Shown here piece after piece: positions 1 to 64,000 of a DNA stretch of 64,000 nt. Each line of letters starts with the position of its first letter. Positions within the stretch are counted from its first letter, which is position 1. A model generated the notes under the pieces. It had not been told where the DNA came from. It ran no database searches and saw only the letters and a list, made by a program, of their open reading frames with translations. The translations under genes and the position numbers were made by a program. Location of the stretch: the NCBI GenBank assembly GCA_028282585.1, contig JANQHR010000126.1, forward strand, positions 40,832 through 104,831. Reading direction: 5' to 3'. Origin of the DNA: Bacteroidales bacterium. GTDB taxonomy: Bacteria; Bacteroidota; Bacteroidia; Bacteroidales; UBA12077.

Positions 1-65
1 CTAAGAGTGGAAGCGCTTGAAGCATTCAGCAAATGGAGAAATAAAACTGACAAAATTGAATATTA

Positions 66-587
66 ATGTCAAGAATCCAACGCAGTTTTTTTATAAGAGA
101 TGTTTTAGATGTAGCGTCTGACCTATTAGGTAAGATTCTGGTTCGAAAATTCGACGATGATTCTATTAAAAAATATTTAATTACAGAGGTTGAGGCGTAT
201 AGGGGGCAAGAGGATTTAGCATGTCATGCAAGTAAAGGAAGAACTTCTAGAACAGAAATTATGTTTCATGAAGGTGGATATGTATATGTTTATCTAATTT
301 ACGGAATGTATTGGATGCTTAATTTTGTTACAGAAAAAAAGGATATTCCACAAGCAGTTTTGATTCGTGGTATAGAAGGATTTGATGGGCCAGGAAAATT
401 GACCAAGAATTTGATGATAGATAAGTCATTTTACGGAGAAGATCTGATTTTTAGCAATAGATTATGGATTGAGAACAGTGAGTTGTCAGAAGATTTTAAA
501 ATAAAAACTACACCAAGAATAGGAATTGATTATGCCGGTGACATTTATAAAAATAAATTATGGAGGTTTGTAATTGAAAAGGATTAA
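66..587 (+). CDS. DNA-3-methyladenine glycosylase (MPG/AAG family)
   Basis: LLGKILVR, ITEVEAYRG.EDLACHAS, YVYLIYGMYWMLN, AVLIRG, GPGKLT, PRIGI motifs. Confidence 0.93.
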   Translation: MSRIQRSFFIRDVLDVASDLLGKILVRKFDDDSIKKYLITEVEAYRGQEDLACHASKGRTSRTEIMFHEGGYVYVYLIYGMYWMLNFVTEKKDIPQAVLIRGIEGFDGPGKLTKNLMIDKSFYGEDLIFSNRLWIENSELSEDFKIKTTPRIGIDYAGDIYKNKLWRFVIEKD

Positions 588-594
588 AGTTCTT

Positions 595-1707
595 TCAGAA
601 AAATCTATCATTAAATATAAACATTATTGCCCACGTATATTCAAGATTACTGCCCAATATATCATAAAAACTTTCGAATCGGATATTTAGGTTAATTCCT
701 TTTAAGACATTTTTGGTATAATCTATTTTCCCTATAGCAAGTTGCCTTAAAGGTTCTTCAACATAGAATTTAGTTCTTGAATAGGATTCAAATAATGGAT
801 TTCCAATAGGCGCAATATATTGTTCTCCATGCCAATATCCAAAATCCAGATCGAATATTGGAGTTATTATGTTCAAAGTTGTATAGCTTGCAATTCCATC
901 AATAAACATTTGCTGCTTATTGGGAGAAAGATCCTCATAACTTACGACATAACTTGCTAAACTAAATTGTTTAATTAAATTATTATTCAATGGTTTAGAC
1001 AATTTAATTCCGGTTGCATTATTAAAAATTGTAATTAGAGGTTTTGAAGTATTACTATTAATTTGTCCACCTTCATGTCTAATTAAATTCTGGAACGGAA
1101 TAAATAATTGAAAATTTTTCTTATCAATTATTAGAAATTTCGATGATAATCCTACATTAAACTGCTCTTGAAATGGATCTCCCTGCACAATTTGCTGTTC
1201 CCAATCTAACCATAAGTCTGCAAAAATTCGATCACTATTCCATAAAAACTGGATTCCATTTTCAATGCTTTTATTTAAATATCTCTCAAAATCAAAAAGA
1301 GGTTCAATCAATTTATGGTTTGTAGTTCCATATATGTTTCCAAGAATGAAATCTAAATTTTTATGAATTTTATATTGAAATGCTAATAATAATCTTGCCT
1401 CTACTTCATTTTCACGGCCATAATAGGAGAGAAAATTCCCCCCTAAACTCAATTTTAATTTTGCACTTGGCGTATAAATAAATCTTGGGGTAATATTAAA
1501 ACCAAGTAGGGTATATCCTTCCGCAATGGGTCCAAAATACTCGTTGTTTTTAATAAAATTATTGTTATCAATATGAAGATATAGTTTTCCAGTATCGCTT
1601 TTATGAATTTTATAATCTTGAATTAAAATGGAGTCATTTTGCGAATAAGAATGTGCAAAAGTAAAAATATTTAAAATGAGTATAGTAAGCGAAGTCTTAA
1701 AATTCAT
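595..1707 (-). CDS. Hypothetical exported/outer-membrane beta-rich protein
   Basis: N-terminal signal peptide, alternating aromatic beta-strand pattern, ends in Phe. Confidence 0.6.
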   Translation of the reverse strand: MNFKTSLTILILNIFTFAHSYSQNDSILIQDYKIHKSDTGKLYLHIDNNNFIKNNEYFGPIAEGYTLLGFNITPRFIYTPSAKLKLSLGGNFLSYYGRENEVEARLLLAFQYKIHKNLDFILGNIYGTTNHKLIEPLFDFERYLNKSIENGIQFLWNSDRIFADLWLDWEQQIVQGDPFQEQFNVGLSSKFLIIDKKNFQLFIPFQNLIRHEGGQINSNTSKPLITIFNNATGIKLSKPLNNNLIKQFSLASYVVSYEDLSPNKQQMFIDGIASYTTLNIITPIFDLDFGYWHGEQYIAPIGNPLFESYSRTKFYVEEPLRQLAIGKIDYTKNVLKGINLNIRFESFYDILGSNLEYTWAIMFIFNDRFF

Positions 1708-1860
1708 GTAAAATTTTTATGAGTTCGAAAATAAGAAAAAACCCTTAAAAACAACTTTTTATATATCGATAAATTCTTAATTAAGGTAAAATTTAAAATT
1801 AGATTTAACGTTATTTGTTTTAATTTAGGGCATTATTTTGATAAATCAATTTTACATAAA

Positions 1861-4800
1861 ATGAAAAATTTCCGTTTATACAATATTGTTGTTGGCTGGA
1901 TTTCATTCTTAATAGCTGCAATTGTTTATATGCTAACCATTGAACCAACTGCCAGTTTTTGGGATTGTGGAGAGTTTATAGCATCTGCATATAAATTAGA
2001 GATTGGTCACCCTCCTGGCGCACCGTTTTTTATGATATTAGGTAGGTTTTTTACAATTTTTACAGGATCTCCGGAAAATGCTGCAAAAATGGTTAATATA
2101 TTATCAGGGTTGGCTAGTGCCTTTACAATATTGTTCTTATTTTGGACAATCACTCATTTTGTTCGTAAAATTGTTATTAAAGCTGATAAAGATTATAGCA
2201 CCGGGAATATTATAACTATTTTAGGTAGTGGATTGGTTGGTGCATTAGCTTATACTTTTTCAGATACTTTTTGGTTTTCAGCTGTTGAAGCAGAAGTTTA
2301 TGCAACATCTTCATTATTTACTGCAGTAGTTTTCTGGGCAATTTTAAAATGGGAAAATGAATCGGACAGAAAATATGCTAATCGCTGGATTATTTTAATT
2401 GCTTATCTGATTGGACTTTCAATTGGTGTTCACCTGTTAAATTTATTGGCGATTCCCGCAATAGTTTTTGTTTATTATTTTAAAAAATACCCGGTAACTA
2501 AAAAAGGAGTATTTTATGCATTATTAATTTCCGGAATTTTATTAGGATCAATCATGTATATATTGATACCAGGCATTGTAAAAGTAGCATCTTGGTTCGA
2601 TTTGTTATTTGTAAATGGATTTGGATTACCATTTAATTCGGGAACAATATTTTACGTAGCTGTTTTAATTTCATTGATTATTTGGGGAATAAAATATACT
2701 CAGCGAAAAGGTAAAGTTGTATTTAATACCATAATTTTGGGAATGACAGTAGTTTTAATAGGATACTCGTCTTACGCAATGATTATTATTCGATCATCTG
2801 CTGATCCACCAATGGATCAAAATAATCCTGATAATGCTTTTGACTTACTTTATTATTTAAATCGGGAACAATATGGAGATAGACCTTTATTTTATGGTCA
2901 GACTTTTGATGCTCCCATGGTTGATAATAAAAAAACAAAGCCTGTCTACATAAAAAAAGGAGGTAAATATATTATAGCAGATCATAAAATTGAAGTTGAA
3001 TATGATGATCGATTTACTACGTTATTTCCAAGAATGTATAGTCCGGATAATAATCATGTAAATGAATATAAAAAGTGGTCAAATCTTGATGGAGATGAAA
3101 TTACAGTTAATTCAAGAGGAGGTCAGGTAGAGAAAAGGATTAAACCTTCTTTTGGAGATAATATAGGATTCTTTATTAGATATCAGGTTGGCCATATGTA
3201 TTTTAGATATTTTATGTGGAATTTCGCCGGGCGACAAAATGATATTCAAGGGCATGGAAATGTTTTAAAAGGAAATTGGTTAAGTGGAATTCCATTTATT
3301 GATAATGCAAGATTAGGAGATCAGGATTTGGTTCCCGAGCATTTGAAAAATAACCCTGCAAGAAATGAATATTTTATGCTCCCATTTATATTAGGATTAG
3401 TTGGATTATTTTTTCATTACAAAAAGCAAAAATATGATTTTACAATAGTGCTAATGTTGTTTATTCTAACAGGTTTGGCAATTGTTGTTTATTTGAATCA
3501 GTATCCGTTACAACCACGCGAACGGGATTATGCCTATGCAGGATCGTTTTATGCATTTTCAATTTGGCTGGGTTTAGGAGTTGCAGGATTAATTGATTTA
3601 TTAAGTAAAAAGGCTCCAAAGGTAATGTCTGCCTCTTTAGTTACTTTAATAACCTTAATATTGGTACCTGGAATAATGGCATCTGAGAATTGGGATGATC
3701 ATGATAGATCAGGACGTTATACCGCAAGAGATATGGCATATAATTACCTTAACTCATGTAAGGAGAATGCTATCTTATTTACAAATGGCGATAATGATAC
3801 GTTTCCGCTTTGGTATGCTCAAGAAGTGGAAGGCATAAGAACAGACATAAAGGTTTGTAATCTGAGTTATTTACGCGCAGCTTGGTATATAGATCAAATG
3901 AGCAGAAAATCATATGAATCGGAAAAACTTCCATTTTCATTAACTTATGAACAATACCATAAAGGGAATCGCGATATTTTGCCAATTTACGATAGAGTAG
4001 GACAGGCAGTTGATGTAAAAGATGTAATGGAATTTATTGCAAGTGATGATCCAAAAACTAAAATTAAATCACCTTTTGTCGCAAATGAAACAATTAATTA
4101 CATCCCAACTGATAAGTTTAAACTGCAGATAAATGCTGAAGATGTGTTGAAAAAGGGTATTGTAAGTGAAAAATACGCAGATAGAATTGAAGATAAAATG
4201 GAATGGAGTTTTGGTCAGCGATATTTATATAAAGACGGATTAATGCTACTTGATATGTTAGCAACAAATAATTGGGAGAGACCAATTTATTGGGCAATGA
4301 CTGTTTCAAGTTCAAAGTATTTTAACCTGCAAAAGTATTTTAAAGTTGATGGGCTAACTTATCAGCTAGTGCCAGTATTGGCTGAGAATGAAAGATTTTA
4401 CAGCGGAGAAGTAGATTCGGATGTAATGTATGATAATATAATGAATAAATTTCGTTGGGGTGGAATAGAAGAAAATGATATTTATTTTGACGAAAATAAC
4501 ATTCGAATGTTTTCTAATTTAAGAAGTAGTTTTGGTCGTTTAGCAGAAAAATTAATTAAAGAAAATAAGAGAGATTCTGCACTAAGAGTTCTTGATCGAT
4601 GTATGGAGCTGTTTCCTGATCATAAAATACCTTACAATAATACTTTGATTTCAGTAATTTCAGCGTATTATCATGCAGAAGCATATGAAACCGCAGATGA
4701 TTTGGTACAGAAGCTTTCGGATAAAGTAAGTGTAGAATTAGACTATTATTTTAGTTTAGATCCGAAATACATGATAGGAACTAAAGACATGTCAAAAGAA

Positions 4801-4926
4801 AAACAATTAAATTTATATATTCTACAGGAGCTATATAAAATTACCGCTGATAATAATCAAATTGAAAAGGCAAAGGATATTGAATTAAGGTTTATGAATT
4901 ATATGCAGTTATATAATAGTTATTAA
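1861..4926 (+). CDS. DUF2723 / TMEM260-like GT-C membrane glycosyltransferase
   Basis: SFWDCGEFIA, HPPGAP, SAVEAEVYA, PRERDY, FTNGDNDTFPLWY motifs; many TM helices. Confidence 0.88.
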   Translation: MKNFRLYNIVVGWISFLIAAIVYMLTIEPTASFWDCGEFIASAYKLEIGHPPGAPFFMILGRFFTIFTGSPENAAKMVNILSGLASAFTILFLFWTITHFVRKIVIKADKDYSTGNIITILGSGLVGALAYTFSDTFWFSAVEAEVYATSSLFTAVVFWAILKWENESDRKYANRWIILIAYLIGLSIGVHLLNLLAIPAIVFVYYFKKYPVTKKGVFYALLISGILLGSIMYILIPGIVKVASWFDLLFVNGFGLPFNSGTIFYVAVLISLIIWGIKYTQRKGKVVFNTIILGMTVVLIGYSSYAMIIIRSSADPPMDQNNPDNAFDLLYYLNREQYGDRPLFYGQTFDAPMVDNKKTKPVYIKKGGKYIIADHKIEVEYDDRFTTLFPRMYSPDNNHVNEYKKWSNLDGDEITVNSRGGQVEKRIKPSFGDNIGFFIRYQVGHMYFRYFMWNFAGRQNDIQGHGNVLKGNWLSGIPFIDNARLGDQDLVPEHLKNNPARNEYFMLPFILGLVGLFFHYKKQKYDFTIVLMLFILTGLAIVVYLNQYPLQPRERDYAYAGSFYAFSIWLGLGVAGLIDLLSKKAPKVMSASLVTLITLILVPGIMASENWDDHDRSGRYTARDMAYNYLNSCKENAILFTNGDNDTFPLWYAQEVEGIRTDIKVCNLSYLRAAWYIDQMSRKSYESEKLPFSLTYEQYHKGNRDILPIYDRVGQAVDVKDVMEFIASDDPKTKIKSPFVANETINYIPTDKFKLQINAEDVLKKGIVSEKYADRIEDKMEWSFGQRYLYKDGLMLLDMLATNNWERPIYWAMTVSSSKYFNLQKYFKVDGLTYQLVPVLAENERFYSGEVDSDVMYDNIMNKFRWGGIEENDIYFDENNIRMFSNLRSSFGRLAEKLIKENKRDSALRVLDRCMELFPDHKIPYNNTLISVISAYYHAEAYETADDLVQKLSDKVSVELDYYFSLDPKYMIGTKDMSKEKQLNLYILQELYKITADNNQIEKAKDIELRFMNYMQLYNSY

Positions 4927-5547
4927 ATGTTAAAAAAAGAACATATTGCAGCAAAAATTCTTAGAGATTTAACCTGGCATTTTGCAGGAAAAGACAATGA
5001 ACTTTTCTTAACTTTTGATGATGGCCCTTCTCCTGAGATTACTCCATGGGTGCTATCTATATTAGCGGAGTATGACGCAAAGGCAACTTTTTTTTGTATA
5101 GGAGGCAAAGTAGATAGAAATCCGAGTTTGTATGAACAAATATTGAAAGAAGGACATTCCGTAGGAAACCATGGATATTTGCACATGAATGGATGGAGAA
5201 CAGGAACCGATAAGTATGTTAGAAATGTTTACAGAGCAGCACATTTTATAAATTCGGATTTATTCAGGCCTCCTTATGGGAGGATTCGTCCAAAACAAAT
5301 TACTCAATTAAAAAAAGAGTTTAGAATTGTAATGTGGGATGTACTATCAGGTGATTACGATAAAAAAGTTAATGAAGTAAGGTGTTTGTACAATGTTCTA
5401 TCTTATGCCGAATCAGGATCAATCATTGTTTTTCATGACAATATGAAGTCTGAGAAAAACCTAAAGTATGTTTTACCAAAAGTGCTTGAGCATTTTACGA
5501 AAAAAGATTTTATATTTAATTCAATAGAGTATAAAAAAATAGATTAA
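4927..5547 (+). CDS. Polysaccharide deacetylase (CE4/NodB)
   Basis: LTFDDGP, GNHGYLH, FRPPYG, IIVFHD motifs. Confidence 0.93.
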   Translation: MLKKEHIAAKILRDLTWHFAGKDNELFLTFDDGPSPEITPWVLSILAEYDAKATFFCIGGKVDRNPSLYEQILKEGHSVGNHGYLHMNGWRTGTDKYVRNVYRAAHFINSDLFRPPYGRIRPKQITQLKKEFRIVMWDVLSGDYDKKVNEVRCLYNVLSYAESGSIIVFHDNMKSEKNLKYVLPKVLEHFTKKDFIFNSIEYKKID

Positions 5548-6713
5548 GATCTTTTATTAAAAAGGAACTTATAAATTAACAAAAAAGGTCTTAAAAAATA
5601 ATAAATAAAAAATAGAGAGTCTTTTATTTTTACTATTTCCCAATCAGACAGATGTGTTCTAAGTCGAAACAATAAATCCAGATAATATTTAGAATCTTTT
5701 TTAAGTTTTAGTCTGTAAAAAACAAACTTCAGTTTTCCTAAGATATTTTTTTGACTAATATCTTTGGTGTTTATAGAGTTTAAAGGCATTCTTATTAAGG
5801 CAGGTTTTATATTAAATTCGATAAAATTTATCTCTTTAGTATGATATATCTTATTCGAAAGCATACAAGCCTGAATAAATGTTTTATCTAGTTTTAATTT
5901 CTTAGATAGGTCGAAAGCAGATTTTAATTCATTTTCATTGCTTTTTGTAATTGAAACAGAAAAATCTTTTAACCAAAATAATCTATACCATTGATGAATA
6001 CTTCCATGCGCAGCCTGATAAACTAAGTTTTCAGTTTTAGAGATATAAGGTAATTTGTAATTTGAAACCTTCAGGTTTTGTTTGTTAGAGATGATATTAT
6101 TTGTTTCTAATCCTAAAAATGATTTAGGGTTAGTCATATTCCAATGCAGTTCAATTTCAATTCCTTGAATTGAATGGACAAAATGATAATGATGACTTAT
6201 GCCATAATTGATTTTTTTTTGTTTTTCTGTTAATTTTATAGAAGGATAGACACAGATAAAATTAAAGTCTTCAATGATTTTTTTTGCTCTTTCAGTATCG
6301 CTGTTTTTTACTAAAACATCAATATCCCTGAAATTTCTAAAACCGATATCATTGTATAAATCGATTGAAAGCAATGGACCTTTAAAGAAACAGTGCTCTA
6401 TATTTTGTTTATTAAATTCCTCATGAATCCTTATCGCATGTATCGCAAAATTTAAAGCACGTTTTGAGTGTTCTAACCGGATTTCTATTAATTTTTCGTA
6501 AACAGGGATAGGTATTTTTTCTGCTAAAAAAGTAGAATGTTTTAATATATGTGATATGACTCTGTGTTTAATGGCAAGCTCAAAAAAGTCATCCCAATCA
6601 ATTTTGGAAAGATCTAATTGATAGTCACTCTCTAATTTATTTTGTGTAAGGTAAATTATAAGTTTGAGTTCTTCTGAAAATTTTGAACTCATATAGCTTT
6701 TTATTTTATTCAT
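5544..6713 (-). CDS. Nucleotidyltransferase (NTP_transf_5 family), lasso-cluster tailoring enzyme
   Basis: FFKGPLL, RNFRDIDVLV, IEIELHW, HGSIH.W.RLFWLKD motifs; start overlaps the cyclase stop region. Confidence 0.85.
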   Translation of the reverse strand: MNKIKSYMSSKFSEELKLIIYLTQNKLESDYQLDLSKIDWDDFFELAIKHRVISHILKHSTFLAEKIPIPVYEKLIEIRLEHSKRALNFAIHAIRIHEEFNKQNIEHCFFKGPLLSIDLYNDIGFRNFRDIDVLVKNSDTERAKKIIEDFNFICVYPSIKLTEKQKKINYGISHHYHFVHSIQGIEIELHWNMTNPKSFLGLETNNIISNKQNLKVSNYKLPYISKTENLVYQAAHGSIHQWYRLFWLKDFSVSITKSNENELKSAFDLSKKLKLDKTFIQACMLSNKIYHTKEINFIEFNIKPALIRMPLNSINTKDISQKNILGKLKFVFYRLKLKKDSKYYLDLLFRLRTHLSDWEIVKIKDSLFFIYYFLRPFLLIYKFLFNKRS

Positions 6714-8578
6714 TTAAACATGGTTGGATTATTTTCAATAAACAGAATTAATTTTAAATAGTTATAAAATGCTCCGGGGTTTATATCCCGATATTTTTTT
6801 TCTGATCTTTTACGTAATTTATTAAACCATTGTTCGTATTTATTTACATCAATATATTGGGTAATTAATTTATTTGATTTTGCCCTTGTAATAATTTCAA
6901 GAATTTGTTCCGAATCATTCATCATTCGCATATGAACAGTAGGAATTGTTGCCCCACTTTTATCATTTCTCCATTGAATTTTTTCAGGAACTATTCCTTC
7001 AAGTGATCTTCGAATCAGGTATCTGCCGATTCCGTTTCTAGCTTTCAACCTGGTTGGAACGGATAAATAATATTCGATTAAACGGATATCAAGTAATGGA
7101 TATCTATATTCGATACCATAGTTTCTTGCTATCAAAGAACAATATTCAAGACGCTGTGATACATGCTGATGTGTAATTCTTTCAATATTTCTTTGTTGTA
7201 GTCCGGTTATATTTAATTTTTGATAATTAGAATAATATCTTTCCTTTATTTTATGTTTTTCTAAAAAAAATGGATTGATTGCCAGGTTTTTAAATTTATA
7301 AGTCCACCAGGGTTTTTTAAATTTTAGTTTTAAAAGAATCGGGAAACGGGATTTTAAAAAAACTTTAAGATACCTTTTTAGATAATTTAAATAATTGGGA
7401 TATTGATTTTTGAGATCAACCTTAAGTTCTTTCCATTTTTTATTTGCAGCCAATTCATTTAAATATCCCGAAGATTTTGAGGTAACTACTTCATCGCCAC
7501 CAAATCCAGAAAGTAAAACAGTTATATTTTCTTGCTTTGCTTTTTCGTATAACTGATCAGAAAATACACCAAAATTTTGCTGAAACAAACTTCTGGTCTC
7601 ACTTACATTTTGTTTTAATGTTTTGAGTAAAGATTTCTCTGATGTTATAAAATTTCGATTCTCTATTTTACTATAATTCGCTAATAGATTTATAAAATCC
7701 CGTTCATCTTTAAAGGGATGAATTTTTCCAAATAAATGGTCTGGTAAAACATGAGAAAATGATTTAACTGGAAGAAAGTTTGAGGCTATAGCCATAACAC
7801 AAGATGAGTCAATTCCACCGCTTAATTCTGCGCCAACCGATTCCACGTATTTGGTTCTGCAACTAACAGATTCAAATAGCAAGTGTTTAAAATCGTTAAT
7901 TATATCAACATCTTTTTTTTGAACTTCCCTTTTAGTGTTTAGTACCCAATATGATTTTATATCGAGCTTATTATTTTTTAATATAAGAATGTGTGCCGGA
8001 GGTAATTTCTTAACTTCGGCATAAGTTGTTCGGAATTTTTCCGATTTTACAATAGAAATTGTATCGGCGACTTGTTGATTGTCAATTGAAAAAACAAGAT
8101 CGGTTTGTTCTAAAATGCTAGCGACATCGGTTGAAAAAACAAATGAGTCTTTATTAAAATAATAATGAAAGGGTTTTATTCCCAAATGATCACGAGCACA
8201 GAAAAGCTCTTCGTTTTTTGAATCCCAGATCGCGAAAGCAAAATCACCGATTAGGTAATTTACGCATTTATTTCCCCATTTTATATATGCTTCTAAAATG
8301 ATAAAATCATCACTGAGGCCTTTATTAATTTCTAAATCTCTGATGATTTCATTTCTATTGTAAATAACAGAATCAGAAACCAGGATAAAACCTGCATAAT
8401 TTAAAATGGGTTGGTTTTCAAAAGGTGGGAAAAGTACTAGCCCAAAACCAGAGTGATTTTCTAGTGTAAATTGAGATTTATTTTTTAAATAAACGGTAAG
8501 TTTTTTGATACTTTTCTTAAAAAGCTCTTGGTTTATAGGTTCTGTGTTAACGTTTACTCTTCCAAATATAGACCGCAT
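6710..8578 (-). CDS. Lasso peptide cyclase (protein C; asparagine synthase-like)
   Basis: GDFAFAIWD, ARDHLGIKP, ELSGGIDSS (PP-loop), LSGFGGDE, YPLLD.RL; N-terminus MRSIFG lacks the AsnB catalytic Cys; clustered with B1/B2/precursor. Confidence 0.9.
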   Translation of the reverse strand: MRSIFGRVNVNTEPINQELFKKSIKKLTVYLKNKSQFTLENHSGFGLVLFPPFENQPILNYAGFILVSDSVIYNRNEIIRDLEINKGLSDDFIILEAYIKWGNKCVNYLIGDFAFAIWDSKNEELFCARDHLGIKPFHYYFNKDSFVFSTDVASILEQTDLVFSIDNQQVADTISIVKSEKFRTTYAEVKKLPPAHILILKNNKLDIKSYWVLNTKREVQKKDVDIINDFKHLLFESVSCRTKYVESVGAELSGGIDSSCVMAIASNFLPVKSFSHVLPDHLFGKIHPFKDERDFINLLANYSKIENRNFITSEKSLLKTLKQNVSETRSLFQQNFGVFSDQLYEKAKQENITVLLSGFGGDEVVTSKSSGYLNELAANKKWKELKVDLKNQYPNYLNYLKRYLKVFLKSRFPILLKLKFKKPWWTYKFKNLAINPFFLEKHKIKERYYSNYQKLNITGLQQRNIERITHQHVSQRLEYCSLIARNYGIEYRYPLLDIRLIEYYLSVPTRLKARNGIGRYLIRRSLEGIVPEKIQWRNDKSGATIPTVHMRMMNDSEQILEIITRAKSNKLITQYIDVNKYEQWFNKLRKRSEKKYRDINPGAFYNYLKLILFIENNPTMFK

Positions 8579-8592
8579 ATATTCGTTTTAAG

Positions 8593-8600
8593 CAAAGATA
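8593..8600 (-). promoter_or_regulatory. Putative Bacteroidota -7 promoter element for cyclase/nucleotidyltransferase
   Basis: TATCTTTG (TAnnTTTG) on minus strand 14 nt upstream of the cyclase ATG. Confidence 0.55.
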
Positions 8601-8657
8601 AGCAATTTACGCAAGTGTCTTTAAACAACTGAAAACAGGATTTTATCTGTTTTTCAA

Positions 8658-8665
8658 TAAATTTG
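8658..8665 (+). promoter_or_regulatory. Putative -7 promoter element for kinase-sulfotransferase-B1-B2 operon
   Basis: TAAATTTG 17 nt upstream of ATG 8683. Confidence 0.45.
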
Positions 8666-8682
8666 TGTTAGTTTGCACTAAA

Positions 8683-9579
8683 ATGAAAAAGAAATTTACA
8701 TATAAAGCATTTGGCTTAATTTTTAACTCGGATTTTGAAATTCCGGAACTCTTAACCGGATCAGGCGATACTGGCATAAAAATCGAGTTGGGGAAGACTC
8801 CAAATCAACTTCAAAAAATTACTAATAAAGGAGTAAAATATGAAGCAACTAAAAATGAATTTTTGCTTCAGGTTGATCACATAGCAAGATATTATGTTCA
8901 AGACGGCGAGAAAATAACCATAGAATTATTAAAAGATAAAGTTGATAAAGAAGTTAGGTTGTTTTTGTTAGGTTCTGCATTTGGTTCTCTTTTTCTTCAA
9001 AGGGGATTGCTGCCGATCCATGGGAGTAGTATTAAGTTCAAAAACTTTGCAACTATATTTACAGGCTTAAGCGGTGTTGGAAAATCAACTATAGCGGCAC
9101 ATTTTGTTAAACTATCTTATCAGGCTTTGGCAGATGACATTAGTGTTATAAATCACCAATTGCAAGTTGCGCCTGGTTTTCCAAGTTTGAAAATATGGAA
9201 TGATGTTTTGGAAAAATTGGAAATTGACAGTGAAAAATTAAATCAAATAAGGCCAAATTTTAAAAAGTTTCGTGTACCGGTTAATGAGCAATATTATTCC
9301 GAACCAGTTCCATTGAAAAATATCGTGATTCTTAGCACAAAAAACTCTCCGGGATTTGAAATCGAGGAGTTAAACGGAATTAAAAAGTTTACTGCAATCA
9401 AGAATAATACCTATCGATATCGATTTGTTCAGGGGCTTGAAAAACAACTGGATCATTTTCAGATTCTTGATAAGCTCTTGCCGAAAATAAAGGTTTATAA
9501 AGTTTCAAAACCACAGGCCCCATTATTGTTAGATGAATTAGGTGATTTTTTATTACAGAAAATTGAATTAAATGTCTAA
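8683..9579 (+). CDS. HPr-kinase-like lasso peptide kinase (PadeK-like); start moved to ATG 8683
   Basis: YKAFGL N-terminus, LLPIHGSSI, Walker A GLSGVGKST, LADD motif. Confidence 0.87.
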   Translation: MKKKFTYKAFGLIFNSDFEIPELLTGSGDTGIKIELGKTPNQLQKITNKGVKYEATKNEFLLQVDHIARYYVQDGEKITIELLKDKVDKEVRLFLLGSAFGSLFLQRGLLPIHGSSIKFKNFATIFTGLSGVGKSTIAAHFVKLSYQALADDISVINHQLQVAPGFPSLKIWNDVLEKLEIDSEKLNQIRPNFKKFRVPVNEQYYSEPVPLKNIVILSTKNSPGFEIEELNGIKKFTAIKNNTYRYRFVQGLEKQLDHFQILDKLLPKIKVYKVSKPQAPLLLDELGDFLLQKIELNV

Positions 9580-10438
9580 GAAAAATATCATATGGTTGGC
9601 TAGTTATCCGAAATCGGGAAATACTTGGTTTCGTATTTTTCTTACTAATTTGTTATACGAATCAGATGATCCTGCGAATATCAATGATTTAGCTGAAACC
9701 TCCATTTCCAGTTCGCGAAAGATATTTGATGAATACACAGGCCTTTCATCTTCCGATTTAACTTTTGAGGAAATTGATACATTACGTCCTTATGTTTATC
9801 GTATACAATCAGAGGAAAGCAATGAGCTATTGTTTAAAAAAGCTCATGATAAGTTTTATAATGTGAATAAAAATCAACCCTTGTTTCCACCGGAAGTTTC
9901 AAAAGGAGTCATTTATTTTATTCGTAATCCATTGGACGTATTAGTTTCTTTTGCATATCACAGTGCTAAACCTATTTCAAGAATGCTACCTTCACTAAAT
10001 AATTCAAAATATGAATTTTGTGGAAGAGATAACAAATTACAAAATCAGTTAAGGCAAATACTAGGAAGCTGGTCTGGTCACGTTTGTAGTTGGATCAACC
10101 AGGATTTAATTCCGATTCATATCATGAGGTATGAAGATATGATCAATGATACTTTTAATACGTTTAAACATGCCGTACAATTTATTGGATTGAAAAAAAC
10201 GGATAAACAAATAAAAACGGCCTTGGCAAAAAGTAGTTTTTCAGTTTTATCGAAACAGGAAAAAAAGGATGGTTTTAGGGAAAAAATGATTCGCACAAAA
10301 TTTTTTTTTCGTAAAGGTCAAATAGGTGATTGGAAAAACCATTTAAGTGAACGGGAGGTAGAAAAAATTGTTTTAAACAATAAAGAAATTATGTTGAAAT
10401 TCAAATACTTGGACAGTAATTACAAACCTATATTTTAA
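9572..10438 (+). CDS. PAPS-dependent sulfotransferase (Sulfotransfer_1)
   Basis: WLASYPKSGNTW (5'-PSB), RNPLDVLVS (3'-PB), RYEDM, FFRKGQIGDWKN; overlaps kinase by 8 nt. Confidence 0.93.
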   Translation: MSKKNIIWLASYPKSGNTWFRIFLTNLLYESDDPANINDLAETSISSSRKIFDEYTGLSSSDLTFEEIDTLRPYVYRIQSEESNELLFKKAHDKFYNVNKNQPLFPPEVSKGVIYFIRNPLDVLVSFAYHSAKPISRMLPSLNNSKYEFCGRDNKLQNQLRQILGSWSGHVCSWINQDLIPIHIMRYEDMINDTFNTFKHAVQFIGLKKTDKQIKTALAKSSFSVLSKQEKKDGFREKMIRTKFFFRKGQIGDWKNHLSEREVEKIVLNNKEIMLKFKYLDSNYKPIF

Positions 10439-10439
10439 A

Positions 10440-10730
10440 ATGGTTAAAATAAAATTAACGGAAAATACTTTAATAAAGAGAAAGAATAGTATTCTAGCCA
10501 GTGATTTGGATGGGGAAAAGGTTATGATGAGTATCCAAAAAGGTGAGTATTATGGTTTAGGGAAAACGGGAACTTTTATTTGGGATCACATTGAAAATTA
10601 CATCTCAATTAGTGATTTAATAACTTTAATTACAGATAAGTATAATGTAAAGAAAGAGCAATGTTTAAAAGATATTATTCCTTTTATAACGGACCTTATT
10701 GAAAAAGAGCTTATTATTGCAACCAATTAG
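10440..10730 (+). CDS. Lasso peptide B1 / PqqD-family RiPP recognition element
   Basis: DLDGEKVMMSIQKGEYYGLGKTGTFIWDHI ... YNV..EQC..DI..FI..L....LI pattern. Confidence 0.93.
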   Translation: MVKIKLTENTLIKRKNSILASDLDGEKVMMSIQKGEYYGLGKTGTFIWDHIENYISISDLITLITDKYNVKKEQCLKDIIPFITDLIEKELIIATN

Positions 10731-10761
10731 AGTTTTTTTACGTTTAAACTTGTGAACACGA

Positions 10762-11202
10762 ATGATGTTCAAACAGATAAAGAAATATTGCAGCTTAGAT
10801 AAAACTGAACGTAAAATCTTGAATCGAACTTTTTTTTGGTTAATTTATGCTTTTGTACTGGTTCGATTAATACCTTTAAAATGGTTTAATTCAATTTTAG
10901 GGGAATATAACAACGTGGTTGAAGTAACTTTAAACACAAAACAACTACAGTTAATTTTTGTGGTTAAAAAAAATATAAGAAGAGTAAAAAAACATTTACC
11001 CTGGAAAGTTAAGTGTTTTGAAGAAGCAATAACAGCAAAAAAATTACTGGAAATGGTTAATATAAAATCAACACTTTACTTAGGAGTCAGAAAAGGGAGT
11101 AAACAGACCTTAAAAGCTCACGCCTGGTTGAAAAGTGGAGATAAATTTGTTAGTGGAGAAAAAGGATATAAAAGTTTTGTGACGGTTGGATTTTATACTT
11201 GA
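10762..11202 (+). CDS. Lasso peptide B2 leader peptidase (transglutaminase-like)
   Basis: KCFEEAITAKKLL (Cys), LYLGV, AHAWL (His) motifs. Confidence 0.92.
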   Translation: MMFKQIKKYCSLDKTERKILNRTFFWLIYAFVLVRLIPLKWFNSILGEYNNVVEVTLNTKQLQLIFVVKKNIRRVKKHLPWKVKCFEEAITAKKLLEMVNIKSTLYLGVRKGSKQTLKAHAWLKSGDKFVSGEKGYKSFVTVGFYT

Positions 11203-11228
11203 TTATATGACACTTATGGAAGATTATA

Positions 11229-11257
11229 AAATTTGCATTAAATTTGATTTAAATTTG
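11229..11257 (+). repeat. Three AAATTTG direct repeats with 11-bp period upstream of the lasso precursor
   Basis: AAATTTG at 11229, 11240, 11251; the last two copies are full TAAATTTG. Confidence 0.6.
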
Positions 11258-11268
11258 AAAAAAGTGAG

Positions 11269-11427
11269 ATGATGAAAGAAAAGAATGTAAATAAGGAAAC
11301 TAGTCAACCATGCAATAAACTTGAATGGGAAGCTCCAAGATTATATTGTTTAGATAAAGGAAAAACAGAAGGGGGAACCTTTAGCGGATATGCTGAAGGT
11401 GTAACATATAATGGTACAGCATCGTAA
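11269..11427 (+). CDS. Lasso peptide precursor (52 aa, not in ORF track): MMKEKNVNKETSQPCNKLEWEAPRLYCLDKGKTE-GGTFSGYAEGVTYNGTAS
   Basis: Hand-translated ATG 11269 (or 11272) to TAA 11427; WxxPxL leader motif, Thr at -2, Gly1, Glu9, C-terminal Ser; directly after B2. Confidence 0.92.
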   Translation: MMKEKNVNKETSQPCNKLEWEAPRLYCLDKGKTEGGTFSGYAEGVTYNGTAS

Positions 11428-11439
11428 ATTTGTTTTATA

Positions 11440-14400
11440 ATGAGAAAAGTTTTATATTTCTTAGGCATCATTCTTATTCCATTAAATTGTTTTAGTCAGG
11501 CATGGATTGTGTCTCAGCATCTAAAAAGTGATAATGATTTAAGAATCTTAGATATTAAAAAAGATGCTGGTAATAATGTTTATGTTACTGGTATTTTTAA
11601 AGGCACATATAATGGTAATACTTCTGAAGGTCTTTTTGATATATTTCTGGCAAAGTTTAATAGTGATTTAAATAAAGAGTGGATTCAAACGGTAGGAAGT
11701 TCATCTGTTGAATTCGACCCTAGGATTACTTTAGATGCAGCAAATAATATTTTTTTAACGGGCGCTTTTAGAGACAGCTGTGTTTTTGATGAAAATATAT
11801 ATTTAAAAAGTGACGGTAACTACGATATTTTTCTCGCAAAGTATTCGAATGTAGGAAATATTATATGGGCAAAAAATATTGCTAATTATCCAACGCAGCA
11901 AAATCCGACTGATATAGATGTTGATGGTAACAACGATCTAATAATAACAGGTCACTTTTCAGACTCTACGTATCTTATAAATCAAAAAATAGTTAGTTCA
12001 GGAAGGAATAGTTTTTTTGCAAAAATTGATACCAGTGGAACTAAAATTTGGGTTAATTATGTGCCAGGAAATAATATATCTTCAAGAATTAATAATATTA
12101 AAGTGTACCAAGATGAATATTATTTTAATGGGTACTTTAGAGATGAGATGTACTTTGATATTGAAACAATTACTAGCAATATACCAGGTCAACAGGATCT
12201 TTTTATTTATAAAACAGACATAAATGGCAATGGATTATGGATAAGAAGAACTTATGGTGATAATTTAGATGCTACTGGTTCTATTGCTGGAGATAATTAT
12301 GGTAATGTTTACTTTACAGGGTACTTTCAAAGCTCAACATTAGCGGTAGATTCAACTGATATTAGTTTATCTAGTCAGATTTTAACCAATAATAATGATT
12401 TTGATATTTTCATATTAAAGTACAATAAAAATGGTAACCTACAGTGGAATAAACAATTTGGACTAAATGGTCGTGATTACGGTGTTGATGTGAATGTCAA
12501 TAATGATATTTTATACATGTCAGGTTATTTTAGCGATACTATAGCTTTTGGTGAATATTCACTTGAATCGACAGGAACAGGGGATAGAGATATGTTTATA
12601 ACTGTTATGGATCTAAATGCGAAGACTTTTAATTCCATATCTCTGGGAGGGATTGATGGCAATGACCTTGCTGCTGGCGCTTTGGTTTTAGAAGACGGAG
12701 ATGCAATCATTAGTGGTTATTTTCAATCATCCAGTATTTCTGTTGGAGATAGCTTATTCATGAATGCTTCACCTGGTTTTAGGGATGGAATAGTTGCAGA
12801 ATATAGGCCACCATTATCTGCAGTTTTTTCAAACGTTGAAAATATTGCCTGTAATTCAGATAATGATGGAGAGCTTACAATAACTGCTGAGTTTGGACAA
12901 AAGCCTTATACGTATTCCTGGAGTCATGATGGAGGTTTAACCGATTCTACTGCAATAGGGCTTTCTGCTGCAACTTATACAGTTACAGTTACAGATGCTG
13001 TTGACTCAACGGCGGTGGTAAGTTACGATTTAACTGAACCGGATGAAATTACGTTTAATCCATTGGTTACCCAGGTAAGTCAATGCAGTTACTCAAAAGA
13101 AGGAGTTATTGATTTAAATGCAGCAGGAGGAAATGGAGGATATACATATCAATGGCAGGCGAGCGAAGGAGGAGATGGTATTGTGTTAAGCGCAGAAGAC
13201 CAATCAGGTTTAGCTATTGGTAGATACGATGTAACAATAACTGACACAGAATTATGTACAAATGATACTATAACTTACATTACCGGACCGGCACCAATTA
13301 CGTTTGGAGGTTCTGTTGTAACTGATTCTTCGGGGATAGGTCCCGGAGCTATTGATTTATCATATACTGGTGGATCTGGAAGTCCTGCTTCTTTTACATT
13401 TGATTGGATTGGCCCATCAGGTCCTCCAGCTACTCATTCTGAAGATACTTCCAACTTGAGTCCTGGAAATTATAGTGTTACTGTTACAGATGTTCATCTT
13501 TGTGAGTTTGATACAACCTTTAATGTTGCAAATTTGGATACATTTTATATATTTATTTCAGACCAAAAAGATGCTTGTTTAGGAACTATTAATGGTAATG
13601 CAACGGTTAGCTTTTCTTCACCTAAAGGACATACGTTAATTAACTATTTATGGGATGTAAATGCAGGAAGCCAAACAACGGCAAAAGCAACTAATTTAGC
13701 TCCCGGGAGATATTATAAAGTTACTGTTACTGATACTGAGAATACGCCGAATACAACTTTAGTTGATAGTGTATATATAGATGAGTTAATATATAATTTG
13801 GCAGGTTCATTGTCAGGTACAACAACACTGGATTGTTACGGTGATACGGATGGTTATATTGATTTAACCATAACCATAGCTGGAGAGTTGCCCTATACTT
13901 ATAATTGGAGTACAGGTTCAAACTTACAGGATATTACCGATCTTGGAATAGGAAATTATAGTGTTACAGTTACTGATGATAATGAGTGTACTTTTTCAAT
14001 TACAAACTATGCTATAAACCAGCCGGAACTTTTAACAGCTTCTGCTGAAATTATAAACGAACCTTCTTGTAACGGGGATTTTGATGGTGAAGTAACTGTT
14101 GATAGAAACGGAGGGACAGCACCTTACACGTACCAATGGGATGACCCCGGATTTCAAGATACCCGCAATGCAGATGGATTAGATGCTGGCTATTACACTG
14201 TAACTGTTACGGATGTAAATAATTGTATGACATTATCTGGAATTAATTTAACCGAACCAGATGTAGTTTCAATTAGTAAAGTAATAAGTGATGAGATATG
14301 TAATTCAGCAGGAGAAGGAGCAGTTACATTAACAACAACGGGAGGTACGGATCCTTTTGGCTATTCTTGGACTACAACTGATGGTTCAGGATTAATATCT

Positions 14401-15753
14401 TCTAATAAAAATCAGACCGGGCTTACAGCAGGGAAATATTATTTTACAGCAACCGATAATAATGGTTGTGCTTTTATGGATAGTGCTGAGATAACGGAAC
14501 CTGAATTACTTCAAATTACCAATGAATCCAAAACAGATGTGAATACCTGTAATGGTGATAACACTGGTACCATAACAATCGCAGCATCAGGAGGTACAGG
14601 TATTTTAACTTATACATTAAATCCTGGAAATATTCAAACAAATAATACAGGGGCATTTACAAGTCTTGGTGCTGGTAATTATACAGTAAATGTTGAAGAT
14701 GAAAATGCATGTGCAGTAGCTTCAAGTTCTCTGAGTATAGCAGAACCGGCTTTATTAATAATTACTAGGAATGATGTAAATGATGCAACTTGTTATGGAA
14801 TTAATAATGGGAATATTGACATTAATGTGTCCGGAGGAACAATTTCATCAGGATATACTTTTAATTGGACAACTTCGGATGGTTCTGGACTAGTTGCAGG
14901 TTCAGAAGATCAGCCAAGTTTAGGAAATGGGACCTATGATTTAACTGTAACTGATGATAATTTATGTTCGGATAATACAAGCTTTGTGTTAACAGAACCT
15001 GAAGCTATTATAGTTAATAAAACAGTGTATGAGCCATCATGCAATGATGATAATGATGGAACTGTAATAGTTACACATTCTGGAGGAACTTTACCTTTTT
15101 CGTATTTTTGGACAACAACAGATGGAAGTGGCTTAGATCCGGTTTATCGAAACCAAGGTGGATTAAGCCCGGGAACGTATTATTTAGAAATTACAGATGC
15201 TTTAGATTGTATAATTAACGAAGCTGTTACAATTACAGCGCCATCTATAATTACTATAGATTCTCAGAGCTCTACTGATGCAACCGATTTTAATACTGCT
15301 GACGGAACAATTTCAGTAACTGCATCCGGAGGTACAAGTACATTGACTTATGTATTAAGACCAGACGATATTTCGAACCAAACCGGTACTTTCAATTCAT
15401 TATTACCTGGTGAATATGTAATAGAAGTTGATGATATTTATTTTTGTGGACCAATAACAACAGATACTATTACTATTGGAGCAATTAATTCAGTTAATTT
15501 AATTTTTGCAGGAGATTTTATTAAAGTGTTTCCTAATCCAACATCAAGTAAAGTATTCGTGGAAATAGATATGAATGCTACCTTTAAATTAGAACTCGCT
15601 AGTATGTCTGGACAAATCTTATATCAGGATGAAATAATCACAAATGGATTTATGAAAGAAGAGATTGATCTTTCCTCATTTACAAAAGGGATTTATTTGC
15701 TGAGAATATATAATAATGAATATTACTTAACAGATAAGCTTATATTGCAGTGA
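11440..15753 (+). CDS. T9SS-secreted protein: SBBP-like beta-propeller repeats, SprB repeats, type A C-terminal sorting domain
   Basis: Signal peptide; repeated D.F..KY...G...W units; repeated GG..PYTY.W...L..G.YTVTVTD.N.C units; C-terminal VFPNPT...IDLS...KGIYLLRI...KLILQ. Confidence 0.9.
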   Translation: MRKVLYFLGIILIPLNCFSQAWIVSQHLKSDNDLRILDIKKDAGNNVYVTGIFKGTYNGNTSEGLFDIFLAKFNSDLNKEWIQTVGSSSVEFDPRITLDAANNIFLTGAFRDSCVFDENIYLKSDGNYDIFLAKYSNVGNIIWAKNIANYPTQQNPTDIDVDGNNDLIITGHFSDSTYLINQKIVSSGRNSFFAKIDTSGTKIWVNYVPGNNISSRINNIKVYQDEYYFNGYFRDEMYFDIETITSNIPGQQDLFIYKTDINGNGLWIRRTYGDNLDATGSIAGDNYGNVYFTGYFQSSTLAVDSTDISLSSQILTNNNDFDIFILKYNKNGNLQWNKQFGLNGRDYGVDVNVNNDILYMSGYFSDTIAFGEYSLESTGTGDRDMFITVMDLNAKTFNSISLGGIDGNDLAAGALVLEDGDAIISGYFQSSSISVGDSLFMNASPGFRDGIVAEYRPPLSAVFSNVENIACNSDNDGELTITAEFGQKPYTYSWSHDGGLTDSTAIGLSAATYTVTVTDAVDSTAVVSYDLTEPDEITFNPLVTQVSQCSYSKEGVIDLNAAGGNGGYTYQWQASEGGDGIVLSAEDQSGLAIGRYDVTITDTELCTNDTITYITGPAPITFGGSVVTDSSGIGPGAIDLSYTGGSGSPASFTFDWIGPSGPPATHSEDTSNLSPGNYSVTVTDVHLCEFDTTFNVANLDTFYIFISDQKDACLGTINGNATVSFSSPKGHTLINYLWDVNAGSQTTAKATNLAPGRYYKVTVTDTENTPNTTLVDSVYIDELIYNLAGSLSGTTTLDCYGDTDGYIDLTITIAGELPYTYNWSTGSNLQDITDLGIGNYSVTVTDDNECTFSITNYAINQPELLTASAEIINEPSCNGDFDGEVTVDRNGGTAPYTYQWDDPGFQDTRNADGLDAGYYTVTVTDVNNCMTLSGINLTEPDVVSISKVISDEICNSAGEGAVTLTTTGGTDPFGYSWTTTDGSGLISSNKNQTGLTAGKYYFTATDNNGCAFMDSAEITEPELLQITNESKTDVNTCNGDNTGTITIAASGGTGILTYTLNPGNIQTNNTGAFTSLGAGNYTVNVEDENACAVASSSLSIAEPALLIITRNDVNDATCYGINNGNIDINVSGGTISSGYTFNWTTSDGSGLVAGSEDQPSLGNGTYDLTVTDDNLCSDNTSFVLTEPEAIIVNKTVYEPSCNDDNDGTVIVTHSGGTLPFSYFWTTTDGSGLDPVYRNQGGLSPGTYYLEITDALDCIINEAVTITAPSIITIDSQSSTDATDFNTADGTISVTASGGTSTLTYVLRPDDISNQTGTFNSLLPGEYVIEVDDIYFCGPITTDTITIGAINSVNLIFAGDFIKVFPNPTSSKVFVEIDMNATFKLELASMSGQILYQDEIITNGFMKEEIDLSSFTKGIYLLRIYNNEYYLTDKLILQ

Positions 15754-15770
15754 TAAAATAACATATTTGA

Positions 15771-15800
15771 AAAAAGCTCTCACCATGAGAGCTTTTTTTT
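15771..15800 (+). terminator. Rho-independent terminator after the T9SS gene
   Basis: AAAAAGCTCTCA-CCA-TGAGAGCTTTTTTTT perfect stem plus U-tract. Confidence 0.85.
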
Positions 15801-15831
15801 ATTGTAATTTGTAGTCCAACTCTTAGATGAT

Positions 15832-15839
15832 TATCTTTG
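15832..15839 (+). promoter_or_regulatory. Putative -7 promoter element of purD
   Basis: TATCTTTG 21 nt upstream of ATG 15861. Confidence 0.55.
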
Positions 15840-15860
15840 TTTTCTTTAAAACTTAAAATT

Positions 15861-17135
15861 ATGAATATACTTTTACTTGGTACAGGGGGGCGCGAACACG
15901 CGTTAGCATGGAAAATTGATCAAAGTAATAAAGTTAAGAATCTATACATAGCGCCAGGTAATGCTGGGACTTCTGATATTGGTGAGAACATAAACATTAG
16001 TTTGTCAGATTTTGAAGCAGTAAAGAAAGTAGTTATTGATAAGGAAGTAGATTTAGTAGTGGTAGGTCCAGAACAACCATTGGTTGATGGGATTGTTGAT
16101 TTCTTCGCTTTAGATTCGGATATAAAAAATATCCCGATTATTGGACCGTCAAAGTTAGGTGCTAAGTTGGAGGGTAGCAAAGATTTTGCTAAAGCATTTA
16201 TGCAAAAATACCAAATACCTACGGCAAGGTATCAATCTTTTAATAAAAAAACTATCGTTGATGGAAAGAGATTCCTTGAAACTTTGTCGGCCCCTTATGT
16301 ATTGAAAGCAGATGGTCTGGCTGCAGGCAAGGGAGTGTTAATTTTAGATGACTTAGAACAAGCTCAAACCTCACTGGAAAATATGCTTAATGGTCAGTTT
16401 GGAGAAGCAAGCAAAACAGTAGTTATTGAGGAATTTTTAAAAGGTATAGAACTTTCCGTATTTATTGTTACAGATGGAAAATCGTATAAATTATTACCGG
16501 AAGCAAAAGATTATAAGCGAATAGGAGAAGGTGATACCGGATTAAATACAGGTGGAATGGGCGCTGTATCTCCTGTTCCATTTGCAGATAAGGAGTTTTT
16601 ATCAAAAGTTGAAGAAAGAGTAATTAAACCTACTATTGACGGTTTAATAAAAGAAAATATAAAATACAAAGGATTTATATTTTTTGGCCTAATGAATGTT
16701 AAAGGAGATCCATATGTAATTGAATACAATGTGCGTATGGGAGATCCGGAAACAGAAGTTGTCATACCACGTATAAAATCTGATTTAGTTGACTTGTTTG
16801 TACATACAGCTAATAGTACACTGGAAAATGCGGAATTAATTATTGATGAAAATTTTTGCACGACGGTAATGTTAGTATCTGAAGGATATCCTGAAAAATA
16901 TGAAAAAGGCAAAAAAATAACTAACCTGGAAAAAGTAAAGGAATCCATCATATTTCACGCGGGAACTATTAATAAAGATGATCATGTTTATACAAATGGA
17001 GGGAGAGTTATAGCAATTTCTTCGTATGGTGAAAATATGGATGCTGCATTGCTAAAGTCATATAGGAATATTGACGCTATTAAATTTGAAGGAAAAAATT
17101 ACAGAAAAGATATTGGATTTGATCTAAAAGAATAA
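15861..17135 (+). CDS. purD: Phosphoribosylamine--glycine ligase (start at ATG 15861)
   Basis: LLGTGGREHALAW, VVGPEQPL, KADGLAAGKGV, DYKR..EGDTGLNTGGMGA, EYNVRMGDPE. Confidence 0.97.
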   Translation: MNILLLGTGGREHALAWKIDQSNKVKNLYIAPGNAGTSDIGENINISLSDFEAVKKVVIDKEVDLVVVGPEQPLVDGIVDFFALDSDIKNIPIIGPSKLGAKLEGSKDFAKAFMQKYQIPTARYQSFNKKTIVDGKRFLETLSAPYVLKADGLAAGKGVLILDDLEQAQTSLENMLNGQFGEASKTVVIEEFLKGIELSVFIVTDGKSYKLLPEAKDYKRIGEGDTGLNTGGMGAVSPVPFADKEFLSKVEERVIKPTIDGLIKENIKYKGFIFFGLMNVKGDPYVIEYNVRMGDPETEVVIPRIKSDLVDLFVHTANSTLENAELIIDENFCTTVMLVSEGYPEKYEKGKKITNLEKVKESIIFHAGTINKDDHVYTNGGRVIAISSYGENMDAALLKSYRNIDAIKFEGKNYRKDIGFDLKE

Positions 17136-17137
17136 CT

Positions 17138-18151
17138 ATGTTGGTAAATACACTTAAAAGCAATCAACCATATGTTATAGTATTAATAATTTTTGTAAGT
17201 GCAGCATTATGGTTATTTTCATTTGTTAATCCGATCGGAATTAGTATTTCAACAGATACTTTTTATTCACCATTTTATAGTTTAATTGTTAAGATCATTG
17301 AGTATAAAACATCTTTTTCTGTGTTTTTAACATTGTTAATTGTTGTATTGCAAGCTTTTTTGCTTGTTTTTTTTAATAAAACATATATTTTAATTAATTA
17401 CAGGACTTATTTACCTGCTTTTTTTTATATTATAATTGCCAGTAGTTTTGTTCAATTACAGAGAATAAACCCAGTAATCTTAGGTGCAATTTTTATATTT
17501 ATTTCTATAAATAACTTATTTAGCATATATAGATCGGATTATACTTTAAACAAGCTTTATTTAGCAGGTTTTTTTATAGCAATTGCATCTCTATTTTGGA
17601 CTCCATTTATCTTTTTTGTTATATTAATCTGGATTTCACTTCTCGTTTTAAGACCATTTATTGGAAGAGAATGGTTGGTAGGTTTATTAGGATTTTTGAC
17701 TCCCTACCTATTCGTATTCGTATATTATTTTGTTTTTACATCAGGAGATCAAATAGAAATGCTAATAGCCTCTTTACAACAAAGCTTAAAAATTAATATA
17801 AACCTTAATTTTCTTCATTTTTCTTACTACATATTATATGGATTTCTTTTTCTTTTATTAATACTTGCTAGTTATACTATAATAGCCAATTTTCAGAAAA
17901 AAAAGATAAGAAACAGAAAATATTTTGAAATTAACTGGTGGATTTTTTTTATTAGTTTTGGGTTATTGGTATTTTTTGAGTCTGTTGGTTATGAGATTAT
18001 ATATGTATTATGTATTCCTTTATCCTTTTTACTTACTGATTACTTTTATACAATAAGAAAATCTTGGTTCTTAAATTTATTATTAGTTGTATTTTACTTA
18101 TCAATTATATATATACAAATAACAGCTCATCAATTTGATGAGCTGTTATAA
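17138..18151 (+). CDS. Conserved Bacteroidota integral membrane protein (DUF6427-like)
   Basis: About 9 hydrophobic helices; 2 nt after purD; RPF..REW..GL.GF..P motif. Confidence 0.6.
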   Translation: MLVNTLKSNQPYVIVLIIFVSAALWLFSFVNPIGISISTDTFYSPFYSLIVKIIEYKTSFSVFLTLLIVVLQAFLLVFFNKTYILINYRTYLPAFFYIIIASSFVQLQRINPVILGAIFIFISINNLFSIYRSDYTLNKLYLAGFFIAIASLFWTPFIFFVILIWISLLVLRPFIGREWLVGLLGFLTPYLFVFVYYFVFTSGDQIEMLIASLQQSLKININLNFLHFSYYILYGFLFLLLILASYTIIANFQKKKIRNRKYFEINWWIFFISFGLLVFFESVGYEIIYVLCIPLSFLLTDYFYTIRKSWFLNLLLVVFYLSIIYIQITAHQFDELL

Positions 18152-18166
18152 TTTTATATTTAAAAA

Positions 18167-18619
18167 TTAAAATCTTTCAACAAAGGAAAGTAATGCAATT
18201 GCTAAACCTTGTTCTCCTTCCTTAAAGTTAACCCAAATATGGTAAACTCCTGTTTGTGTACATTTAAAATCAACGCTAGGATAGCTTTTACCTGTAGCTA
18301 CAATATATGTTGTTCCTAATAAACGGTTATTATCATAAATTTGCAGAATTGCTTCTCCAGCAAAATCCTTGGAATTACAAATCGAGAAACGGTATTTAGT
18401 ATTTTTACTAAGCACAACCGAATGTCTGGCAACAGGGGGCTCTTCACCTGGTTTTGCTGCTTCAAGTTTAATTTGGAAATCTTTGAGATACGTAGCATCT
18501 TCACCTGCTACCATATTACATATATCTACTAACTCTTGACCAGATTGAGCTAATAACTTATTACTATTTCCTAATATTAAAATTGCAAATAGGGTAAAAA
18601 TTATATATACGTTTCTCAT
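18167..18619 (-). CDS. Small exported hypothetical protein
   Basis: Signal peptide; beta-sandwich-like pattern (YRFSIC ... F.C.QTGVYH); 2 nt after the lipoprotein gene. Confidence 0.65.
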   Translation of the reverse strand: MRNVYIIFTLFAILILGNSNKLLAQSGQELVDICNMVAGEDATYLKDFQIKLEAAKPGEEPPVARHSVVLSKNTKYRFSICNSKDFAGEAILQIYDNNRLLGTTYIVATGKSYPSVDFKCTQTGVYHIWVNFKEGEQGLAIALLSFVERF

Positions 18620-18621
18620 AT

Positions 18622-19533
18622 TTACAACTGTATTACATTATTACGAACTTCAACAGTTTTTTCTATAATCTTAAATAATGTTTCATTCGAGATTTCAATA
18701 TACTGTTTGTCGTTTTGTTTAATAACCAACATCCCATCTTCTTCAACTGCCTCTGGTTCTCCCTTTTCGTAAGTTATTGTAACTTCTTTGTAAAGTTCTT
18801 GTATTTCTGCTAACTGATCAATTAGTTCTTTAAATTTTGGATCTCGTTCATAGTTTTTAAGTAATAACATCAAATTACTTAAAATGATTTTTTGTTCTCC
18901 GATCTTTTCCGAAAGTTCAGCATTTGGTGATTCCTTAATAACTTCGCTTAACAAATACATACTTTCAATCCAAACTCCGGCTACAATTAGTGAACTTAAA
19001 TTACTTCGGTTATTTTCTCTTAAATAACGATCCATTTGATTAAAATTTTGCACAGAAATGTACATCAACGAATCAAGATTTTGATTATTTGTAGCTAATC
19101 TTTTGAGTGTTGTGAAGTCAAAGAACTGTCCAACTCGTATTTCATCTGCAAGAGTTTTAATAGCGGATATATAGTCAATTACTCCTCCAGTTTTATTATA
19201 CATATTTTGATAACCTAAATCAGCGCCAAATATACCTAAACTAAGAGCTTGTTTAAAGCTTGTATTATAGCTGTCAACATAATCGGTAGTTGCGAGATAA
19301 TCTTTAGAATAAGGTACTCCGACTGCTTTAATTAATGCGGCAATTTCAACCGGAGATGAAATATTTTGTACAATTTCATCAATCGCCTGTTCTGAAATTT
19401 CTAAATCACCTTCATATATCACAGAATCAGGAACTTCAAATTCTTTTGAGAAGTCTGTATCCTTTGATTTATCAGAACGACAAGCTGCAAAAATTAATAA
19501 AGGTAATAATATGTATATCAATCTTTTGCTCAT
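18622..19533 (-). CDS. All-helical lipoprotein of unknown function (start moved to ATG 19533)
   Basis: MSKRLIYILLPLLIFAAC lipobox; ALSLGIFGADLGY, GVWIESMY conserved-looking motifs. Confidence 0.75.
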   Translation of the reverse strand: MSKRLIYILLPLLIFAACRSDKSKDTDFSKEFEVPDSVIYEGDLEISEQAIDEIVQNISSPVEIAALIKAVGVPYSKDYLATTDYVDSYNTSFKQALSLGIFGADLGYQNMYNKTGGVIDYISAIKTLADEIRVGQFFDFTTLKRLATNNQNLDSLMYISVQNFNQMDRYLRENNRSNLSSLIVAGVWIESMYLLSEVIKESPNAELSEKIGEQKIILSNLMLLLKNYERDPKFKELIDQLAEIQELYKEVTITYEKGEPEAVEEDGMLVIKQNDKQYIEISNETLFKIIEKTVEVRNNVIQL

Positions 19534-19614
19534 AGTCAATTGTGTTGATTTCCAATTATATTGCAAATTTAACATATCACATAAAGATATAAAAATATTC
19601 AATATCACGAAATA

Positions 19615-22600
19615 TTATTTTTTAATCTTAACCTTTTCGAGAAGATCAAGTAGTTTCTTTATCTTAATTTTTTCAGGTAAATCCAAAAGCTTTTTCAGCC
19701 ATTCATAATAAAGTGCTACATAGAAAAATAGTGTCATTACCCAAATAAAAATGAGATTAAACCAATAAGTATCATGATATGCTCCGGCAAAGTACTTTCT
19801 TGGGGCATAAAAGTGCGATCTAAAATTAAAGAATCCTTCAATGTCAGGGTCTCTATAAATTGGATCTACTTGTTGTACAAGTTCATCTTTATACTGAATA
19901 ATTTTATTTTTTTCAAAAACCTTTTTTACTTGATCCTCGACGCTCTCGTTATGAAAAGCGTTTCTTTTCATTCGATATAATTCAGGGTTAGTTTTTAGAA
20001 GATATCGAATAATATTTTCTTTCTCATTATTAGCTTTTTGGAATATCATTCCATAATAAGAATATAACTTCTCAAGAAACTCATTGGTTTTACCCAATAC
20101 CAATTCGTTGAAATTAGAAGTATCTAACTGATGAGCAACTTCAAAAGGAATACCAGTTCTGGTTTCTTCTTTTGGTAGTTCTGTTTTAAGCAATCGAAGA
20201 TCTCTTGTAATTTTTTCCTTTACTTCCGGATCTGTATCAAATTTATACCAATTATCTTCCATATATTCAACTCGCTTTTCAAGTTCAGGAAGATAGTAGA
20301 CCTGTTTAAAGTCGGCATTACTTTCACGCTTCTCTATTTCGTAAAAATTCTTTTCAAATTTATTATTTTTAAACTGATTTACCATTAAAGCTTCAAATGA
20401 CCATTTTGTTGGCATAAATTCAGCAACTAAAGGTACTTTCTTTACACTACCTATCGCTCTATTCATTTTATCGAATGGAAACATTGCCCCACTTAATATC
20501 ATCATAGGAATCATTAGTAATGGAATCAAAATATATATGGTTACAGCCGAATTAAAGGATGCTGACACATTTAAACCCATCATATTCGCAAATGCAGCGG
20601 TAGTAAAAAGGGCAAACCAATATTCAAAAGTCATCGCTCGAATTCCTAAAATATTGTTTGCGATAAGTACAAAAAATATGGATTGTATCGCTGATATAGT
20701 AAATAAAATAAATATTTTCGAAATCAAATAACTGGATCTACTTAAATTTAAAAAGGCTTCTCGTTTTAAAATTTTCCTATCCCGGAAAATTTCTTCGGCA
20801 CTAACCGTTAAGCCTAGGAACAGGGCTACAATTAGCCCCATGAATATATATATATGGATGTTTTCGTTTTCTCTAAAAATATAAACCTTTGAGTTAGGAT
20901 CGGCAATATAGCGAATAATATAAGAAAGAATAAATCCTAAAATTGGTGATTCAAGTAAGTTAAGCGCAATATATTGTTTATTGCTTATTTTAGACAAGAA
21001 ATCTCTAATAGTATAGATTTTTAATTGTCTTAACCATGAAGGGATTTTTAAGGTAGAAGGAGGAGGATCTTTAACCTCTTCCACTTCTTCCATTTTTATA
21101 TTTTCTTTAAAATTTTCTTCCCATTTTACAGGTGAAATTTTCCTTTTTGGAGTGTACTTTCCGTATTCGTCAACTACTTTGGCTTCTATAATGTTAAAAA
21201 TAAGTTCTGGATTAACATTACCACAAGTAGGACATTCTCCAACATCACTGTTAATTTGAGCATCTAGCCTTTTAAAATACATAACTCCTTCAACAGGGTT
21301 TCCATAATAAATCATATAGCCGCCTGTATCAAGAATTATCATATTATCAAACATTTTATAAATGTCTGACGATGGTTGGTGTATTACCACAAAAATAAGT
21401 TTTCCTTTAAGAGCAAGTTCTCTTAAGAGGTCCATAACATTTTCTGAATCTCTTGATGAAAGTCCTGAGGTCGGTTCATCAACTAATAAAATAGATGGTT
21501 CACGTATTAACTCTAAAGCGATATTAAGTCTTTTTCTTTGTCCACCACTAATCATTTTGTTCATTGGTGAACCTACTTTTAAGTCCTTACGCTCATATAA
21601 TCCAAGATTTGTTAAAGTTTTGTTTACTAGTTCAACGATTTCTTCTTCAGTTTTATCGTTGAAACATAATTTTGCATTATAATATAAATTTTGAAAAACT
21701 GTTAATTCTTCAATCAATAAGTCATCTTGAGGAATATAGCCAATTACTCCTTCAAGCTTTTCTTTTTCTTTATGAAGATTAACCCCATTAATTAGTATTT
21801 CACCCGAAGTTGGTTCGTTTAAACCTGTAAGAACATTAAGCAAAGTTGTTTTCCCAGCTCCACTAGCACCCATTAGACCAATGAGTTTACCTTGGTCTTC
21901 GGAGAAACTAATATTTCTTAATCCAACTCCACCATTTGGAAATACATAGCCAATATTTTCAGCAGTATAAGAAATCCGCGTCGTGGTGCTATCTGCAAGA
22001 TAATGAGCAACAACATCACTGTAATATATAGGTTTTCCTTTAGGAAGCTTTATAGTCCCTCCGCTCGCAAATAGGTAGATTCGGTTGTTATTAACTGGTA
22101 AGCCATTCAAAAATAAGTCTTCATTTCCAGTGTAACGCATAAAGTAAAGGTCAACACTTTTAACCTGAAGGATAAATAGGTTTCCACCCAAAGCTTCAAC
22201 CTGAATATGTTTGGCTTCTTTACTCTGATTTTTCCGATCGTTTATGATTAAATTTCCTGGATTATCAATTTCTGTAATTTCATTATGAATTACAAAGCTT
22301 TCGATATTTCTAAATTCGTCGCGGGTAAGTTTAAATACTTCAGAAACCGTATGAATGATGGCCATTCGTTGTTCTGAGAACTTTCTATCTGCATTTACTA
22401 ACTCAAAAAGTCTTACCAGAACAATAATTTTCTGTTTTTGGGTAAGTGTTTTATTAATCTTTTTACAGATTCCCAAGATTCTTACAGAATCCTTAACAGA
22501 AGTTAATTTTACCTTATCACTTTTTCCTGAATTGTCATTTAATCCGGCTTTTTCATCAAAAAGAGCCATATATTCAGGAATAGCTTCATCATTTAATTGC

Positions 22601-22710
22601 TGAGTTAAGAAATTTTGCACATATTCCCTTTCGCTGGATTCAACCCCTTCGTCTTGTTTTGCTATAATGGCAAACAATTGCATAAGGGCTTTTAAAATCT
22701 CTTCACTCAT
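19615..22710 (-). CDS. ABCG/White-type fused ABC transporter with TerB-like N-terminal domain
   Basis: Walker A GASGAGKTT, ISGGQRKR, LLVDEPTSGL, VIHQPS; NBD precedes ABC-2-type TMD; N-terminus LMQLFAIIAK.D.GV...ERE.V..FL resembles TerB. Confidence 0.85.
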   Translation of the reverse strand: MSEEILKALMQLFAIIAKQDEGVESSEREYVQNFLTQQLNDEAIPEYMALFDEKAGLNDNSGKSDKVKLTSVKDSVRILGICKKINKTLTQKQKIIVLVRLFELVNADRKFSEQRMAIIHTVSEVFKLTRDEFRNIESFVIHNEITEIDNPGNLIINDRKNQSKEAKHIQVEALGGNLFILQVKSVDLYFMRYTGNEDLFLNGLPVNNNRIYLFASGGTIKLPKGKPIYYSDVVAHYLADSTTTRISYTAENIGYVFPNGGVGLRNISFSEDQGKLIGLMGASGAGKTTLLNVLTGLNEPTSGEILINGVNLHKEKEKLEGVIGYIPQDDLLIEELTVFQNLYYNAKLCFNDKTEEEIVELVNKTLTNLGLYERKDLKVGSPMNKMISGGQRKRLNIALELIREPSILLVDEPTSGLSSRDSENVMDLLRELALKGKLIFVVIHQPSSDIYKMFDNMIILDTGGYMIYYGNPVEGVMYFKRLDAQINSDVGECPTCGNVNPELIFNIIEAKVVDEYGKYTPKRKISPVKWEENFKENIKMEEVEEVKDPPPSTLKIPSWLRQLKIYTIRDFLSKISNKQYIALNLLESPILGFILSYIIRYIADPNSKVYIFRENENIHIYIFMGLIVALFLGLTVSAEEIFRDRKILKREAFLNLSRSSYLISKIFILFTISAIQSIFFVLIANNILGIRAMTFEYWFALFTTAAFANMMGLNVSASFNSAVTIYILIPLLMIPMMILSGAMFPFDKMNRAIGSVKKVPLVAEFMPTKWSFEALMVNQFKNNKFEKNFYEIEKRESNADFKQVYYLPELEKRVEYMEDNWYKFDTDPEVKEKITRDLRLLKTELPKEETRTGIPFEVAHQLDTSNFNELVLGKTNEFLEKLYSYYGMIFQKANNEKENIIRYLLKTNPELYRMKRNAFHNESVEDQVKKVFEKNKIIQYKDELVQQVDPIYRDPDIEGFFNFRSHFYAPRKYFAGAYHDTYWFNLIFIWVMTLFFYVALYYEWLKKLLDLPEKIKIKKLLDLLEKVKIKK

Positions 22711-22747
22711 AATTTAAAATATATGATAATAAAAGGTAAGCTGATAA

Positions 22748-23128
22748 TTATAAGGTATAACTTACTTGCTCAAAAGGAACATCAACGATATCTGCATATT
22801 CTTCACCTGCTTCTTCCATATCTTCATCATCTTCCGGGAAATACCACTTAATTAGAACACTCTTTCCATTTTCATGCATTTCTTCTAGCTTCATTAAAAT
22901 ATCAAGAATTAATTTTGAAGATGCAGTGTTGAAATATACTAATTTAAAGGAAAATACTGTTTGGTCATTTGCCTCTTCCTGATAATCTTCCAGCCAATTT
23001 AAGATAGGCTCATAAAAAGTTGTTACGTCTTCAGGAAGCGATCTGCCTGAAATTTCAAAAATCCCATTTTCTTTGTCTAGAATAATGGTAGGAGTATCGT
23101 CAGTACCTTTAATCTTTATTACTTCCAT
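22748..23128 (-). CDS. SiaC-like regulatory phosphoprotein (DUF1987)
   Basis: TP.I......G...ISGRSLPED...FY.PI..WL, YFNTASSK with Thr68, WYFPEDDEDM.EAGEE. Confidence 0.9.
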   Translation of the reverse strand: MEVIKIKGTDDTPTIILDKENGIFEISGRSLPEDVTTFYEPILNWLEDYQEEANDQTVFSFKLVYFNTASSKLILDILMKLEEMHENGKSVLIKWYFPEDDEDMEEAGEEYADIVDVPFEQVSYTL

Positions 23129-23142
23129 GATATAATTATAAT

Positions 23143-23718
23143 TTATGCGTTTCTTGAAATTGAAGATGTTAATAGAAAGAATGAACTTCCTTCATCAATT
23201 GGAAGAAAATGAAATTCCAGTTTATTTCCAGTTTTACGAGCGATATCGATAAAACCTAAACCGGCACCACCTTTCTCTGAAAGTCTTCCTTCTTTCATCT
23301 GGCTTTTATAAAGTTGCTTTAGACCCTCTTTGTCTAAGCTGTTAATATGGTTGAGCATTTCAGTAAGTTCTTCAATTTTATCATTTTCAATTACATTACC
23401 AGTTGTAACATGATAATCTGTTTTTCCTTTACTTACCATAAAAATGCCTCGGCCTGCAAATAAGAAATCATCCGATCCAAAAGAATCGGCATGTTTACTT
23501 ATATTCTGCAAGCATTCAACCATAACATGGAACACCTTCTTCTGAACTGAATTGGCTTCTGATTCTTTAGCCATGTTCGATTCAGTTAGAGAAGTAAATG
23601 CTTTGGTAATTTGGTGAGTAATTTCTCCCTCATATACCAAAGTAATTTCGTGCGCTTTCATGGACCGGTAAAAATCATAAACAAACTCCAGAAAGCCTTT
23701 TACATTACTTTTATCCAT
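23143..23718 (-). CDS. SiaB-like GHKL protein kinase (DUF6272)
   Basis: L.YEGEI, MVECLQNISKH, TGN, GGAGLGFIDIARK, EFHF motifs. Confidence 0.9.
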   Translation of the reverse strand: MDKSNVKGFLEFVYDFYRSMKAHEITLVYEGEITHQITKAFTSLTESNMAKESEANSVQKKVFHVMVECLQNISKHADSFGSDDFLFAGRGIFMVSKGKTDYHVTTGNVIENDKIEELTEMLNHINSLDKEGLKQLYKSQMKEGRLSEKGGAGLGFIDIARKTGNKLEFHFLPIDEGSSFFLLTSSISRNA

Positions 23719-23756
23719 AGGTTGTAAAATTAATATTTATTAAAAATAATAAAAAA

Positions 23757-26381
23757 TTAAAATTCTATTCCAATTAATAATACATCATCGATCTGTTTTT
23801 GCTTTCCTTTCCAGTTTTTAAAATCAGTAGCAAATAAATTTGAAAACTGTTGCATAGAAAGATCCTTGTTTTCAGTAATATGTGATCGAATTCGTTGAGG
23901 AGAGTATTTTCTTCCCTCAGGTCCGCCAATCTGGTCCGGCATTCCATCTGAGAAAATAAATATTTTATCTCCTTTTTTTATTTCTATAATATGATTAATG
24001 AAATCCTTTTCTGCTTTTTTTCTATGTGGTATACCTCCAATAGCTTTTCGGTTTCCCTTATATTCTAATAACTCACCATCTCTTAACAGATATAATGGTC
24101 TATGAGCTCCGGAGAATTGTAACTCTTTCTTTTTAAGATTAATTCGGCAAAATGCTATATCCATTCCATCCCTTGCATCAGCATCTATTCTGTCTTGCTT
24201 TAAGGTTGTTCTTACACCGAAATGTAACTTATCAAGTATTTGGCCGGCGGTATAATTTACATCGTGGTCGACAATATTGTTTAATTGGAAATATCCGATA
24301 AATGATAAGAGAGCACCTGGAACACCATGACCAGTGCAGTCAACCGCCGAGATATATAAGATATCATCCTTTTTAAAGAACCAAGGAAAATCACCACTAA
24401 CAACATCACGAGGTAAATAAAAAATAAATGATTTTGGCAAATATTCCTGAATTATTGCCGTATTAGGTAAAATTGAAGATTGAATGCGTTGTGCATAGTT
24501 AATACTTTCATTGATTTTTTTATTCTTATCTTTAATTTCAAGCTCAATCTGTTTAGCCTCAGTAATATCATGACCTACAAAAAGAATAGTTTCAAGTTCA
24601 TTTTCGTTAAATTCAGGTATAGCATTGAAATTCATAATGCGTTCACCCAAATGTGCTGTTGGCATGTTTAGTTCTTCATTCAGCTTTTGATTTGATTTGC
24701 GTATTTTCTTGATTGATTCCCTAAAGAAACTTACTAAAACAGGTTCAACGTCTAATTCATCAATTCGACTATTAATAATATCTTTTGATTTTACTCCAAG
24801 ATAATCATCAACCATTGGATTAGCGTAAAAAAACTGGCCTTTTGTATTCATACGCAATATTAGATCGGGAGAATTTTCCGATAATGATTGCATTTTACTT
24901 TTCATTCTTTCCTCTTTTTCGGCTCTCTTTCTTTCTGTAATATCTTGAGAATTAAGAATGATACCATTTATGGCAGGATCATTTAATAAATTTCGTCCTG
25001 TTGTTTCAATATGAATTTTTTTACCATCTTTCTTTATATAAGTATATTGAATTGCTCGCGGAGTATGTGAATCTTCCAATAACTGCTCAAACATTTCTTT
25101 CATAGCAGCTTCACCTTTGGCTGTTAATCGGTCCATATCTTTACCACTCATCATTTCTTCAGGAGTATATCCTAGGATTTTAGTGACAGAAGGACTCTGG
25201 TAAATAAGTTTTAGCTCATTATTATAAATTGAGATTACCTCGGATGCATTTTCAAGAAGTGAATGAAGTCGTTTTTGTGCATTTTCAACTTCTTTTATTT
25301 GTGTTTCAAGCTTTTTATTGGATATTTCAAGCTCTTCCTGAGTGGCCCTCATTTCTTCAGCATTCTGACGAAGTTGCTCTTCATTTGCTTTAAGCTCCGT
25401 AGTCATTTCTTGTGACTCTTTGAGTAACTTCTCTGTTTTCTGATTCATTTTCAGGTTATACAGAGTACGAGCTATAATTTCTCCCAATTCTTTAAGGAAA
25501 ATAATGGTGAGTTCCGGGAATCGGTCTTTTATTGATGCAAATTCAATTACACCTTGTAACTTTTCTTCAGTTATTAAAGGAACAATTAGAATACTGCAAG
25601 GCTTTTTATCACCTAAAATCCCGGATGTAATCGACGCATAATCTTCCGGAATCTCAGTTCTGTAAACTATGTCATGCTCATATGCGCACTGCCCAATTAG
25701 ACCTTCTCCAACTTTGAATTCTTGGTTTATATATCTTTTTCTATTATAAGCATAGGTACCAAGATTTATGATTTTATTTTCTTGATCGTTGTATAAATAA
25801 AAAGATCCTTGAATTACATCAATATATTTTATTAATTCAACAAGAACTTCATATGCAAGTTCTTCAATATTGTTATGCATTCGAAGTATTCCCGAAATTA
25901 AATCTTTACCTTCAGATATCCAGTTTTGTTCTTTCTCTTTTTTACTATTTGCGAGAAGGTTATCGCGCATAACAATTAATGACTTTCCAATTATATCGTC
26001 TTCATCAATAAGATCATCTTTGTCATCATATATTCCTTCGCCAATTTTTTTTGCGAATCTTGCATTTCTGTTAATGTCTTGATCACGTTGCTGAATGATT
26101 CTTTCAAACGCAGATTTATCTCGTTCTCTCTTCTTTATTGAAAAATAGATTACTACAACAACAATAATTGGTAATGAATCGATCAACCAATGTATAGGAT
26201 TTGTTTTATGAATATGAACTATTGTTTGAAAAGATATACTTTGATTATTTAATAAAATATCAATAATCCATGAAAAGAATAAAAAGAGCAATGAAACACC
26301 AGCTCCAATTAATAAATCGTTGTATGAAATTACACCTAATTTGCTTTTCTGTTTTCTAACAGCCATATATTCATTAAACAT
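23757..26381 (-). CDS. Membrane sensor phosphatase: TM-GAF-coiled coil-PAS-PAS-SpoIIE/PP2C (SiaA-like)
   Basis: Two TM helices; GEGLIGQC GAF; two PAS units; SINYAQRIQ..ILP, PRDVVSGDF, DCTGHGVPGA, DGMD, FSDG..DQ.GG, QIDDVLLIG. Confidence 0.9.
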   Translation of the reverse strand: MFNEYMAVRKQKSKLGVISYNDLLIGAGVSLLFLFFSWIIDILLNNQSISFQTIVHIHKTNPIHWLIDSLPIIVVVVIYFSIKKRERDKSAFERIIQQRDQDINRNARFAKKIGEGIYDDKDDLIDEDDIIGKSLIVMRDNLLANSKKEKEQNWISEGKDLISGILRMHNNIEELAYEVLVELIKYIDVIQGSFYLYNDQENKIINLGTYAYNRKRYINQEFKVGEGLIGQCAYEHDIVYRTEIPEDYASITSGILGDKKPCSILIVPLITEEKLQGVIEFASIKDRFPELTIIFLKELGEIIARTLYNLKMNQKTEKLLKESQEMTTELKANEEQLRQNAEEMRATQEELEISNKKLETQIKEVENAQKRLHSLLENASEVISIYNNELKLIYQSPSVTKILGYTPEEMMSGKDMDRLTAKGEAAMKEMFEQLLEDSHTPRAIQYTYIKKDGKKIHIETTGRNLLNDPAINGIILNSQDITERKRAEKEERMKSKMQSLSENSPDLILRMNTKGQFFYANPMVDDYLGVKSKDIINSRIDELDVEPVLVSFFRESIKKIRKSNQKLNEELNMPTAHLGERIMNFNAIPEFNENELETILFVGHDITEAKQIELEIKDKNKKINESINYAQRIQSSILPNTAIIQEYLPKSFIFYLPRDVVSGDFPWFFKKDDILYISAVDCTGHGVPGALLSFIGYFQLNNIVDHDVNYTAGQILDKLHFGVRTTLKQDRIDADARDGMDIAFCRINLKKKELQFSGAHRPLYLLRDGELLEYKGNRKAIGGIPHRKKAEKDFINHIIEIKKGDKIFIFSDGMPDQIGGPEGRKYSPQRIRSHITENKDLSMQQFSNLFATDFKNWKGKQKQIDDVLLIGIEF

Positions 26382-27146
26382 TTAATACTTCAATACTACC
26401 TGTGCAATTTGCTCTGCCATGCCTTCAAATAAATCAATAAAATTTGATTTAAATTCTTTAAAAGATGCTAATTCTATAATTGCATGTGTTTTGTTTTCCC
26501 AAACTATTGGGATTATTATAACGTGGTCTGGCGAACTGCTTCCTAATCCAGACAGTATGGTAACATAATTTTCAGGAATTTCTTCTAAAATTAAAGCCTT
26601 TTTGTTTTTTGCAACCTGCCCTGATAATGTTTCACCAATATTAAAGCTTTTTGGTTCTTCTTCACCAAAGTAAGCATATTTTCCAGTAATATTATAGATG
26701 TCTTTGTTTTTTTCTTTTACAAAGAATAACCCCTGGACAATATCAAATTCTTTTGCAATATTTGAAAGAATTTTCTCGGTTAATTTTATTATATCGGTTT
26801 TGGCGTTTGCTTTAGGTATTATCTTTTTTAAATAATATTCAACATCAAAAGATTCTTCCCGGCCAGATTCATCTTCAAAGTCCATTTTTTTAGTATCTTC
26901 TTCAATTTCAGCAAGCTTATTGCGATTGTATTTATCATTGGAACCGTTGCTATATGTAGCTAAAATTGAGATGATAAATAAAGCTACTGTTAATATGGAA
27001 GCTAGTCCCAATAACAAATAAAGGTTTCGGGAATAACTATAGCTTTCAATTATGTTTTGAAGATGTCCAAAAAGTATAAAAAAGATGATTAGTTCGGAAA
27101 GAAGAACTGTAAAAGCAATGATTTTATATAAACTAGTTTTATTCAT
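26382..27146 (-). CDS. Membrane-anchored GAF domain protein
   Basis: Two N-terminal TM helices; GETLSGQVAK, IPENY..I.SGLG, IIELASF, paralogous to the GAF of the adjacent phosphatase. Confidence 0.8.
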   Translation of the reverse strand: MNKTSLYKIIAFTVLLSELIIFFILFGHLQNIIESYSYSRNLYLLLGLASILTVALFIISILATYSNGSNDKYNRNKLAEIEEDTKKMDFEDESGREESFDVEYYLKKIIPKANAKTDIIKLTEKILSNIAKEFDIVQGLFFVKEKNKDIYNITGKYAYFGEEEPKSFNIGETLSGQVAKNKKALILEEIPENYVTILSGLGSSSPDHVIIIPIVWENKTHAIIELASFKEFKSNFIDLFEGMAEQIAQVVLKY

Positions 27147-27155
27147 ACAAATTGA

Positions 27156-27713
27156 TCATGTTATTTTTTGCAGGAATTTAATAATTTGATCTGTTGTAAA
27201 TATGTGATCTACAGTTGTTAATTTAAGTGATGCTTCCGTCATTGTTTTTACCTGGCACTCATTTGGGTCTTGAACAATAGTTAAACCACCAGCTTGTTTT
27301 AATTTTTTAAGGCCGTATGCTCCATCTCGATTAGCTCCGGATAAGATGATACCAATTAATTTATTTCGATATGCTTGTGCCGCTGTTTCAAACGTAAGAT
27401 CGATAGACGGACGTGAATGATTTACAGGCTCTTCGGTTGACAATGCAATTCGCTTATTTAGTTCAATATACATATGGTAATTTGCTGGTGCAAGATAACC
27501 TTTTCCTGGTTTAATAGTTTCTTTATCGTAAGGTTCCACAATTGGAATTGTTGATTTAATAGATAAAGCTTCAACGAATCCGGAACGTACATGCTTTAAC
27601 CTATGTAAGCTTAATAAAACAGGTAATGGAAAATTTTTAGGTAAAGAACTTAATATTTTTGTAATTACCTGAAAACTCCCGGCTGATCCTCCTATAACAA
27701 CGGCTTTATACAT
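27156..27713 (-). CDS. cheB: Stand-alone CheB methylesterase (no receiver domain)
   Basis: VIGGSAG (Ser), LHR (His), SRPSID, GIILSGANRDGA.G (Asp), TIVQDP. Confidence 0.92.
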   Translation of the reverse strand: MYKAVVIGGSAGSFQVITKILSSLPKNFPLPVLLSLHRLKHVRSGFVEALSIKSTIPIVEPYDKETIKPGKGYLAPANYHMYIELNKRIALSTEEPVNHSRPSIDLTFETAAQAYRNKLIGIILSGANRDGAYGLKKLKQAGGLTIVQDPNECQVKTMTEASLKLTTVDHIFTTDQIIKFLQKIT

Positions 27714-27718
27714 TTAAA

Positions 27719-28549
27719 TTACGATAGTTTCTTTTTATATATACTTTCATCTTTATTAACTACAGAAAAATCTTTTTCTGAATTCCAGTATTCGATCTTT
27801 TCATTGTTTCCAACAATAAAATGTCCTCCCGGAACCATGCTGTTATAAATAATTTTTATAAACCGTTCCTGCAAAATTTGATTATAATATATCATTTGAT
27901 TTCGGAACAATACTAATTTTATCCCTTTCGGATAATCATCAAATATAATATTTTGTTTGATAAATTTAGTATTCTCTATTAAAGAAGTATCCCATCGGGC
28001 TTTATCTCCATCAATTTTATAAAAACCAGAGAGGTTTGCATCACTAAAAACTCTTTTAAAGTTAGCATCGTTAACTTCTGATTTTTTCGGATCAAAAATA
28101 CCCTGTTTGGTCTTATCGATATGAAGTTCACTAATGCTTGATGCTATAAGTTGCACTTTATCCAGTAGATTAAGTTTTTTAAGAACTATTGCTGCCGAAA
28201 ATAATTCATCTCCGGAAGAAACCTCAGGAAACCAAATTTTAAAACTTGTACTTCCTTTTATATTTTTAGGAAATATTTCTTCTCTTAATAATCTCCATAA
28301 TGACGGATCACGGAAAGCTTCAGTATTTTCTACGCAAATTTCCTGAAGAAATAATTCAAAAAAATTTTTTTCCAGTTCAATTTTACGAATAAAGCCATCC
28401 GCATCTTTTAATTTATGATTAATGATAATTTTTTCAACACTTCGTTTAAAAAAAGTAAGTGCATAATTTTTAAAGTCATAATTATAAACATCTTGTAATG
28501 TTTTAATTATGTTCCTGGTATCTACTATGCCTAGTTCGTATTTAATCAT
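27719..28549 (-). CDS. CheR-like protein with degenerate SAM-binding motifs
   Basis: YDF..Y, TEAFRDP, IWFPEVSSGDELFS, VLFRNQMIYY. Confidence 0.8.
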   Translation of the reverse strand: MIKYELGIVDTRNIIKTLQDVYNYDFKNYALTFFKRSVEKIIINHKLKDADGFIRKIELEKNFFELFLQEICVENTEAFRDPSLWRLLREEIFPKNIKGSTSFKIWFPEVSSGDELFSAAIVLKKLNLLDKVQLIASSISELHIDKTKQGIFDPKKSEVNDANFKRVFSDANLSGFYKIDGDKARWDTSLIENTKFIKQNIIFDDYPKGIKLVLFRNQMIYYNQILQERFIKIIYNSMVPGGHFIVGNNEKIEYWNSEKDFSVVNKDESIYKKKLS

Positions 28550-28570
28550 TCATTTTACCTTTTTACATCT

Positions 28571-29410
28571 TTATTTTTTTCTATATGCCTGACCTTTTTT
28601 TTCAAATTTTGAAGTTATTTCACCCAGCATAGTCTCGTGCATTCCAAGAACTAAATACCCATTCGTATAAAGATGATCGTGAAAAAGTTTAAATACCTTG
28701 TTTTGTAAACTGTATTTAAAATAAATAATAACATTTCTGCATAAAATCAGATCAAATTTTGCAAAGTACAAATTCCCTCCCTGAACTAAATCATGTTGTC
28801 TGAAAATAGGTTTTTGCCTAAGGAAGTCATTCATCTGGATTGAATCCGATACCTTATCAATTTTAAAATATTTTGAATAAGGTACGTCATTATATTCCTC
28901 ATAATTATAAGGATTTTCTTTAATTACTTTGTCAAAATTGTCGAGGTACCCAATGTTAAAACGATATTTGTAATTTCCTTTTTTAGCAGCATTAAGGGCA
29001 TCAGTATTTAAATCACTCGCAAATATTTTTGCTTTATCTAAAAGTTCGAGTTCATTTAGTAAGATCATCATGGAATAAACTTCTTGACCAGTTGAGCATC
29101 CTGCATGCCAAATATTAATATTTCTGTTTTCAGAAAATTTCGGTAAAATCCTATATCGTAAAGTTTGCCAAATTTGAGGATCTCTGAAAAGTTCAGTAGT
29201 ATTTACTGTAATATCTTTTACAGTTTGTTCCAGAAATTCTTTATTTGTTTTTAATTTGTTGATTAAAGTAACAAGATCAGAATTGTTATCAATAAGTATT
29301 TTTTGTAAACGTCGCTTAAGTGATTTTTCGGAATATTCACTAAAATCGTACCCAGAGGTATTTTTAATTGTATTTACAAAAAATTGAACTTCTTGATCTG
29401 ATAAAATCAT
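28571..29410 (-). CDS. cheR: CheR-type protein-glutamate methyltransferase
   Basis: GYDFSEY, TVNTTELFRD, IWHAGCSTGQEVYS, FDLILCRNVIIYF, GYLVLG. Confidence 0.92.
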   Translation of the reverse strand: MILSDQEVQFFVNTIKNTSGYDFSEYSEKSLKRRLQKILIDNNSDLVTLINKLKTNKEFLEQTVKDITVNTTELFRDPQIWQTLRYRILPKFSENRNINIWHAGCSTGQEVYSMMILLNELELLDKAKIFASDLNTDALNAAKKGNYKYRFNIGYLDNFDKVIKENPYNYEEYNDVPYSKYFKIDKVSDSIQMNDFLRQKPIFRQHDLVQGGNLYFAKFDLILCRNVIIYFKYSLQNKVFKLFHDHLYTNGYLVLGMHETMLGEITSKFEKKGQAYRKK

Positions 29411-29560
29411 TCTGAGTCTTCAATTAAATAATGATATACTTGATACGCTAATTTAGTAAAATAGTTTGTTTTGAATGTGCAAAAATAACCAATAAACTTA
29501 TATCCAAAAATTAAGCATATTAAAATAAACTTAAATTCTATTAATTATTTATATAATAAT

Positions 29561-31228
29561 GTGTTAGAAAATATGATTTCAAATTTATCAAAACCTACTT
29601 TAGCAATCTATGGAATTAAAGATATAAAAAATTCCGGATATCCTGTATTTGCGCATGATCATAATATCTCTTTTTTTGATAAAGGAAGAATATTAAAATA
29701 TGTACAATTGGAAAGAGTTACACGAAAGAAATATGATAATTTGTTTGATAAAGAAATTCACGATTTGTTAAAATCAGAAAAACTTATTGACAAAGACTTT
29801 GATATTGTATTTGTAGATAATATTATTGGTAGAGCATTTATAAGTAGTGATGGAGAAATTCGTTTTGAAGCTCCTTTAAATAATGATTTAACTAATAGCT
29901 TGGAGAAAGGCAAATGTTGGTGGTACGGTAAAGAGAGAAATGCTTATGTTTTGAATCATGAATTAGCTCATATTTACAGTTGTTTACCTTTTTTTGGAAA
30001 TTTTAAAGAAAACAGCCTGTTGATTCATTTTGATGGTGGTGCTAGTCTAAGTAATTTTTCGACATGGATTTATAAAAATAATTCACTAAAAAAATTCCAA
30101 CATCATTGGGATTTAAAATATCTCTCATCATTATTTAATGCAAATGCGCTCGCATTTGCAATTATAGGAGCAAAAGAGTTTGACCAACATTCGGTTCCTG
30201 GTAAACTTATGGGTTTTGCTTCATACGGAGAATATTCAGTTGAACTAGAAAATTGGTTAATTGAAAACGATTATTTCCAGAATATTTGGGGTAAAAAATC
30301 AATTTTTTTTGAAAAAACTAAAAAAGATTGGAATATCGAATTAAATAGCTTTGATCAACACAATTCATTTTTACAAAATATTGCAGCTACTTTTCAGTAT
30401 ATTTTTCAGAGGGATTTCATAAAAAAGATAGAAGAATTACAGGTAAAGACTTCTACTAATTATCTTTATCTTTCGGGAGGTTCAGCATTAAACATTTTGG
30501 CCAATACTGAAATAATTAGCAAAGAAATTTTCAAGGAAGTTTATATCCCACCTTGCACAAATGATTCGGGCCTATCATTAGGAGCTGGAGCATTCATGGA
30601 GCACATGAAACATGGAAAAGTTAAAATTCATTCGCCTTATTTAAATAATTGGAACCTAAAAGAAATATTAGTTAAATACAGAAATGATGATATCTCGGAG
30701 GTTGTAAATCAGCTAATTAAGGGCAAGGTAATTGCTATATGTAATGGATTAGGAGAATCCGGACCAAGGGCTTTAGGAAATAGAAGTATTTTGGCTCTGG
30801 CAAATTCTAAAAAACTTGCTAAAAAAGTAAGCGAAGAGCACAAAAAAAGAGAATGGTACAGACCTGTAGCTCCCATAATGCTAGAAAAGAATGCAAAATA
30901 TTATACAGGATTAGACGAGATACATCATTTAAGTAAGTATATGCTGCTAGATTTTAAAGTTTTAGAAAATAAGATGAAAGAAATTGAAGGAGTTGTTCAT
31001 GTAGATGGAACATCAAGAATTCAAACCATATTTATTAGAGAGGAGAATCCATATATGTTTGATTTGTTAAAAGAATTAGATCAAAAATATGAAAAAAAAG
31101 CACTAATCAATACCTCATTTAATATTAAGGGAGAACCTATCGTACATTCAATCAAAGATGCATTGAGATCTGCCAGAAATATGAGGTTAGATGGGGTGGT
31201 TATTAATGGTAAATTACAAATGCTCTAG
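29561..31228 (+). CDS. O-carbamoyltransferase, NodU/CmcH/TobZ family
   Basis: HD, ER.TR.K, NHELAH, DGG, GKLMG.ASYG, SGGSALN, NDSG..LG, GPRALGNRS, KREWYRP.AP, HVDGTSR.QT, NTSFN..GEP. Confidence 0.9.
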   Translation: MLENMISNLSKPTLAIYGIKDIKNSGYPVFAHDHNISFFDKGRILKYVQLERVTRKKYDNLFDKEIHDLLKSEKLIDKDFDIVFVDNIIGRAFISSDGEIRFEAPLNNDLTNSLEKGKCWWYGKERNAYVLNHELAHIYSCLPFFGNFKENSLLIHFDGGASLSNFSTWIYKNNSLKKFQHHWDLKYLSSLFNANALAFAIIGAKEFDQHSVPGKLMGFASYGEYSVELENWLIENDYFQNIWGKKSIFFEKTKKDWNIELNSFDQHNSFLQNIAATFQYIFQRDFIKKIEELQVKTSTNYLYLSGGSALNILANTEIISKEIFKEVYIPPCTNDSGLSLGAGAFMEHMKHGKVKIHSPYLNNWNLKEILVKYRNDDISEVVNQLIKGKVIAICNGLGESGPRALGNRSILALANSKKLAKKVSEEHKKREWYRPVAPIMLEKNAKYYTGLDEIHHLSKYMLLDFKVLENKMKEIEGVVHVDGTSRIQTIFIREENPYMFDLLKELDQKYEKKALINTSFNIKGEPIVHSIKDALRSARNMRLDGVVINGKLQML

Positions 31229-31978
31229 CTAAAAGTTAAATCCAAAATTTATGAACATTGAATTTGTTGAAGGGTTCGTTACAATTGAAGCACGAACTGG
31301 CAATTGAAATGATTTTCTAATTTTAATATTTCTAGAAGCTGTTACACCGGCATTAATAATGCCAAATTTTTCCCCATAATAACTTTCAAAAGTGTTAAGC
31401 CCTACAAAAAGGTCAAGAGAGCTTTTGTCAACTTGTGTACTATAACCAAACTCCAAATATGTTGAGTAATAATTCTTATTTGTCTCGGGATTAATATCAT
31501 CGCCATAAACCATAGTTGCAACAAGAACTTCAAAGGGAAACTGGGTTGTACCACTAAAACTTAAATTCAATTCAATTGTGTGCTTAGTTGTATTTCTATC
31601 GTAATTGGTTATTTCATTACTAGTTTCAATGGAAGTTGGGCAGTAATAATCATAAATGGTAAATGAAAAATTCTTGTGATTATATGTATAATAAAGATCA
31701 ATCTCAGTATATTCACCATCTATGCTTTGTGCAAACCAAATTCCTGTTGTTGAATTGTTTCTGGTAATTTCAAACGAAGGTTTAAATGTAGGTACATTAC
31801 TAGTAGCACTACCGCGCCAAATATGCATAGTGCTAAAATCAAGATTAATATTTGTATTTAACAATTTGTTTTCTCCATTAGCAAAAACAACCTGCACAAT
31901 AAGGCTAATAAAAACCGTTAAAAAAAACTTATATAAAATGATACCTGATTTCATAAACCCCTTATTTTGAAGCCGCAA
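31229..31978 (-). CDS. Hypothetical outer-membrane beta-barrel protein
   Basis: Signal peptide, HIWRG, EIDLY, STYLEFGY, C-terminal FGFNF. Confidence 0.65.
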   Translation of the reverse strand: MRLQNKGFMKSGIILYKFFLTVFISLIVQVVFANGENKLLNTNINLDFSTMHIWRGSATSNVPTFKPSFEITRNNSTTGIWFAQSIDGEYTEIDLYYTYNHKNFSFTIYDYYCPTSIETSNEITNYDRNTTKHTIELNLSFSGTTQFPFEVLVATMVYGDDINPETNKNYYSTYLEFGYSTQVDKSSLDLFVGLNTFESYYGEKFGIINAGVTASRNIKIRKSFQLPVRASIVTNPSTNSMFINFGFNF

Positions 31979-32022
31979 ATGTATATAAAATCAGGTATAT
32001 TTTAATGCTTTATTGTTAAATT

Positions 32023-33075
32023 TTAATAAAATTTAAATTTCGATATAACAGCTTGATGATCAGAATATTTGAAGTCTTGATCTTTCACTTTTACATCAAT
32101 TGGGAATATGTTTGGTGACATCAAATAAAAATCTATAATAGGGGTAATTGTTTTTCCTTTTTCATAAGGAGTATTTAAATACCTATTTGTAGGAGTGTTT
32201 TTATCATATACCCATGTCCAATCTTTAGGTAAATAATCAGATTTTATTGGATTTAAAACAAAGCGTTTGGATGGAGAATTTTCTTTAATACCAGAATAAT
32301 TTACTTCAGGAGGATTTTGATTCCAATCACCTCCTACAATAATATAATTTCCTTTATTATACTCTTCAGTTAAGAACGTTTTGAGGTGCTCCATTTGTTG
32401 TTTTTTTAACGAACCATCATCATATGCTGAGTTATGCGTATTTATAATAATTAATTCCTTTTTATTACTTGTTGGAAACCGTTTTACTAAAAAACACCGG
32501 TCAAGCATAAATAATTTAATAGGCCATGAATAATTTCCCGGGAATGAATATCTGATGACAGTTTTAGGATTGTATTTAGAATAACTTACTAATCCTGATT
32601 TTACTCTACCTAACGGATTTGTTACTGGAGACGGAACGAATGTTACATCATAGTTTTTTCCTAAAAAGCTCTTAAAATTAGGCAAAATCAAATTGAAACT
32701 ATCGAGCTGGTTTAGATAATAGCTTCTTTTTGATTTAATATCAACTTCTTGCAAAAGTAAGAAATCTAGCGTGTCATTACTTTGTAATTCCGTTTTCACA
32801 AACTCGAAATTCTCATAAACATTCTTTTTTGATGTTCTTACCTGTTCTCCTCCATCATAAAAGAAATCCATATCATCACTTAATCCACAATAACCAATAT
32901 TCCAGATCATTATGCTAAGTTTACTGTTAACATCTATGGTATCCGGATTTTCTGATTTATATACAATTTCTGTAGGTGCGGGTTTATAATCTGAAAGTGT
33001 AGCATACAATACAAACAAAACAAAAAGAGTAATTACAACACTAATTATTTTTAGAATAAACTTTATGATTTTCAT
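32023..33075 (-). CDS. Endonuclease/exonuclease/phosphatase (EEP) family protein, membrane-anchored
   Basis: WNIGY, LQEVD, NTHNSA, GGDWNQ, PTNR, IDF, SDH motifs. Confidence 0.9.
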   Translation of the reverse strand: MKIIKFILKIISVVITLFVLFVLYATLSDYKPAPTEIVYKSENPDTIDVNSKLSIMIWNIGYCGLSDDMDFFYDGGEQVRTSKKNVYENFEFVKTELQSNDTLDFLLLQEVDIKSKRSYYLNQLDSFNLILPNFKSFLGKNYDVTFVPSPVTNPLGRVKSGLVSYSKYNPKTVIRYSFPGNYSWPIKLFMLDRCFLVKRFPTSNKKELIIINTHNSAYDDGSLKKQQMEHLKTFLTEEYNKGNYIIVGGDWNQNPPEVNYSGIKENSPSKRFVLNPIKSDYLPKDWTWVYDKNTPTNRYLNTPYEKGKTITPIIDFYLMSPNIFPIDVKVKDQDFKYSDHQAVISKFKFY

Positions 33076-33224
33076 AATAAATTATTTTGGTAGATGACTA
33101 AAATAAAAATTTTATTTAGTAAGCATTTAACCTGATGTATTAATAAATATTAAAATTTTCAATATTTATGAATTAGTTAGGTTAAAGTAGAATTTAATTA
33201 TTTGTTCAGGATATGAAATAATTA

Positions 33225-33232
33225 TATCTTTG
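33225..33232 (+). promoter_or_regulatory. Putative -7 promoter element of purQ
   Basis: TATCTTTG with an upstream TTTG. Confidence 0.5.
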
Positions 33233-33310
33233 AGAAGAAATTAAATTATCTGAACTGGTTTAATTTCCTGTATTTCAATTAATTTATCGTTTTATTCAAA
33301 AACCATTCAA

Positions 33311-34006
33311 ATGAAATTTGGAGTAGTTATTTTCCCAGGCTCAAATTGTGATCAGGACATGATTTATGTACTTCGTAATATTATGCAACAAGAAGTAGTG
33401 GAGCTTTGGCACAAAGATACTGATTTACAAGGTGTAGAGGCAATTGTTTTACCGGGAGGTTTTTCTTATGGAGATTATTTACGTTCCGGCGCTATCGCAC
33501 GTTACTCTCCAATTATGGAAAAAGTGATTGAGTTTGCAAACGATGGTGGTTTTGTGTTCGGAGTATGTAATGGATTCCAAATTCTTTGCGAATCTGGTTT
33601 ATTGCCTGGAGCACTTTTACATAATGATAATCAAAAGTTCATTTGCAAGAATATTTACATAGTGCCTGATAATGACACAAACACTATTACCGCAGTACTC
33701 GATAATCAAAAGCCTTTAAAGATTCCGATAGCACATGGCGAAGGAAGGTATTTTGCAAAAAAAGAGACCTTACAGGAAATGCGCCAAAACGGTCAAATTT
33801 TATTTAGATATTGTGATGAACATGGGGACATTTCATCAGAATCAAACCCAAATGGTTCTATTGAAAATATAGCGGGCGTTTGTAACGCGACAAAGAATGT
33901 GTTTGGAATGATGCCACATCCCGAAAGAGCGGCCGACGATGAATTAGGAAATACAGATGGAAGATTGATTTTCGAATCAATGATTTCAATTTTAGCTAGT
34001 AAGTAA
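33311..34006 (+). CDS. purQ: Phosphoribosylformylglycinamidine synthase glutaminase subunit
   Basis: FPGSNCD, PGGFSYGDYLRSGA, GVCNGFQIL, IAHGEG, GMMPHPER. Confidence 0.97.
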   Translation: MKFGVVIFPGSNCDQDMIYVLRNIMQQEVVELWHKDTDLQGVEAIVLPGGFSYGDYLRSGAIARYSPIMEKVIEFANDGGFVFGVCNGFQILCESGLLPGALLHNDNQKFICKNIYIVPDNDTNTITAVLDNQKPLKIPIAHGEGRYFAKKETLQEMRQNGQILFRYCDEHGDISSESNPNGSIENIAGVCNATKNVFGMMPHPERAADDELGNTDGRLIFESMISILASK

Positions 34007-34029
34007 GATTTAATAATAAAAATAGATGA

Positions 34030-34058
34030 GGCCCGGGAGTTATATTCTCGGGCTTTTT
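34030..34058 (+). terminator. Rho-independent terminator after purQ
   Basis: GCCCGGGAG...TTCTCGGGC stem followed by TTTTT. Confidence 0.75.
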
Positions 34059-34141
34059 GTTTAATATTCAAAAACAAATTGTAAATTGATTTGTTGGGTA
34101 ATAAATTCTTATATTTAACACTAATTTAAAACTGCATAATT

Positions 34142-34759
34142 ATGGATTTGAAACAAGCTGTCGAGAAAAGAGCTAGCATTCGCAATTTTACCGAAGAAAA
34201 AGTACCCGTTAAAGATTTAAAAGAAATGGTTAGAAGGGCAGGTTTGGCACCAAGCGTTAACAATAGCCAACCATGGAAATTCTATGTTGTAACTAACAAA
34301 GATGTTCTTACTAAAATGGCCATTAGGGTTAGTGAGAAGATTAAAGAGTTGCCTGCCAACAAATCTATAGCTTCAAAAAATGTTAAATCTCAGGTTGAAT
34401 GGTTTGCTACTTTTTTTGAAAACGCCCCAGCGGTTATAGTAATGACAATGGAAGATTATGAATCAGTATTGGAGAAGGGAGTTAATTTAAGCCATGATGA
34501 AATCAATAAATTACGAAACTTTCCTGATATGCAAAGTGCTGGTGCTGCAATTCAAAATATTTTATTATCTGCAGTTGATTTGGGTTACGGAGCTTGCTGG
34601 TTAAGCGCGCCTATGATGGCAAAAGAATCTTTGGAAAAGATTTTAGATATTGAAAGTCCGTATCATTTAATAGCATTTGTTGCCGTAGGGAAAGCATCAA
34701 GAGATTTACAACCGAGATCCAAAAAGCCTTTAGATGAAATATTTAAATTAATTGAATAA
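34142..34759 (+). CDS. Nitroreductase family protein
   Basis: RASIRNF, APSVNNSQPWKF, GAAIQNILLSA..LG.GACW. Confidence 0.92.
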   Translation: MDLKQAVEKRASIRNFTEEKVPVKDLKEMVRRAGLAPSVNNSQPWKFYVVTNKDVLTKMAIRVSEKIKELPANKSIASKNVKSQVEWFATFFENAPAVIVMTMEDYESVLEKGVNLSHDEINKLRNFPDMQSAGAAIQNILLSAVDLGYGACWLSAPMMAKESLEKILDIESPYHLIAFVAVGKASRDLQPRSKKPLDEIFKLIE

Positions 34760-35108
34760 TATGGTTTATAAAATTTACCACAACACCAGATGTAAAAAAA
34801 GTCGGGGGGGCTTGCTATATTTAGAAGAAAAAGGAATTCAACCAGAAATTTCAGAATATTTAAAAGATAAGCCTTTTACTGAAGAAACGCTGGCAAATCT
34901 TATTATTAAACTTAGAATTACACCACAAGATTTAATTAGAACACAGGAAACTGATTATAAACAAAACTACAAGGGTAAAGAGTTTTCCGATAAAGAATGG
35001 ATAAAAATTATGGTCGATAATCCAAAACTTATCCGCCGCCCAATCATTGAAAAAGGGGATAAAGCAGTACTTGGAGATATTGTAGAACATATTGATGCCT
35101 TGCTTTAA
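34752..35108 (+). CDS. ArsC/Spx/YffB family protein
   Basis: IYHNTRCKKSR, P.LIRRPII. Confidence 0.85.
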   Translation: MNNMVYKIYHNTRCKKSRGGLLYLEEKGIQPEISEYLKDKPFTEETLANLIIKLRITPQDLIRTQETDYKQNYKGKEFSDKEWIKIMVDNPKLIRRPIIEKGDKAVLGDIVEHIDALL

Positions 35109-35236
35109 TTTTTGTATCTTTTGAAATCCATTTTTCAGGTAATTTTAATTACCTGATATTTTATTAATCTAAATTACAAACCAGCCTGTCACCTGCCTGA
35201 CAGCAATCAGGGCAGACAGGCCTAAACTAAACAATT

Positions 35237-36853
35237 ATGCCTACTCCCGAATTTAATTATCAGGAACCTTTTCCAATTGGAAAAGATGAAACCGAATATT
35301 ATTTACTTACAAAAGATCATGTATCTGTTGCTGAGTTTGAAGGCGAAAAAATACTAAAAGTTGAACCCGAAGGATTAACAAAATTAGCGAATGCTGCACT
35401 TCGTGATACTTCATTCATGTTACGAAAAAACCATTTAGAGCAAGTGGCTGGAATTTTGCATGACCCTGAGGCAAGTGAAAATGATAAATTCGTAGCATTA
35501 ACCATGCTTCGTAATGCTGAAGTATCTGTAAAAGGTAAATTACCTTTTTGCCAGGATACAGGAACAGCCACAATTGTTGCAAAAAAAGGACAAAAGGTGT
35601 GGACCGGAGGTAAGGATGAAGAGGCTTTATCATTAGGAGTTTACAAAACTTATACTGAAGAATATTTACGTTATTCTCAAACTATCCCTTTGGATATGTA
35701 TAAGGAAAAAAATTCTGGAACCAACCTGCCCGCTCAAATTGATATTCATGCGACAAACGACGATGAGTATAAATTCCTTTTCATGGCAAAAGGAGGCGGC
35801 TCAGCAAATAAGACAGCTTTATATCAACAAACAAAAGCGTTATTAAATCCAGAGAAATTAGAAAGTTTCTTAGTTGAGAAACTTAAATCTTTAGGTACTG
35901 CGGCATGCCCTCCGTATCATGTTGCTTTTGTGGTTGGAGGAACTTCGGCTGAGGTTACTTTAAAAACAGTAAAATTAGCATCCGCCAAATACCTGGATAA
36001 TTTACCAACTGTAGGAAATGAAGCTGGACAGGCATTTCGAGATATTGAATTGGAAAAGAAAGTTCTGGATGCTTCCTATAAAGCTGGAATTGGTGCACAG
36101 TTTGGAGGAAAGTATTTAGCATTAGATATTAGAATAGTACGATTACCGAGACATGGAGCATCTTGCCCTGTAGGTATGGGAGTATCTTGTTCGGCAGACA
36201 GAAATATTAAAGCAAAAATCAATAAAGATGGTATCTGGGTAGAAAAAATGGAAGATAATCCAGGAAGATTAATTCCGGAGGAATTACGTAAACCAGACGA
36301 AAAAGGTGCAATTGTTATTGATCTTAATAAACCTATGAAGGAAATTTTAGCAGAGTTAACCAAGCATCCGGTTGGTCAGAGATTATCACTGAATGGAACC
36401 ATTATAGTTGGTCGTGATATTGCACATGCTAAGTTAAAAGAAAGAATCGAAAGTGGTGAAGGATTACCGCAATATATAAAAGACCATCCGATTTATTATG
36501 CAGGTCCGGCTAAAACTCCGGAAGGAATGCCATCAGGCTCCTTTGGGCCTACAACTGCGGGGCGTATGGACCCATATGTTGATTTATTCCAAAGCCATGG
36601 TGGAAGTATGATCATGATTGCGAAAGGTAACCGAAGCCAGGTTGTTACGGATGCTTGTAACAAGCACGGTGGATTTTATTTAGGAAGTATTGGAGGGCCG
36701 GCCGCAATTCTGGCACAGGAAAATATTACAAAGGTTGAGTTGCTTGAATATCCGGAATTAGGAATGGAAGCAATATACAAAATAGAAGTGAAAGATTTTC
36801 CAGCGTTTATCTTGGTTGATGACAAAGGAAACGATTTTTATAGTATGCCATAG
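35237..36853 (+). CDS. Class I (Fe-S) fumarate hydratase, FumA/FumB type
   Basis: [49 protein letters not shown]. Confidence 0.96.
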
Positions 36854-36878
36854 CTGTTAAATAAAGTAAATAATTAGT

Positions 36879-36909
36879 TAGCCTTCTGAATATTTCAGGA
36901 GGCTATTTT
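36879..36909 (+). terminator. Terminator after class I fumarase
   Basis: TAGCCTTCTGAA-TAT-TTCAGGAGGCTA stem plus TTTT. Confidence 0.75.
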
Positions 36910-36944
36910 ATTTAATTATGTACTTTTGTTAAGATTTTTAATTA

Positions 36945-37478
36945 ATGGGAATTCAAGATATCATATCAAAAGCATTCAAAGAACATTATGCATCTTTAAT
37001 TCTTTATGCACTGAAGTGGGTAAAGGATGAAGATATAGCCAAAGATATGATTCAAACTGTTTTTATAAATCTTTTAGAAAGGTCAGATAATAGCATAATT
37101 AAGGATTATCGCGCATATTTATTTCAATCTGTAAGAAACCAGTGTATTAATAATCTAAAAAAAAACTCTGGTAAAACTGATCAATTAGAAAAACCAGGGA
37201 TTAAAGAATATGGATATTTTAATGATCCTATTGAAGAGGCAGAATTTGAATCTTATGTTTTTAATTTAATTGATAAACTACCACCTGCAACACAAAATAT
37301 TTTTAAGCTAAACAGATTTGAAGGGTTGTCGAACCAAGAGATTGCCGATAAACTTAATATTTCAAAACGCACTGTAGAACTTCAAATAAGTAATGCATTA
37401 AAATTCCTTAGAGAAAAACTATTTGATCAGGATAATCAAGAATCAATGTATTCTCAATTTTTATTTTTGTTATTTTAA
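36945..37478 (+). CDS. ECF sigma-70 factor (Bacteroidota FecI-like)
   Basis: D.IQ.VF, YLFQSVRN, LP.....IF.L.RFEGLS..EIA..L.IS.RTVE. Confidence 0.92.
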   Translation: MGIQDIISKAFKEHYASLILYALKWVKDEDIAKDMIQTVFINLLERSDNSIIKDYRAYLFQSVRNQCINNLKKNSGKTDQLEKPGIKEYGYFNDPIEEAEFESYVFNLIDKLPPATQNIFKLNRFEGLSNQEIADKLNISKRTVELQISNALKFLREKLFDQDNQESMYSQFLFLLF

Positions 37479-37585
37479 TCTGATAATCAAAAATTTAAAG
37501 AAGTTCTATTAGATTTTGTATAATTTTTTTCAAAATCTAATATGTGTGAGTAGCTGATTTTTTGTCTTATAAAAAAGGCAACATT

Positions 37586-38548
37586 ATGGATAATCTTTAT
37601 TTATTAATTAAATATTATCAGAAAAGAGTTAATGCAGATGAAAAATTATTAATTGAAAACTGGCTTTCCGAATCAGATTCGAATAAGAAAAAATATGAGC
37701 AGTATATAGAAGTTTGGAATGCATCAAATAAAGTGAAGTTCTTAAAGAACATTAATTATGAGTCCGAATGGGAATATATAATAAACAAAGCTAAAGTTAA
37801 ACGGATTTCATTAAAGAAAACGTATGGATTTTGGTTACGAATTGCTGCTGTAATTGCGTTTATGCTTGGATCATACTGGATTTTGCAGGATAAACTATTT
37901 GAACAGAAATATTTGATGGTTCAAAACGATTCAAAAGATGAATTAAAATTAGTTACCCTTGAAGATGGAACGAAAGTTACGCTAAACTATCAGGCAAACT
38001 TCTATTACCCAAAACATTTCAAGAAAAAAAACAGGAAAGTTAAATTAGAAGGTAATGCTTTTTTCAGTGTAGCTAAAAATAAAGAAAAGCCTTTTTCTAT
38101 CGAAACCGAAATGACGTTAATCGAAGTTCTCGGAACTTCGTTCGATGTTCAGGCAGATCAAAAGAAAACCATAGTAACCGTTGCAACTGGAAAGGTTAGA
38201 GTCTTTAATAAATCAGATAAAAATATTTTTGTTGAATTAATACCAAATGAACAGGCCATTCAAGAAGGAGATGAAATTCAAAAAAACTTGATATATGGAG
38301 AAAACTATTTTGGTTCGAAAACAGGAAGTTTTAGGTTTAAAGATCATTCATTAATTGAGGTGATGAATATTCTGGAAAGACGTTTCCATTTTAATTATCA
38401 TTTTGAAAATGAAGATTTAAAATTGCGGGAGTTGACAGCTGATTTTAATGGTGAAACCCTTGATGATATTATTGAGATTATTCAATTAAGTTGCCAGGTA
38501 AGAATTAATCTTAAGTCAAATCAGTTAATTATTAGTGAAAATGAGTAG
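37586..38548 (+). CDS. FecR-family anti-sigma factor (start probably ATG 37586)
   Basis: W...S..N, TM helix, LEDGTKVTLN, LEGNAFFSV, VLGTSFDV. Confidence 0.92.
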   Translation: MDNLYLLIKYYQKRVNADEKLLIENWLSESDSNKKKYEQYIEVWNASNKVKFLKNINYESEWEYIINKAKVKRISLKKTYGFWLRIAAVIAFMLGSYWILQDKLFEQKYLMVQNDSKDELKLVTLEDGTKVTLNYQANFYYPKHFKKKNRKVKLEGNAFFSVAKNKEKPFSIETEMTLIEVLGTSFDVQADQKKTIVTVATGKVRVFNKSDKNIFVELIPNEQAIQEGDEIQKNLIYGENYFGSKTGSFRFKDHSLIEVMNILERRFHFNYHFENEDLKLRELTADFNGETLDDIIEIIQLSCQVRINLKSNQLIISENE

Positions 38549-41189
38549 TATCCAGAAAGGGCTACTAATGCTTTTAGCGATTAATACATTTCATTTCTCG
38601 CTGAATGCACAGGAATCCTTATTGTCGAAGAAAGTAACTATTAGATGTGAGCAATGCACTTTAGAAAAGTTGATGGGCGATGTAACCGAACAAACAAAAA
38701 TAAAATTTGCTTACAGTAGGTCACAAATTAATGTAGATCAAAAAATTGAAATAAACTTAAAAGAAAAGGAGGTAGAATATTTATTAAAAACTTTTAAAGA
38801 AAAATATCATATCAATTATAAACTAATTGGAAATACAATATCATTGTTTCCCGAAAAGCCAAATAACAAGCGTCAATCCAAAGTAATCGTTAGTGGTTAT
38901 ATAGAAGATAAATTATCTGGAGAACGCCTAATTGGAGCGAATGTTTATTTTCCTGAAAGTTATATTGGAACCGTATCAAATGATTATGGATTCTTTTCAC
39001 TTCCTGTAGGAGTTAATGCAACTGAAATTGTATGTTCTTTTGTTGGGTATCAAAACAAAATTATTCCAATAGATTTTTTGAAAGATACATTAATAAGAAT
39101 CGAATTAAGCCCAAGCATTGAACTAGAAGAAGTTGTTATTCGTGCAACAAGAGATGAAGTTATTGATAAAAAGATGCCGATTGGGATGATACGTGTTCCA
39201 ATGGCTAAAATAGAATCAACACCTGTAATTTTGGGCGAAACGGATGTTTTAAAAGTTGCACAATTATTACCTGGTGTATCGGAAGGGAGTGAAGGAAATA
39301 GCGGATTATATATTCGTGGTGGTAGCGCCGACCAGAATTTGATTTTATTGGATGGTATTACGGTATATAACCCTAATCATTTATTTGGATTCTTTTCCGT
39401 TTTCAATGCTGATGCAATTAAAGATTTTAAGATCATTAAAGGCGGGTTCCCTGCTCGTTATGGAGGGCGCCTTTCATCAGTTGTTGATTTACGTATGAGA
39501 GAAGGAAATATGAAAAAATTTTCAGGAAGCGTTTCCATTGGTTTAATTTCTAGTAAGGCTTACATTGAGGGCCCAATTGTTAAAGACAAAACTTCGTTTT
39601 TTATTTCTGCACGTAGAACTTATATTGACTTAATTGCGGGGAACCTGGTTGGCAACTTTACCGATTTCGATGAATCGAACTATTATTTCTATGATATTAA
39701 TGCTAAAGTAAACCATAAGTTCTCTGATAAACATAGGTTATACTTAAGTTATTACCAGGGGCGTGATAACGGGGATTCAGAAGATAGGAATGAAGGTAGT
39801 GATGCTAAATTGAGATCAGAAGAAATAAGCAAATTATCTTGGGGAAATTCCATTTATGGATTGAGATGGAATTGGTTAATGGGCTCCAACTTATTTTTGA
39901 ATACTACAATAGCTTACAGTACCTATGATTATTTAAACGAAGAGATTTTTAAGAATCAGTATATTGTTGATGACGACTGGACAAATAAAGAATATTCAAC
40001 AGAAGTGCAGTCAGGAATTGATATTTTTTCTTCAGGGTTAGATTTCAACTGGATTCCGTCAGCTAACCACCAGGTAAGGTTTGGAGTTAAATATTTTTAT
40101 CACACATTCAATACTGGCATGGAATCTAAGAAATTTATATCTGCCGATGATACGAATGAGCAGGTATATGAGGAAGAGAGAATCTATGCTAACGAAGGGA
40201 ATATTTTTATTGAGGATGAAATGCGATTAAGTTCGAAGTTTTCAGCTAATCTGGGTTTACATTATTCAATGTTTCTGGTAAATGACAAAACCTATAATTC
40301 CTTTGAACCAAGGTTATCTTTAAAATTTGATATTACAGATAAAATCCAGTTGAATGCTGGAGGAGCCATTATGCAACAATACACTCAATTGTTATCATTT
40401 TCAAGAATCACGCTGTCGTCAGATATTTGGGTACCTGCAACTGAAAATATTGTTCCTGCAAAATCTCAACAGGGTTCTTTAGGTGCTCGTTGGTCGATTA
40501 ACGATAATTGGTCATGCTCTGTTGAAGGATATTATAAAAAAATGGCTGAGTTATTGGAATACTCTGAAAGCGCATCTTTTTTTGAAGATGATTCATGGCA
40601 AGATAGGGTTGAGCAAGGCGATGGGGAAAGTTATGGATTAGAATTTTTGCTTGAGCGAAGTAACGGAAAATTAACTGGTTGGCTAGCATATACCTTAGCC
40701 GAAAGCACAAGGCAATTTGATAATATAAATAATGGAGAAACTTTTCCTTATAAATATGATAAACGGCATGATCTAAATATTGTAGTAGATTATAAATTAA
40801 CAAAGCATTGGTCTGTTAATGCTGTATGGACCTACAAAACGGGAAATGCAGAAACTTTAGGAGTAATTAAATATCCATCGAACCTGGGCTTTTTTGGAGA
40901 TAACAGTACAAGTTTTGACGATATTATTTACCAAAAAAGGAATGATTACCGAATGCCTGCTTACCACCGCTTGGATATTTCTGTTAACTGGAAAAAGCAA
41001 AAAGAAAAAGTAGAACACCAGGTAGCATTGGGCGTCTATAACGCTTACAATAGAGATAACCCATATAAAATTTCATTGTTTGATGGTTCCGTTAAAACAT
41101 CGGATGAAGGGTATATAGACACTAAAGTGATTAAAGAAAAAAGCTTATTTGGCATTTTACCGGCAATAACATATACAATTAATTTTTAG
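38541..41189 (+). CDS. TonB-dependent receptor with N-terminal STN and CarboxypepD-like domains
   Basis: GE.LIGANV, GE.DVLK..QLLPGV, IRGG..DQNLILLDG, GGFPARYGGRLSSV, YHRLD, C-terminal YTINF. Confidence 0.93.
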   Translation: MSSIQKGLLMLLAINTFHFSLNAQESLLSKKVTIRCEQCTLEKLMGDVTEQTKIKFAYSRSQINVDQKIEINLKEKEVEYLLKTFKEKYHINYKLIGNTISLFPEKPNNKRQSKVIVSGYIEDKLSGERLIGANVYFPESYIGTVSNDYGFFSLPVGVNATEIVCSFVGYQNKIIPIDFLKDTLIRIELSPSIELEEVVIRATRDEVIDKKMPIGMIRVPMAKIESTPVILGETDVLKVAQLLPGVSEGSEGNSGLYIRGGSADQNLILLDGITVYNPNHLFGFFSVFNADAIKDFKIIKGGFPARYGGRLSSVVDLRMREGNMKKFSGSVSIGLISSKAYIEGPIVKDKTSFFISARRTYIDLIAGNLVGNFTDFDESNYYFYDINAKVNHKFSDKHRLYLSYYQGRDNGDSEDRNEGSDAKLRSEEISKLSWGNSIYGLRWNWLMGSNLFLNTTIAYSTYDYLNEEIFKNQYIVDDDWTNKEYSTEVQSGIDIFSSGLDFNWIPSANHQVRFGVKYFYHTFNTGMESKKFISADDTNEQVYEEERIYANEGNIFIEDEMRLSSKFSANLGLHYSMFLVNDKTYNSFEPRLSLKFDITDKIQLNAGGAIMQQYTQLLSFSRITLSSDIWVPATENIVPAKSQQGSLGARWSINDNWSCSVEGYYKKMAELLEYSESASFFEDDSWQDRVEQGDGESYGLEFLLERSNGKLTGWLAYTLAESTRQFDNINNGETFPYKYDKRHDLNIVVDYKLTKHWSVNAVWTYKTGNAETLGVIKYPSNLGFFGDNSTSFDDIIYQKRNDYRMPAYHRLDISVNWKKQKEKVEHQVALGVYNAYNRDNPYKISLFDGSVKTSDEGYIDTKVIKEKSLFGILPAITYTINF

Positions 41190-41193
41190 TAAG

Positions 41194-42123
41194 ATGATGA
41201 AAAAGATATATATCGTAGCAACGTTATTTACAATAGTATTCTTTTCATGCGAAGAGGAGGTTGATATACAATATAACCAGTATGTGGTTAACTCATTTTT
41301 TTCGGAAAGTGTACCGTTTTTAATACAAACAACAAATACGGTTTCTGTTTTTGATACTGCAACATACTTTTCAATAAAGGATATGCAAGGCGAATTATAC
41401 GAAGATGGCGAACTGGTTGGGGATTTAGTATTTCAGGATTCTTATTATAGAGAAGGGCTCCCAGGTGAAGTGCCGGAAGGATATTCAATTGACGGTTTTA
41501 CTCCACAACCAGGTAAAGAATATAGTTTTGAATTAAAGCATGGAGACATTACAATTACCGGGTCTGATATGATTCCTTATCCCGTTGATTTTACAATTAC
41601 GGATACAACTACTGTATTAGACGAGTATGATTTAACGTATAAAGGGATTGAATGCCAGATTAATTTCATTGATCCGGCTAATGAAGATAATTATTACCTA
41701 TTAACATATAATGTGACTGAATATCTTGATGAGGATGATGATATAGGTTGGACACAGGCTGGTGGCTGGATGAACTCCGATGACCCTGCAATAGAGAATT
41801 ATTATTATCAACAGGGATTATTATATACTGGTTATCGTTTTATTTTCTCTGATCAATATTTTAATGGTAAGGAATATACCATACCAGTAAGTTATTTTGT
41901 TGGGCATACCAGCCCCCGAAGAAAGGACTTGAATATTTATTTAATTTCTATTAGCGAGCAATATTACAATTATGTAACATCAGCAATTAACCAACAGGAA
42001 AATAATGATGATTATTATGCCGAACCGACCCAGGTTTATAACAATATAATTAATGGTTTTGGGATTTTTGCCGGATTTAGTGTTAGCGAATATGTAATGG
42101 AATTCGGAGTTATAAACAAATAA
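41194..42123 (+). CDS. DUF4249-like lipoprotein
   Basis: Lipobox FFSC, F.DP....NYY, FSD..FNG, EPTQVY.NI.NG.GIFAG. Confidence 0.82.
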   Translation: MMKKIYIVATLFTIVFFSCEEEVDIQYNQYVVNSFFSESVPFLIQTTNTVSVFDTATYFSIKDMQGELYEDGELVGDLVFQDSYYREGLPGEVPEGYSIDGFTPQPGKEYSFELKHGDITITGSDMIPYPVDFTITDTTTVLDEYDLTYKGIECQINFIDPANEDNYYLLTYNVTEYLDEDDDIGWTQAGGWMNSDDPAIENYYYQQGLLYTGYRFIFSDQYFNGKEYTIPVSYFVGHTSPRRKDLNIYLISISEQYYNYVTSAINQQENNDDYYAEPTQVYNNIINGFGIFAGFSVSEYVMEFGVINK

Positions 42124-42141
42124 TATAAAAACCTAAAATGT

Positions 42142-42174
42142 AAGGTGATTAGTTATAGCTAATCACCTTTTTTT
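42142..42174 (+). terminator. Terminator after the TonB cassette
   Basis: AAGGTGATTAG-TTATAG-CTAATCACCTT stem plus T-tract. Confidence 0.85.
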
Positions 42175-42219
42175 GTAAACTAATTTTAACTTAGCTTGTT
42201 TTATGAGAAAAGGAATGAA

Positions 42220-43599
42220 ATGAATAGAAAAGAATATGATACAATGGGCGAAGTTTTGGTTCCCGAAGGAAAATTATGGGGAGCACAAACTCAACGGTCG
42301 ATACAAAATTTTAAAATAGGTAATAATCTCATGCCAAATGAAATAATTCGTGCATATGGCTATCTTAAAAAGGCTGCTGCAATAACTAATAATAAACTTG
42401 GAGTTTTATCCGATGAAAAAATGAAAGCCATTACTCAAGTCTGTGATGAAATCACTGAAGGTAAGTTAAATGATCAGTTTCCTTTGGTGGTTTGGCAAAC
42501 AGGATCGGGAACGCAGACCAATATGAATATAAATGAAGTAATTTCAAATCGGGCTCATATTATGGCGGGTAATGAATTAGGAGTTGGAGAAAAGAAAATT
42601 CATCCAAACGATGATGTGAATAAATCACAATCTTCAAATGATACTTTTCCTACTGCAATGCATATAGCGGCAAAAACAATATTAATTAACCTTACTATTC
42701 CGGCAATTGTAAAGCTAAAAGAAGCTTTACAAGAAAAAAGCAATGCATGGCAAGCTATTATTAAGATGGGGCGAACACATTTGATGGATGCTACCGTTTT
42801 ATCTTTAGGACAAGAGTTTTCGGGCTATGTTTCTATGTTGGATCATGGAATAAAAGCCTTAAAAAATACATTGCCACATTTATCTGAAATTGCATTAGGA
42901 GGAACAGCAGTTGGAACTGGATTAAATGCACCGGAAGGTTATTCGGAACAAGTGGCAACAGAAATTTCTAACCTTACAGGATTAGAATTTGTTTCATCTG
43001 AAAATAAATTCAGATCATTAGCTTCTCATGATACTATGGTTGAAACACACGGAGCATTAAAAACTTTAGCAGTAAGTTTAATGAAAATTGCTAACGATAT
43101 TCGTTTATTAGGATCAGGTCCAAGAGGAGGAATCGGGGAATTAAAGTTACCAGCCAACGAACCAGGGTCATCAATAATGCCAGGAAAAGTAAATCCAACA
43201 CAAATTGAAGCACTAACAATGGTTTGTGCTCAAGTTATGGGGAATGATGTTACTATTAATATTGCTGGTTCAAATGGACATTTGGAACTAAATGTATTTA
43301 AACCGGTTATTATTAAAAACTTTTTAGAATCAGCCAGGCTGTTAGGCGATGCAGTAATTTCATTTACAAAAAATACAGTTCGTGGATTAGAACCAAATAT
43401 CGAAAATATAAATAAGCATGTAAATAATTCTTTAATGCTAGTTACTGCTCTTAATACACATATTGGATATGAGAAATCAGCAGAGATTGTAAAAAAAGCA
43501 TTTTCAGAAAATACTACTTTAAAGAAAGCGGCTATCCAGTTAGGTTATTTAACGGAAAAAGAGTTTGAACAATGGGTAGATCCCCAAAAAATGATTTAA
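42220..43599 (+). CDS. fumC: Class II fumarate hydratase (start probably ATG 42220)
   Basis: [41 protein letters not shown]. Confidence 0.96.
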
Positions 43600-43654
43600 T
43601 AATTGATTCTTAAGATATAGATTTGTTAAGTTTGCTTTTTTACAAAAAGAAGCT

Positions 43655-45613
43655 ATGCAACAAAATATTCGAAATGTTGGAATCTTGGCTCATGTTGATG
43701 CCGGTAAAACAACGATTACTGAAAACTTTCTTTATTTAAGCGGACAATCAAAAAAACTGGGAAGTGTTGATGATGGAACGACTCAAACCGATTTTCTGGA
43801 TGTAGAAAGAGAGCGAGGTATATCAGTTCGGTCGTCAAATACAACATTTTACTGGAAAGATATGAAAATCAATTTGATTGATACTCCTGGGCACGTTGAT
43901 TTTTCGGCTGATGTAGAAAGAGTTCTTCGCGTATTAGATTGTGCAGTTCTTGTAATTTCAGCGGTTGAAGGTGTTCAGGCACATACCGAAACATTATGGA
44001 CAGCTTTACAAAATCTGAAAATACCTACAACCATTTTTATTAATAAAATAGATAGAGCTGGAGCAGATACCGAATTAGTTATTCAAGAAATCCAAACGGA
44101 GTTAACAGATAAATTGGTATTACTTCAAGAAATTTCTGATGAAACATCAAATGATGCTAATATAAAGTCGGTTTGGAACAACGAAGGTATTGATGGAAAT
44201 GTTGTAGAAGCAATTGCTAATACAAATGAATCAATTTTAGAAAAATACTTGGAAGAGCAACCTATAGTTTTTTCAGAATTAGATGAAAATCTCATAAATG
44301 CAGTTCATCAACATCAATTATTTCCTGTTTTAATGGGGTCAGCAAAAAACTCAATTGGAGTTGAGGAATTATTAAATGCTGTTATACATTACTTACCAGG
44401 GCCAGATGTTAACACTAGTAAACAATTGTCAGCATTAGTTTATAGTATTTCGCATGATAAAACCATGGGTAAAGTTGCACATGTAAAAGTTTACCAGGGA
44501 GCAATAAATAATCGTGAATTAATAAAAAACGCAAGCCAACAAATTGAAGAAAAGGTAACTCAAGTAAGAAAATTAATTGCTAACAAATATGAGGACTTAG
44601 GATTAGTTGAAGTTGGAGATATTGCAGGAATTTGTGGTTTACAAAATGCAAGAGTCGGTGATGTTTTGGGTGAGTTTTCAGATTTATTGCCTGATGATAT
44701 TAGCTTGCGGGTTCCTTTACTAACAGTTCAGGTCAAGGCAGATAATGATAAAGATTATTCGAGACTAGCAGAAGCTTTGCAAGAACTTTCATTCGAAGAT
44801 CCAACCTTAGATTTTGAATGGTTAAAAGACGATAAGGAACTTCATGTTAAAATTATGGGTTGGATTCAGATCGAAGTTTTGGAAAGAGTTATAGAAAACC
44901 GTTTTGGAATAAAAGCTAAATTCGATTCACCTACCGTGATATATAAGGAAACTCCAAGTCAGAAAGGAGAAGGCTTTGTAAAATACTGGATGCCAAAACC
45001 TTGCTGGGCGATTTTAAAATTTATGATTGAACCGGGAGAAAGAGGGAGTGGTGTAGTTTATGAATCTAAAATTAGCGTAGATGATGTTCACCGGAAATAC
45101 CAAAATGAGGTAGAACGAACCATCCCAAATGCATTGAAACAAGGTATCAAAGGATGGGAAGTAACAGATTTGAAAATTACTTTAATTGAAGGGGAAGATC
45201 ATGAGATTCATTCACGTCCGGGAGATTTTATTGTTGCCACTCCAATGGGAATTATGAATGGACTTGTAAATACCGAAACTACTTTATTAGAACCATTAAT
45301 ATCATTTAAAATTTCTGCAACCGAAGATTTATTAGGAGCTATTACAAGTGATATTACACAAATGAGAGGAAAATTTGATAGCCCCGAAATGGAGAATGGG
45401 AGATTTATTTTATCCGGAATTTTACCTGTTGCTACATCATTAGACTTTCCGGTTCGGTTAAGCTCTCGTTCGGGTGGGAAAGCAAAAATCTCGACTAAGT
45501 TTTATGGTTACCAGGAGTGTGATGAAGAACTTGGACAAACGCGAGATTATAAAGGGATAAGCCCACTGGATACTTCAAAATGGATATTGAAAGCACGAAA
45601 AGCCTTACAATAA
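43655..45613 (+). CDS. Tet ribosomal-protection-like translational GTPase (TetM/TetB(P)-like EF-G paralogue)
   Basis: GILAHVDAGKTT, GSVD.GTTQTD, ERERGIS, DTPGH.DF, INKID; 652 aa; C-terminal SPLDTSKWILKAR. Confidence 0.8.
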   Translation: MQQNIRNVGILAHVDAGKTTITENFLYLSGQSKKLGSVDDGTTQTDFLDVERERGISVRSSNTTFYWKDMKINLIDTPGHVDFSADVERVLRVLDCAVLVISAVEGVQAHTETLWTALQNLKIPTTIFINKIDRAGADTELVIQEIQTELTDKLVLLQEISDETSNDANIKSVWNNEGIDGNVVEAIANTNESILEKYLEEQPIVFSELDENLINAVHQHQLFPVLMGSAKNSIGVEELLNAVIHYLPGPDVNTSKQLSALVYSISHDKTMGKVAHVKVYQGAINNRELIKNASQQIEEKVTQVRKLIANKYEDLGLVEVGDIAGICGLQNARVGDVLGEFSDLLPDDISLRVPLLTVQVKADNDKDYSRLAEALQELSFEDPTLDFEWLKDDKELHVKIMGWIQIEVLERVIENRFGIKAKFDSPTVIYKETPSQKGEGFVKYWMPKPCWAILKFMIEPGERGSGVVYESKISVDDVHRKYQNEVERTIPNALKQGIKGWEVTDLKITLIEGEDHEIHSRPGDFIVATPMGIMNGLVNTETTLLEPLISFKISATEDLLGAITSDITQMRGKFDSPEMENGRFILSGILPVATSLDFPVRLSSRSGGKAKISTKFYGYQECDEELGQTRDYKGISPLDTSKWILKARKALQ

Positions 45614-45615
45614 AT

Positions 45616-45648
45616 ATCTGTCAAGCGGATATAAACCGCTTGACAGAT
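45616..45648. terminator. Bidirectional terminator between convergent genes
   Basis: ATCTGTCAAGCGG-N7-CCGCTTGACAGAT perfect 13-bp stem. Confidence 0.8.
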
Positions 45649-45659
45649 TATGGATTAAC

Positions 45660-46358
45660 CTACTTGGCTTTTCTTATAAAAATATCACCACTAATGGTTT
45701 CAAGGAAAATTCTAGTTCCTCCATTATTTAGACGTTTCGATAATTCGTTTTTTCCATAATGATGATAACCATCGCTTTTTTCACGATTAAATTCAAAATC
45801 ACTGTACATTCCTCCTGTGATTGTGCTTAATTCGAGGTCGGCATCATAATTGTCTGGTAATGACAAATCGATAAAACCACTAATGGTATTAATATCCATT
45901 CTTGTTTGAATATCTTTAATTTCTATGTCACCACTAATTGTTTCAATTTCGAGTTTGTTATTTTTTGGAATCCTTACTTCGAAATATAGATCCATATTTA
46001 CCGAGCAGTCATAAATTATGGTTCTTCCATCTTCTTCATCTTTAACAATTCTTCTAGATCTATGTAAGTCTTTAATATCTTCAATCTCAGATTCAATCTT
46101 GATTCCTGTTGATCTTTGTTTTTGAGTAAGAGTGAATTTATCATTATCATTATTATCATTAATATTTACTACAACCTTAACATAAACTTCGTTTTTATCC
46201 CAACTTGTTACTTTAATATCTTCGGCAAACTGGAAGTCAAGGCTAATTTCATCAGAGTTTGATACCGGATAGGTTTTTTCGATTACTTTTTGGCTATATA
46301 CCTGGTTTGAAATTGATATAAGAATTGCCAGAACAAATGTGAATACACTGTTTTTCAT
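45660..46358 (-). CDS. DUF4097-like (adhesin-like beta-repeat) exported protein
   Basis: Signal peptide; repeated TISGDI/TITGG units. Confidence 0.8.
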   Translation of the reverse strand: MKNSVFTFVLAILISISNQVYSQKVIEKTYPVSNSDEISLDFQFAEDIKVTSWDKNEVYVKVVVNINDNNDNDKFTLTQKQRSTGIKIESEIEDIKDLHRSRRIVKDEEDGRTIIYDCSVNMDLYFEVRIPKNNKLEIETISGDIEIKDIQTRMDINTISGFIDLSLPDNYDADLELSTITGGMYSDFEFNREKSDGYHHYGKNELSKRLNNGGTRIFLETISGDIFIRKAK

Positions 46359-46481
46359 GATCTTGTAATTTTAAATTTAGTTAATCGGAGTAGAAAAAGG
46401 CTGTTTATGGATTAACTATGAAAGCACATTTATCGATAGTTTAAAAACAAAATTCGAGATTCCAAAAACAGCCAGTTAGCG

Positions 46482-47270
46482 TTATTTCTTACGTAGATAA
46501 ACATTATCATTAATGGTTACTAGTTTGATATCAACCCCGCCACCATTAATTGTTCCTTTAATTTTCTGTCCACCACCAATATAGCTTAAGCCATCTTTTT
46601 CTTTCTTATCGAAATCAATATCAAAATTGGTAAAAATCTCGCCGTTTATGGTACTCATTGAAATATTTGCCGGAGTATTTGCAGGAAGAGAAATATCAAT
46701 TATTCCATTTGTTGCATGAAGTGATATGGGAGAGTTTTGGTTTACTGCTCCAAAATCAATATCAATATCTCCATTTGTTAAGTTAAGGATAACTGGACCT
46801 GTAACGTTTTCTAGCACTATACTCGGATTTAAAATGGATACTTCCAGTTCGCTACTAAAGTTTTTAACTTTAACATCATCGCCTGCAAACGGACTTCTAT
46901 AATCTAATTTAAAGTTTATTCCTTTAGGTACTTTAAAAGTATAATAGGCGTCTTCTGCTTGTTTACTAGCACCTACAACTTCAATTACACTTCCATTCAT
47001 TTCAACCTGAAGGCCAACTCCGGTATTATCTTCTGCTCCAGAACCATATAAAGACCTTAAGCCATCGGCTCTTTCTGGTCTTTTTTCAAATTTTCTTGTT
47101 TCGATTATTAATTGCGTTCCTGTAGTTTCCTCGATGCTAATTCCTCCGGAGAAATTCTTTACAAATATCTGGTTTGCCTGTTTAACATCGTATGTAAATT
47201 CTTGTGCATAGCTTGTACTTATTGCAAGTATTAAACATGCTGTTATTAAAATTGAATTTATTGTTTTCAT
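46482..47270 (-). CDS. DUF4097-like exported protein
   Basis: Signal peptide; repeated TNGDI/TNGII/TINGEI; INGGG..I.L.TIND. Confidence 0.8.
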   Translation of the reverse strand: MKTINSILITACLILAISTSYAQEFTYDVKQANQIFVKNFSGGISIEETTGTQLIIETRKFEKRPERADGLRSLYGSGAEDNTGVGLQVEMNGSVIEVVGASKQAEDAYYTFKVPKGINFKLDYRSPFAGDDVKVKNFSSELEVSILNPSIVLENVTGPVILNLTNGDIDIDFGAVNQNSPISLHATNGIIDISLPANTPANISMSTINGEIFTNFDIDFDKKEKDGLSYIGGGQKIKGTINGGGVDIKLVTINDNVYLRKK

Positions 47271-47342
47271 GATTTTTAAATTTTAAATTAACTGACATTT
47301 TTATTCGTCTGTCTGTTGACAGATATGTTTGCGCGCGATTTT

Positions 47343-48137
47343 TTATATAAAAACTTTTAATCCCTCTTGTGCCTGCTCTTTTACAACAGGTATGGTTTGG
47401 TCATTATTAATTATATTCTCAAATGTTTCTTTTGCTCTTTCTTCTTGAATTTGGGTCAAGAGATTTATTAAAGTAATTTGCATTGCTGCATCTTCTTCTT
47501 TTTCTAAAACTTCGAGAAAAGCATTACGTACTTCCTTACTTTCCGAATATTTAGATAATGCATTTGCTGCCGCCATTCGGACGTTTACATTATCATCACT
47601 TTTGAATGTATTGATCAAAAGAGCGATGGTTTTCATATCTAATTTAATTTGCTCATCAATTGCATTAACTGCCTTTAGTCTCTGACTTGCAGTTGGTTGA
47701 CTTAATGAAGCTAAAGAGGCAGATTGTTGCATCGAATATAATTCGGCGCGTAATTGTGAAATTTCAGAATTTTGTTTCGATTGTATTTGTACATTTCTAC
47801 CTAATAAAAATCCAAATCCAAGTAAAATAATTGCACTAGCCGCATATTTTAAAAAGCCCCAATTTGTTTTTTTGGAATGGATTACAATATCATTTGAGTT
47901 GTGTTGGATATTTTCTTTTTCTTCTTCAAGCATCGAATAAAAATCTTCCTTTAATTGAAGAGCAGGGGCTTCGTCTACAAGGATACTCATTTCATCTAAT
48001 AGTTGACGTGTTTGCTTGTGTTCTGTTCTACACTTTTCACACGTGAGCAAATGTTCTTCAATTTGAACTTTAATATCTTCAGAAATATTTCCTTCGATAA
48101 AATCAATTAGTATGTTTTTTATGTTATTGCATTCCAT
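47343..48137 (-). CDS. Zinc-finger anti-sigma factor with HEAT repeats
   Basis: C...HL.TC.KC (ZAS), TM helix, D.NVNVRMAA..AL. Confidence 0.87.
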   Translation of the reverse strand: MECNNIKNILIDFIEGNISEDIKVQIEEHLLTCEKCRTEHKQTRQLLDEMSILVDEAPALQLKEDFYSMLEEEKENIQHNSNDIVIHSKKTNWGFLKYAASAIILLGFGFLLGRNVQIQSKQNSEISQLRAELYSMQQSASLASLSQPTASQRLKAVNAIDEQIKLDMKTIALLINTFKSDDNVNVRMAAANALSKYSESKEVRNAFLEVLEKEEDAAMQITLINLLTQIQEERAKETFENIINNDQTIPVVKEQAQEGLKVFI

Positions 48138-48147
48138 AATTTCCGTT

Positions 48148-48690
48148 TTATGCTAGTTCAAAATAAAGTTCTCTTAACTTATGCATTGCCCGGTGTACTT
48201 TTACTTTTATAGCAGTAACCGAATTCCCGGTTATTTCAGATATTTTCTGATACTTCAGTCCTTGGAAACGACTTAATTCAATTATCTCTCGTTGTTCCGG
48301 ACTTAACTTATTTAGTGCTTCGTACAAAGTACTTTTTTTAGATTCCATGTCCATTTCTTCTAAAGCTGATTTCGTGTCTATTTCTAATTTTTCCGTTTCA
48401 TGAAAATCAGATTTTAAAAATTTATTCTTCTGATAATGTTTTAAATGAACGTTACGTGCAATTTGATACATCCATGATTTAAAGTTCCATTTATTATCAT
48501 ACGACTCGCGATACAATATAATTCTACGAAAAACATTTTGTGTTAAATCTTTACTTATATCCTTACTTTGAGTTAACCGCAGAAAGAAATTGTAAAGTCT
48601 TACATGATACTTTTCAAACAATGGAGCTAGAGAATCTAAATCTCCATTTTTTACTTTCTGCATTAATTGTTCGTCGTTGAACTGTTCCAC
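48148..48690 (-). CDS. ECF sigma-70 factor (SigW/RpoE-like)
   Basis: DLTQ.VF, F.SW.YQIARN, L..L..EQREII.LSR.QGL.Y..I, VHRA. Confidence 0.93.
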   Translation of the reverse strand: MEQFNDEQLMQKVKNGDLDSLAPLFEKYHVRLYNFFLRLTQSKDISKDLTQNVFRRIILYRESYDNKWNFKSWMYQIARNVHLKHYQKNKFLKSDFHETEKLEIDTKSALEEMDMESKKSTLYEALNKLSPEQREIIELSRFQGLKYQKISEITGNSVTAIKVKVHRAMHKLRELYFELA

Positions 48691-48743
48691 AAATTGCTTT
48701 TTTACTTTTTGATTCTGTATTGGGTATCTCGAAAAATGAAAAA

Positions 48744-48750
48744 GGTTACA
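48744..48750 (-). promoter_or_regulatory. Putative ECF autoregulatory -35 element (TGTAACC)
   Basis: TGTAACC on minus strand about 55 nt upstream of the sigma start. Confidence 0.4.
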
Positions 48751-48807
48751 AGCTAAAGTAAAAATAATATATTTATTTTGACAATATTTTGTATTTCAGT
48801 TTATTAT

Positions 48808-48840
48808 AAAAAAGAAAGGCGCTCATGTTGAACGCCTTTC
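48808..48840 (-). terminator. Terminator after sppA
   Basis: GAAAGGCG...CGCCTTTC stem with A-tract on + strand (U-tract on minus). Confidence 0.7.
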
Positions 48841-48860
48841 TAAAATTATTTTTTAAATAA

Positions 48861-50627
48861 TTAATAAATTTCAACTTTGTAAGGAATTCTTGCCTGAATA
48901 CCGTCTTGATTAACAATATTTTGTAAGGCTTGATAATATTTATATTCTTCTCCAAGTTCATTTTTCAGAATTGAAACTCTTACATTACCTTGTAATTCTT
49001 CTATAATTTGTTCGAATGGATCTTTTAGTTTAGGATATCCGACAGTTCTGTAAGTTTCAAGATTTGCAGCTTCAGCAGCCATTGCGATAGCATCTTCCAA
49101 ACCCCCAAATCCATCAATTAATCCAATCTCTAAAGCATTAGTACCACTCCATACACGTCCTTGTCCAATTTCATCAACTTCTTCTTTGGTCATTCCACGA
49201 CCTTCTGCTACATGTGTGATAAATGTTTCGTATATTTCTTCAATGCTAAATTGGATCACTTCTCTTTCTTGCGCCGTAAGTCTTCTGTTAAATGTTCCTA
49301 TATCTGCAAAGTCATTGGTTTTTACGACATCAACATGAACTCCTAATTTATCATTTAAAAGTTCTTTACCATTAAATAAAAGACCAAACACTCCAATTGA
49401 ACCGGTAATAGTATTTGGGCTTGCTATGATTTTTTGTGCTGGGGCAACTATATAATAACCTCCTGACGCAGCAACATCGCCTAAAGAAGCAATTACTGGT
49501 TTAACTTCTTGTGCAAGCTTTACTTCACGCCAAATTACTTCCGATGCTAAAGCACTTCCACCACCAGAATTTACTCTGAAAACAATTGCCTTAACAGATG
49601 AATCTTTTCTGGCTTTTCGAATAGCTCTGGAGATACGATCAGAACCAATAGTACCTTCCTCACCTTCACCCATAATTACAGATCCGCTTGCATAAACAAC
49701 AGCAATTTTATCTTTTTCCAGTTTTTTACGTTTTTTGTCTGGCACCTTGGTATATTTGCCTAATTTGATATGTTCAATATCTTTTTCATTTTCTTTACCA
49801 GTTAATTCAGCAAGTTCAGCTATAATCTCATCTTTATATTTTAATTCATCAATTAAGCCATTTTCTACTGCTAATTCTGCATTTTTTAAAGCGAGGTCAT
49901 CTGCTAATTCATTTAGTTTTTTGATGCTTATATTTCTTTCATCTGATATTCCTTTTAATATGTGATTCCAAATTGAACCTATATAAGTCATAATCTGCTC
50001 ACGATTTTCATCACTCATTTTAGTATACATGAATGGCTCTACAGCACTTTTGAATTTTCCATGTCGTATAATCTGAGGTTCAATTCCTAATTTTTCCATA
50101 GCTTCCTTAAAGAACATAATTTCGGAACGTAAACCTACAAACATTAATAATCCTTCAGGGTTCATGTAAACTTTATCAGCAACAGTTGCCAAATAATATG
50201 ATGGTTGTGTATAATTATCGCTATAACTTATAATGAATTTGCCCGATTCCTTAAAATCAATTAAAGCATTTCTAATTTCCTCAATGGTAGCAATTCCTGT
50301 AGGTATTGCTGTTAAATCAAGATAAATACCATCAATATTCGGATCAGATTTTGCTTTTTTCAGATTCTTTAAAATATCATCTAAACCTATTTTAGTAACA
50401 GGTTGGAAAGATGGAAAATCAAAATCACCGAATGGATTTTTATCACTCCTGTCGGTAATTACCTGGTTTAACTTCATGTGTAGAATGGTATGTTCTTTAA
50501 TTTTTACTGGTTCATCTTGCGAAGCAACCATAGCACTAATTACTCCAATTGTTATAAAAAACATTAAAATACTTGCGAGGATTAAACCAAGCATAGTAGC
50601 TAAAACATACTTAAAAAAACTCTTCAT
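48861..50627 (-). CDS. sppA: Signal peptide peptidase SppA (67K type)
   Basis: YYLA..ADK, G.FKSAVEP, RVNSGGGSALASE, AASGGY, TGSIGV, QGRVWSG. Confidence 0.96.
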   Translation of the reverse strand: MKSFFKYVLATMLGLILASILMFFITIGVISAMVASQDEPVKIKEHTILHMKLNQVITDRSDKNPFGDFDFPSFQPVTKIGLDDILKNLKKAKSDPNIDGIYLDLTAIPTGIATIEEIRNALIDFKESGKFIISYSDNYTQPSYYLATVADKVYMNPEGLLMFVGLRSEIMFFKEAMEKLGIEPQIIRHGKFKSAVEPFMYTKMSDENREQIMTYIGSIWNHILKGISDERNISIKKLNELADDLALKNAELAVENGLIDELKYKDEIIAELAELTGKENEKDIEHIKLGKYTKVPDKKRKKLEKDKIAVVYASGSVIMGEGEEGTIGSDRISRAIRKARKDSSVKAIVFRVNSGGGSALASEVIWREVKLAQEVKPVIASLGDVAASGGYYIVAPAQKIIASPNTITGSIGVFGLLFNGKELLNDKLGVHVDVVKTNDFADIGTFNRRLTAQEREVIQFSIEEIYETFITHVAEGRGMTKEEVDEIGQGRVWSGTNALEIGLIDGFGGLEDAIAMAAEAANLETYRTVGYPKLKDPFEQIIEELQGNVRVSILKNELGEEYKYYQALQNIVNQDGIQARIPYKVEIY

Positions 50628-50753
50628 AATGTATTGGGTTTAAAATTATTTTTATTGATAAAGGATAAATTTATATTATTAAAATCATACTTACAACAAA
50701 TTAGTAGAATGATGGTTAAATTTGTTACATAATAATGTAATTTTTTTTATTAA

Positions 50754-51239
50754 ATGTTTAACGAAGTATATTTATTAATTGGCGGAAATATAGGTGATCG
50801 ATTTAAACTGCTTGAACAAGCTAAAAGAGCAATAAGCAAGAAAATAGGAGAAATTAAAAATGAATCATCGATATATGAAACTGCCCCCTGGGGATTTAAA
50901 GCTGAGCAAAGTTTTCTGAATCAGGTTGTTAAAATTAGCACAAAGCTTTCTCCACAGAAGATACTAAAATTTTGCTTTGAAATTGAGGATGGGTTAGGTA
51001 GAGAAAGAAAATCCAATCAATATGAATCCAGAACAATGGATATTGATATTCTTTTTTATAATGATGAAATCGTTAATGAACCGGGTTTAATTATTCCACA
51101 CCCCAAATTACATCTGCGTAGATTTACTTTAGTACCTTTAACTGAAATAGAGCCTGGTTTTGTTCATCCTGTTTTTAAGAAAACATCGGCAGTACTTTTA
51201 GAAAATTGCAATGATAATTCTAAAGTACAGAAGTTGTAA
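50754..51239 (+). CDS. folK: 2-amino-4-hydroxy-6-hydroxymethyldihydropteridine diphosphokinase
   Basis: G.N.GDR, SSIYET.PWG, FLNQV, RT.DIDIL, PHP....R.F.L.PL. Confidence 0.95.
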   Translation: MFNEVYLLIGGNIGDRFKLLEQAKRAISKKIGEIKNESSIYETAPWGFKAEQSFLNQVVKISTKLSPQKILKFCFEIEDGLGRERKSNQYESRTMDIDILFYNDEIVNEPGLIIPHPKLHLRRFTLVPLTEIEPGFVHPVFKKTSAVLLENCNDNSKVQKL

Positions 51240-51312
51240 TTTATTTCTTTTGAAGCTTAGTTCAATCATTTTTATATAGTTTTCGCGTGGCTATATAAAG
51301 TTTTTACGACCA

Positions 51313-51930
51313 CTAAATTAAGAAACCTACAATGCTGTAAGAAAGTATATTTGCTAACCCATGCGAAATCCAGCTTGGAATAATACTTCCGTTTCCAACT
51401 TTTTCATTAAGATATGTTGAAATATATGCTCCAACCGAGGGAACAGTAAAAATAACCAGTAAGAAAAAAATATTGGTGGTTATCATTGCAAATAATGCAG
51501 TATGAATAATTCCAAATATTATTGATTGTATTATATTTCCTTTTTGATACCCCATAATACTGATGAGTCTTTTTGCTATAAATCCTCTAAACAATATTTC
51601 CTCTGCAAAAGAGGTTTTGAATACCGCAACTATAATCAGAATAAATATCGAATTTAATCCAATACCCATTTGTCTGAACTTTCCGGTTACGCTTGTTGGG
51701 TTAAACATTATTTCTTTGAAATCTGTACTTATCAGTGTTAAAATCAGGATTGGTATGGCAAATAATAGACAAGCAAGAATAGCAAGACAATTTGCTTTTC
51801 TTGTAGATTTTTTCAGCCCTATATATCTCAAAAAACCTTTTGTAGATTTCTTTTTGATCACGTAAACCAAAAAGGGGATTAAGGTCAAAATAATGATTTG
51901 CAGTATAGCCCCTATTGTTTCGTTTATCAT
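51313..51930 (-). CDS. CPBP (CAAX/Abi) intramembrane metalloprotease
   Basis: EEILFRG, FGIIH, HGLAN motifs. Confidence 0.9.
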   Translation of the reverse strand: MINETIGAILQIIILTLIPFLVYVIKKKSTKGFLRYIGLKKSTRKANCLAILACLLFAIPILILTLISTDFKEIMFNPTSVTGKFRQMGIGLNSIFILIIVAVFKTSFAEEILFRGFIAKRLISIMGYQKGNIIQSIIFGIIHTALFAMITTNIFFLLVIFTVPSVGAYISTYLNEKVGNGSIIPSWISHGLANILSYSIVGFLI

Positions 51931-52005
51931 AAATGATGACCTTTTAAATTATTTACTAACTATGTTTTTAACAAATATAGTTAAAATGTAAAATTGATAA
52001 GAACC

Positions 52006-52656
52006 TTACATTTTACTTCCGAAAGCTAAATCTCCAGCATCGCCCAATCCAGGAACAATATAAGATTTTGAAGTTAATTCATCATCTACGTCACCAGCCC
52101 AAATGGTAACATTTTTCATATTAATATGTTTTTTTACGTAATTAATTCCCTGGTTGCTGGCAATAATAGTTACAATATGAGTATGTTTAGGAGTTCCTCT
52201 TTCTATTATGGCTTTATATGATATCTCCATAGATGCGCCTGACGCTAACATGGGGTCAGACAATATTAAAACCTTGCCCTCAATATCAGGGCTTGAAAGG
52301 TGTTCGAACTGAATGGTAAATGTTCCGTCTTTGTGATATTTTCTGTGTGCAGAAATAAAAGCATTTTCGGAATTATCGAAATAATTTAGAATTCCATTAT
52401 GAAAGGGTAATCCTGCTCTTAAAATAGTTGCATTTACTACCTTCGAAATGGGCAGGTTCATTTTAGATATTCCAAGTGGTGTAGTAATTTCACTTGATTT
52501 ATATTCAAAAGTTTTACTTATTTCATATGCAATAATTTCTCCAATTCTTTCCATATTTCGTCTAAACCGCATACTATCTTTTTGAATCTCATTATCACGT
52601 AATTCAGCGATAAATTGATTCATTAATGAGTTCTTTTGAGCTAGAATATGTACCAT
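52006..52656 (-). CDS. upp: Uracil phosphoribosyltransferase
   Basis: ILRAG, DPMLASG, YIVPGLGDAGD. Confidence 0.96.
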   Translation of the reverse strand: MVHILAQKNSLMNQFIAELRDNEIQKDSMRFRRNMERIGEIIAYEISKTFEYKSSEITTPLGISKMNLPISKVVNATILRAGLPFHNGILNYFDNSENAFISAHRKYHKDGTFTIQFEHLSSPDIEGKVLILSDPMLASGASMEISYKAIIERGTPKHTHIVTIIASNQGINYVKKHINMKNVTIWAGDVDDELTSKSYIVPGLGDAGDLAFGSKM

Positions 52657-52664
52657 TTTTTAAT

Positions 52665-53585
52665 TTATTTAATAATGAATCGATATAATAACGGTAAATT
52701 ATTAGTATAATATTGTTGAAATTTATACTCTTTTGCACCTAATCCGGAAAAAAAATCCTGGTTATTATTCGATATAATATTCTCAATACTCAAAGTTAAA
52801 TCTTTTTCAGAATGAACCTCAATATATTTATCAATAAGTAGATGAAAAGCTTTATTTGCGATTCCATTTTTACTATTAGCAGCAAAAAGAAGGTGTAACT
52901 TTCTTTTTGATTTTATAAAAAAACCAGCTGCTTGCAAATTATTATGAGATCCATAAGCACAATAAGTGTCTCCCAAACTATATCTCATACAATAAGCAAT
53001 TATCATGCGTAATTTCTGAATCTCTGAGGGTTTTAGTTTTGGTTGCGACAAAACGTCTTTTCTTTGCGAGAAATTTATTAACTCGTTTGGTAAAAGACCC
53101 TTTACAATTGAAATTTTATTTCTTTTGGCGGTTTCCAAATCCTTTTGAAAATGATTGGTATAATTCTCTGCAATACGTTTATGTGATTTTATCAAGTCAA
53201 TTGCATAAGTTGAATTGCTTTTTATGTTTTTTGATTCTAATTGATTAAAAACGTTCAGGGAGATATTTATAACCGAATTCTTTTTTGGAATAGCATCAAT
53301 GAATTTTTGAACAATTTTTTCTGTTAATAGCTTATTGGAGAAAACTCCTAAACGAACTCCTAATTTTGATGTATAGTAAGTATTTTTATTGAATCGTGTT
53401 TTGCGAAATAGCGGCATCACATATTCATAATTTCCCAGAACCAAAGCTTCCCAGTTTTCACAAAGAATATTTAAATACCAGGAATAAGCAAATACATTTC
53501 CATTAACAGCATTGTTTATGCAATTATCCCATCTGATAAAATTAACATCACTATTATTTAAATGCTTAATATTCAAAACATACAA
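52665..53585 (-). CDS. Hypothetical GNAT/FemAB-like protein
   Basis: WD.CI....N...AYSWYL......W..LV..Y..VMPL N-terminus; FF..LGA C-terminus. Confidence 0.55.
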   Translation of the reverse strand: MYVLNIKHLNNSDVNFIRWDNCINNAVNGNVFAYSWYLNILCENWEALVLGNYEYVMPLFRKTRFNKNTYYTSKLGVRLGVFSNKLLTEKIVQKFIDAIPKKNSVINISLNVFNQLESKNIKSNSTYAIDLIKSHKRIAENYTNHFQKDLETAKRNKISIVKGLLPNELINFSQRKDVLSQPKLKPSEIQKLRMIIAYCMRYSLGDTYCAYGSHNNLQAAGFFIKSKRKLHLLFAANSKNGIANKAFHLLIDKYIEVHSEKDLTLSIENIISNNNQDFFSGLGAKEYKFQQYYTNNLPLLYRFIIK

Positions 53586-53591
53586 TTGATT

Positions 53592-54287
53592 TTATAATTT
53601 TCCCTCATCAGCATAACTGAAATATTCAATATCTGCAATAATGATATGATCAAGTACTAGTATATCTAAAAGTTGGCCACCTTGCTTTAATTTGTTTGTT
53701 ATTGAATCATCAGAGTTACTAGGATTTTTGTTTCCTGACGGATGATTGTGACATAAAATTACAGAAGAAGCTAATTTTTCAACAGCCTGCTTTAAAATTA
53801 TCTTTACATCTATTACCGTTCCGGAAATTCCACCTTGACTTATTTTTATTTTTTCAATAATTCGGTTTGAACGATTTAATAGTAAGATCCAAAATTCTTC
53901 ATGAGGTAAATCGCCAATTACTGGTTGAAATAGTTCATAAACATCCTTGCTTTGAGTAATTTTTCTTTTGGTTAAAACGTCAGAGATCTTTCTTCTTCTT
54001 CCAAGCTCAAGAGCTGCAAGAATAGTAATAGCCTTTGCCTCACCAATTCCTTTCATTTTAGTTAGCTCGGGAATATGAAGTTTTCCTAATTCATTTAGAT
54101 TATTATTTGCTGATTTTAGAACTTTTTTTGATAATTCAACTGCTGATTCATTACGAGTTCCGGATCCTATTAATAATGCAATTATTTCAGCATCGCTTAA
54201 GCTCTGGACACCTTTTTTAAGGAGTTTTTCACGAGGTCGATCCTCGATAGCCCAATCTTTGATGGTTAAATTAGAGTATTCTTCCAT
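53592..54287 (-). CDS. radC: RadC/JAB domain protein
   Basis: DRPREKL, GIGEAKA, HEEFW, HNHPSG....S.SD, LDHIII. Confidence 0.95.
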   Translation of the reverse strand: MEEYSNLTIKDWAIEDRPREKLLKKGVQSLSDAEIIALLIGSGTRNESAVELSKKVLKSANNNLNELGKLHIPELTKMKGIGEAKAITILAALELGRRRKISDVLTKRKITQSKDVYELFQPVIGDLPHEEFWILLLNRSNRIIEKIKISQGGISGTVIDVKIILKQAVEKLASSVILCHNHPSGNKNPSNSDDSITNKLKQGGQLLDILVLDHIIIADIEYFSYADEGKL

Positions 54288-54346
54288 TATTAAATAACAT
54301 TAAATACAGATTTTGGCTTAAGTTACTAAAATTAGGTGAATCCAAT

Positions 54347-54376
54347 AAAAAAGGCATGGGTAATTTTCCATGCCTT
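54347..54376 (-). terminator. Terminator after trxA
   Basis: AAGGCATGG...CCATGCCTT stem with A-tract on + strand. Confidence 0.75.
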
Positions 54377-54402
54377 GAATTTATTTTTACTAAAAGGACT
54401 GA

Positions 54403-54720
54403 CTATAAAAGCGGTTTTAATTTAGCTTCCAAATTACTTTTTGGAACTGCACCAACTTGTTTGTCAACAATTTCACCATCTTTAAAAAATAAAATAGTTG
54501 GTATATTTCTGATACCGTAATTTGACGCAACGCCCGGACTACTATCTACATCAAGTTTTGTACAAACAACCTGATCTTTATAATCTTCTGATAATTCTTC
54601 AATAATAGGACCGATCATTCTACAAGGCCCACACCATTCTGCCCAAAAATCAACAATTACAGGTTTGTCAGATTTTAAAACTAATTCTTCGAAATTTGAG
54701 TCGTTAACTTCTACTGTCAT
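54403..54720 (-). CDS. trxA: Thioredoxin
   Basis: VDFWAEWCGPC, GIRNIPT. Confidence 0.97.
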   Translation of the reverse strand: MTVEVNDSNFEELVLKSDKPVIVDFWAEWCGPCRMIGPIIEELSEDYKDQVVCTKLDVDSSPGVASNYGIRNIPTILFFKDGEIVDKQVGAVPKSNLEAKLKPLL

Positions 54721-54792
54721 AATTGTGTTATTTTATGTTTTTAATAAATTTAATTTCAAATAAAATATGGTACAAATTTAATTATAAAAAGT

Positions 54793-57700
54793 TTAATAAA
54801 CGGAATATTGAATCTCAGAATTTTGCTGTAAATAATTAACCAGTTTATCAGTAATTAAAATACCTTTCGATCTGGAAATGAAGTCAACTGAAGCATTCGC
54901 TTCTCTATCTATTACTTTTATTTTGATTAAAGTACTTCCTTCTTTTTCATATGTGCACTCTTTAAGCTCATTGATAAGTTTTTCATTAACAATTTCATAT
55001 GGTAGAGTAAATGTAATGCCTTTTACCATTTCTTCACGAACCTGGCTAAGCATCATCATATTTTTTATTTTAAATTCCAGTTCCTGATCATTATACGGTC
55101 GAGGCTGTATTCTTCCTTTTATTAAGAGTGGATAATCAAGGTAACAATACTTTCTAAAGTTTTCATAATCCTTACCAAATAGCGCGAATCGATACGATTC
55201 GGTATAATCTTGTATTGTTAAGAATCCAAATGGTTTACCCGTTTTTGTCATAGAGTGTTTAACATCTGTAACAATTCCTGCTATTGTTAGATCTCGGTTT
55301 CTTAAACTATCCAGGTCTGTAAATTCACTAAGTTTAGCATTACAGAAATTATCGAATTCAAATTTATAGTCATCTAATGGGTGAGCAGAAAGATAAATTC
55401 CGATGACTTCTTTTTCCTTTTTTAGTTTTTCAAGTTTTAACCAATCGTTGGATGTTGGAACAATAGGCTTTGTGATCTCAATCATTGCAGTTTCTCCAAA
55501 CAACGATTGTTGGTTACTATTTTGATCGTTCTGGTATTTGTTTCCATACCTAACTAAATTCTCAATGAATGTGCTTTCCGAATTATCTTTTGCAAAATAC
55601 TGGCCACGCTTTATATCGTCTAAATTGTCAAATGCTCCTGAAGTGGCAAGAGCTTCAATAGTCTTTTTATTAACTTGGTTCAAGCTAATTCGCTCTATAA
55701 AATCATAAATACTTTTAAACGGGCCATTTTTTTCTCGTTCTTCAATGATTGCTTCCACAGCTCCTTCTCCCACGCCTTTAATCCCAGCCATTCCAAAACG
55801 GATTGCACCATCCTTATTTACGGTAAACTTGCGATAACTTTCATTTACGTCCGGTCCTAAAACTTCCATGCCCATGTTACGGCAGTCTTCCATAAAGTTT
55901 GTAATCTTGGTTATATCATTTAGATTACGGCTTAATACTCCTGCCATGAATTCAGCTGGGAAATGTGCTTTAAGGTATCCCGTTTGATACGCAATATACG
56001 CATAACAAACGGAGTGGGATTTGTTAAAGGCGTAACTGGCAAAAGCTTCCCAATCGTTCCAAATTTTTTCTACTAATTTTTTAGGAGTCTTATCACTATT
56101 TTCACATCCTTTGACAAACTCTTCGCTAGCTAAACACCCTTCGGTAAACTTTACTTTAAGTTTATCCATCATATCTTTTTTCTTCTTACCCATTGCTTTT
56201 CGTAGAGAGTCAGAATCACCACGAGTAAATCCAGCTAATGCTCTGGATTGAAGCATCACTTGCTCCTGGTAAACAGTTATACCGTAAGTATCTTTTAAAT
56301 ATGATTCCATCATCGGATGGTCATAGGAAATCTTTTCTTTGCCATGTTTTCGAGCTATAAAAGATGGAATATAATCCATAGGGCCTGGGCGGTAAAGAGC
56401 ATTCATTGCAACAAGATCTTCAAATCTATTAGGTTGAAGCGACCTAAGATGCTTTTTCATTCCCGGGGATTCGAATTGGAATATTGCAGTTGTTTCACCA
56501 CGGCTAAAAAGTTTAAACGTTTCTTCGTCAGTTAGCTCAATTGAGTCTATATCAATATCAATTCCTTTTGAGAGCTTAATATTATCAAGTACCTCCTTAA
56601 TTATCGATAGTGTTTTAAGGCCAAGGAAATCCATTTTTAACAAACCAATGTCCTCAACAAAACGTCCATCGTATTGGGTGGTTAATAAATCTTCTCCTTT
56701 TGTTGGCATTACAGGAAGATGCTCATCCAGAGGATTTCTACCGATAAGGATACCACAGGCATGCACGCCGGTTTGGCGGACTGAACCTTCCAGTTTTTCT
56801 GCTAATTCAATAGTTTGGACAATAAGCGGATTTGAAGATTTTTTTTCTTCGAGTAATAATGGTTCTTCTTTATAAGCTTTTTCAAAACTCATTTTTGGAG
56901 CTTCAGGTACAAGTTTAGCCAACCGGTTAGATTCAGATAAATCTAATTTTAATACACGCGCTACATCTTTGATTGAACTTTTAGTAGCCATCGTTCCAAA
57001 GGTACAAATATGAGCAACTTTATCATGTCCATACTTATTTGTTACATAATCTAATACAAGCTGTCTTCCATCATCATCAAAATCGATATCTACATCAGGC
57101 ATTGAGATACGGTCAGGATTTAAGAATCTTTCAAAAAGCAGGTTGTATTTTATTGGATCAACATTTGTAATTCCTGTACAATATGCTACAACTGCACCTG
57201 CTGCCGAGCCCCGGCCTGGCCCTACAAGTACACCATTATCTTTTGCCCAATTGATAAAATCTTGTGTAATAAGAAAGTATCCCGGGAAACCCATTTTTAT
57301 GATCGTGTCCAATTCAAAATTTATTCTTTCTAAATGGGTTTCTGGAATAGGATCTCCATATTTTCTCTTAGCACCTTCAATGGTAAGATGTCGAAGGTAG
57401 TCTGCTTCCGATTCAAATTCTTTAGGGAGCGGAAAATCAGGCATAATTGGTTCAGAATCTAACTCAAACTCCTCAACCTTATTGGCAATTTCTTCCGTAT
57501 TTGCAAGCGCCTCAGGAACATCAGCAAATACTTCATTCATCTCTTTGGTTGTTTTAAACCATTCTTGTTTAGTATAACGCATTCTGGTAGGATCGTCATA
57601 ATCGCGACCAGTACTTAAACAGACCAAAACATCATGTGCTTCGGCATCTTCCGGATTTATATAATGAGAGTCATTTGTAGCAATGATTTTTATGTTAAGT

Positions 57701-59058
57701 TCCTTAGCAAATTCACGTATTATCTTGTTTACTTTTACTTGATTTTCCCAAACTTCAATTTTAAGTTGTGGATCATCATTTTTATGACGCATGATCTCAA
57801 GATAATAATCATCGGCAAACACGGATTTGAACCATAAAATGGTTTGTTTAGCTTTATCAAAATTACCAGCCATTATGTGCTGCGCAACTTCTCCACCCAG
57901 GCATCCACTACCCACAATTATTCCTTCATGGTATTTTTCTAGCAGTTCTTTGTCAATTCTAGGTTTATAGTACATACCTTCAGTATGTGCAATAGAAGTA
58001 AGTTTTAGAAGGTTCTGATATCCTTTATAATTTTTAGCTAAAAGAGTGAGGTGATATCCGGATGAATCTAGTTTGTCATCTTTACGTAAATATCCGCGGC
58101 GTGCAACATAAGCTTCAACTCCGATTATGGGTTTAATACCATTTTTTTTACATGCAACATGAAATTCTTTTACCCCAAACATACCTCCATGATCGGTAAT
58201 TGCTACTGCTGGCATTCCGTCTTTTTTAGCTTTGCTTGCTATTTGTGAGGTAGTTGAGGCACCGTCAAGTATAGAATATTGAGAATGGACATGCAGGTGT
58301 ACAAATGGAGTAAGCTCCTTTCCAACTGATGCTTCTTTTAGCTTTTGTTCCTCTTCTTCTACTGAAATATCACTAAATTCATTTACTTTAAATGATTCAT
58401 ATTTAATACCAGCTGGTTTTATCGGAGAAGGATTGTTGTTTTTAAATGCTTCAATTTCTTGTGGAGTCATCCTAAGAGCTTCAATACTAGCCCCACCAAC
58501 TCTAATTAATTCAAGAAAGCATCTTGATGTTGCTTCTACATCTGCAGCAGCATTATGTGCCTCGGGAAAAGGCTCATTAAAAAGTTTTAAATGTAGCTCT
58601 GTAAGTGTTGGTGATTTTAAACCTCCACTTTTATTACGAATAGCGCAATATTCCGTACTTTCTATTTTAGTACAAAACCGAGGTGCAGGTGTCATTATTT
58701 CTTTCATTCCACACCTTAAAAGTTCACTACCTAAAATATTAATGTCAAATTCGACGTTATGCCCGATAATAAATTTTGCTTTCTCTACATCATTTATAAA
58801 ATCAATTAAAGCCTCTTTAAGGAGTATTCCTTTTTCATTTGCAATTTCTGTTGAGATACCGTGGACTTCAACTACATCATCTGGAATTTTAAAACCTTCG
58901 GGTTTAACAATATGATTTTTTGCAAAAAGAAAATTACCTTCTAAGTCATGACATTGCCATGCCAATTGCACTATTCTTGGCCAATTATTGAAATCTGTTA
59001 AAGGTGCTTTCCATTTTTTAGGAAGGCCCGTAGTTTCGGTATCAAATATTAAAAACAT
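54793..59058 (-). CDS. dnaE: DNA polymerase III alpha with N-terminal DEDDh exonuclease domain
   Basis: FDTETTG/HNVEFD/HNAAADV; PHP HLHVHSQYSILDG; GPGRGSAAG, FERFLNPDR.SMPDVDIDF, KMDFLGL, YAFNKSH. Confidence 0.96.
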   Translation of the reverse strand: MFLIFDTETTGLPKKWKAPLTDFNNWPRIVQLAWQCHDLEGNFLFAKNHIVKPEGFKIPDDVVEVHGISTEIANEKGILLKEALIDFINDVEKAKFIIGHNVEFDINILGSELLRCGMKEIMTPAPRFCTKIESTEYCAIRNKSGGLKSPTLTELHLKLFNEPFPEAHNAAADVEATSRCFLELIRVGGASIEALRMTPQEIEAFKNNNPSPIKPAGIKYESFKVNEFSDISVEEEEQKLKEASVGKELTPFVHLHVHSQYSILDGASTTSQIASKAKKDGMPAVAITDHGGMFGVKEFHVACKKNGIKPIIGVEAYVARRGYLRKDDKLDSSGYHLTLLAKNYKGYQNLLKLTSIAHTEGMYYKPRIDKELLEKYHEGIIVGSGCLGGEVAQHIMAGNFDKAKQTILWFKSVFADDYYLEIMRHKNDDPQLKIEVWENQVKVNKIIREFAKELNIKIIATNDSHYINPEDAEAHDVLVCLSTGRDYDDPTRMRYTKQEWFKTTKEMNEVFADVPEALANTEEIANKVEEFELDSEPIMPDFPLPKEFESEADYLRHLTIEGAKRKYGDPIPETHLERINFELDTIIKMGFPGYFLITQDFINWAKDNGVLVGPGRGSAAGAVVAYCTGITNVDPIKYNLLFERFLNPDRISMPDVDIDFDDDGRQLVLDYVTNKYGHDKVAHICTFGTMATKSSIKDVARVLKLDLSESNRLAKLVPEAPKMSFEKAYKEEPLLLEEKKSSNPLIVQTIELAEKLEGSVRQTGVHACGILIGRNPLDEHLPVMPTKGEDLLTTQYDGRFVEDIGLLKMDFLGLKTLSIIKEVLDNIKLSKGIDIDIDSIELTDEETFKLFSRGETTAIFQFESPGMKKHLRSLQPNRFEDLVAMNALYRPGPMDYIPSFIARKHGKEKISYDHPMMESYLKDTYGITVYQEQVMLQSRALAGFTRGDSDSLRKAMGKKKKDMMDKLKVKFTEGCLASEEFVKGCENSDKTPKKLVEKIWNDWEAFASYAFNKSHSVCYAYIAYQTGYLKAHFPAEFMAGVLSRNLNDITKITNFMEDCRNMGMEVLGPDVNESYRKFTVNKDGAIRFGMAGIKGVGEGAVEAIIEEREKNGPFKSIYDFIERISLNQVNKKTIEALATSGAFDNLDDIKRGQYFAKDNSESTFIENLVRYGNKYQNDQNSNQQSLFGETAMIEITKPIVPTSNDWLKLEKLKKEKEVIGIYLSAHPLDDYKFEFDNFCNAKLSEFTDLDSLRNRDLTIAGIVTDVKHSMTKTGKPFGFLTIQDYTESYRFALFGKDYENFRKYCYLDYPLLIKGRIQPRPYNDQELEFKIKNMMMLSQVREEMVKGITFTLPYEIVNEKLINELKECTYEKEGSTLIKIKVIDREANASVDFISRSKGILITDKLVNYLQQNSEIQYSVY

Positions 59059-59087
59059 GAAATATTTTTTTGTAGAAAATGACTTAA

Positions 59088-59095
59088 CAAAGTTA
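59088..59095 (-). promoter_or_regulatory. Putative -7 promoter element of dnaE
   Basis: TAACTTTG on minus strand 29 nt upstream of ATG. Confidence 0.5.
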
Positions 59096-59394
59096 AGATT
59101 TCCAATTTTTTTAACTGATATTATTCAAAAGCTTTTTTTCACAAGGAAGAGCTACAAAATTAACTTTAAATGAAGGGTTTCATATTTAGATAATAGGCGA
59201 TGTTAATAACTTGAATCATTTTTTTAATGCTTATATGAAATAACTAATTGATATTATAACCAATAAAGCATTAAAAAGTTTTATTAAACCGAAAATGTAT
59301 AAAGGCATTTTTGCACTTCGTGCAAACGAATGAAAATGTAGCAAAAAAATAATATTGGTGACCAAGAAAATATTTTATTTTCATTGTTGGGATA

Positions 59395-59502
59395 AATCTC
59401 CTATGAGCCTGATATGACTATAGGAGTTATCAAACCTGGCGAAGCTTTGGTTTCGCCATTAATTGAGATAGCTCTGTTTTTTTAAGGGCATATGTAGGAT
59501 TA
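59395..59502 (+). ncRNA. ssrS: 6S RNA (6S-Flavo type)
   Basis: About 105-nt rod: CCTAT/GTAGG and GCC/GGC closing stems, GAGTTATC/GATAGCTC, TCAA/TTGA, apical TGGCGAA/TTCGCCA; blocks GCCTGATATGAC, TCAAACCT, TTAATTGA, AGGGCATA match my recollection of the 6S-Flavo consensus. Confidence 0.7.
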
Positions 59503-59516
59503 ATTAAATAATATTG

Positions 59517-59524
59517 TATCTTTG
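59517..59524 (+). promoter_or_regulatory. Putative -7 promoter element of rpsP
   Basis: TATCTTTG followed by C, 48 nt upstream of ATG. Confidence 0.6.
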
Positions 59525-59572
59525 CCGCACAATTTTGAATTGTAGGTTTAATTATTAATTAAAAACAAGAGT

Positions 59573-60190
59573 ATGCCTGTAAAAATTCGATTAACAAGAA
59601 GAGGGAGAAAAAAAGCTCCTTTTTATCACATTGTTATCGCAGATAGCAGAGCGCCACGAGATGGTAGATTCATTGAAAGTATTGGGAAATACAATCCTAC
59701 TACTAATCCTGCTACTATTGAATTAGATTTTGATAAAGCATTAGATTGGTTGCAAAAAGGCGCTCAACCTACAGATACTTGTAGAGCTATTTTGTCATAC
59801 AAAGGTGTGATGATGAAAAAGCACTTACTTGATGGAGTAAAAAAAGGTGCTTTTACAGAAGAGCAAGCTGAAGAAAAGTTCCAAAGCTGGCTTAACGAAA
59901 AAGAAGCTAAGATTCAAGCTAAAGTTGACACTATCAAAAAAGGTGAAGATGCTGAAGCTAAAAAGCGTTTAGATGCCGAAACTAAGGTTAAAGAGGCAAG
60001 AGCTGAAGAATTAGCCAAGAAAAATGCTGAGGCTGCTGCAGAAGAAGCAAAAGCTAACGCGGAAGAAACTGAAACAGAGGAAGCTCAGATTGAAGAAGCT
60101 CCAAAAGCTGAAAAATCAGCTGAACCTGCCCATCCGGTAGCCGAAGCTAAAGAAGAAGAAAAGGCTCCTGAAGCTGAAAATAAAGAGTAA
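59573..60190 (+). CDS. rpsP: 30S ribosomal protein S16 with long acidic tail
   Basis: [33 protein letters not shown]. Confidence 0.97.
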
Positions 60191-60218
60191 GCAACAGAAG
60201 CTTAAGATATTTTCATGC

Positions 60219-60740
60219 ATGAAAAAAGATGATCATTATTTATTAGGATCACTTTTAAAAACTTTGGGAATTAAAGGTGAAATTGTTCTAAAGTTTAATG
60301 ATGATTGTCCTGAAGAAATTCAAAAATTGGAATCAATTTTTATCGATGTAGATAATAAATTGGTTCCTTTTTTTATTGAAGAGATTAGAATAAAATCAAT
60401 AAATACAGCAATAGTAAAACTCGAAGGACTTGATGATGAAATTAAATCAACCGAATTTTTAGGATCAGAGTTTTATATTGCACATAAACGGGCTGATCAG
60501 TTAAATATTGAATCTGAAGAATTTATTGAAGTTATTGGGTACCAAGTTTACAATCAGGATAATGAATTGATTGGAGAAGTAACAGAATTTGTTGATATTC
60601 CTGATAACCCTCTGTTAAGTGTAAAAACAGATAAAAATGAAATACTTTTACCTGCAAAAGATGAATTAATACTTGAAATTGATGATGAGATGAGTATAAT
60701 TAAACTGTTTGTTTCAGAAGGTTTAATGGATATCAATTAG
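60219..60740 (+). CDS. rimM: Ribosome maturation factor RimM
   Basis: G...K..G.KGE, LVPFFIE, IG.V, EILLP, GL.D; directly after rpsP. Confidence 0.9.
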   Translation: MKKDDHYLLGSLLKTLGIKGEIVLKFNDDCPEEIQKLESIFIDVDNKLVPFFIEEIRIKSINTAIVKLEGLDDEIKSTEFLGSEFYIAHKRADQLNIESEEFIEVIGYQVYNQDNELIGEVTEFVDIPDNPLLSVKTDKNEILLPAKDELILEIDDEMSIIKLFVSEGLMDIN

Positions 60741-61174
60741 AAATCAATATCATTCTCAAATTTTATTATTTTGCTGCGCCAATCTTTTGGCATTTCAATT
60801 GCTTTTTCTTCCTTGGCTCCAAAAGAAACTAATACTGCTTCGTTTATAGCTTTAATTTCACTTGTATCTTCGTTAACAATTTCTTGTTTCATTTGAAGGC
60901 TTTTGTTTCCCAATTTATAAACTTTTGATTGCACAATGATATTTTCTTCAAGAAAAATTGGATTAAAATATTCAATTGTGATTTTAGCCAATACTAAAGC
61001 TTTTACTTTCCAATTTATTTGTTCTTCAAATACTTTTTCAAAATATTGTGTTCTGGCTAAATCAAAGTAATTTTGATAAACAGAATTATTCACATGAGCC
61101 ATTATGTCAATATCGTTAAATCGGATTTGGATAGGTGTCTTATGAAAGAAATTCAAATCTTTATTCTTTAGCAT
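60737..61174 (-). CDS. Acyl-CoA thioesterase (4HBT/YbgC family; start probably ATG 61174)
   Basis: IRFNDID.MAHVNNSVY..YFD.AR. Confidence 0.9.
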   Translation of the reverse strand: MLKNKDLNFFHKTPIQIRFNDIDIMAHVNNSVYQNYFDLARTQYFEKVFEEQINWKVKALVLAKITIEYFNPIFLEENIIVQSKVYKLGNKSLQMKQEIVNEDTSEIKAINEAVLVSFGAKEEKAIEMPKDWRSKIIKFENDIDF

Positions 61175-63053
61175 TTTGTAGTTCAATATCAAGTTCCTCG
61201 TAAGCTGAGTTTTGACTTTTGAATTCAGGAACAATTTCTTTCATTTTTCTTACAATTTCGAAATTGTTATGATCTTTTTGAAGTTTGATTAACTCCGTAA
61301 ATTTTTCTTGAACCTGATGGAAATCGTAGTTTCGAACTTTTGCAATCATGATTTTTGAATGATGTGTTGGAATTGTATTTTCCATATCATTTAAAAGTTC
61401 TTCGTATAATTTTTCCCCTGGTCTAAGTCCTGTATATTTAATTTGAATATCTTTCCCAATTGTTAACCCCGAAAGTTTAATCATCTTTTTGGCCAAATCA
61501 ATAATTTTTACGGATTCTCCCATATCAAATATAAATATTTCGCCACCATTACTTATTGCACCTGCTTCCAAAACTAATTGACAAGCTTCCGGAATTGTCA
61601 TAAAATAGCGTGTAACATCAGGATGGGTTACAGTTACCGGTCCACCCTTATCAATTTGTTTTTTGAAACGCAATATTACTGATCCATTTGATCCCAGAAC
61701 ATTACCAAAACGTGTTGTAATAAAATTTGTATCACTAATTTGATTAAAAGCCTGAACATATACTTCTGCTATTCGTTTTGAAGCTCCCATAACATTAGTA
61801 GGATTTACGGCTTTATCCGTTGAAACCATTACAAATTGCTCGACCTTAAATTTGTGGGACATATCGGATATTATTTTGGTCCCAATAATATTTGTTCTTA
61901 GTGCCTCAGTTGGGTTGTTTTCCATCATGGGAACATGTTTATACGCTGCTGCATGATAAACATAAGATGGTTTGTAAACCTCAAATAATTTACGAATACG
62001 ATATTCGTCGGCTACATTTCCAATTACGATTTCAAAATTATAAAAGTTAAATTTTTCCTGAAGATCAAGTTCCATATCATAAAGGGGAGATTCCGCTTGA
62101 TCAAATAATATAATTTTATTAGGGTTAAAATTTATTAACTGTCGTACAATTTCACTACCTATTGATCCTGCTGCACCAGTAACAAGAACATTTTTATTTA
62201 GTACTTTTTTCTTTATCTTATTGATGTCTAAAACTATAGGAGGCCTCTCCAATAAATCCTGGATATTAATTTCTTTGATCTGATTAAAGCTTAGTTCGCC
62301 ATTTATCCAAGTATTAATATCGGGGACAGACAATACCCGAATATTGTATTGCAAACATTTTTCTATGATATCTTGCTTTTCGGTTGGGCCAATTTTCTCC
62401 TTTGCTATAATTAATTTATCTATTGTGTTTTTTTCAACTAGTTCTTCAAGATAATCCGGATGAAAAATGTTAACTCCCTCAAGAGTTTTTCCAATGTTGG
62501 AATTTTCAAAGTCAAAAAATGCAACCACTTTATGTTTACTTTCAGCATCCCGATCTAATGTTCTTTTAGTTATTACCCCAAATTGGCTTGCTCCATAAAT
62601 AATTACATCTGTTTTTTCTTTACTAGGATTATATAATTCCTGGTAGACTATTTTAATAGCTAACCTGAAAGAAGCCATCAAAAAAACGGTTAAAAGAAAA
62701 TCAATAACAACTACAGAGAATGGAATAATGAAAGTTTCGTTTACAAGAAAATAATTAATTGCATTAATAATAATAAAAACAACACTCCCCGTTATAGCAA
62801 CGATAAATATTCGCTCAGTATCCTTAGCTCCTGAATATCTTATAATTCCGGCATAACTTCTGAAAATAAGAAAAGTGACAGACCTAATAAATAAAACATA
62901 TGGTATTATGAAACTTAAACCACTATAATATTCAGGTGGAACATTAAAATTAAAACGTAATAAAAAGGCGGATGAAATTGATATTGCACATATAAATAGA
63001 TCAATTAAAAATACAATCCATCTAGGAGTATATGATTTAGGAAACTGAATCAT
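61161..63053 (-). CDS. Nucleoside-diphosphate sugar epimerase/dehydratase (CapD/PglF/WbpM family)
   Basis: 4 TM helices, VTGAAGSIGSEI, HAAAYKHVP, STDKAVNP, RFGNVLGSNGSV, GLRPGEKLYEEL. Confidence 0.95.
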   Translation of the reverse strand: MIQFPKSYTPRWIVFLIDLFICAISISSAFLLRFNFNVPPEYYSGLSFIIPYVLFIRSVTFLIFRSYAGIIRYSGAKDTERIFIVAITGSVVFIIINAINYFLVNETFIIPFSVVVIDFLLTVFLMASFRLAIKIVYQELYNPSKEKTDVIIYGASQFGVITKRTLDRDAESKHKVVAFFDFENSNIGKTLEGVNIFHPDYLEELVEKNTIDKLIIAKEKIGPTEKQDIIEKCLQYNIRVLSVPDINTWINGELSFNQIKEINIQDLLERPPIVLDINKIKKKVLNKNVLVTGAAGSIGSEIVRQLINFNPNKIILFDQAESPLYDMELDLQEKFNFYNFEIVIGNVADEYRIRKLFEVYKPSYVYHAAAYKHVPMMENNPTEALRTNIIGTKIISDMSHKFKVEQFVMVSTDKAVNPTNVMGASKRIAEVYVQAFNQISDTNFITTRFGNVLGSNGSVILRFKKQIDKGGPVTVTHPDVTRYFMTIPEACQLVLEAGAISNGGEIFIFDMGESVKIIDLAKKMIKLSGLTIGKDIQIKYTGLRPGEKLYEELLNDMENTIPTHHSKIMIAKVRNYDFHQVQEKFTELIKLQKDHNNFEIVRKMKEIVPEFKSQNSAYEELDIELQNAKE

Positions 63054-63120
63054 GCAAGTTTTGTAAAATTGTAAAGTAAAATTTCAAACGTTCACAACGT
63101 TTCAAAAATATTAAAAATAT

Positions 63121-63147
63121 TGCAGCATATATAATTTTTACGCGTCT
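63121..63147 (+). promoter_or_regulatory. Possible ECF-type promoter (TGCAGC...CGTCT)
   Basis: TGCAGCA then CGTCT with ECF-like spacing, 30 nt upstream of ATG. Confidence 0.35.
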
Positions 63148-63177
63148 TTTATCAAAACAAAACTAAAATTTGAGATT

Positions 63178-63906
63178 ATGAAAACAAAATCAACAAGAGT
63201 TATTGTATTCACGGCATTATTCGTTTTCGGCGTATTAATAAATTGCACATTAGGAGCAAGTATTGGTCAAGATAAAAAAGAAAACAGGAAAGTTGGAGAT
63301 TTCAGTGCAATTAGTTTATCAATTCCTGCAGATTTATTTTTAACTCAAGGATCTAAAAACGAAGTGATCATTGAAGCAGACGAAGATTTATTGGCAAAAA
63401 TAGAAACAGAAATAAGAGGTTCCAGTTTGGAAATTAAGTTTGAAAAATGGTATAATTACAAAGGGCTAGGTGAAATTAACGTTTATGTTACTGTAAAGGA
63501 TATTGATAAATTAGTTGTATCCGGTTCTGGAGATATCGTATCAAAATCACCAATTAAATCAGATAAGATATCATTTATTGTTTCGGGAAGTGGTTCTGTA
63601 ATGATTGATGATTTATTTACAAAGAAAGTAGACGCAATGGTTACAGGTTCAGGTGATGTAAAAATAAAAGGGAATGTTGAAGTTGATGAATTAGATGCAA
63701 CTGTTACAGGGTCGGGTGATTTTGAATCTGTTGATTTAAAATTTAGAGAGGCAAATTTAAGTATTACTGGTTCAGGTTCAATTCATACTTATGTTATTGA
63801 CGAATTGGATGCAAGTATTACTGGTAGTGGTAAGATTTATTATAAAGGAAAACCTGTTATTGATGCAAATATTACAGGTAGTGGAAAAATAAGGAGTAAT
63901 AATTAG
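63178..63906 (+). CDS. Head GIN domain (DUF2807) exported protein
   Basis: Signal peptide; many (S/T)GSG.I repeats; YKGKP. Confidence 0.9.
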   Translation: MKTKSTRVIVFTALFVFGVLINCTLGASIGQDKKENRKVGDFSAISLSIPADLFLTQGSKNEVIIEADEDLLAKIETEIRGSSLEIKFEKWYNYKGLGEINVYVTVKDIDKLVVSGSGDIVSKSPIKSDKISFIVSGSGSVMIDDLFTKKVDAMVTGSGDVKIKGNVEVDELDATVTGSGDFESVDLKFREANLSITGSGSIHTYVIDELDASITGSGKIYYKGKPVIDANITGSGKIRSNN

Positions 63907-63940
63907 GCAATTTCAGAAGTAAGTAAACTATAAAAATTGA

Positions 63941-63974
63941 GAAGCTGTAGATTAAGTTTTACAGCTACTTTTTT
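63941..63974 (+). terminator. Terminator after the GIN-domain gene
   Basis: AGCTGTAGA...TTTACAGCT stem plus T-tract. Confidence 0.65.
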
Positions 63975-64000
63975 ATAAAAATCTTTTGGATTTATACTTT

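What the first reader, a model, noticed from the sequence alone, without database searches (positions are those of the whole stretch)
5544..11427. Complete Bacteroidota lasso-peptide cluster carrying kinase, nucleotidyltransferase and sulfotransferase
Seen: cyclase (SGGIDSS, no N-terminal Cys), PqqD-type B1, Cys/His B2 peptidase, a precursor, and three tailoring genes in a divergent arrangement. Known: Firmicutes paeninodin/pseudomycoidin clusters encode an HPr-like kinase and a nucleotidyltransferase that act on the C-terminal Ser. Inference: this is a paeninodin-like pathway in a Bacteroidales-type genome making a multiply modified lasso peptide. I know of no characterised product with this core, but I cannot search to confirm that.
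Basis: partly seen in the sequence, partly recalled or inferred. Interest (0 to 1): 0.9.

Follow-up and report, generated by a model that had tools for sequence, protein, structure and literature searches.

The report
Lasso-peptide cluster with paired kinase–sulfotransferase
This is an intact gene cluster for a knotted ("lasso") peptide in a marine Bacteroidota genome; its type is already known and common, but its kinase and sulfotransferase look like one two-enzyme unit whose chemistry nobody has yet worked out.

Summary
Window 5544-11427 holds seven intact genes: NTP_transf_5 nucleotidyltransferase and lasso cyclase on the minus strand; HPr-kinase-like kinase, Sulfotransfer_1 sulfotransferase (ST), PqqD-type B1, B2 peptidase and a 52-aa precursor ending in Ser on the plus strand.

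The paeninodin/pseudomycoidin-type reading holds, but the cluster is not rare.
- Both congeneric genomes carry a syntenic copy with the same leader and a different core.
- 36 of 300 other sampled genomes of the same order have a close ST homologue.
- Among the 80 best ST loci from many phyla, 77 have the kinase, and it lies directly upstream in 72 of those 77.
- A review already records kinase, nucleotidyltransferase and putative ST in Firmicutes clusters (PMC8498205).

I rate it a new member of a known kind.

ST depends on the kinase but not the reverse. 12 of 14 long ST homologues are kinase-ST fusions. A complex model scores 0.92 against a best control of 0.00 and places the ST acceptor loops on the kinase catalytic cleft. 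I found no held paper that characterises a lasso ST. The product remains unproven. Interest 0.45.

The parts
5544..6713 (-). NTP_transf_5 nucleotidyltransferase (PsmN-like), 389 aa. Its start overlaps the cyclase stop by 4 nt.
   Evidence: PF14907, E 9.7e-46, 156.8 bits. A G..DID motif (FRDIDVLV) is visible in the translation. No PDB sequence relative was found.
6710..8578 (-). Lasso macrolactam synthetase (C), 622 aa, Asn-synthetase-like, without the N-terminal Cys nucleophile.
   Evidence: PF00733 and GATase_7. Best NCBIfam family is NF033535 at 385.7 bits, below its cut-off of 525. SGGIDSS is present and the N-terminus reads MRSIFG. The paralogue on C91 starts MCGIVG.
8579..8682 (.). Divergent intergenic region between the cyclase and the kinase. 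It holds TAAATTTG at 8658-8665, a possible Bacteroidota -7 promoter box.
   Evidence: Sequence read; motif positions. The motif count over the whole window equals chance (17 found, 16.97 expected), so this is only a hint. The TAnnTTTG consensus is recalled, not taken from a call.
8683..9579 (+). HPr-kinase-like lasso peptide kinase (K). The listed ORF starts at GTG 8665; ATG 8683 is the likelier start, giving 298 aa.
   Evidence: Weak PF07475 (E 4.7e-5) and TIGR00679 hits, both below cut-off. P-loop GLSGVGKS and the LADD motif are visible. Homologues sit in lasso clusters. Relatives start at the equivalent Met, MxxxYxAFGL.
9572..10438 (+). PAPS-type sulfotransferase (ST), 288 aa. Its start overlaps the kinase stop by 8 nt.
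   Evidence: PF00685, E 6.2e-28. YPKSGNTW, the R118/S126 positions, FFRKGxxGxW and K90/H92 are invariant among relatives. PDB relatives are cytosolic SULTs and Teg12/Teg14/StaL.
10440..10730 (+). B1, a PqqD-type RiPP recognition element, 96 aa.
   Evidence: PF05402, E 1.4e-15. NF033536 lasso_PqqD_Bac, 96.3 bits against a cut-off of 80.
10762..11202 (+). B2, a transglutaminase-like Cys leader peptidase, 146 aa.
   Evidence: PF13471, E 8.2e-17. NF033537, 72.3 bits against a cut-off of 33. Cys (VKCFEEA) and His (KAHAWL) are visible in the translation.
11269..11370 (+). Precursor leader, residues 1-34, ending ...KLEWEAPRLYCLDKGKTE.
   Evidence: The leader is invariant from W20 to E34 across 4 precursors apart from R24, which is Lys in two rows. 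The same KLEWExPxLxxLDKGKTE leader occurs in both congeners. TAAATTTG occurs twice just upstream, at 11239 and 11250.
11371..11427 (+). Predicted core GGTFSGYAEGVTYNGTAS plus the stop codon. The ring runs from Gly1 (or Gly2) to Glu43 of the precursor. The C-terminal Ser52 is the expected kinase site.
   Evidence: G35, G36, E43, Y41, Y47 and S52 are invariant in A1. Cleavage after Glu34 or after Gly35 is inferred and not resolved.

Best explanation
This is a functional class II, split-B lasso-peptide cluster of the paeninodin/pseudomycoidin type. B1 binds the conserved WEAPxL leader. B2 cuts at the KTE|GG junction. The cyclase joins the new N-terminal Gly to Glu43, giving an 8- or 9-residue ring, with Tyr47 as a likely plug. 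Tailoring centres on the C-terminal Ser52. The kinase phosphorylates its side chain on the linear precursor, as shown for PadeK and PsmK. The NTP_transf_5 enzyme may add hexose to that phosphate, as PsmN does. The sulfotransferase works as a physical partner of the kinase and puts a sulfuryl group from PAPS on or next to the same residue. Shown here: gene content, conservation, kinase-ST linkage, kinase-ST fusions, and a predicted kinase-ST complex. Inferred: every chemical step and the product.
For: Gene families: with B1 and B2 above NCBIfam cut-offs. Cyclase versus AsnB. Precursor: leader and G35/G36/E43/S52 are invariant in 4 of 4 homologues. Both congeners keep the leader, vary the core and end in Ser.

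In a census blind to the last residue, 38 of 75 candidate precursors in ST loci end in Ser, against 797 of 7891 small ORFs.

ST depends on the kinase. The kinase is present in 77 of 80 ST loci, and the 3 misses have ST at or within 430 nt of a contig edge. The kinase lies directly upstream in 72 of 77. In the window, stop and start overlap by 8 nt. The kinase does not depend on ST. Only G000 and G383, of the 38 kinase-positive genomes among 401 sampled in the phylum, have ST beside the kinase. ST is present in 1 of 20 fetched kinase loci.

Fusions: 12 of 14 long ST homologues are kinase-ST fusions, 7 in ST-K order and 5 in K-ST order.

Complex model: score 0.92 in 3 of 3 runs, best of 3 controls 0.00. 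That mark was reached by 58 of 80 solved complexes and 2 of 110 mismatched pairs; these counts hold only roughly because my own alignments were used. Partner pLDDT is at least 86 and contacts agree at 93% or more. The interface is the kinase P-loop 129-133, D152, W172-D174 and R190-K195 against ST loops 49-62 and 152-158. The PDB relatives of the kinase and of the ST share no entry, so a pass from memory of a solved complex is unlikely.

PAPS supply: an APS kinase gene is in the genome. Enzymology of relatives: passages in PMC8498205 and PMC6993621.
Against: There is no product and no expression data. The kinase's Pfam and NCBIfam matches are below cut-off. The cyclase is below the NF033535 cut-off. 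No direct comparison with PadeK, PsmK or PsmN sequences was possible.

The cleavage site is ambiguous. The congener G503 has no Asp or Glu at core positions 7-9 if cut after Thr-Glu, with Glu at 10, but has Glu9 if cut one residue later.

Not all plausible precursors in ST loci end in Ser; examples are L060, L062, L082, L083, L089, L090 and L098. The 'same residue' idea is therefore not universal.

The ST loci were chosen by ST similarity and the kinase-only loci come from one phylum. On the quick kinase tree, ST-linked and ST-free kinases are interspersed, needing at least 4 changes. Interface positions outside the catalytic residues are only modestly more conserved in ST-linked kinases. The ST resembles phenol- and peptide-sulfating enzymes, which would also fit Tyr sulfation. 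No exporter or immunity gene was found nearby.
Confidence: 0.8

Rival explanations
1. The sulfotransferase acts independently of the kinase's chemistry and O-sulfates a core Tyr (Tyr41 or Tyr47), as phenol and glycopeptide sulfotransferases do. The kinase-ST contact would then be only a scaffold.
For: Y41 and Y47 are invariant in the 4 close precursors. PDB relatives include phenol SULTs and the peptide sulfotransferases Teg12, Teg14 and StaL.
Against: Tyr is present in only 23 of 38 Ser-ending candidate cores from ST loci. Tyr47 could be conserved simply as the steric plug. The modelled interface puts the ST acceptor loops on the kinase catalytic cleft.
Confidence: 0.25
2. The kinase-ST pair serves a different co-located peptide or a non-peptide substrate, and the lasso genes are only neighbours. 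HprK-like kinase plus NTP transferase also define a non-lasso RiPP family in Bacillota.
For: PMC13381572 (passages) reports HprK-like kinase and NTP transferase as the core of the LPP family, with only about a third of those clusters linked to lasso genes. In 5 of 80 ST loci only the kinase and ST were found; two of these, L059 and L118, have full 10-kb flanks.
Against: 75 of 80 ST loci have at least one of cyclase, B1 or B2. One ST-cyclase fusion exists, P0133. In the window and its congeners K, ST, B1, B2 and A form one tight same-strand run. No second precursor-like ORF was seen in the window's cluster.
Confidence: 0.07
3. The cluster is silent or decayed and makes no product in its host.
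For: No evidence from any call supports this. It stands only because neither expression nor a product has been observed.
Against: All seven ORFs are intact. Catalytic motifs are present. The cluster is conserved with a varying core in 3 of 3 genomes of the genus, counting the window's own, which is the pattern of a RiPP under selection.
Confidence: 0.1

Closest known systems
Paeninodin (Paenibacillus dendritiformis C454; PadeK kinase)
   Same: Split B1/B2, an Asn-synthetase-like cyclase, an HPr-kinase-like kinase, and a precursor ending in Ser that is phosphorylated on the linear precursor (PMC8498205 passages).
   Different: It is from a different phylum and has an unrelated core. The pade cluster has an ABC exporter and lacks the NTase (PMC6993621). 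Here there is no exporter, and both an NTase and an ST are present. No sequence comparison with PadeK was possible.
Pseudomycoidin (Bacillus pseudomycoides; PsmK and PsmN)
   Same: A kinase plus an uncharacterised NTP transferase. Phosphate goes on the C-terminal Ser, and PsmN-dependent hexose goes on that phosphate (PMC6993621 passages). The window's NTase has a comparable DxD motif.
   Different: The psm cluster has no sulfotransferase and does have an ABC transporter. In psm the NTase sits after B2; here it is coupled to the cyclase on the other strand.
Firmicutes lasso clusters with putative sulfotransferase and nucleotidyltransferase (Zhu et al. 2016, as summarised in PMC8498205)
   Same: The same trio of accessory gene families beside lasso genes.
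   Different: Those genes are only annotated there, and the ST function was left open. The kinase-ST linkage, the fusions and the predicted complex are not mentioned in the passages I read. The primary paper is not held.
Polyphosphorylated proteobacterial lasso peptides (Sphingobium yanoikuyae type)
   Same: The kinase adds further phosphates onto the first phosphate of the C-terminal Ser. This shows that the phosphate oxygen can act as an acceptor in this enzyme family.
   Different: No ST is described in the passages read, and the cluster organisation differs.
Glycopeptide sulfotransferases Teg12, Teg14 and StaL, and cytosolic SULTs
   Same: The same Sulfotransfer_1 fold family and PAPS-binding motifs.
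   Different: Those enzymes are stand-alone and act on phenols. This clade is tied to a P-loop kinase by adjacency, fusion and a predicted interface.

Membership tests
Lasso peptide biosynthetic cluster (split-B type) | Asn-synthetase-like macrolactam synthetase lacking the glutaminase Cys2 | tested here: met
   PF00733. NF033535 is the best NCBIfam family at 385.7 bits, though below its 525 cut-off. The N-terminus reads MRSIFG, whereas the C91 paralogue starts MCGIVG.
Lasso peptide biosynthetic cluster (split-B type) | PqqD-like RRE (B1) and transglutaminase-like Cys peptidase (B2) | tested here: met
   NF033536 at 96.3 bits against a cut-off of 80. NF033537 at 72.3 bits against a cut-off of 33. 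Cys and His are visible in B2.
Lasso peptide biosynthetic cluster (split-B type) | Short precursor with a recognition leader, Thr at -2, a small residue at core position 1, and Asp or Glu at core positions 7-9 | tested here: met
   The junction reads WEAPRL...KTE|GGTFSGYAE, giving Glu at position 9, or at 8 if cut one residue later. The exact cut site is ambiguous.
Lasso peptide biosynthetic cluster (split-B type) | Threaded macrolactam product | not testable with these tools
   This needs expression followed by MS or NMR.
Paeninodin/pseudomycoidin-type (kinase-tailored) lasso clusters | HPr-kinase-like kinase in the cluster | tested here: inconclusive
   PF07475 (E 4.7e-5) and TIGR00679 hits are below cut-off. 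The P-loop and DD motif are present. Homologues lie in lasso clusters in 16 of 20 Bacteroidota kinase loci. No direct comparison with PadeK or PsmK was possible.
Paeninodin/pseudomycoidin-type (kinase-tailored) lasso clusters | Precursor ends in Ser, the phosphorylation site | tested here: met
   S52 is invariant in 4 of 4 homologues and is present in both congeners.
Paeninodin/pseudomycoidin-type (kinase-tailored) lasso clusters | PsmN-like NTP transferase (pseudomycoidin subtype) | tested here: met
   PF14907, E 9.7e-46. That PsmN itself belongs to this Pfam family is recalled, not tested.
Paeninodin/pseudomycoidin-type (kinase-tailored) lasso clusters | ABC exporter (D) in the cluster. This is usual but not defining. 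| tested here: not met
   The neighbours are a TMEM260-like protein, a polysaccharide deacetylase and a SprB/T9SS protein. ORFs beyond 15.8 kb were not scanned.
PAPS-dependent Sulfotransfer_1 enzymes | 5'-PSB loop, 3'-PB residues and a catalytic His, plus a PAPS supply | tested here: met
   PF00685 at 98.3 bits against a cut-off of 22. YPKSGNTW, R118, S126, H92 and RxGxxGxW are invariant. An APS kinase gene is in the genome. The assignment of these motifs to PAPS binding is recalled.
True asparagine synthetase B | N-terminal Cys nucleophile, and a score above the TIGR01536 cut-off | tested here: not met
   There is no Cys2. TIGR01536 scores 238 against a cut-off of 267.1.

The most novel reading that the evidence does not exclude
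The kinase and the sulfotransferase form an obligate heterodimer, fused into one protein in some organisms, with facing active sites. Together they would build a modification not yet known on any peptide. The kinase phosphorylates the C-terminal Ser. The ST then transfers sulfate from PAPS onto that phosphate, giving a serine O-phosphosulfate. This would parallel the polyphosphate and phospho-hexose caps already known in this family. The same module would operate in lasso clusters of a dozen phyla.
Probability: 0.2. Interest if true: 0.8.

Novelty: new member of a known kind. Interest (0 to 1): 0.45.

Why it matters
I found no characterised lasso peptide from Bacteroidota in the held literature, and none carrying sulfate. 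This cluster is compact and intact, has three natural core variants within one genus, and could serve as a test case. Its wider value lies in the kinase-ST module rather than in this window. The conserved adjacency, the fusions in both orders and the confident predicted interface make a concrete, testable proposal for the ST that was noted in these clusters as early as 2014. If the pair makes a new C-terminal modification, that adds a tailoring tool for lasso-peptide engineering.

Tried and rejected
Cyclase as a true AsnB: rejected.

Tyr as the universal ST acceptor: not supported, because Tyr is present in only 23 of 38 Ser-ending cores.

ST-linked kinases as one clade: not supported. The quick tree needs at least 4 changes, the careful search did not finish, and sampling was biased.

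Interface-specific conservation in ST-linked kinases: only a modest difference.

Promoter and terminator scan: fewer sigma-70-like sites than in shuffles, and terminators at chance. TAAATTTG occurs at chance frequency over the whole window.

Expression: no RNA holder was listed. The only holder is a DNA run that may be the source of the assembly.

PDB sequence searches: only marginal HPrK hits for the kinase and none for the NTase.

Literature: searches found no paper on a Bacteroidota kinase-type lasso peptide or on a lasso sulfotransferase. Searches used min_terms 2 and returned mostly off-topic papers. For PMC8498205, PMC4289311, PMC7533575, PMC9576775, PMC8831229, PMC13381572 and PMC6993621 I read 'find' passages only. 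Tietz 2017 and Zhu 2016 (JBC) are not held, and the Zhu 2016 FEBS Lett paper was not looked up. These papers, and the closed supplements, may already list Bacteroidetes clusters or kinase-ST co-occurrence. What I say about them beyond the passages cited is recalled.

Full report
WHAT IS THERE. Window 5544-11427 contains seven uninterrupted ORFs.

On the minus strand:
- A 389-aa NTP_transf_5 protein at 5544-6713 (PF14907, E 9.7e-46).
- A 622-aa Asn-synthetase-like protein at 6710-8578 (PF00733, GATase_7). Its best NCBIfam family is the lasso cyclase NF033535 at 385.7 bits. That is below the model's 525 cut-off but well above AsnB TIGR01536 at 238.

On the plus strand:
- An HPr-kinase-like protein at 8665/8683-9579. 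Its family hits are weak and below cut-off, but the P-loop GLSGVGKS and a DD motif are present.
- A Sulfotransfer_1 protein at 9572-10438 (E 6.2e-28).
- A PqqD-type B1 at 10440-10730 (NF033536, above cut-off).
- A B2 peptidase at 10762-11202 (NF033537, above cut-off).
- A 52-aa ORF at 11269-11427 with no family match.

The cyclase has SGGIDSS and starts MRSIFG. The genome's only other relative, on contig C91, starts MCGIVG and so looks like a true AsnB. NTase and cyclase overlap by 4 nt. Kinase and ST overlap by 8 nt. The flanking genes are a TMEM260-like membrane protein and a polysaccharide deacetylase upstream, and a SprB-repeat T9SS protein downstream. None of these is an exporter.

THE PRECURSOR. 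Three metagenome homologues share an invariant stretch, WEAPxLYCLDKGKTEGGT, together with Y41, E43, Y47 and the last residue S52. Both other genomes of the same genus carry the whole cluster in the same order. Their protein identities to the window's genes are 47-74% for the enzymes and about 50% for the precursor. Their precursors keep the leader KLEWExPxLxxLDKGKTE. Their cores differ (GGPVADTESYTGDLS and GGDTRDPAGEDSTYLS), and both end in Ser. A conserved leader with a variable core is the usual signature of a RiPP precursor. With Thr at -2, the window's core is GGTFSGYAEGVTYNGTAS with a Gly1-Glu9 ring. The G503 core then has Glu only at position 10. A cut one residue later would give rings of 8, 7 and 9 in the three species, so I leave the ring size in the window as 8 or 9.

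HOW COMMON IT IS. Kinase homologues occur in 38 of 401 sampled Bacteroidota genomes. Of 20 fetched kinase loci, 16 have a lasso cyclase within 20 kb, most of them with B1, B2 or the NTase as well. The ST sits beside the kinase in only two of those 401 genomes, the window's own and G383. G383 also has the NTase.

That sample holds few genomes of the window's own order. In a sample of 300 other genomes of that order, 36 have an ST homologue at E <= 1e-30, with 35-69% identity. The protein database holds 5860 homologues at E <= 1e-20. The 120 listed are 52% identical or better, and the named ones among them are labelled Bacteroidales or Bacteroidota MAGs.

A scan of species-representative genomes with an ST alignment gave 578 relatives. 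The 80 kept come from Bacteroidota, Thermodesulfobacteriota, Myxococcota, Chloroflexota, Acidobacteriota, Cyanobacteriota, Verrucomicrobiota, Gemmatimonadota, Actinomycetota, Bacillota, Pseudomonadota and others. The nearest is a Marinilabiliales MAG, with ST 85%, kinase 70% and cyclase 59% identical. The 'Bacteroidales-type' guess is therefore reasonable. The only public run holding this DNA is labelled a coral metagenome.

THE KINASE-ST LINK. Among the 80 ST loci:
- 77 have the kinase. The three without it have ST at or within 430 nt of a contig end.
- 58 have the cyclase.
- 32 have the NTase.
- 75 have at least one of cyclase, B1 or B2.

The kinase ends within -100 to +150 nt of the ST start, on the same strand, in 72 of 77. 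Of the 14 ST homologues longer than 504 residues, 12 are kinase-ST fusions (7 in ST-K order, 5 in K-ST order). One is a tandem ST and one is an ST-cyclase fusion.

A complex prediction with alignments of 17 kinases and 16 STs scored 0.92 in all three runs, against 0.00 for the best of three controls. That mark was reached by 58 of 80 solved complexes and 2 of 110 mismatched pairs; the counts hold only roughly because my own alignments were used. Partner pLDDT was at least 86 and contact agreement at least 93%. The model supports binding but does not show it. The PDB relatives of the two proteins share no entry, so a pass from memory of a solved complex is unlikely.

The modelled interface uses the kinase P-loop (129-133), D152, W172-D174 and R190-K195, most of which are invariant. 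On the ST side it uses loops 49-62 and 152-158. By position relative to the PAPS motifs and His92 these are acceptor-side loops; that assignment rests on my knowledge of SULT structures and not on a call. The PAPS-binding motifs are invariant, and the genome encodes an APS kinase.

WHAT THE ST MODIFIES. In a census whose criterion ignores the last residue, 75 candidate precursors were found in 51 of 80 loci. Of these, 38 end in Ser, against 10.1% of all small ORFs. Tyr is present in only 23 of those 38 cores. The C-terminal Ser is therefore the most widely shared feature of the substrates. Together with the asymmetric dependence (ST needs the kinase, but the kinase does not need ST) and the facing active sites, this points to ST acting on or beside the kinase's product.

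There are caveats. Several plausible precursors in ST loci do not end in Ser. The loci were selected by ST similarity. ST-linked and ST-free kinases are interspersed on a quick tree. Non-catalytic interface positions are only modestly more conserved in ST-linked kinases.

COMPARISON WITH WHAT IS KNOWN. Passages in PMC8498205 and PMC6993621 state the following.
- PsmN is required for one or two hexoses on that phosphate.
- Some Firmicutes clusters carry a putative sulfotransferase and a nucleotidyltransferase of unknown role.

PMC4289311 noted an HPr kinase and a sulfotransferase in anaerobe lasso clusters in 2014. PMC13381572 shows that HprK-like kinase plus NTP transferase also define a non-lasso RiPP family. 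PMC7533575 cites Tietz 2017 for Bacteroidetes as an underexplored source of lasso peptides. Of the 18 held papers that contain both 'lasso peptide' and 'sulfotransferase', none of the 16 listed characterises such an enzyme, judging by title and abstract. The primary papers by Zhu 2016 and Tietz 2017 are not held and supplements are closed. They may contain more than I could see.

VERDICT. This is a real, intact lasso-peptide cluster of a known tailoring type, and a new member rather than a new kind. It is not rare, either in its order or across bacteria. The kinase-ST pairing is the one feature worth following, and any member of the family could be used to test it. Interest 0.45.

Noticed in passing
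L034 (G383:C44) 3006-6463 and 10677-12491: The second Bacteroidota kinase/ST/NTase lasso cluster has extra genes. Three phage-tail-collar-domain proteins, a formyltransferase and a methyltransferase sit between B2 and the cyclase. A 2OG-Fe(II) oxygenase and a GT2 sit beside the kinase.
   Followed up: partly
L083, L089, L093, L098, L130: These ST loci carry two paralogous kinases each, which form two sister clades on the tree. Candidate precursors found in three of them (L083, L089, L098) end in Pro, Asn, Thr or Pro rather than Ser; none was listed for L093 or L130.
   Followed up: no
L088 13654-14567: Four tandem precursor genes with Cys-rich cores, all ending in Ser, lie in an Anaerolineales MAG.
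   Followed up: no
L116 7367-8269: The kinase reading frame beside an intact ST has three internal stop codons, so it may be a pseudogene or an assembly error.
   Followed up: no
P0133 and P0132: P0133 (897 aa) is a natural fusion of the ST with an Asn-synthetase-like cyclase. P0132 (589 aa) is a tandem ST-ST protein.
   Followed up: partly
window 8658, 11142, 11239, 11250, 11425 (+ strand): Five of the window's 17 TAAATTTG copies lie on the plus strand within the cluster. Four sit just upstream of start codons: one before the kinase, two before the precursor and one before the SprB gene. The window-wide count equals chance.
   Followed up: partly
window 11440-15753 (+): A 1437-aa SprB-repeat protein with a T9SS sorting domain starts 13 nt after the precursor's stop codon. 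Whether it is co-transcribed is unknown.
   Followed up: no
window 1861-5547 (+): A TMEM260-like O-mannosyltransferase-family membrane protein (1021 aa) is followed directly by a polysaccharide deacetylase. The deacetylase's end overlaps the NTase's end.
   Followed up: no
L059 and L118: These kinase-ST pairs have full 10-kb flanks but no detectable cyclase, B1 or B2. The module may also serve non-lasso peptides.
   Followed up: no

Follow-up and report, generated by a model that had tools for sequence, protein, structure and literature searches.

Organization of the lasso-peptide cluster

The window, by which we mean the whole 64-kb stretch of DNA that was analysed, comes from a Bacteroidota bacterium with a genome of 4.89 Mb and carries what, to judge from the predicted gene products, is a real and intact seven-gene lasso-peptide cluster of the paeninodin type (N, C, K, ST, B1, B2 and A). 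The genes K-ST-B1-B2-A form a plus-strand operon, and C and N are transcribed divergently from it. The predicted features are listed below.

5544..6713, minus strand: N, PsmN-type uncharacterised NTP transferase, 389 aa (PF14907 NTP_transf_5, E 9.7e-46, 156.8 bits against a cut-off of 31.2)
6710..8578, minus strand: C, lasso macrolactam cyclase, 622 aa, divergent from K (PF00733, 1.4e-43; GATase_7, 8.8e-24)
8683..9579, plus strand: K, HprK-like lasso-peptide Ser kinase, 298 aa (weak, sub-cut-off HprK matches in Pfam and NCBIfam; H113, G133-K134-S135, D151, D152)
9572..10438, plus strand: ST, PAPS-type sulfotransferase, 288 aa (PF00685, E 6.2e-28)
10440..10730, plus strand: B1, PqqD-like RiPP recognition element, 96 aa (PF05402, 1.4e-15; NF033536, 8.6e-28, 96.3 bits against a cut-off of 80)
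10762..11202, plus strand: B2, lasso leader peptidase, 146 aa (PF13471, 8.2e-17; NF033537, 4.8e-20, 72.3 bits against a cut-off of 33)
11269..11427, plus strand: A, precursor, 52 aa (leader WEAP motif, Thr at −2, core GGTFSGYAEGVTYNGTAS; assigned by motif and position)
11440..15753, plus strand: SprB-repeat protein with a T9SS sorting tail, 1437 aa, a possible operon member (PF13573, 7.6e-59; PF18962, 2.2e-12)
15769..15799, plus strand: terminator-like hairpin with a 14-bp stem and a T run, closing the plus-strand operon (consensus scan only)

The lasso core set (C, B1 and B2) is complete: B1 and B2 exceeded their NCBIfam cut-offs, and C gave a strong yet sub-cut-off match to the lasso cyclase model NF033535 (4.5e-115, 385.7 bits against a model cut-off of 525 bits) and a score above the Pfam cut-off for Asn_synthase. 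In the open reading frame list, N and the 3′ end of C have 4 nt in common. Upstream of the K start codon, ATG at 8683, the sequence offers an in-frame GTG at 8665 as an alternative start. A previous reading of the window, made from the sequence only, had described ST as overlapping K by 8 nt and ending 1 nt before B1, and the open reading frame list and the sequence bore this out: the overlap spans 9572-9579, the ST stop codon TAA lies at 10436-10438, and the B1 ATG follows at 10440 after a gap of 1 nt. ST is translationally coupled to K within the maturation operon.

The SprB-repeat gene starts 12 nt 3′ of A with no terminator-like site between the two, and homologues of its product are encoded 3′ of the precursor gene in seven related Bacteroidales loci; the plus-strand operon possibly extends into this gene for a secreted protein. 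No ABC exporter gene was found within 4927-17135. A sigma-70 promoter scan returned 54 sites against 55.9 expected, the sigma-70 consensus being one that does not model Bacteroidota promoters. The polysaccharide deacetylase encoded at 4927-5547 was considered as the partner in an N-deacetylase/N-sulfotransferase pair and rejected, being part of a convergent upstream operon with a TMEM260-like glycosyltransferase; its synteny is confined to Bacteroidales loci.

Sulfotransferase, kinase and precursor

ST is a PAPS-dependent sulfotransferase whose transfer activity is predicted. Its match to PF00685 scored 98.3 bits against a cut-off of 22 and covered profile positions 4-243 of 255. The motifs YPKSGNTW, IRNPLDVLVS and FFRKGQIGDWKNH matched the PAPS-binding stretches of SULT2A8 and oestrogen sulfotransferase column for column and were invariant among 21 relatives, in agreement with the earlier description of intact PAPS motifs; K14, K90, H92, R118, S126, R247 and G249 likewise showed no variation in the 21 relatives. 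K90 and H92, both invariant in the clade, lie in a stretch that HMMER did not align to any solved chain, and by its spacing H92, with a Lys two residues earlier (K90), is the putative equivalent of the catalytic His of SULTs. The alignment with solved homologues was good only at residues ~105-275, and residues 20-100 are clade-specific. When solved structures were searched with the ST clade profile, Teg12 (7.7e-19), Teg14 (2.6e-17) and StaL (7.8e-12) were found together with cytosolic SULTs, and aryl sulfotransferases also lay near ST; a single-sequence search of the PDB put alcohol-type SULT2 enzymes on top, so that the ST fold gives no pointer to phenols.

ST is single-copy in the genome. 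No PAPS-synthesis genes are present in the 64-kb window, as had been noted before, and the search for cysDN and cysC elsewhere in the genome that had been proposed along with that observation led to the sole APS-kinase match in the 4.89-Mb genome, on contig C135, where it stands beside CysD- and CysN-like genes in a cysC-cysD-cysN row. PAPS for ST would come from these genes on the other contig.

In K, the residues H113, K134, D151 and D152 make up the whole His-Lys-Asp-Asp set, a motif that the available text of PMC9266682 names for HprK-like lasso kinases, and H113, G133-K134-S135, D151 and D152 were invariant or nearly so in 25 relatives. PadeK, ThcoK and SyanK are described in the available texts as (poly)phosphorylating the C-terminal Ser of the precursor in its linear form (PMC9266682, PMC8498205), and by homology with these kinases and PsmK, K would phosphorylate the hydroxyl of the C-terminal Ser18 on the linear precursor. 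The previous assignment of a PadeK-type kinase and a PsmN-type transferase acting at a C-terminal Ser is in keeping with the essential residues of K, the PF14907 domain of N and the Ser end of the precursor. The candidate role of K as a PAPS-forming kinase was rejected, because K homologues that occur without ST matched the K profile equally well and, according to the available text of PMC9266682, homologues are proven peptide kinases.

The precursor A was assigned by motif and position because a short leader HMM did not recover it at E ≤1. It fits the lasso precursor motif as defined in the available text of PMC13381572, with a Y/WxxP leader, Thr at −2, a core beginning with Gly/Ala/Ser, and Asp/Glu at position 7-9 of that core, and its leader/core pattern is the same as that of the candidate precursors of related loci. 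The leader runs ...LEWEAPRLYCLDKGKTE, and if it is cut after ...GKTE, with Thr at −2, the core GGTFSGYAEGVTYNGTAS starts with GGTFSGYAE, which includes Glu9, and ends with ...NGTAS; the predicted ring is Gly1-Glu9. Given this cleavage site, the residues listed in the previous reading (Tyr7, Tyr13, three Thr and two Ser) are all present, the Thr at positions 3, 12 and 16 and the Ser at positions 5 and 18.

Kinase-sulfotransferase pairing in related loci

At least 578 relatives were confirmed in species-representative genomes. Of 80 loci, 77 contained K, and the other three had 0, 0 and 420 nt upstream of ST; K was present in 41/41 loci with at least 8 kb on both sides. Its place was directly upstream of ST on the same strand in 73 of the 74 loci with at least 900 nt upstream of ST, the exception being a locus (L065) in which K is divergent from ST, and the projected distance from the K end to the ST start was ≤60 nt in 70/76 related loci, a tight spacing that exceeds chance. 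By their titles, the K-ST loci come from Bacteroidota, Chloroflexota, Pseudomonadota, Acidobacteriota, Cyanobacteria, Verrucomicrobiota, Actinomycetota, Gemmatimonadota and a Sporomusa. The genes C, B1 or B2 were also present in 76 of the 80 ST-clade loci, three of the other four being short or cut contigs. N was detected in 23 of the 41 full-context loci (at least 8 kb on both sides) and in 35/80 overall, by an iterated HMM that divergent N or other glycosyltransferases may escape. The K-ST pair is a fixed two-gene unit of many phyla and is not special to the source genome; the co-occurrence of kinase and sulfotransferase has been in print since 2014 (PMC4289311), and the window is an ordinary, typical example of a class of clusters that is known but biochemically unsolved.

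Fourteen longer homologues comprised seven ST-K, five K-ST, one ST-ST and one fusion of ST with a lasso cyclase, so that K/ST fusions made up 12/14, in both orders, and ST-N fusions 0/14. Pfam searches on five of the 14 agreed with these assignments for four, and P0121, of the ST-K type with a degenerate kinase domain, showed an ST domain only. The fusions support a putative physical link between K and ST, and the ST-K order could not be produced by read-through of the usual K-then-ST gene pair. In six of the seven ST-K fusions the catalytic His is replaced by Trp or Gln and the second Asp by Asn or Thr, and in two loci (L044 and L059) a degenerate K adjoins ST and an intact K is encoded elsewhere in the locus; the partner of ST apparently need not be an active kinase. 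The dependence is one-sided, as ST travels with K or a kinase-like domain and K often occurs without ST. Full-length K (E ≤1e-30) was found in 28 of 401 Bacteroidota genomes, with ST adjacent to it in only two of these 28, the source genome included, and ST was absent from all 20 K-only loci with 8 kb flanks.

The candidate precursors of the related loci were compared. A C-terminal Ser was found in 55 of 64 precursors (50 loci) and another end in nine, 25 of the 64 (the A of the window and 24 others) having been chosen by eye from weak matches and one HMM match (L021_1077) having been left out as implausible. In this set, where several cleavage sites are uncertain and where the counts overstate independence because the loci are related to one another, Tyr was present in 40/59 assigned cores of K-ST loci and missing from 19/59, against 3/10 K-only Bacteroidota precursors with Tyr, those three from one genus; in 13 of 46 loci every candidate core was free of Tyr. 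The loci closest to the window within the Bacteroidales (L004, L006, L010, L011, L012, L016, L020 and L028) repeatedly show a Tyr three to four residues past the ring acid, and the same position is Phe or non-aromatic in other loci, such as L023, L024, L018 and L022. ST was unchanged at ten conserved PAPS/catalytic positions in 12 of the 13 Tyr-less loci; the Tyr-less locus L044 has two ST copies with one substitution each.

Possible sulfate acceptors and comparison with known systems

With a probability of about 0.4, we propose that ST works only together with the kinase or a kinase-like domain, as its obligate partner, and that its substrate is the linear precursor, modified at the kinase site or beside it. 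We infer that ST modifies the peptide at all and that it depends on K, and likewise the identity of the acceptor. The kinase or kinase-like domain would bring the precursor to ST, so that ST would act at, or right beside, the site that the kinase itself uses. Sulfate would be placed on the phosphate of phospho-Ser18, on the hydroxyl of Ser18 or on a hydroxyl nearby, for instance that of Thr16, with Tyr not serving as acceptor as a general rule. N may then attach a hexose to the phosphate in a PsmN-like manner, and as the last step B1/B2 and C would remove the leader and close the Gly1-Glu9 ring. The acceptor evidence favours the C terminus, as suggested by the Ser ends (55/64) and the Tyr-less loci with their ST residues kept (13/46). 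Phosphate is already usable as an acceptor by K-family kinases, as the polyphosphorylation described in the available texts indicates, and PsmN attaches hexose to it (PMC9266682, PMC6993621). On the other hand, what the kinase-like domain recognises might be the leader, or the linear state of the peptide, and not the C terminus, and ST could then reach any core residue; moreover, the literature searched contained no report of a sulfated lasso peptide, in line with the earlier statement on this point, so that ST could be inactive on peptides.

It seems improbable to us that ST, docked by K or a dead kinase-like domain, sulfates the phosphate of the C-terminal phosphoserine to give a peptide-bound phosphosulfate, an APS-like mixed anhydride. 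We know of no protein or peptide that carries a phosphosulfate modification, and of no precedent for a sulfotransferase that sulfates a phosphate oxygen. The mass of a peptide phosphosulfate is close to that of a diphosphate.

A possible, though rather unlikely, alternative is that ST makes a sulfotyrosine lasso peptide, with Tyr13 in the tail or Tyr7 in the ring as acceptor, and that K independently phosphorylates Ser18. The core in the window has two Tyr, the post-ring Tyr recurs in the closest Bacteroidales loci, and the commoner occurrence of Tyr in K-ST cores than in K-only precursors (40/59 vs 3/10) weakly favours Tyr; in addition, the profile search placed ST nearest to aryl sulfotransferases and to Teg12, Teg14 and StaL, enzymes that sulfate phenolic hydroxyls of peptide antibiotics. 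However, ST looks intact in the 13/46 loci that have no Tyr in any candidate core, the Phe or non-aromatic residue at the recurrent position in other loci suggests a structural plug and not an acceptor, and the single-sequence search ranked alcohol-type SULT2 first. Moreover, a Tyr acceptor does not explain the constant pairing or fusion of ST with kinase-like domains, dead-looking ones included.

Sugar hydroxyls are common sulfotransferase acceptors and the window encodes N (PF14907), but we consider it very doubtful that ST sulfates a hexose attached by N to phospho-Ser18 to yield a sulfo-glycosyl-phospho lasso peptide. PsmN is required for one to two hexoses on the phospho-Ser of pseudomycoidin, according to the available text of PMC6993621, whereas N occurs in 23/41 full-context loci (35/80 overall) against 41/41 for K, and among the 14 longer homologues ST is fused with K and C, never with N. 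The sequence-only reading had named a Tyr or the appended sugar as the target of ST; neither holds as a family rule, given the 13/46 Tyr-less loci with ST residues kept and the presence of N in 23/41, but Tyr may be the acceptor in the Bacteroidales subgroup in which it recurs. It is equally doubtful that ST leaves the lasso peptide alone, either acting on another small molecule or glycan or being a non-catalytic passenger, with a product that is only phosphorylated with or without hexose: to our knowledge, published heterologous work on kinase-class clusters has given phosphate and hexose only, and no sulfated lasso peptide was found in the literature searched, but 76/80 ST-clade loci also encode C, B1 or B2, conservation of the PAPS and catalytic residues extends across phyla, and ST is fused to K and to a cyclase and translationally coupled inside the operon.

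As regards the proposed partnership of ST with the kinase, the comparative data point to peptide sulfation by a K-ST unit that is neither unique to the source genome nor clearly Tyr-directed. If ST acts on the peptide, sulfation would join the known modifications of lasso peptides, and kinase and sulfotransferase would constitute a two-enzyme tailoring unit of hundreds of species in many phyla. The data narrow the question to whether ST needs the K protein or the K product, and whether the target is the terminal Ser or phospho-Ser or a Tyr. Sulfate and phosphate lie 9.5 mDa apart, so that species from K-ST clusters taken as 'polyphosphorylated' need high-resolution mass spectrometry.

The cluster resembles the paeninodin-type clusters of PadeK, ThcoK and SyanK, as far as the available texts describe them, in its split B1/B2, its C cyclase, its HprK-like kinase with His-Lys-Asp-Asp, its WxxP leader and the C-terminal Ser of its precursor (PMC9266682, PMC8498205), and differs from these systems in its K-coupled ST, in having no ABC exporter gene within 4927-17135 and in its Bacteroidota host. 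With the pseudomycoidin cluster of Bacillus pseudomycoides (PsmK, PsmN) it shares a kinase and an uncharacterised NTP transferase, and PsmN is needed for the hexose on the phosphorylated C-terminal Ser of pseudomycoidin, as given in the available text (PMC6993621); a sulfotransferase is unmentioned in that paper, where 'sulf' occurs 0 times. Unlike in the pseudomycoidin cluster, N of the window adjoins C on the opposite strand and does not lie between B2 and D. ST is distantly like Teg12, Teg14, StaL and the cytosolic SULTs in its PF00685 fold family and PAPS motifs; these enzymes act alone on non-ribosomal peptide scaffolds and are not known to be paired with a kinase. Sulfation defines a single RiPP class, the sulfatyrotides (RaxX/RaxST), in which it depends on PAPS according to the available text of PMC9484694, but they have a Tyr acceptor on a linear peptide and neither a lasso fold nor a kinase partner, and the present cluster is not assigned to this class. 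The LPP clusters of Bacillota (Popov et al. 2026) differ in their signal-peptidase-like leader peptidase, in having no cyclase and in the phosphorylation of Ser3, and the available text does not mention a sulfotransferase (PMC13381572). What the present cluster has in common with them, as described in the same available text, is the HprK-like kinase, the NTP transferase, the RRE and the Y/WxxP leader, which shows that the kinase module moves between RiPP classes.

The lasso-peptide cluster and its neighbours

ORF calls together with Pfam and NCBIfam profiles revealed a compact lasso-peptide cluster at ~5.5–11.4 kb of the window, in which the genes C and K are divergent and separated by a 104-nt gap.

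Features of the cluster and its surroundings
1861–5547, + strand: TMEM260-like protein O-mannosyltransferase (PF11028, 4.5e-79) and polysaccharide deacetylase (PF01522)
5544–6713, − strand: N, NTP transferase (PF14907, E 9.7e-46)
6710–8578, − strand: C, lasso cyclase (Asn_synthase, 1.4e-43; NCBIfam lasso cyclase model, 4.5e-115, under that model's cut-off)
8683–9579, + strand: K, HprK-like kinase
9572–10438, + strand: ST, sulfotransferase (PF00685, 6.2e-28)
10440–10730, + strand: B1, RRE protein (NF033536, over cut-off)
10762–11202, + strand: B2, leader peptidase (NF033537, over cut-off)
11269–11427, + strand: A, precursor of 52 residues
11440–15753, + strand: SprB-repeat protein with a T9SS sorting tail, 1437 aa, starting 12 nt past the precursor stop
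15769–15799, + strand: terminator-like site, a 14-bp hairpin 3′ of the SprB-repeat gene

The sequence-only reading had given the coordinates and junctions of the K-ST pair exactly, including the 8-nt overlap and the 1 base between the ST stop and the B1 start. The precursor carries the leader motif WEAP, a Thr at −2 and the core GGTFSGYAEGVTYNGTAS, with Glu9 as the ring acceptor and Ser as the C-terminal residue. The window holds a single precursor gene, unlike some K-ST loci (L038, 13863–14795; L045, 11108–11598; L068 and L069), where 3–5 precursor genes stand in tandem; their leaders resemble one another, their cores diverge, and almost all end in Ser.

ST aligns with sulfotransferases of solved structure over its three PAPS-binding stretches, and K14, K90, H92, R118, S126, R247 and G249 are invariant among 21 relatives. 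By their spacing, K90 and H92 may correspond to the catalytic Lys and His of SULTs; they lie in a stretch that did not align to any solved chain. K has H113, K134, D151 and D152; the corresponding His-Lys-Asp-Asp residues of ThcoK are termed essential in the available text of a review (PMC9266682). ST and the lasso-type K are each present once in the 4.89-Mb assembly. The search for cysDN/cysC elsewhere in the genome, which the sequence-only reading had proposed, was positive: the only APS-kinase gene lies on contig C135 in a row with CysD- and CysN-like genes. By gene content, the host is predicted to be able to make PAPS.

No terminator-like site was found between the precursor and SprB-repeat genes. 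The first 460 residues of the SprB-repeat protein have no match in Pfam, and homologues of its N-terminal 450–1100 residues lie directly 3′ of the precursor in L004, L010, L011, L012, L016, L020 and L028, which suggests that Bacteroidales lasso operons may include a secreted surface protein as a conserved component. On the other side, the TMEM260-like and deacetylase genes are convergent on N; roughly a dozen Bacteroidales loci have both genes flanking their lasso clusters, and the simplest explanation is conserved synteny rather than membership of the cluster. No ABC-type exporter gene is located in or beside the cluster (window 4927–17135), which is bordered by genes for the deacetylase, the SprB-repeat protein, purD (15837–17135) and a DUF6427 membrane protein.

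One-sided dependence of the sulfotransferase on the kinase

Each species was represented by a single genome in a pattern scan that yielded at least 578 confirmed ST relatives, of which the best 80 loci, with record titles spanning at least nine phyla, were retained, and iterated HMMs seeded with the window proteins were run over all their ORFs. Among these best 80 of at least 578, ST was preceded by at least 900 nt in 74 loci, and K was its immediate 5′ neighbour in the same orientation in 73 of them, the exception being L065 with a divergent K. K was present somewhere in 77/80, the three misses having ST at a contig edge, and at least one of C, B1 and B2 in 76/80. The 41 of these loci with at least 8 kb on each side contained K (41), B1 (37), C (36), B2 (27) and N (23). 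K and ST were projected to lie within 60 nt of each other at 70 of the 76 loci compared, so that the 8-nt overlap in the window is one local instance of a translational coupling that is general.

Within the same best 80, the His/Lys/Asp/Asp set was kept in 67 of 78 unfused ST-adjacent K ORFs and deviant in 11, by Asp-to-Glu alone in six and more severely in five (L030, L044, L046, L059 and L079); L044 and L059 have an intact K elsewhere in the locus. Domain mapping of 14 longer ST homologues gave seven ST-K, five K-ST, one ST-ST and one ST-lasso cyclase arrangement; Pfam, applied to five, agreed for four and detected the ST domain alone in P0121. The ST-lasso cyclase fusion is P0129 (897 aa) and the tandem double sulfotransferase P0128 (589 aa). 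ST-K fusions cannot be gene-calling read-through because their order reverses the usual gene order, and six of the seven have Trp/Gln at the catalytic His position and Asn/Thr at the second Asp.

Across the source genome and 400 sampled genomes of other Bacteroidota species, full-length lasso-type K (E ≤ 1e-30) occurred in 28 of 401, and ST adjoined it only in the source genome and one other (G383). Three sampled genomes of one genus carried a more distant ST homologue, far from the lasso-type K in two and accompanied by no K match in the third. ST was absent from 20/20 K-only loci (8-kb flanks), which implies that K functions without ST, as published. Loci with this ST clade practically always had K as well, and the dependence is one-sided. 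In the K-only Bacteroidota loci L129, L132 and L135, several small genes with WxxP-type leaders adjoin K, C and B1; their cores terminate in ...SDCR or ...LSGL/LSGP, not Ser, and they form a separate family of precursors that has the kinase-class machinery in common with the others.

The acceptor of the sulfotransferase

Candidate precursors numbered 64, from 50 of the best 80 of at least 578 loci; 39 were recovered by a leader HMM (E ≤ 0.01, one implausible match removed) and 25, including the window's own, were selected by eye among weaker matches. Their C termini were Ser (55), Asn (3), Pro (2), Thr (2), Phe (1) and Gly (1). We favour, at a probability of about 0.4, a mechanism in which K would transfer phosphate onto Ser18 of the still linear precursor and recruit ST, which would sulfate at or beside this residue, its acceptor being the phosphate, the hydroxyl of the Ser or another hydroxyl nearby. 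N would possibly add a hexose to the phosphate, and B1/B2 and C would complete the lasso last.

The sequence-only reading had placed ST within the maturation operon, which holds, and had proposed Tyr or the appended sugar as acceptor, which is wrong or at least unproven. Sulfation of Tyr is the less probable but still serious alternative: Tyr-bearing cores are commoner at K-ST loci (40/59 assignable cores, 19 lacking Tyr) than among K-only precursors (3/10, those three from one genus), in a comparison that is small and not phylogenetically independent, but Tyr is absent from every core at 13 of 46 loci, and in 12 of these the ten conserved ST positions are unchanged, L044 having two copies with one substitution each. 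The Tyr lies three to four residues past the ring acid in Bacteroidales relatives, and its replacement elsewhere by Phe or nothing aromatic is consistent with a steric plug. Sulfation of the sugar is improbable, as N is missing too often (present in 23 of the 41 well-flanked loci) for the family as a whole to use a sugar as acceptor, and there is equally little likelihood that ST leaves the peptide unsulfated.

Relation to described lasso clusters

Letzel et al. (2014; PMC4289311) reported that some lasso clusters contain genes for an HPr kinase and a sulfotransferase, the role of which they term unclear, and a 2021 review (PMC8498205) cites Zhu 2016 for a putative sulfotransferase gene beside some clusters. 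The available text of the 2022 review on unusual lasso modifications (PMC9266682) holds no word starting with "sulf", and full-text literature searches, which returned titles and abstract starts and whose coverage excludes most subscription journals, gave no report of a sulfated lasso peptide. The cluster is an ordinary representative of a class that is widespread and recognised but biochemically unsolved, and its value is that of a clean, complete test case with one K, one ST, one precursor and PAPS genes present.
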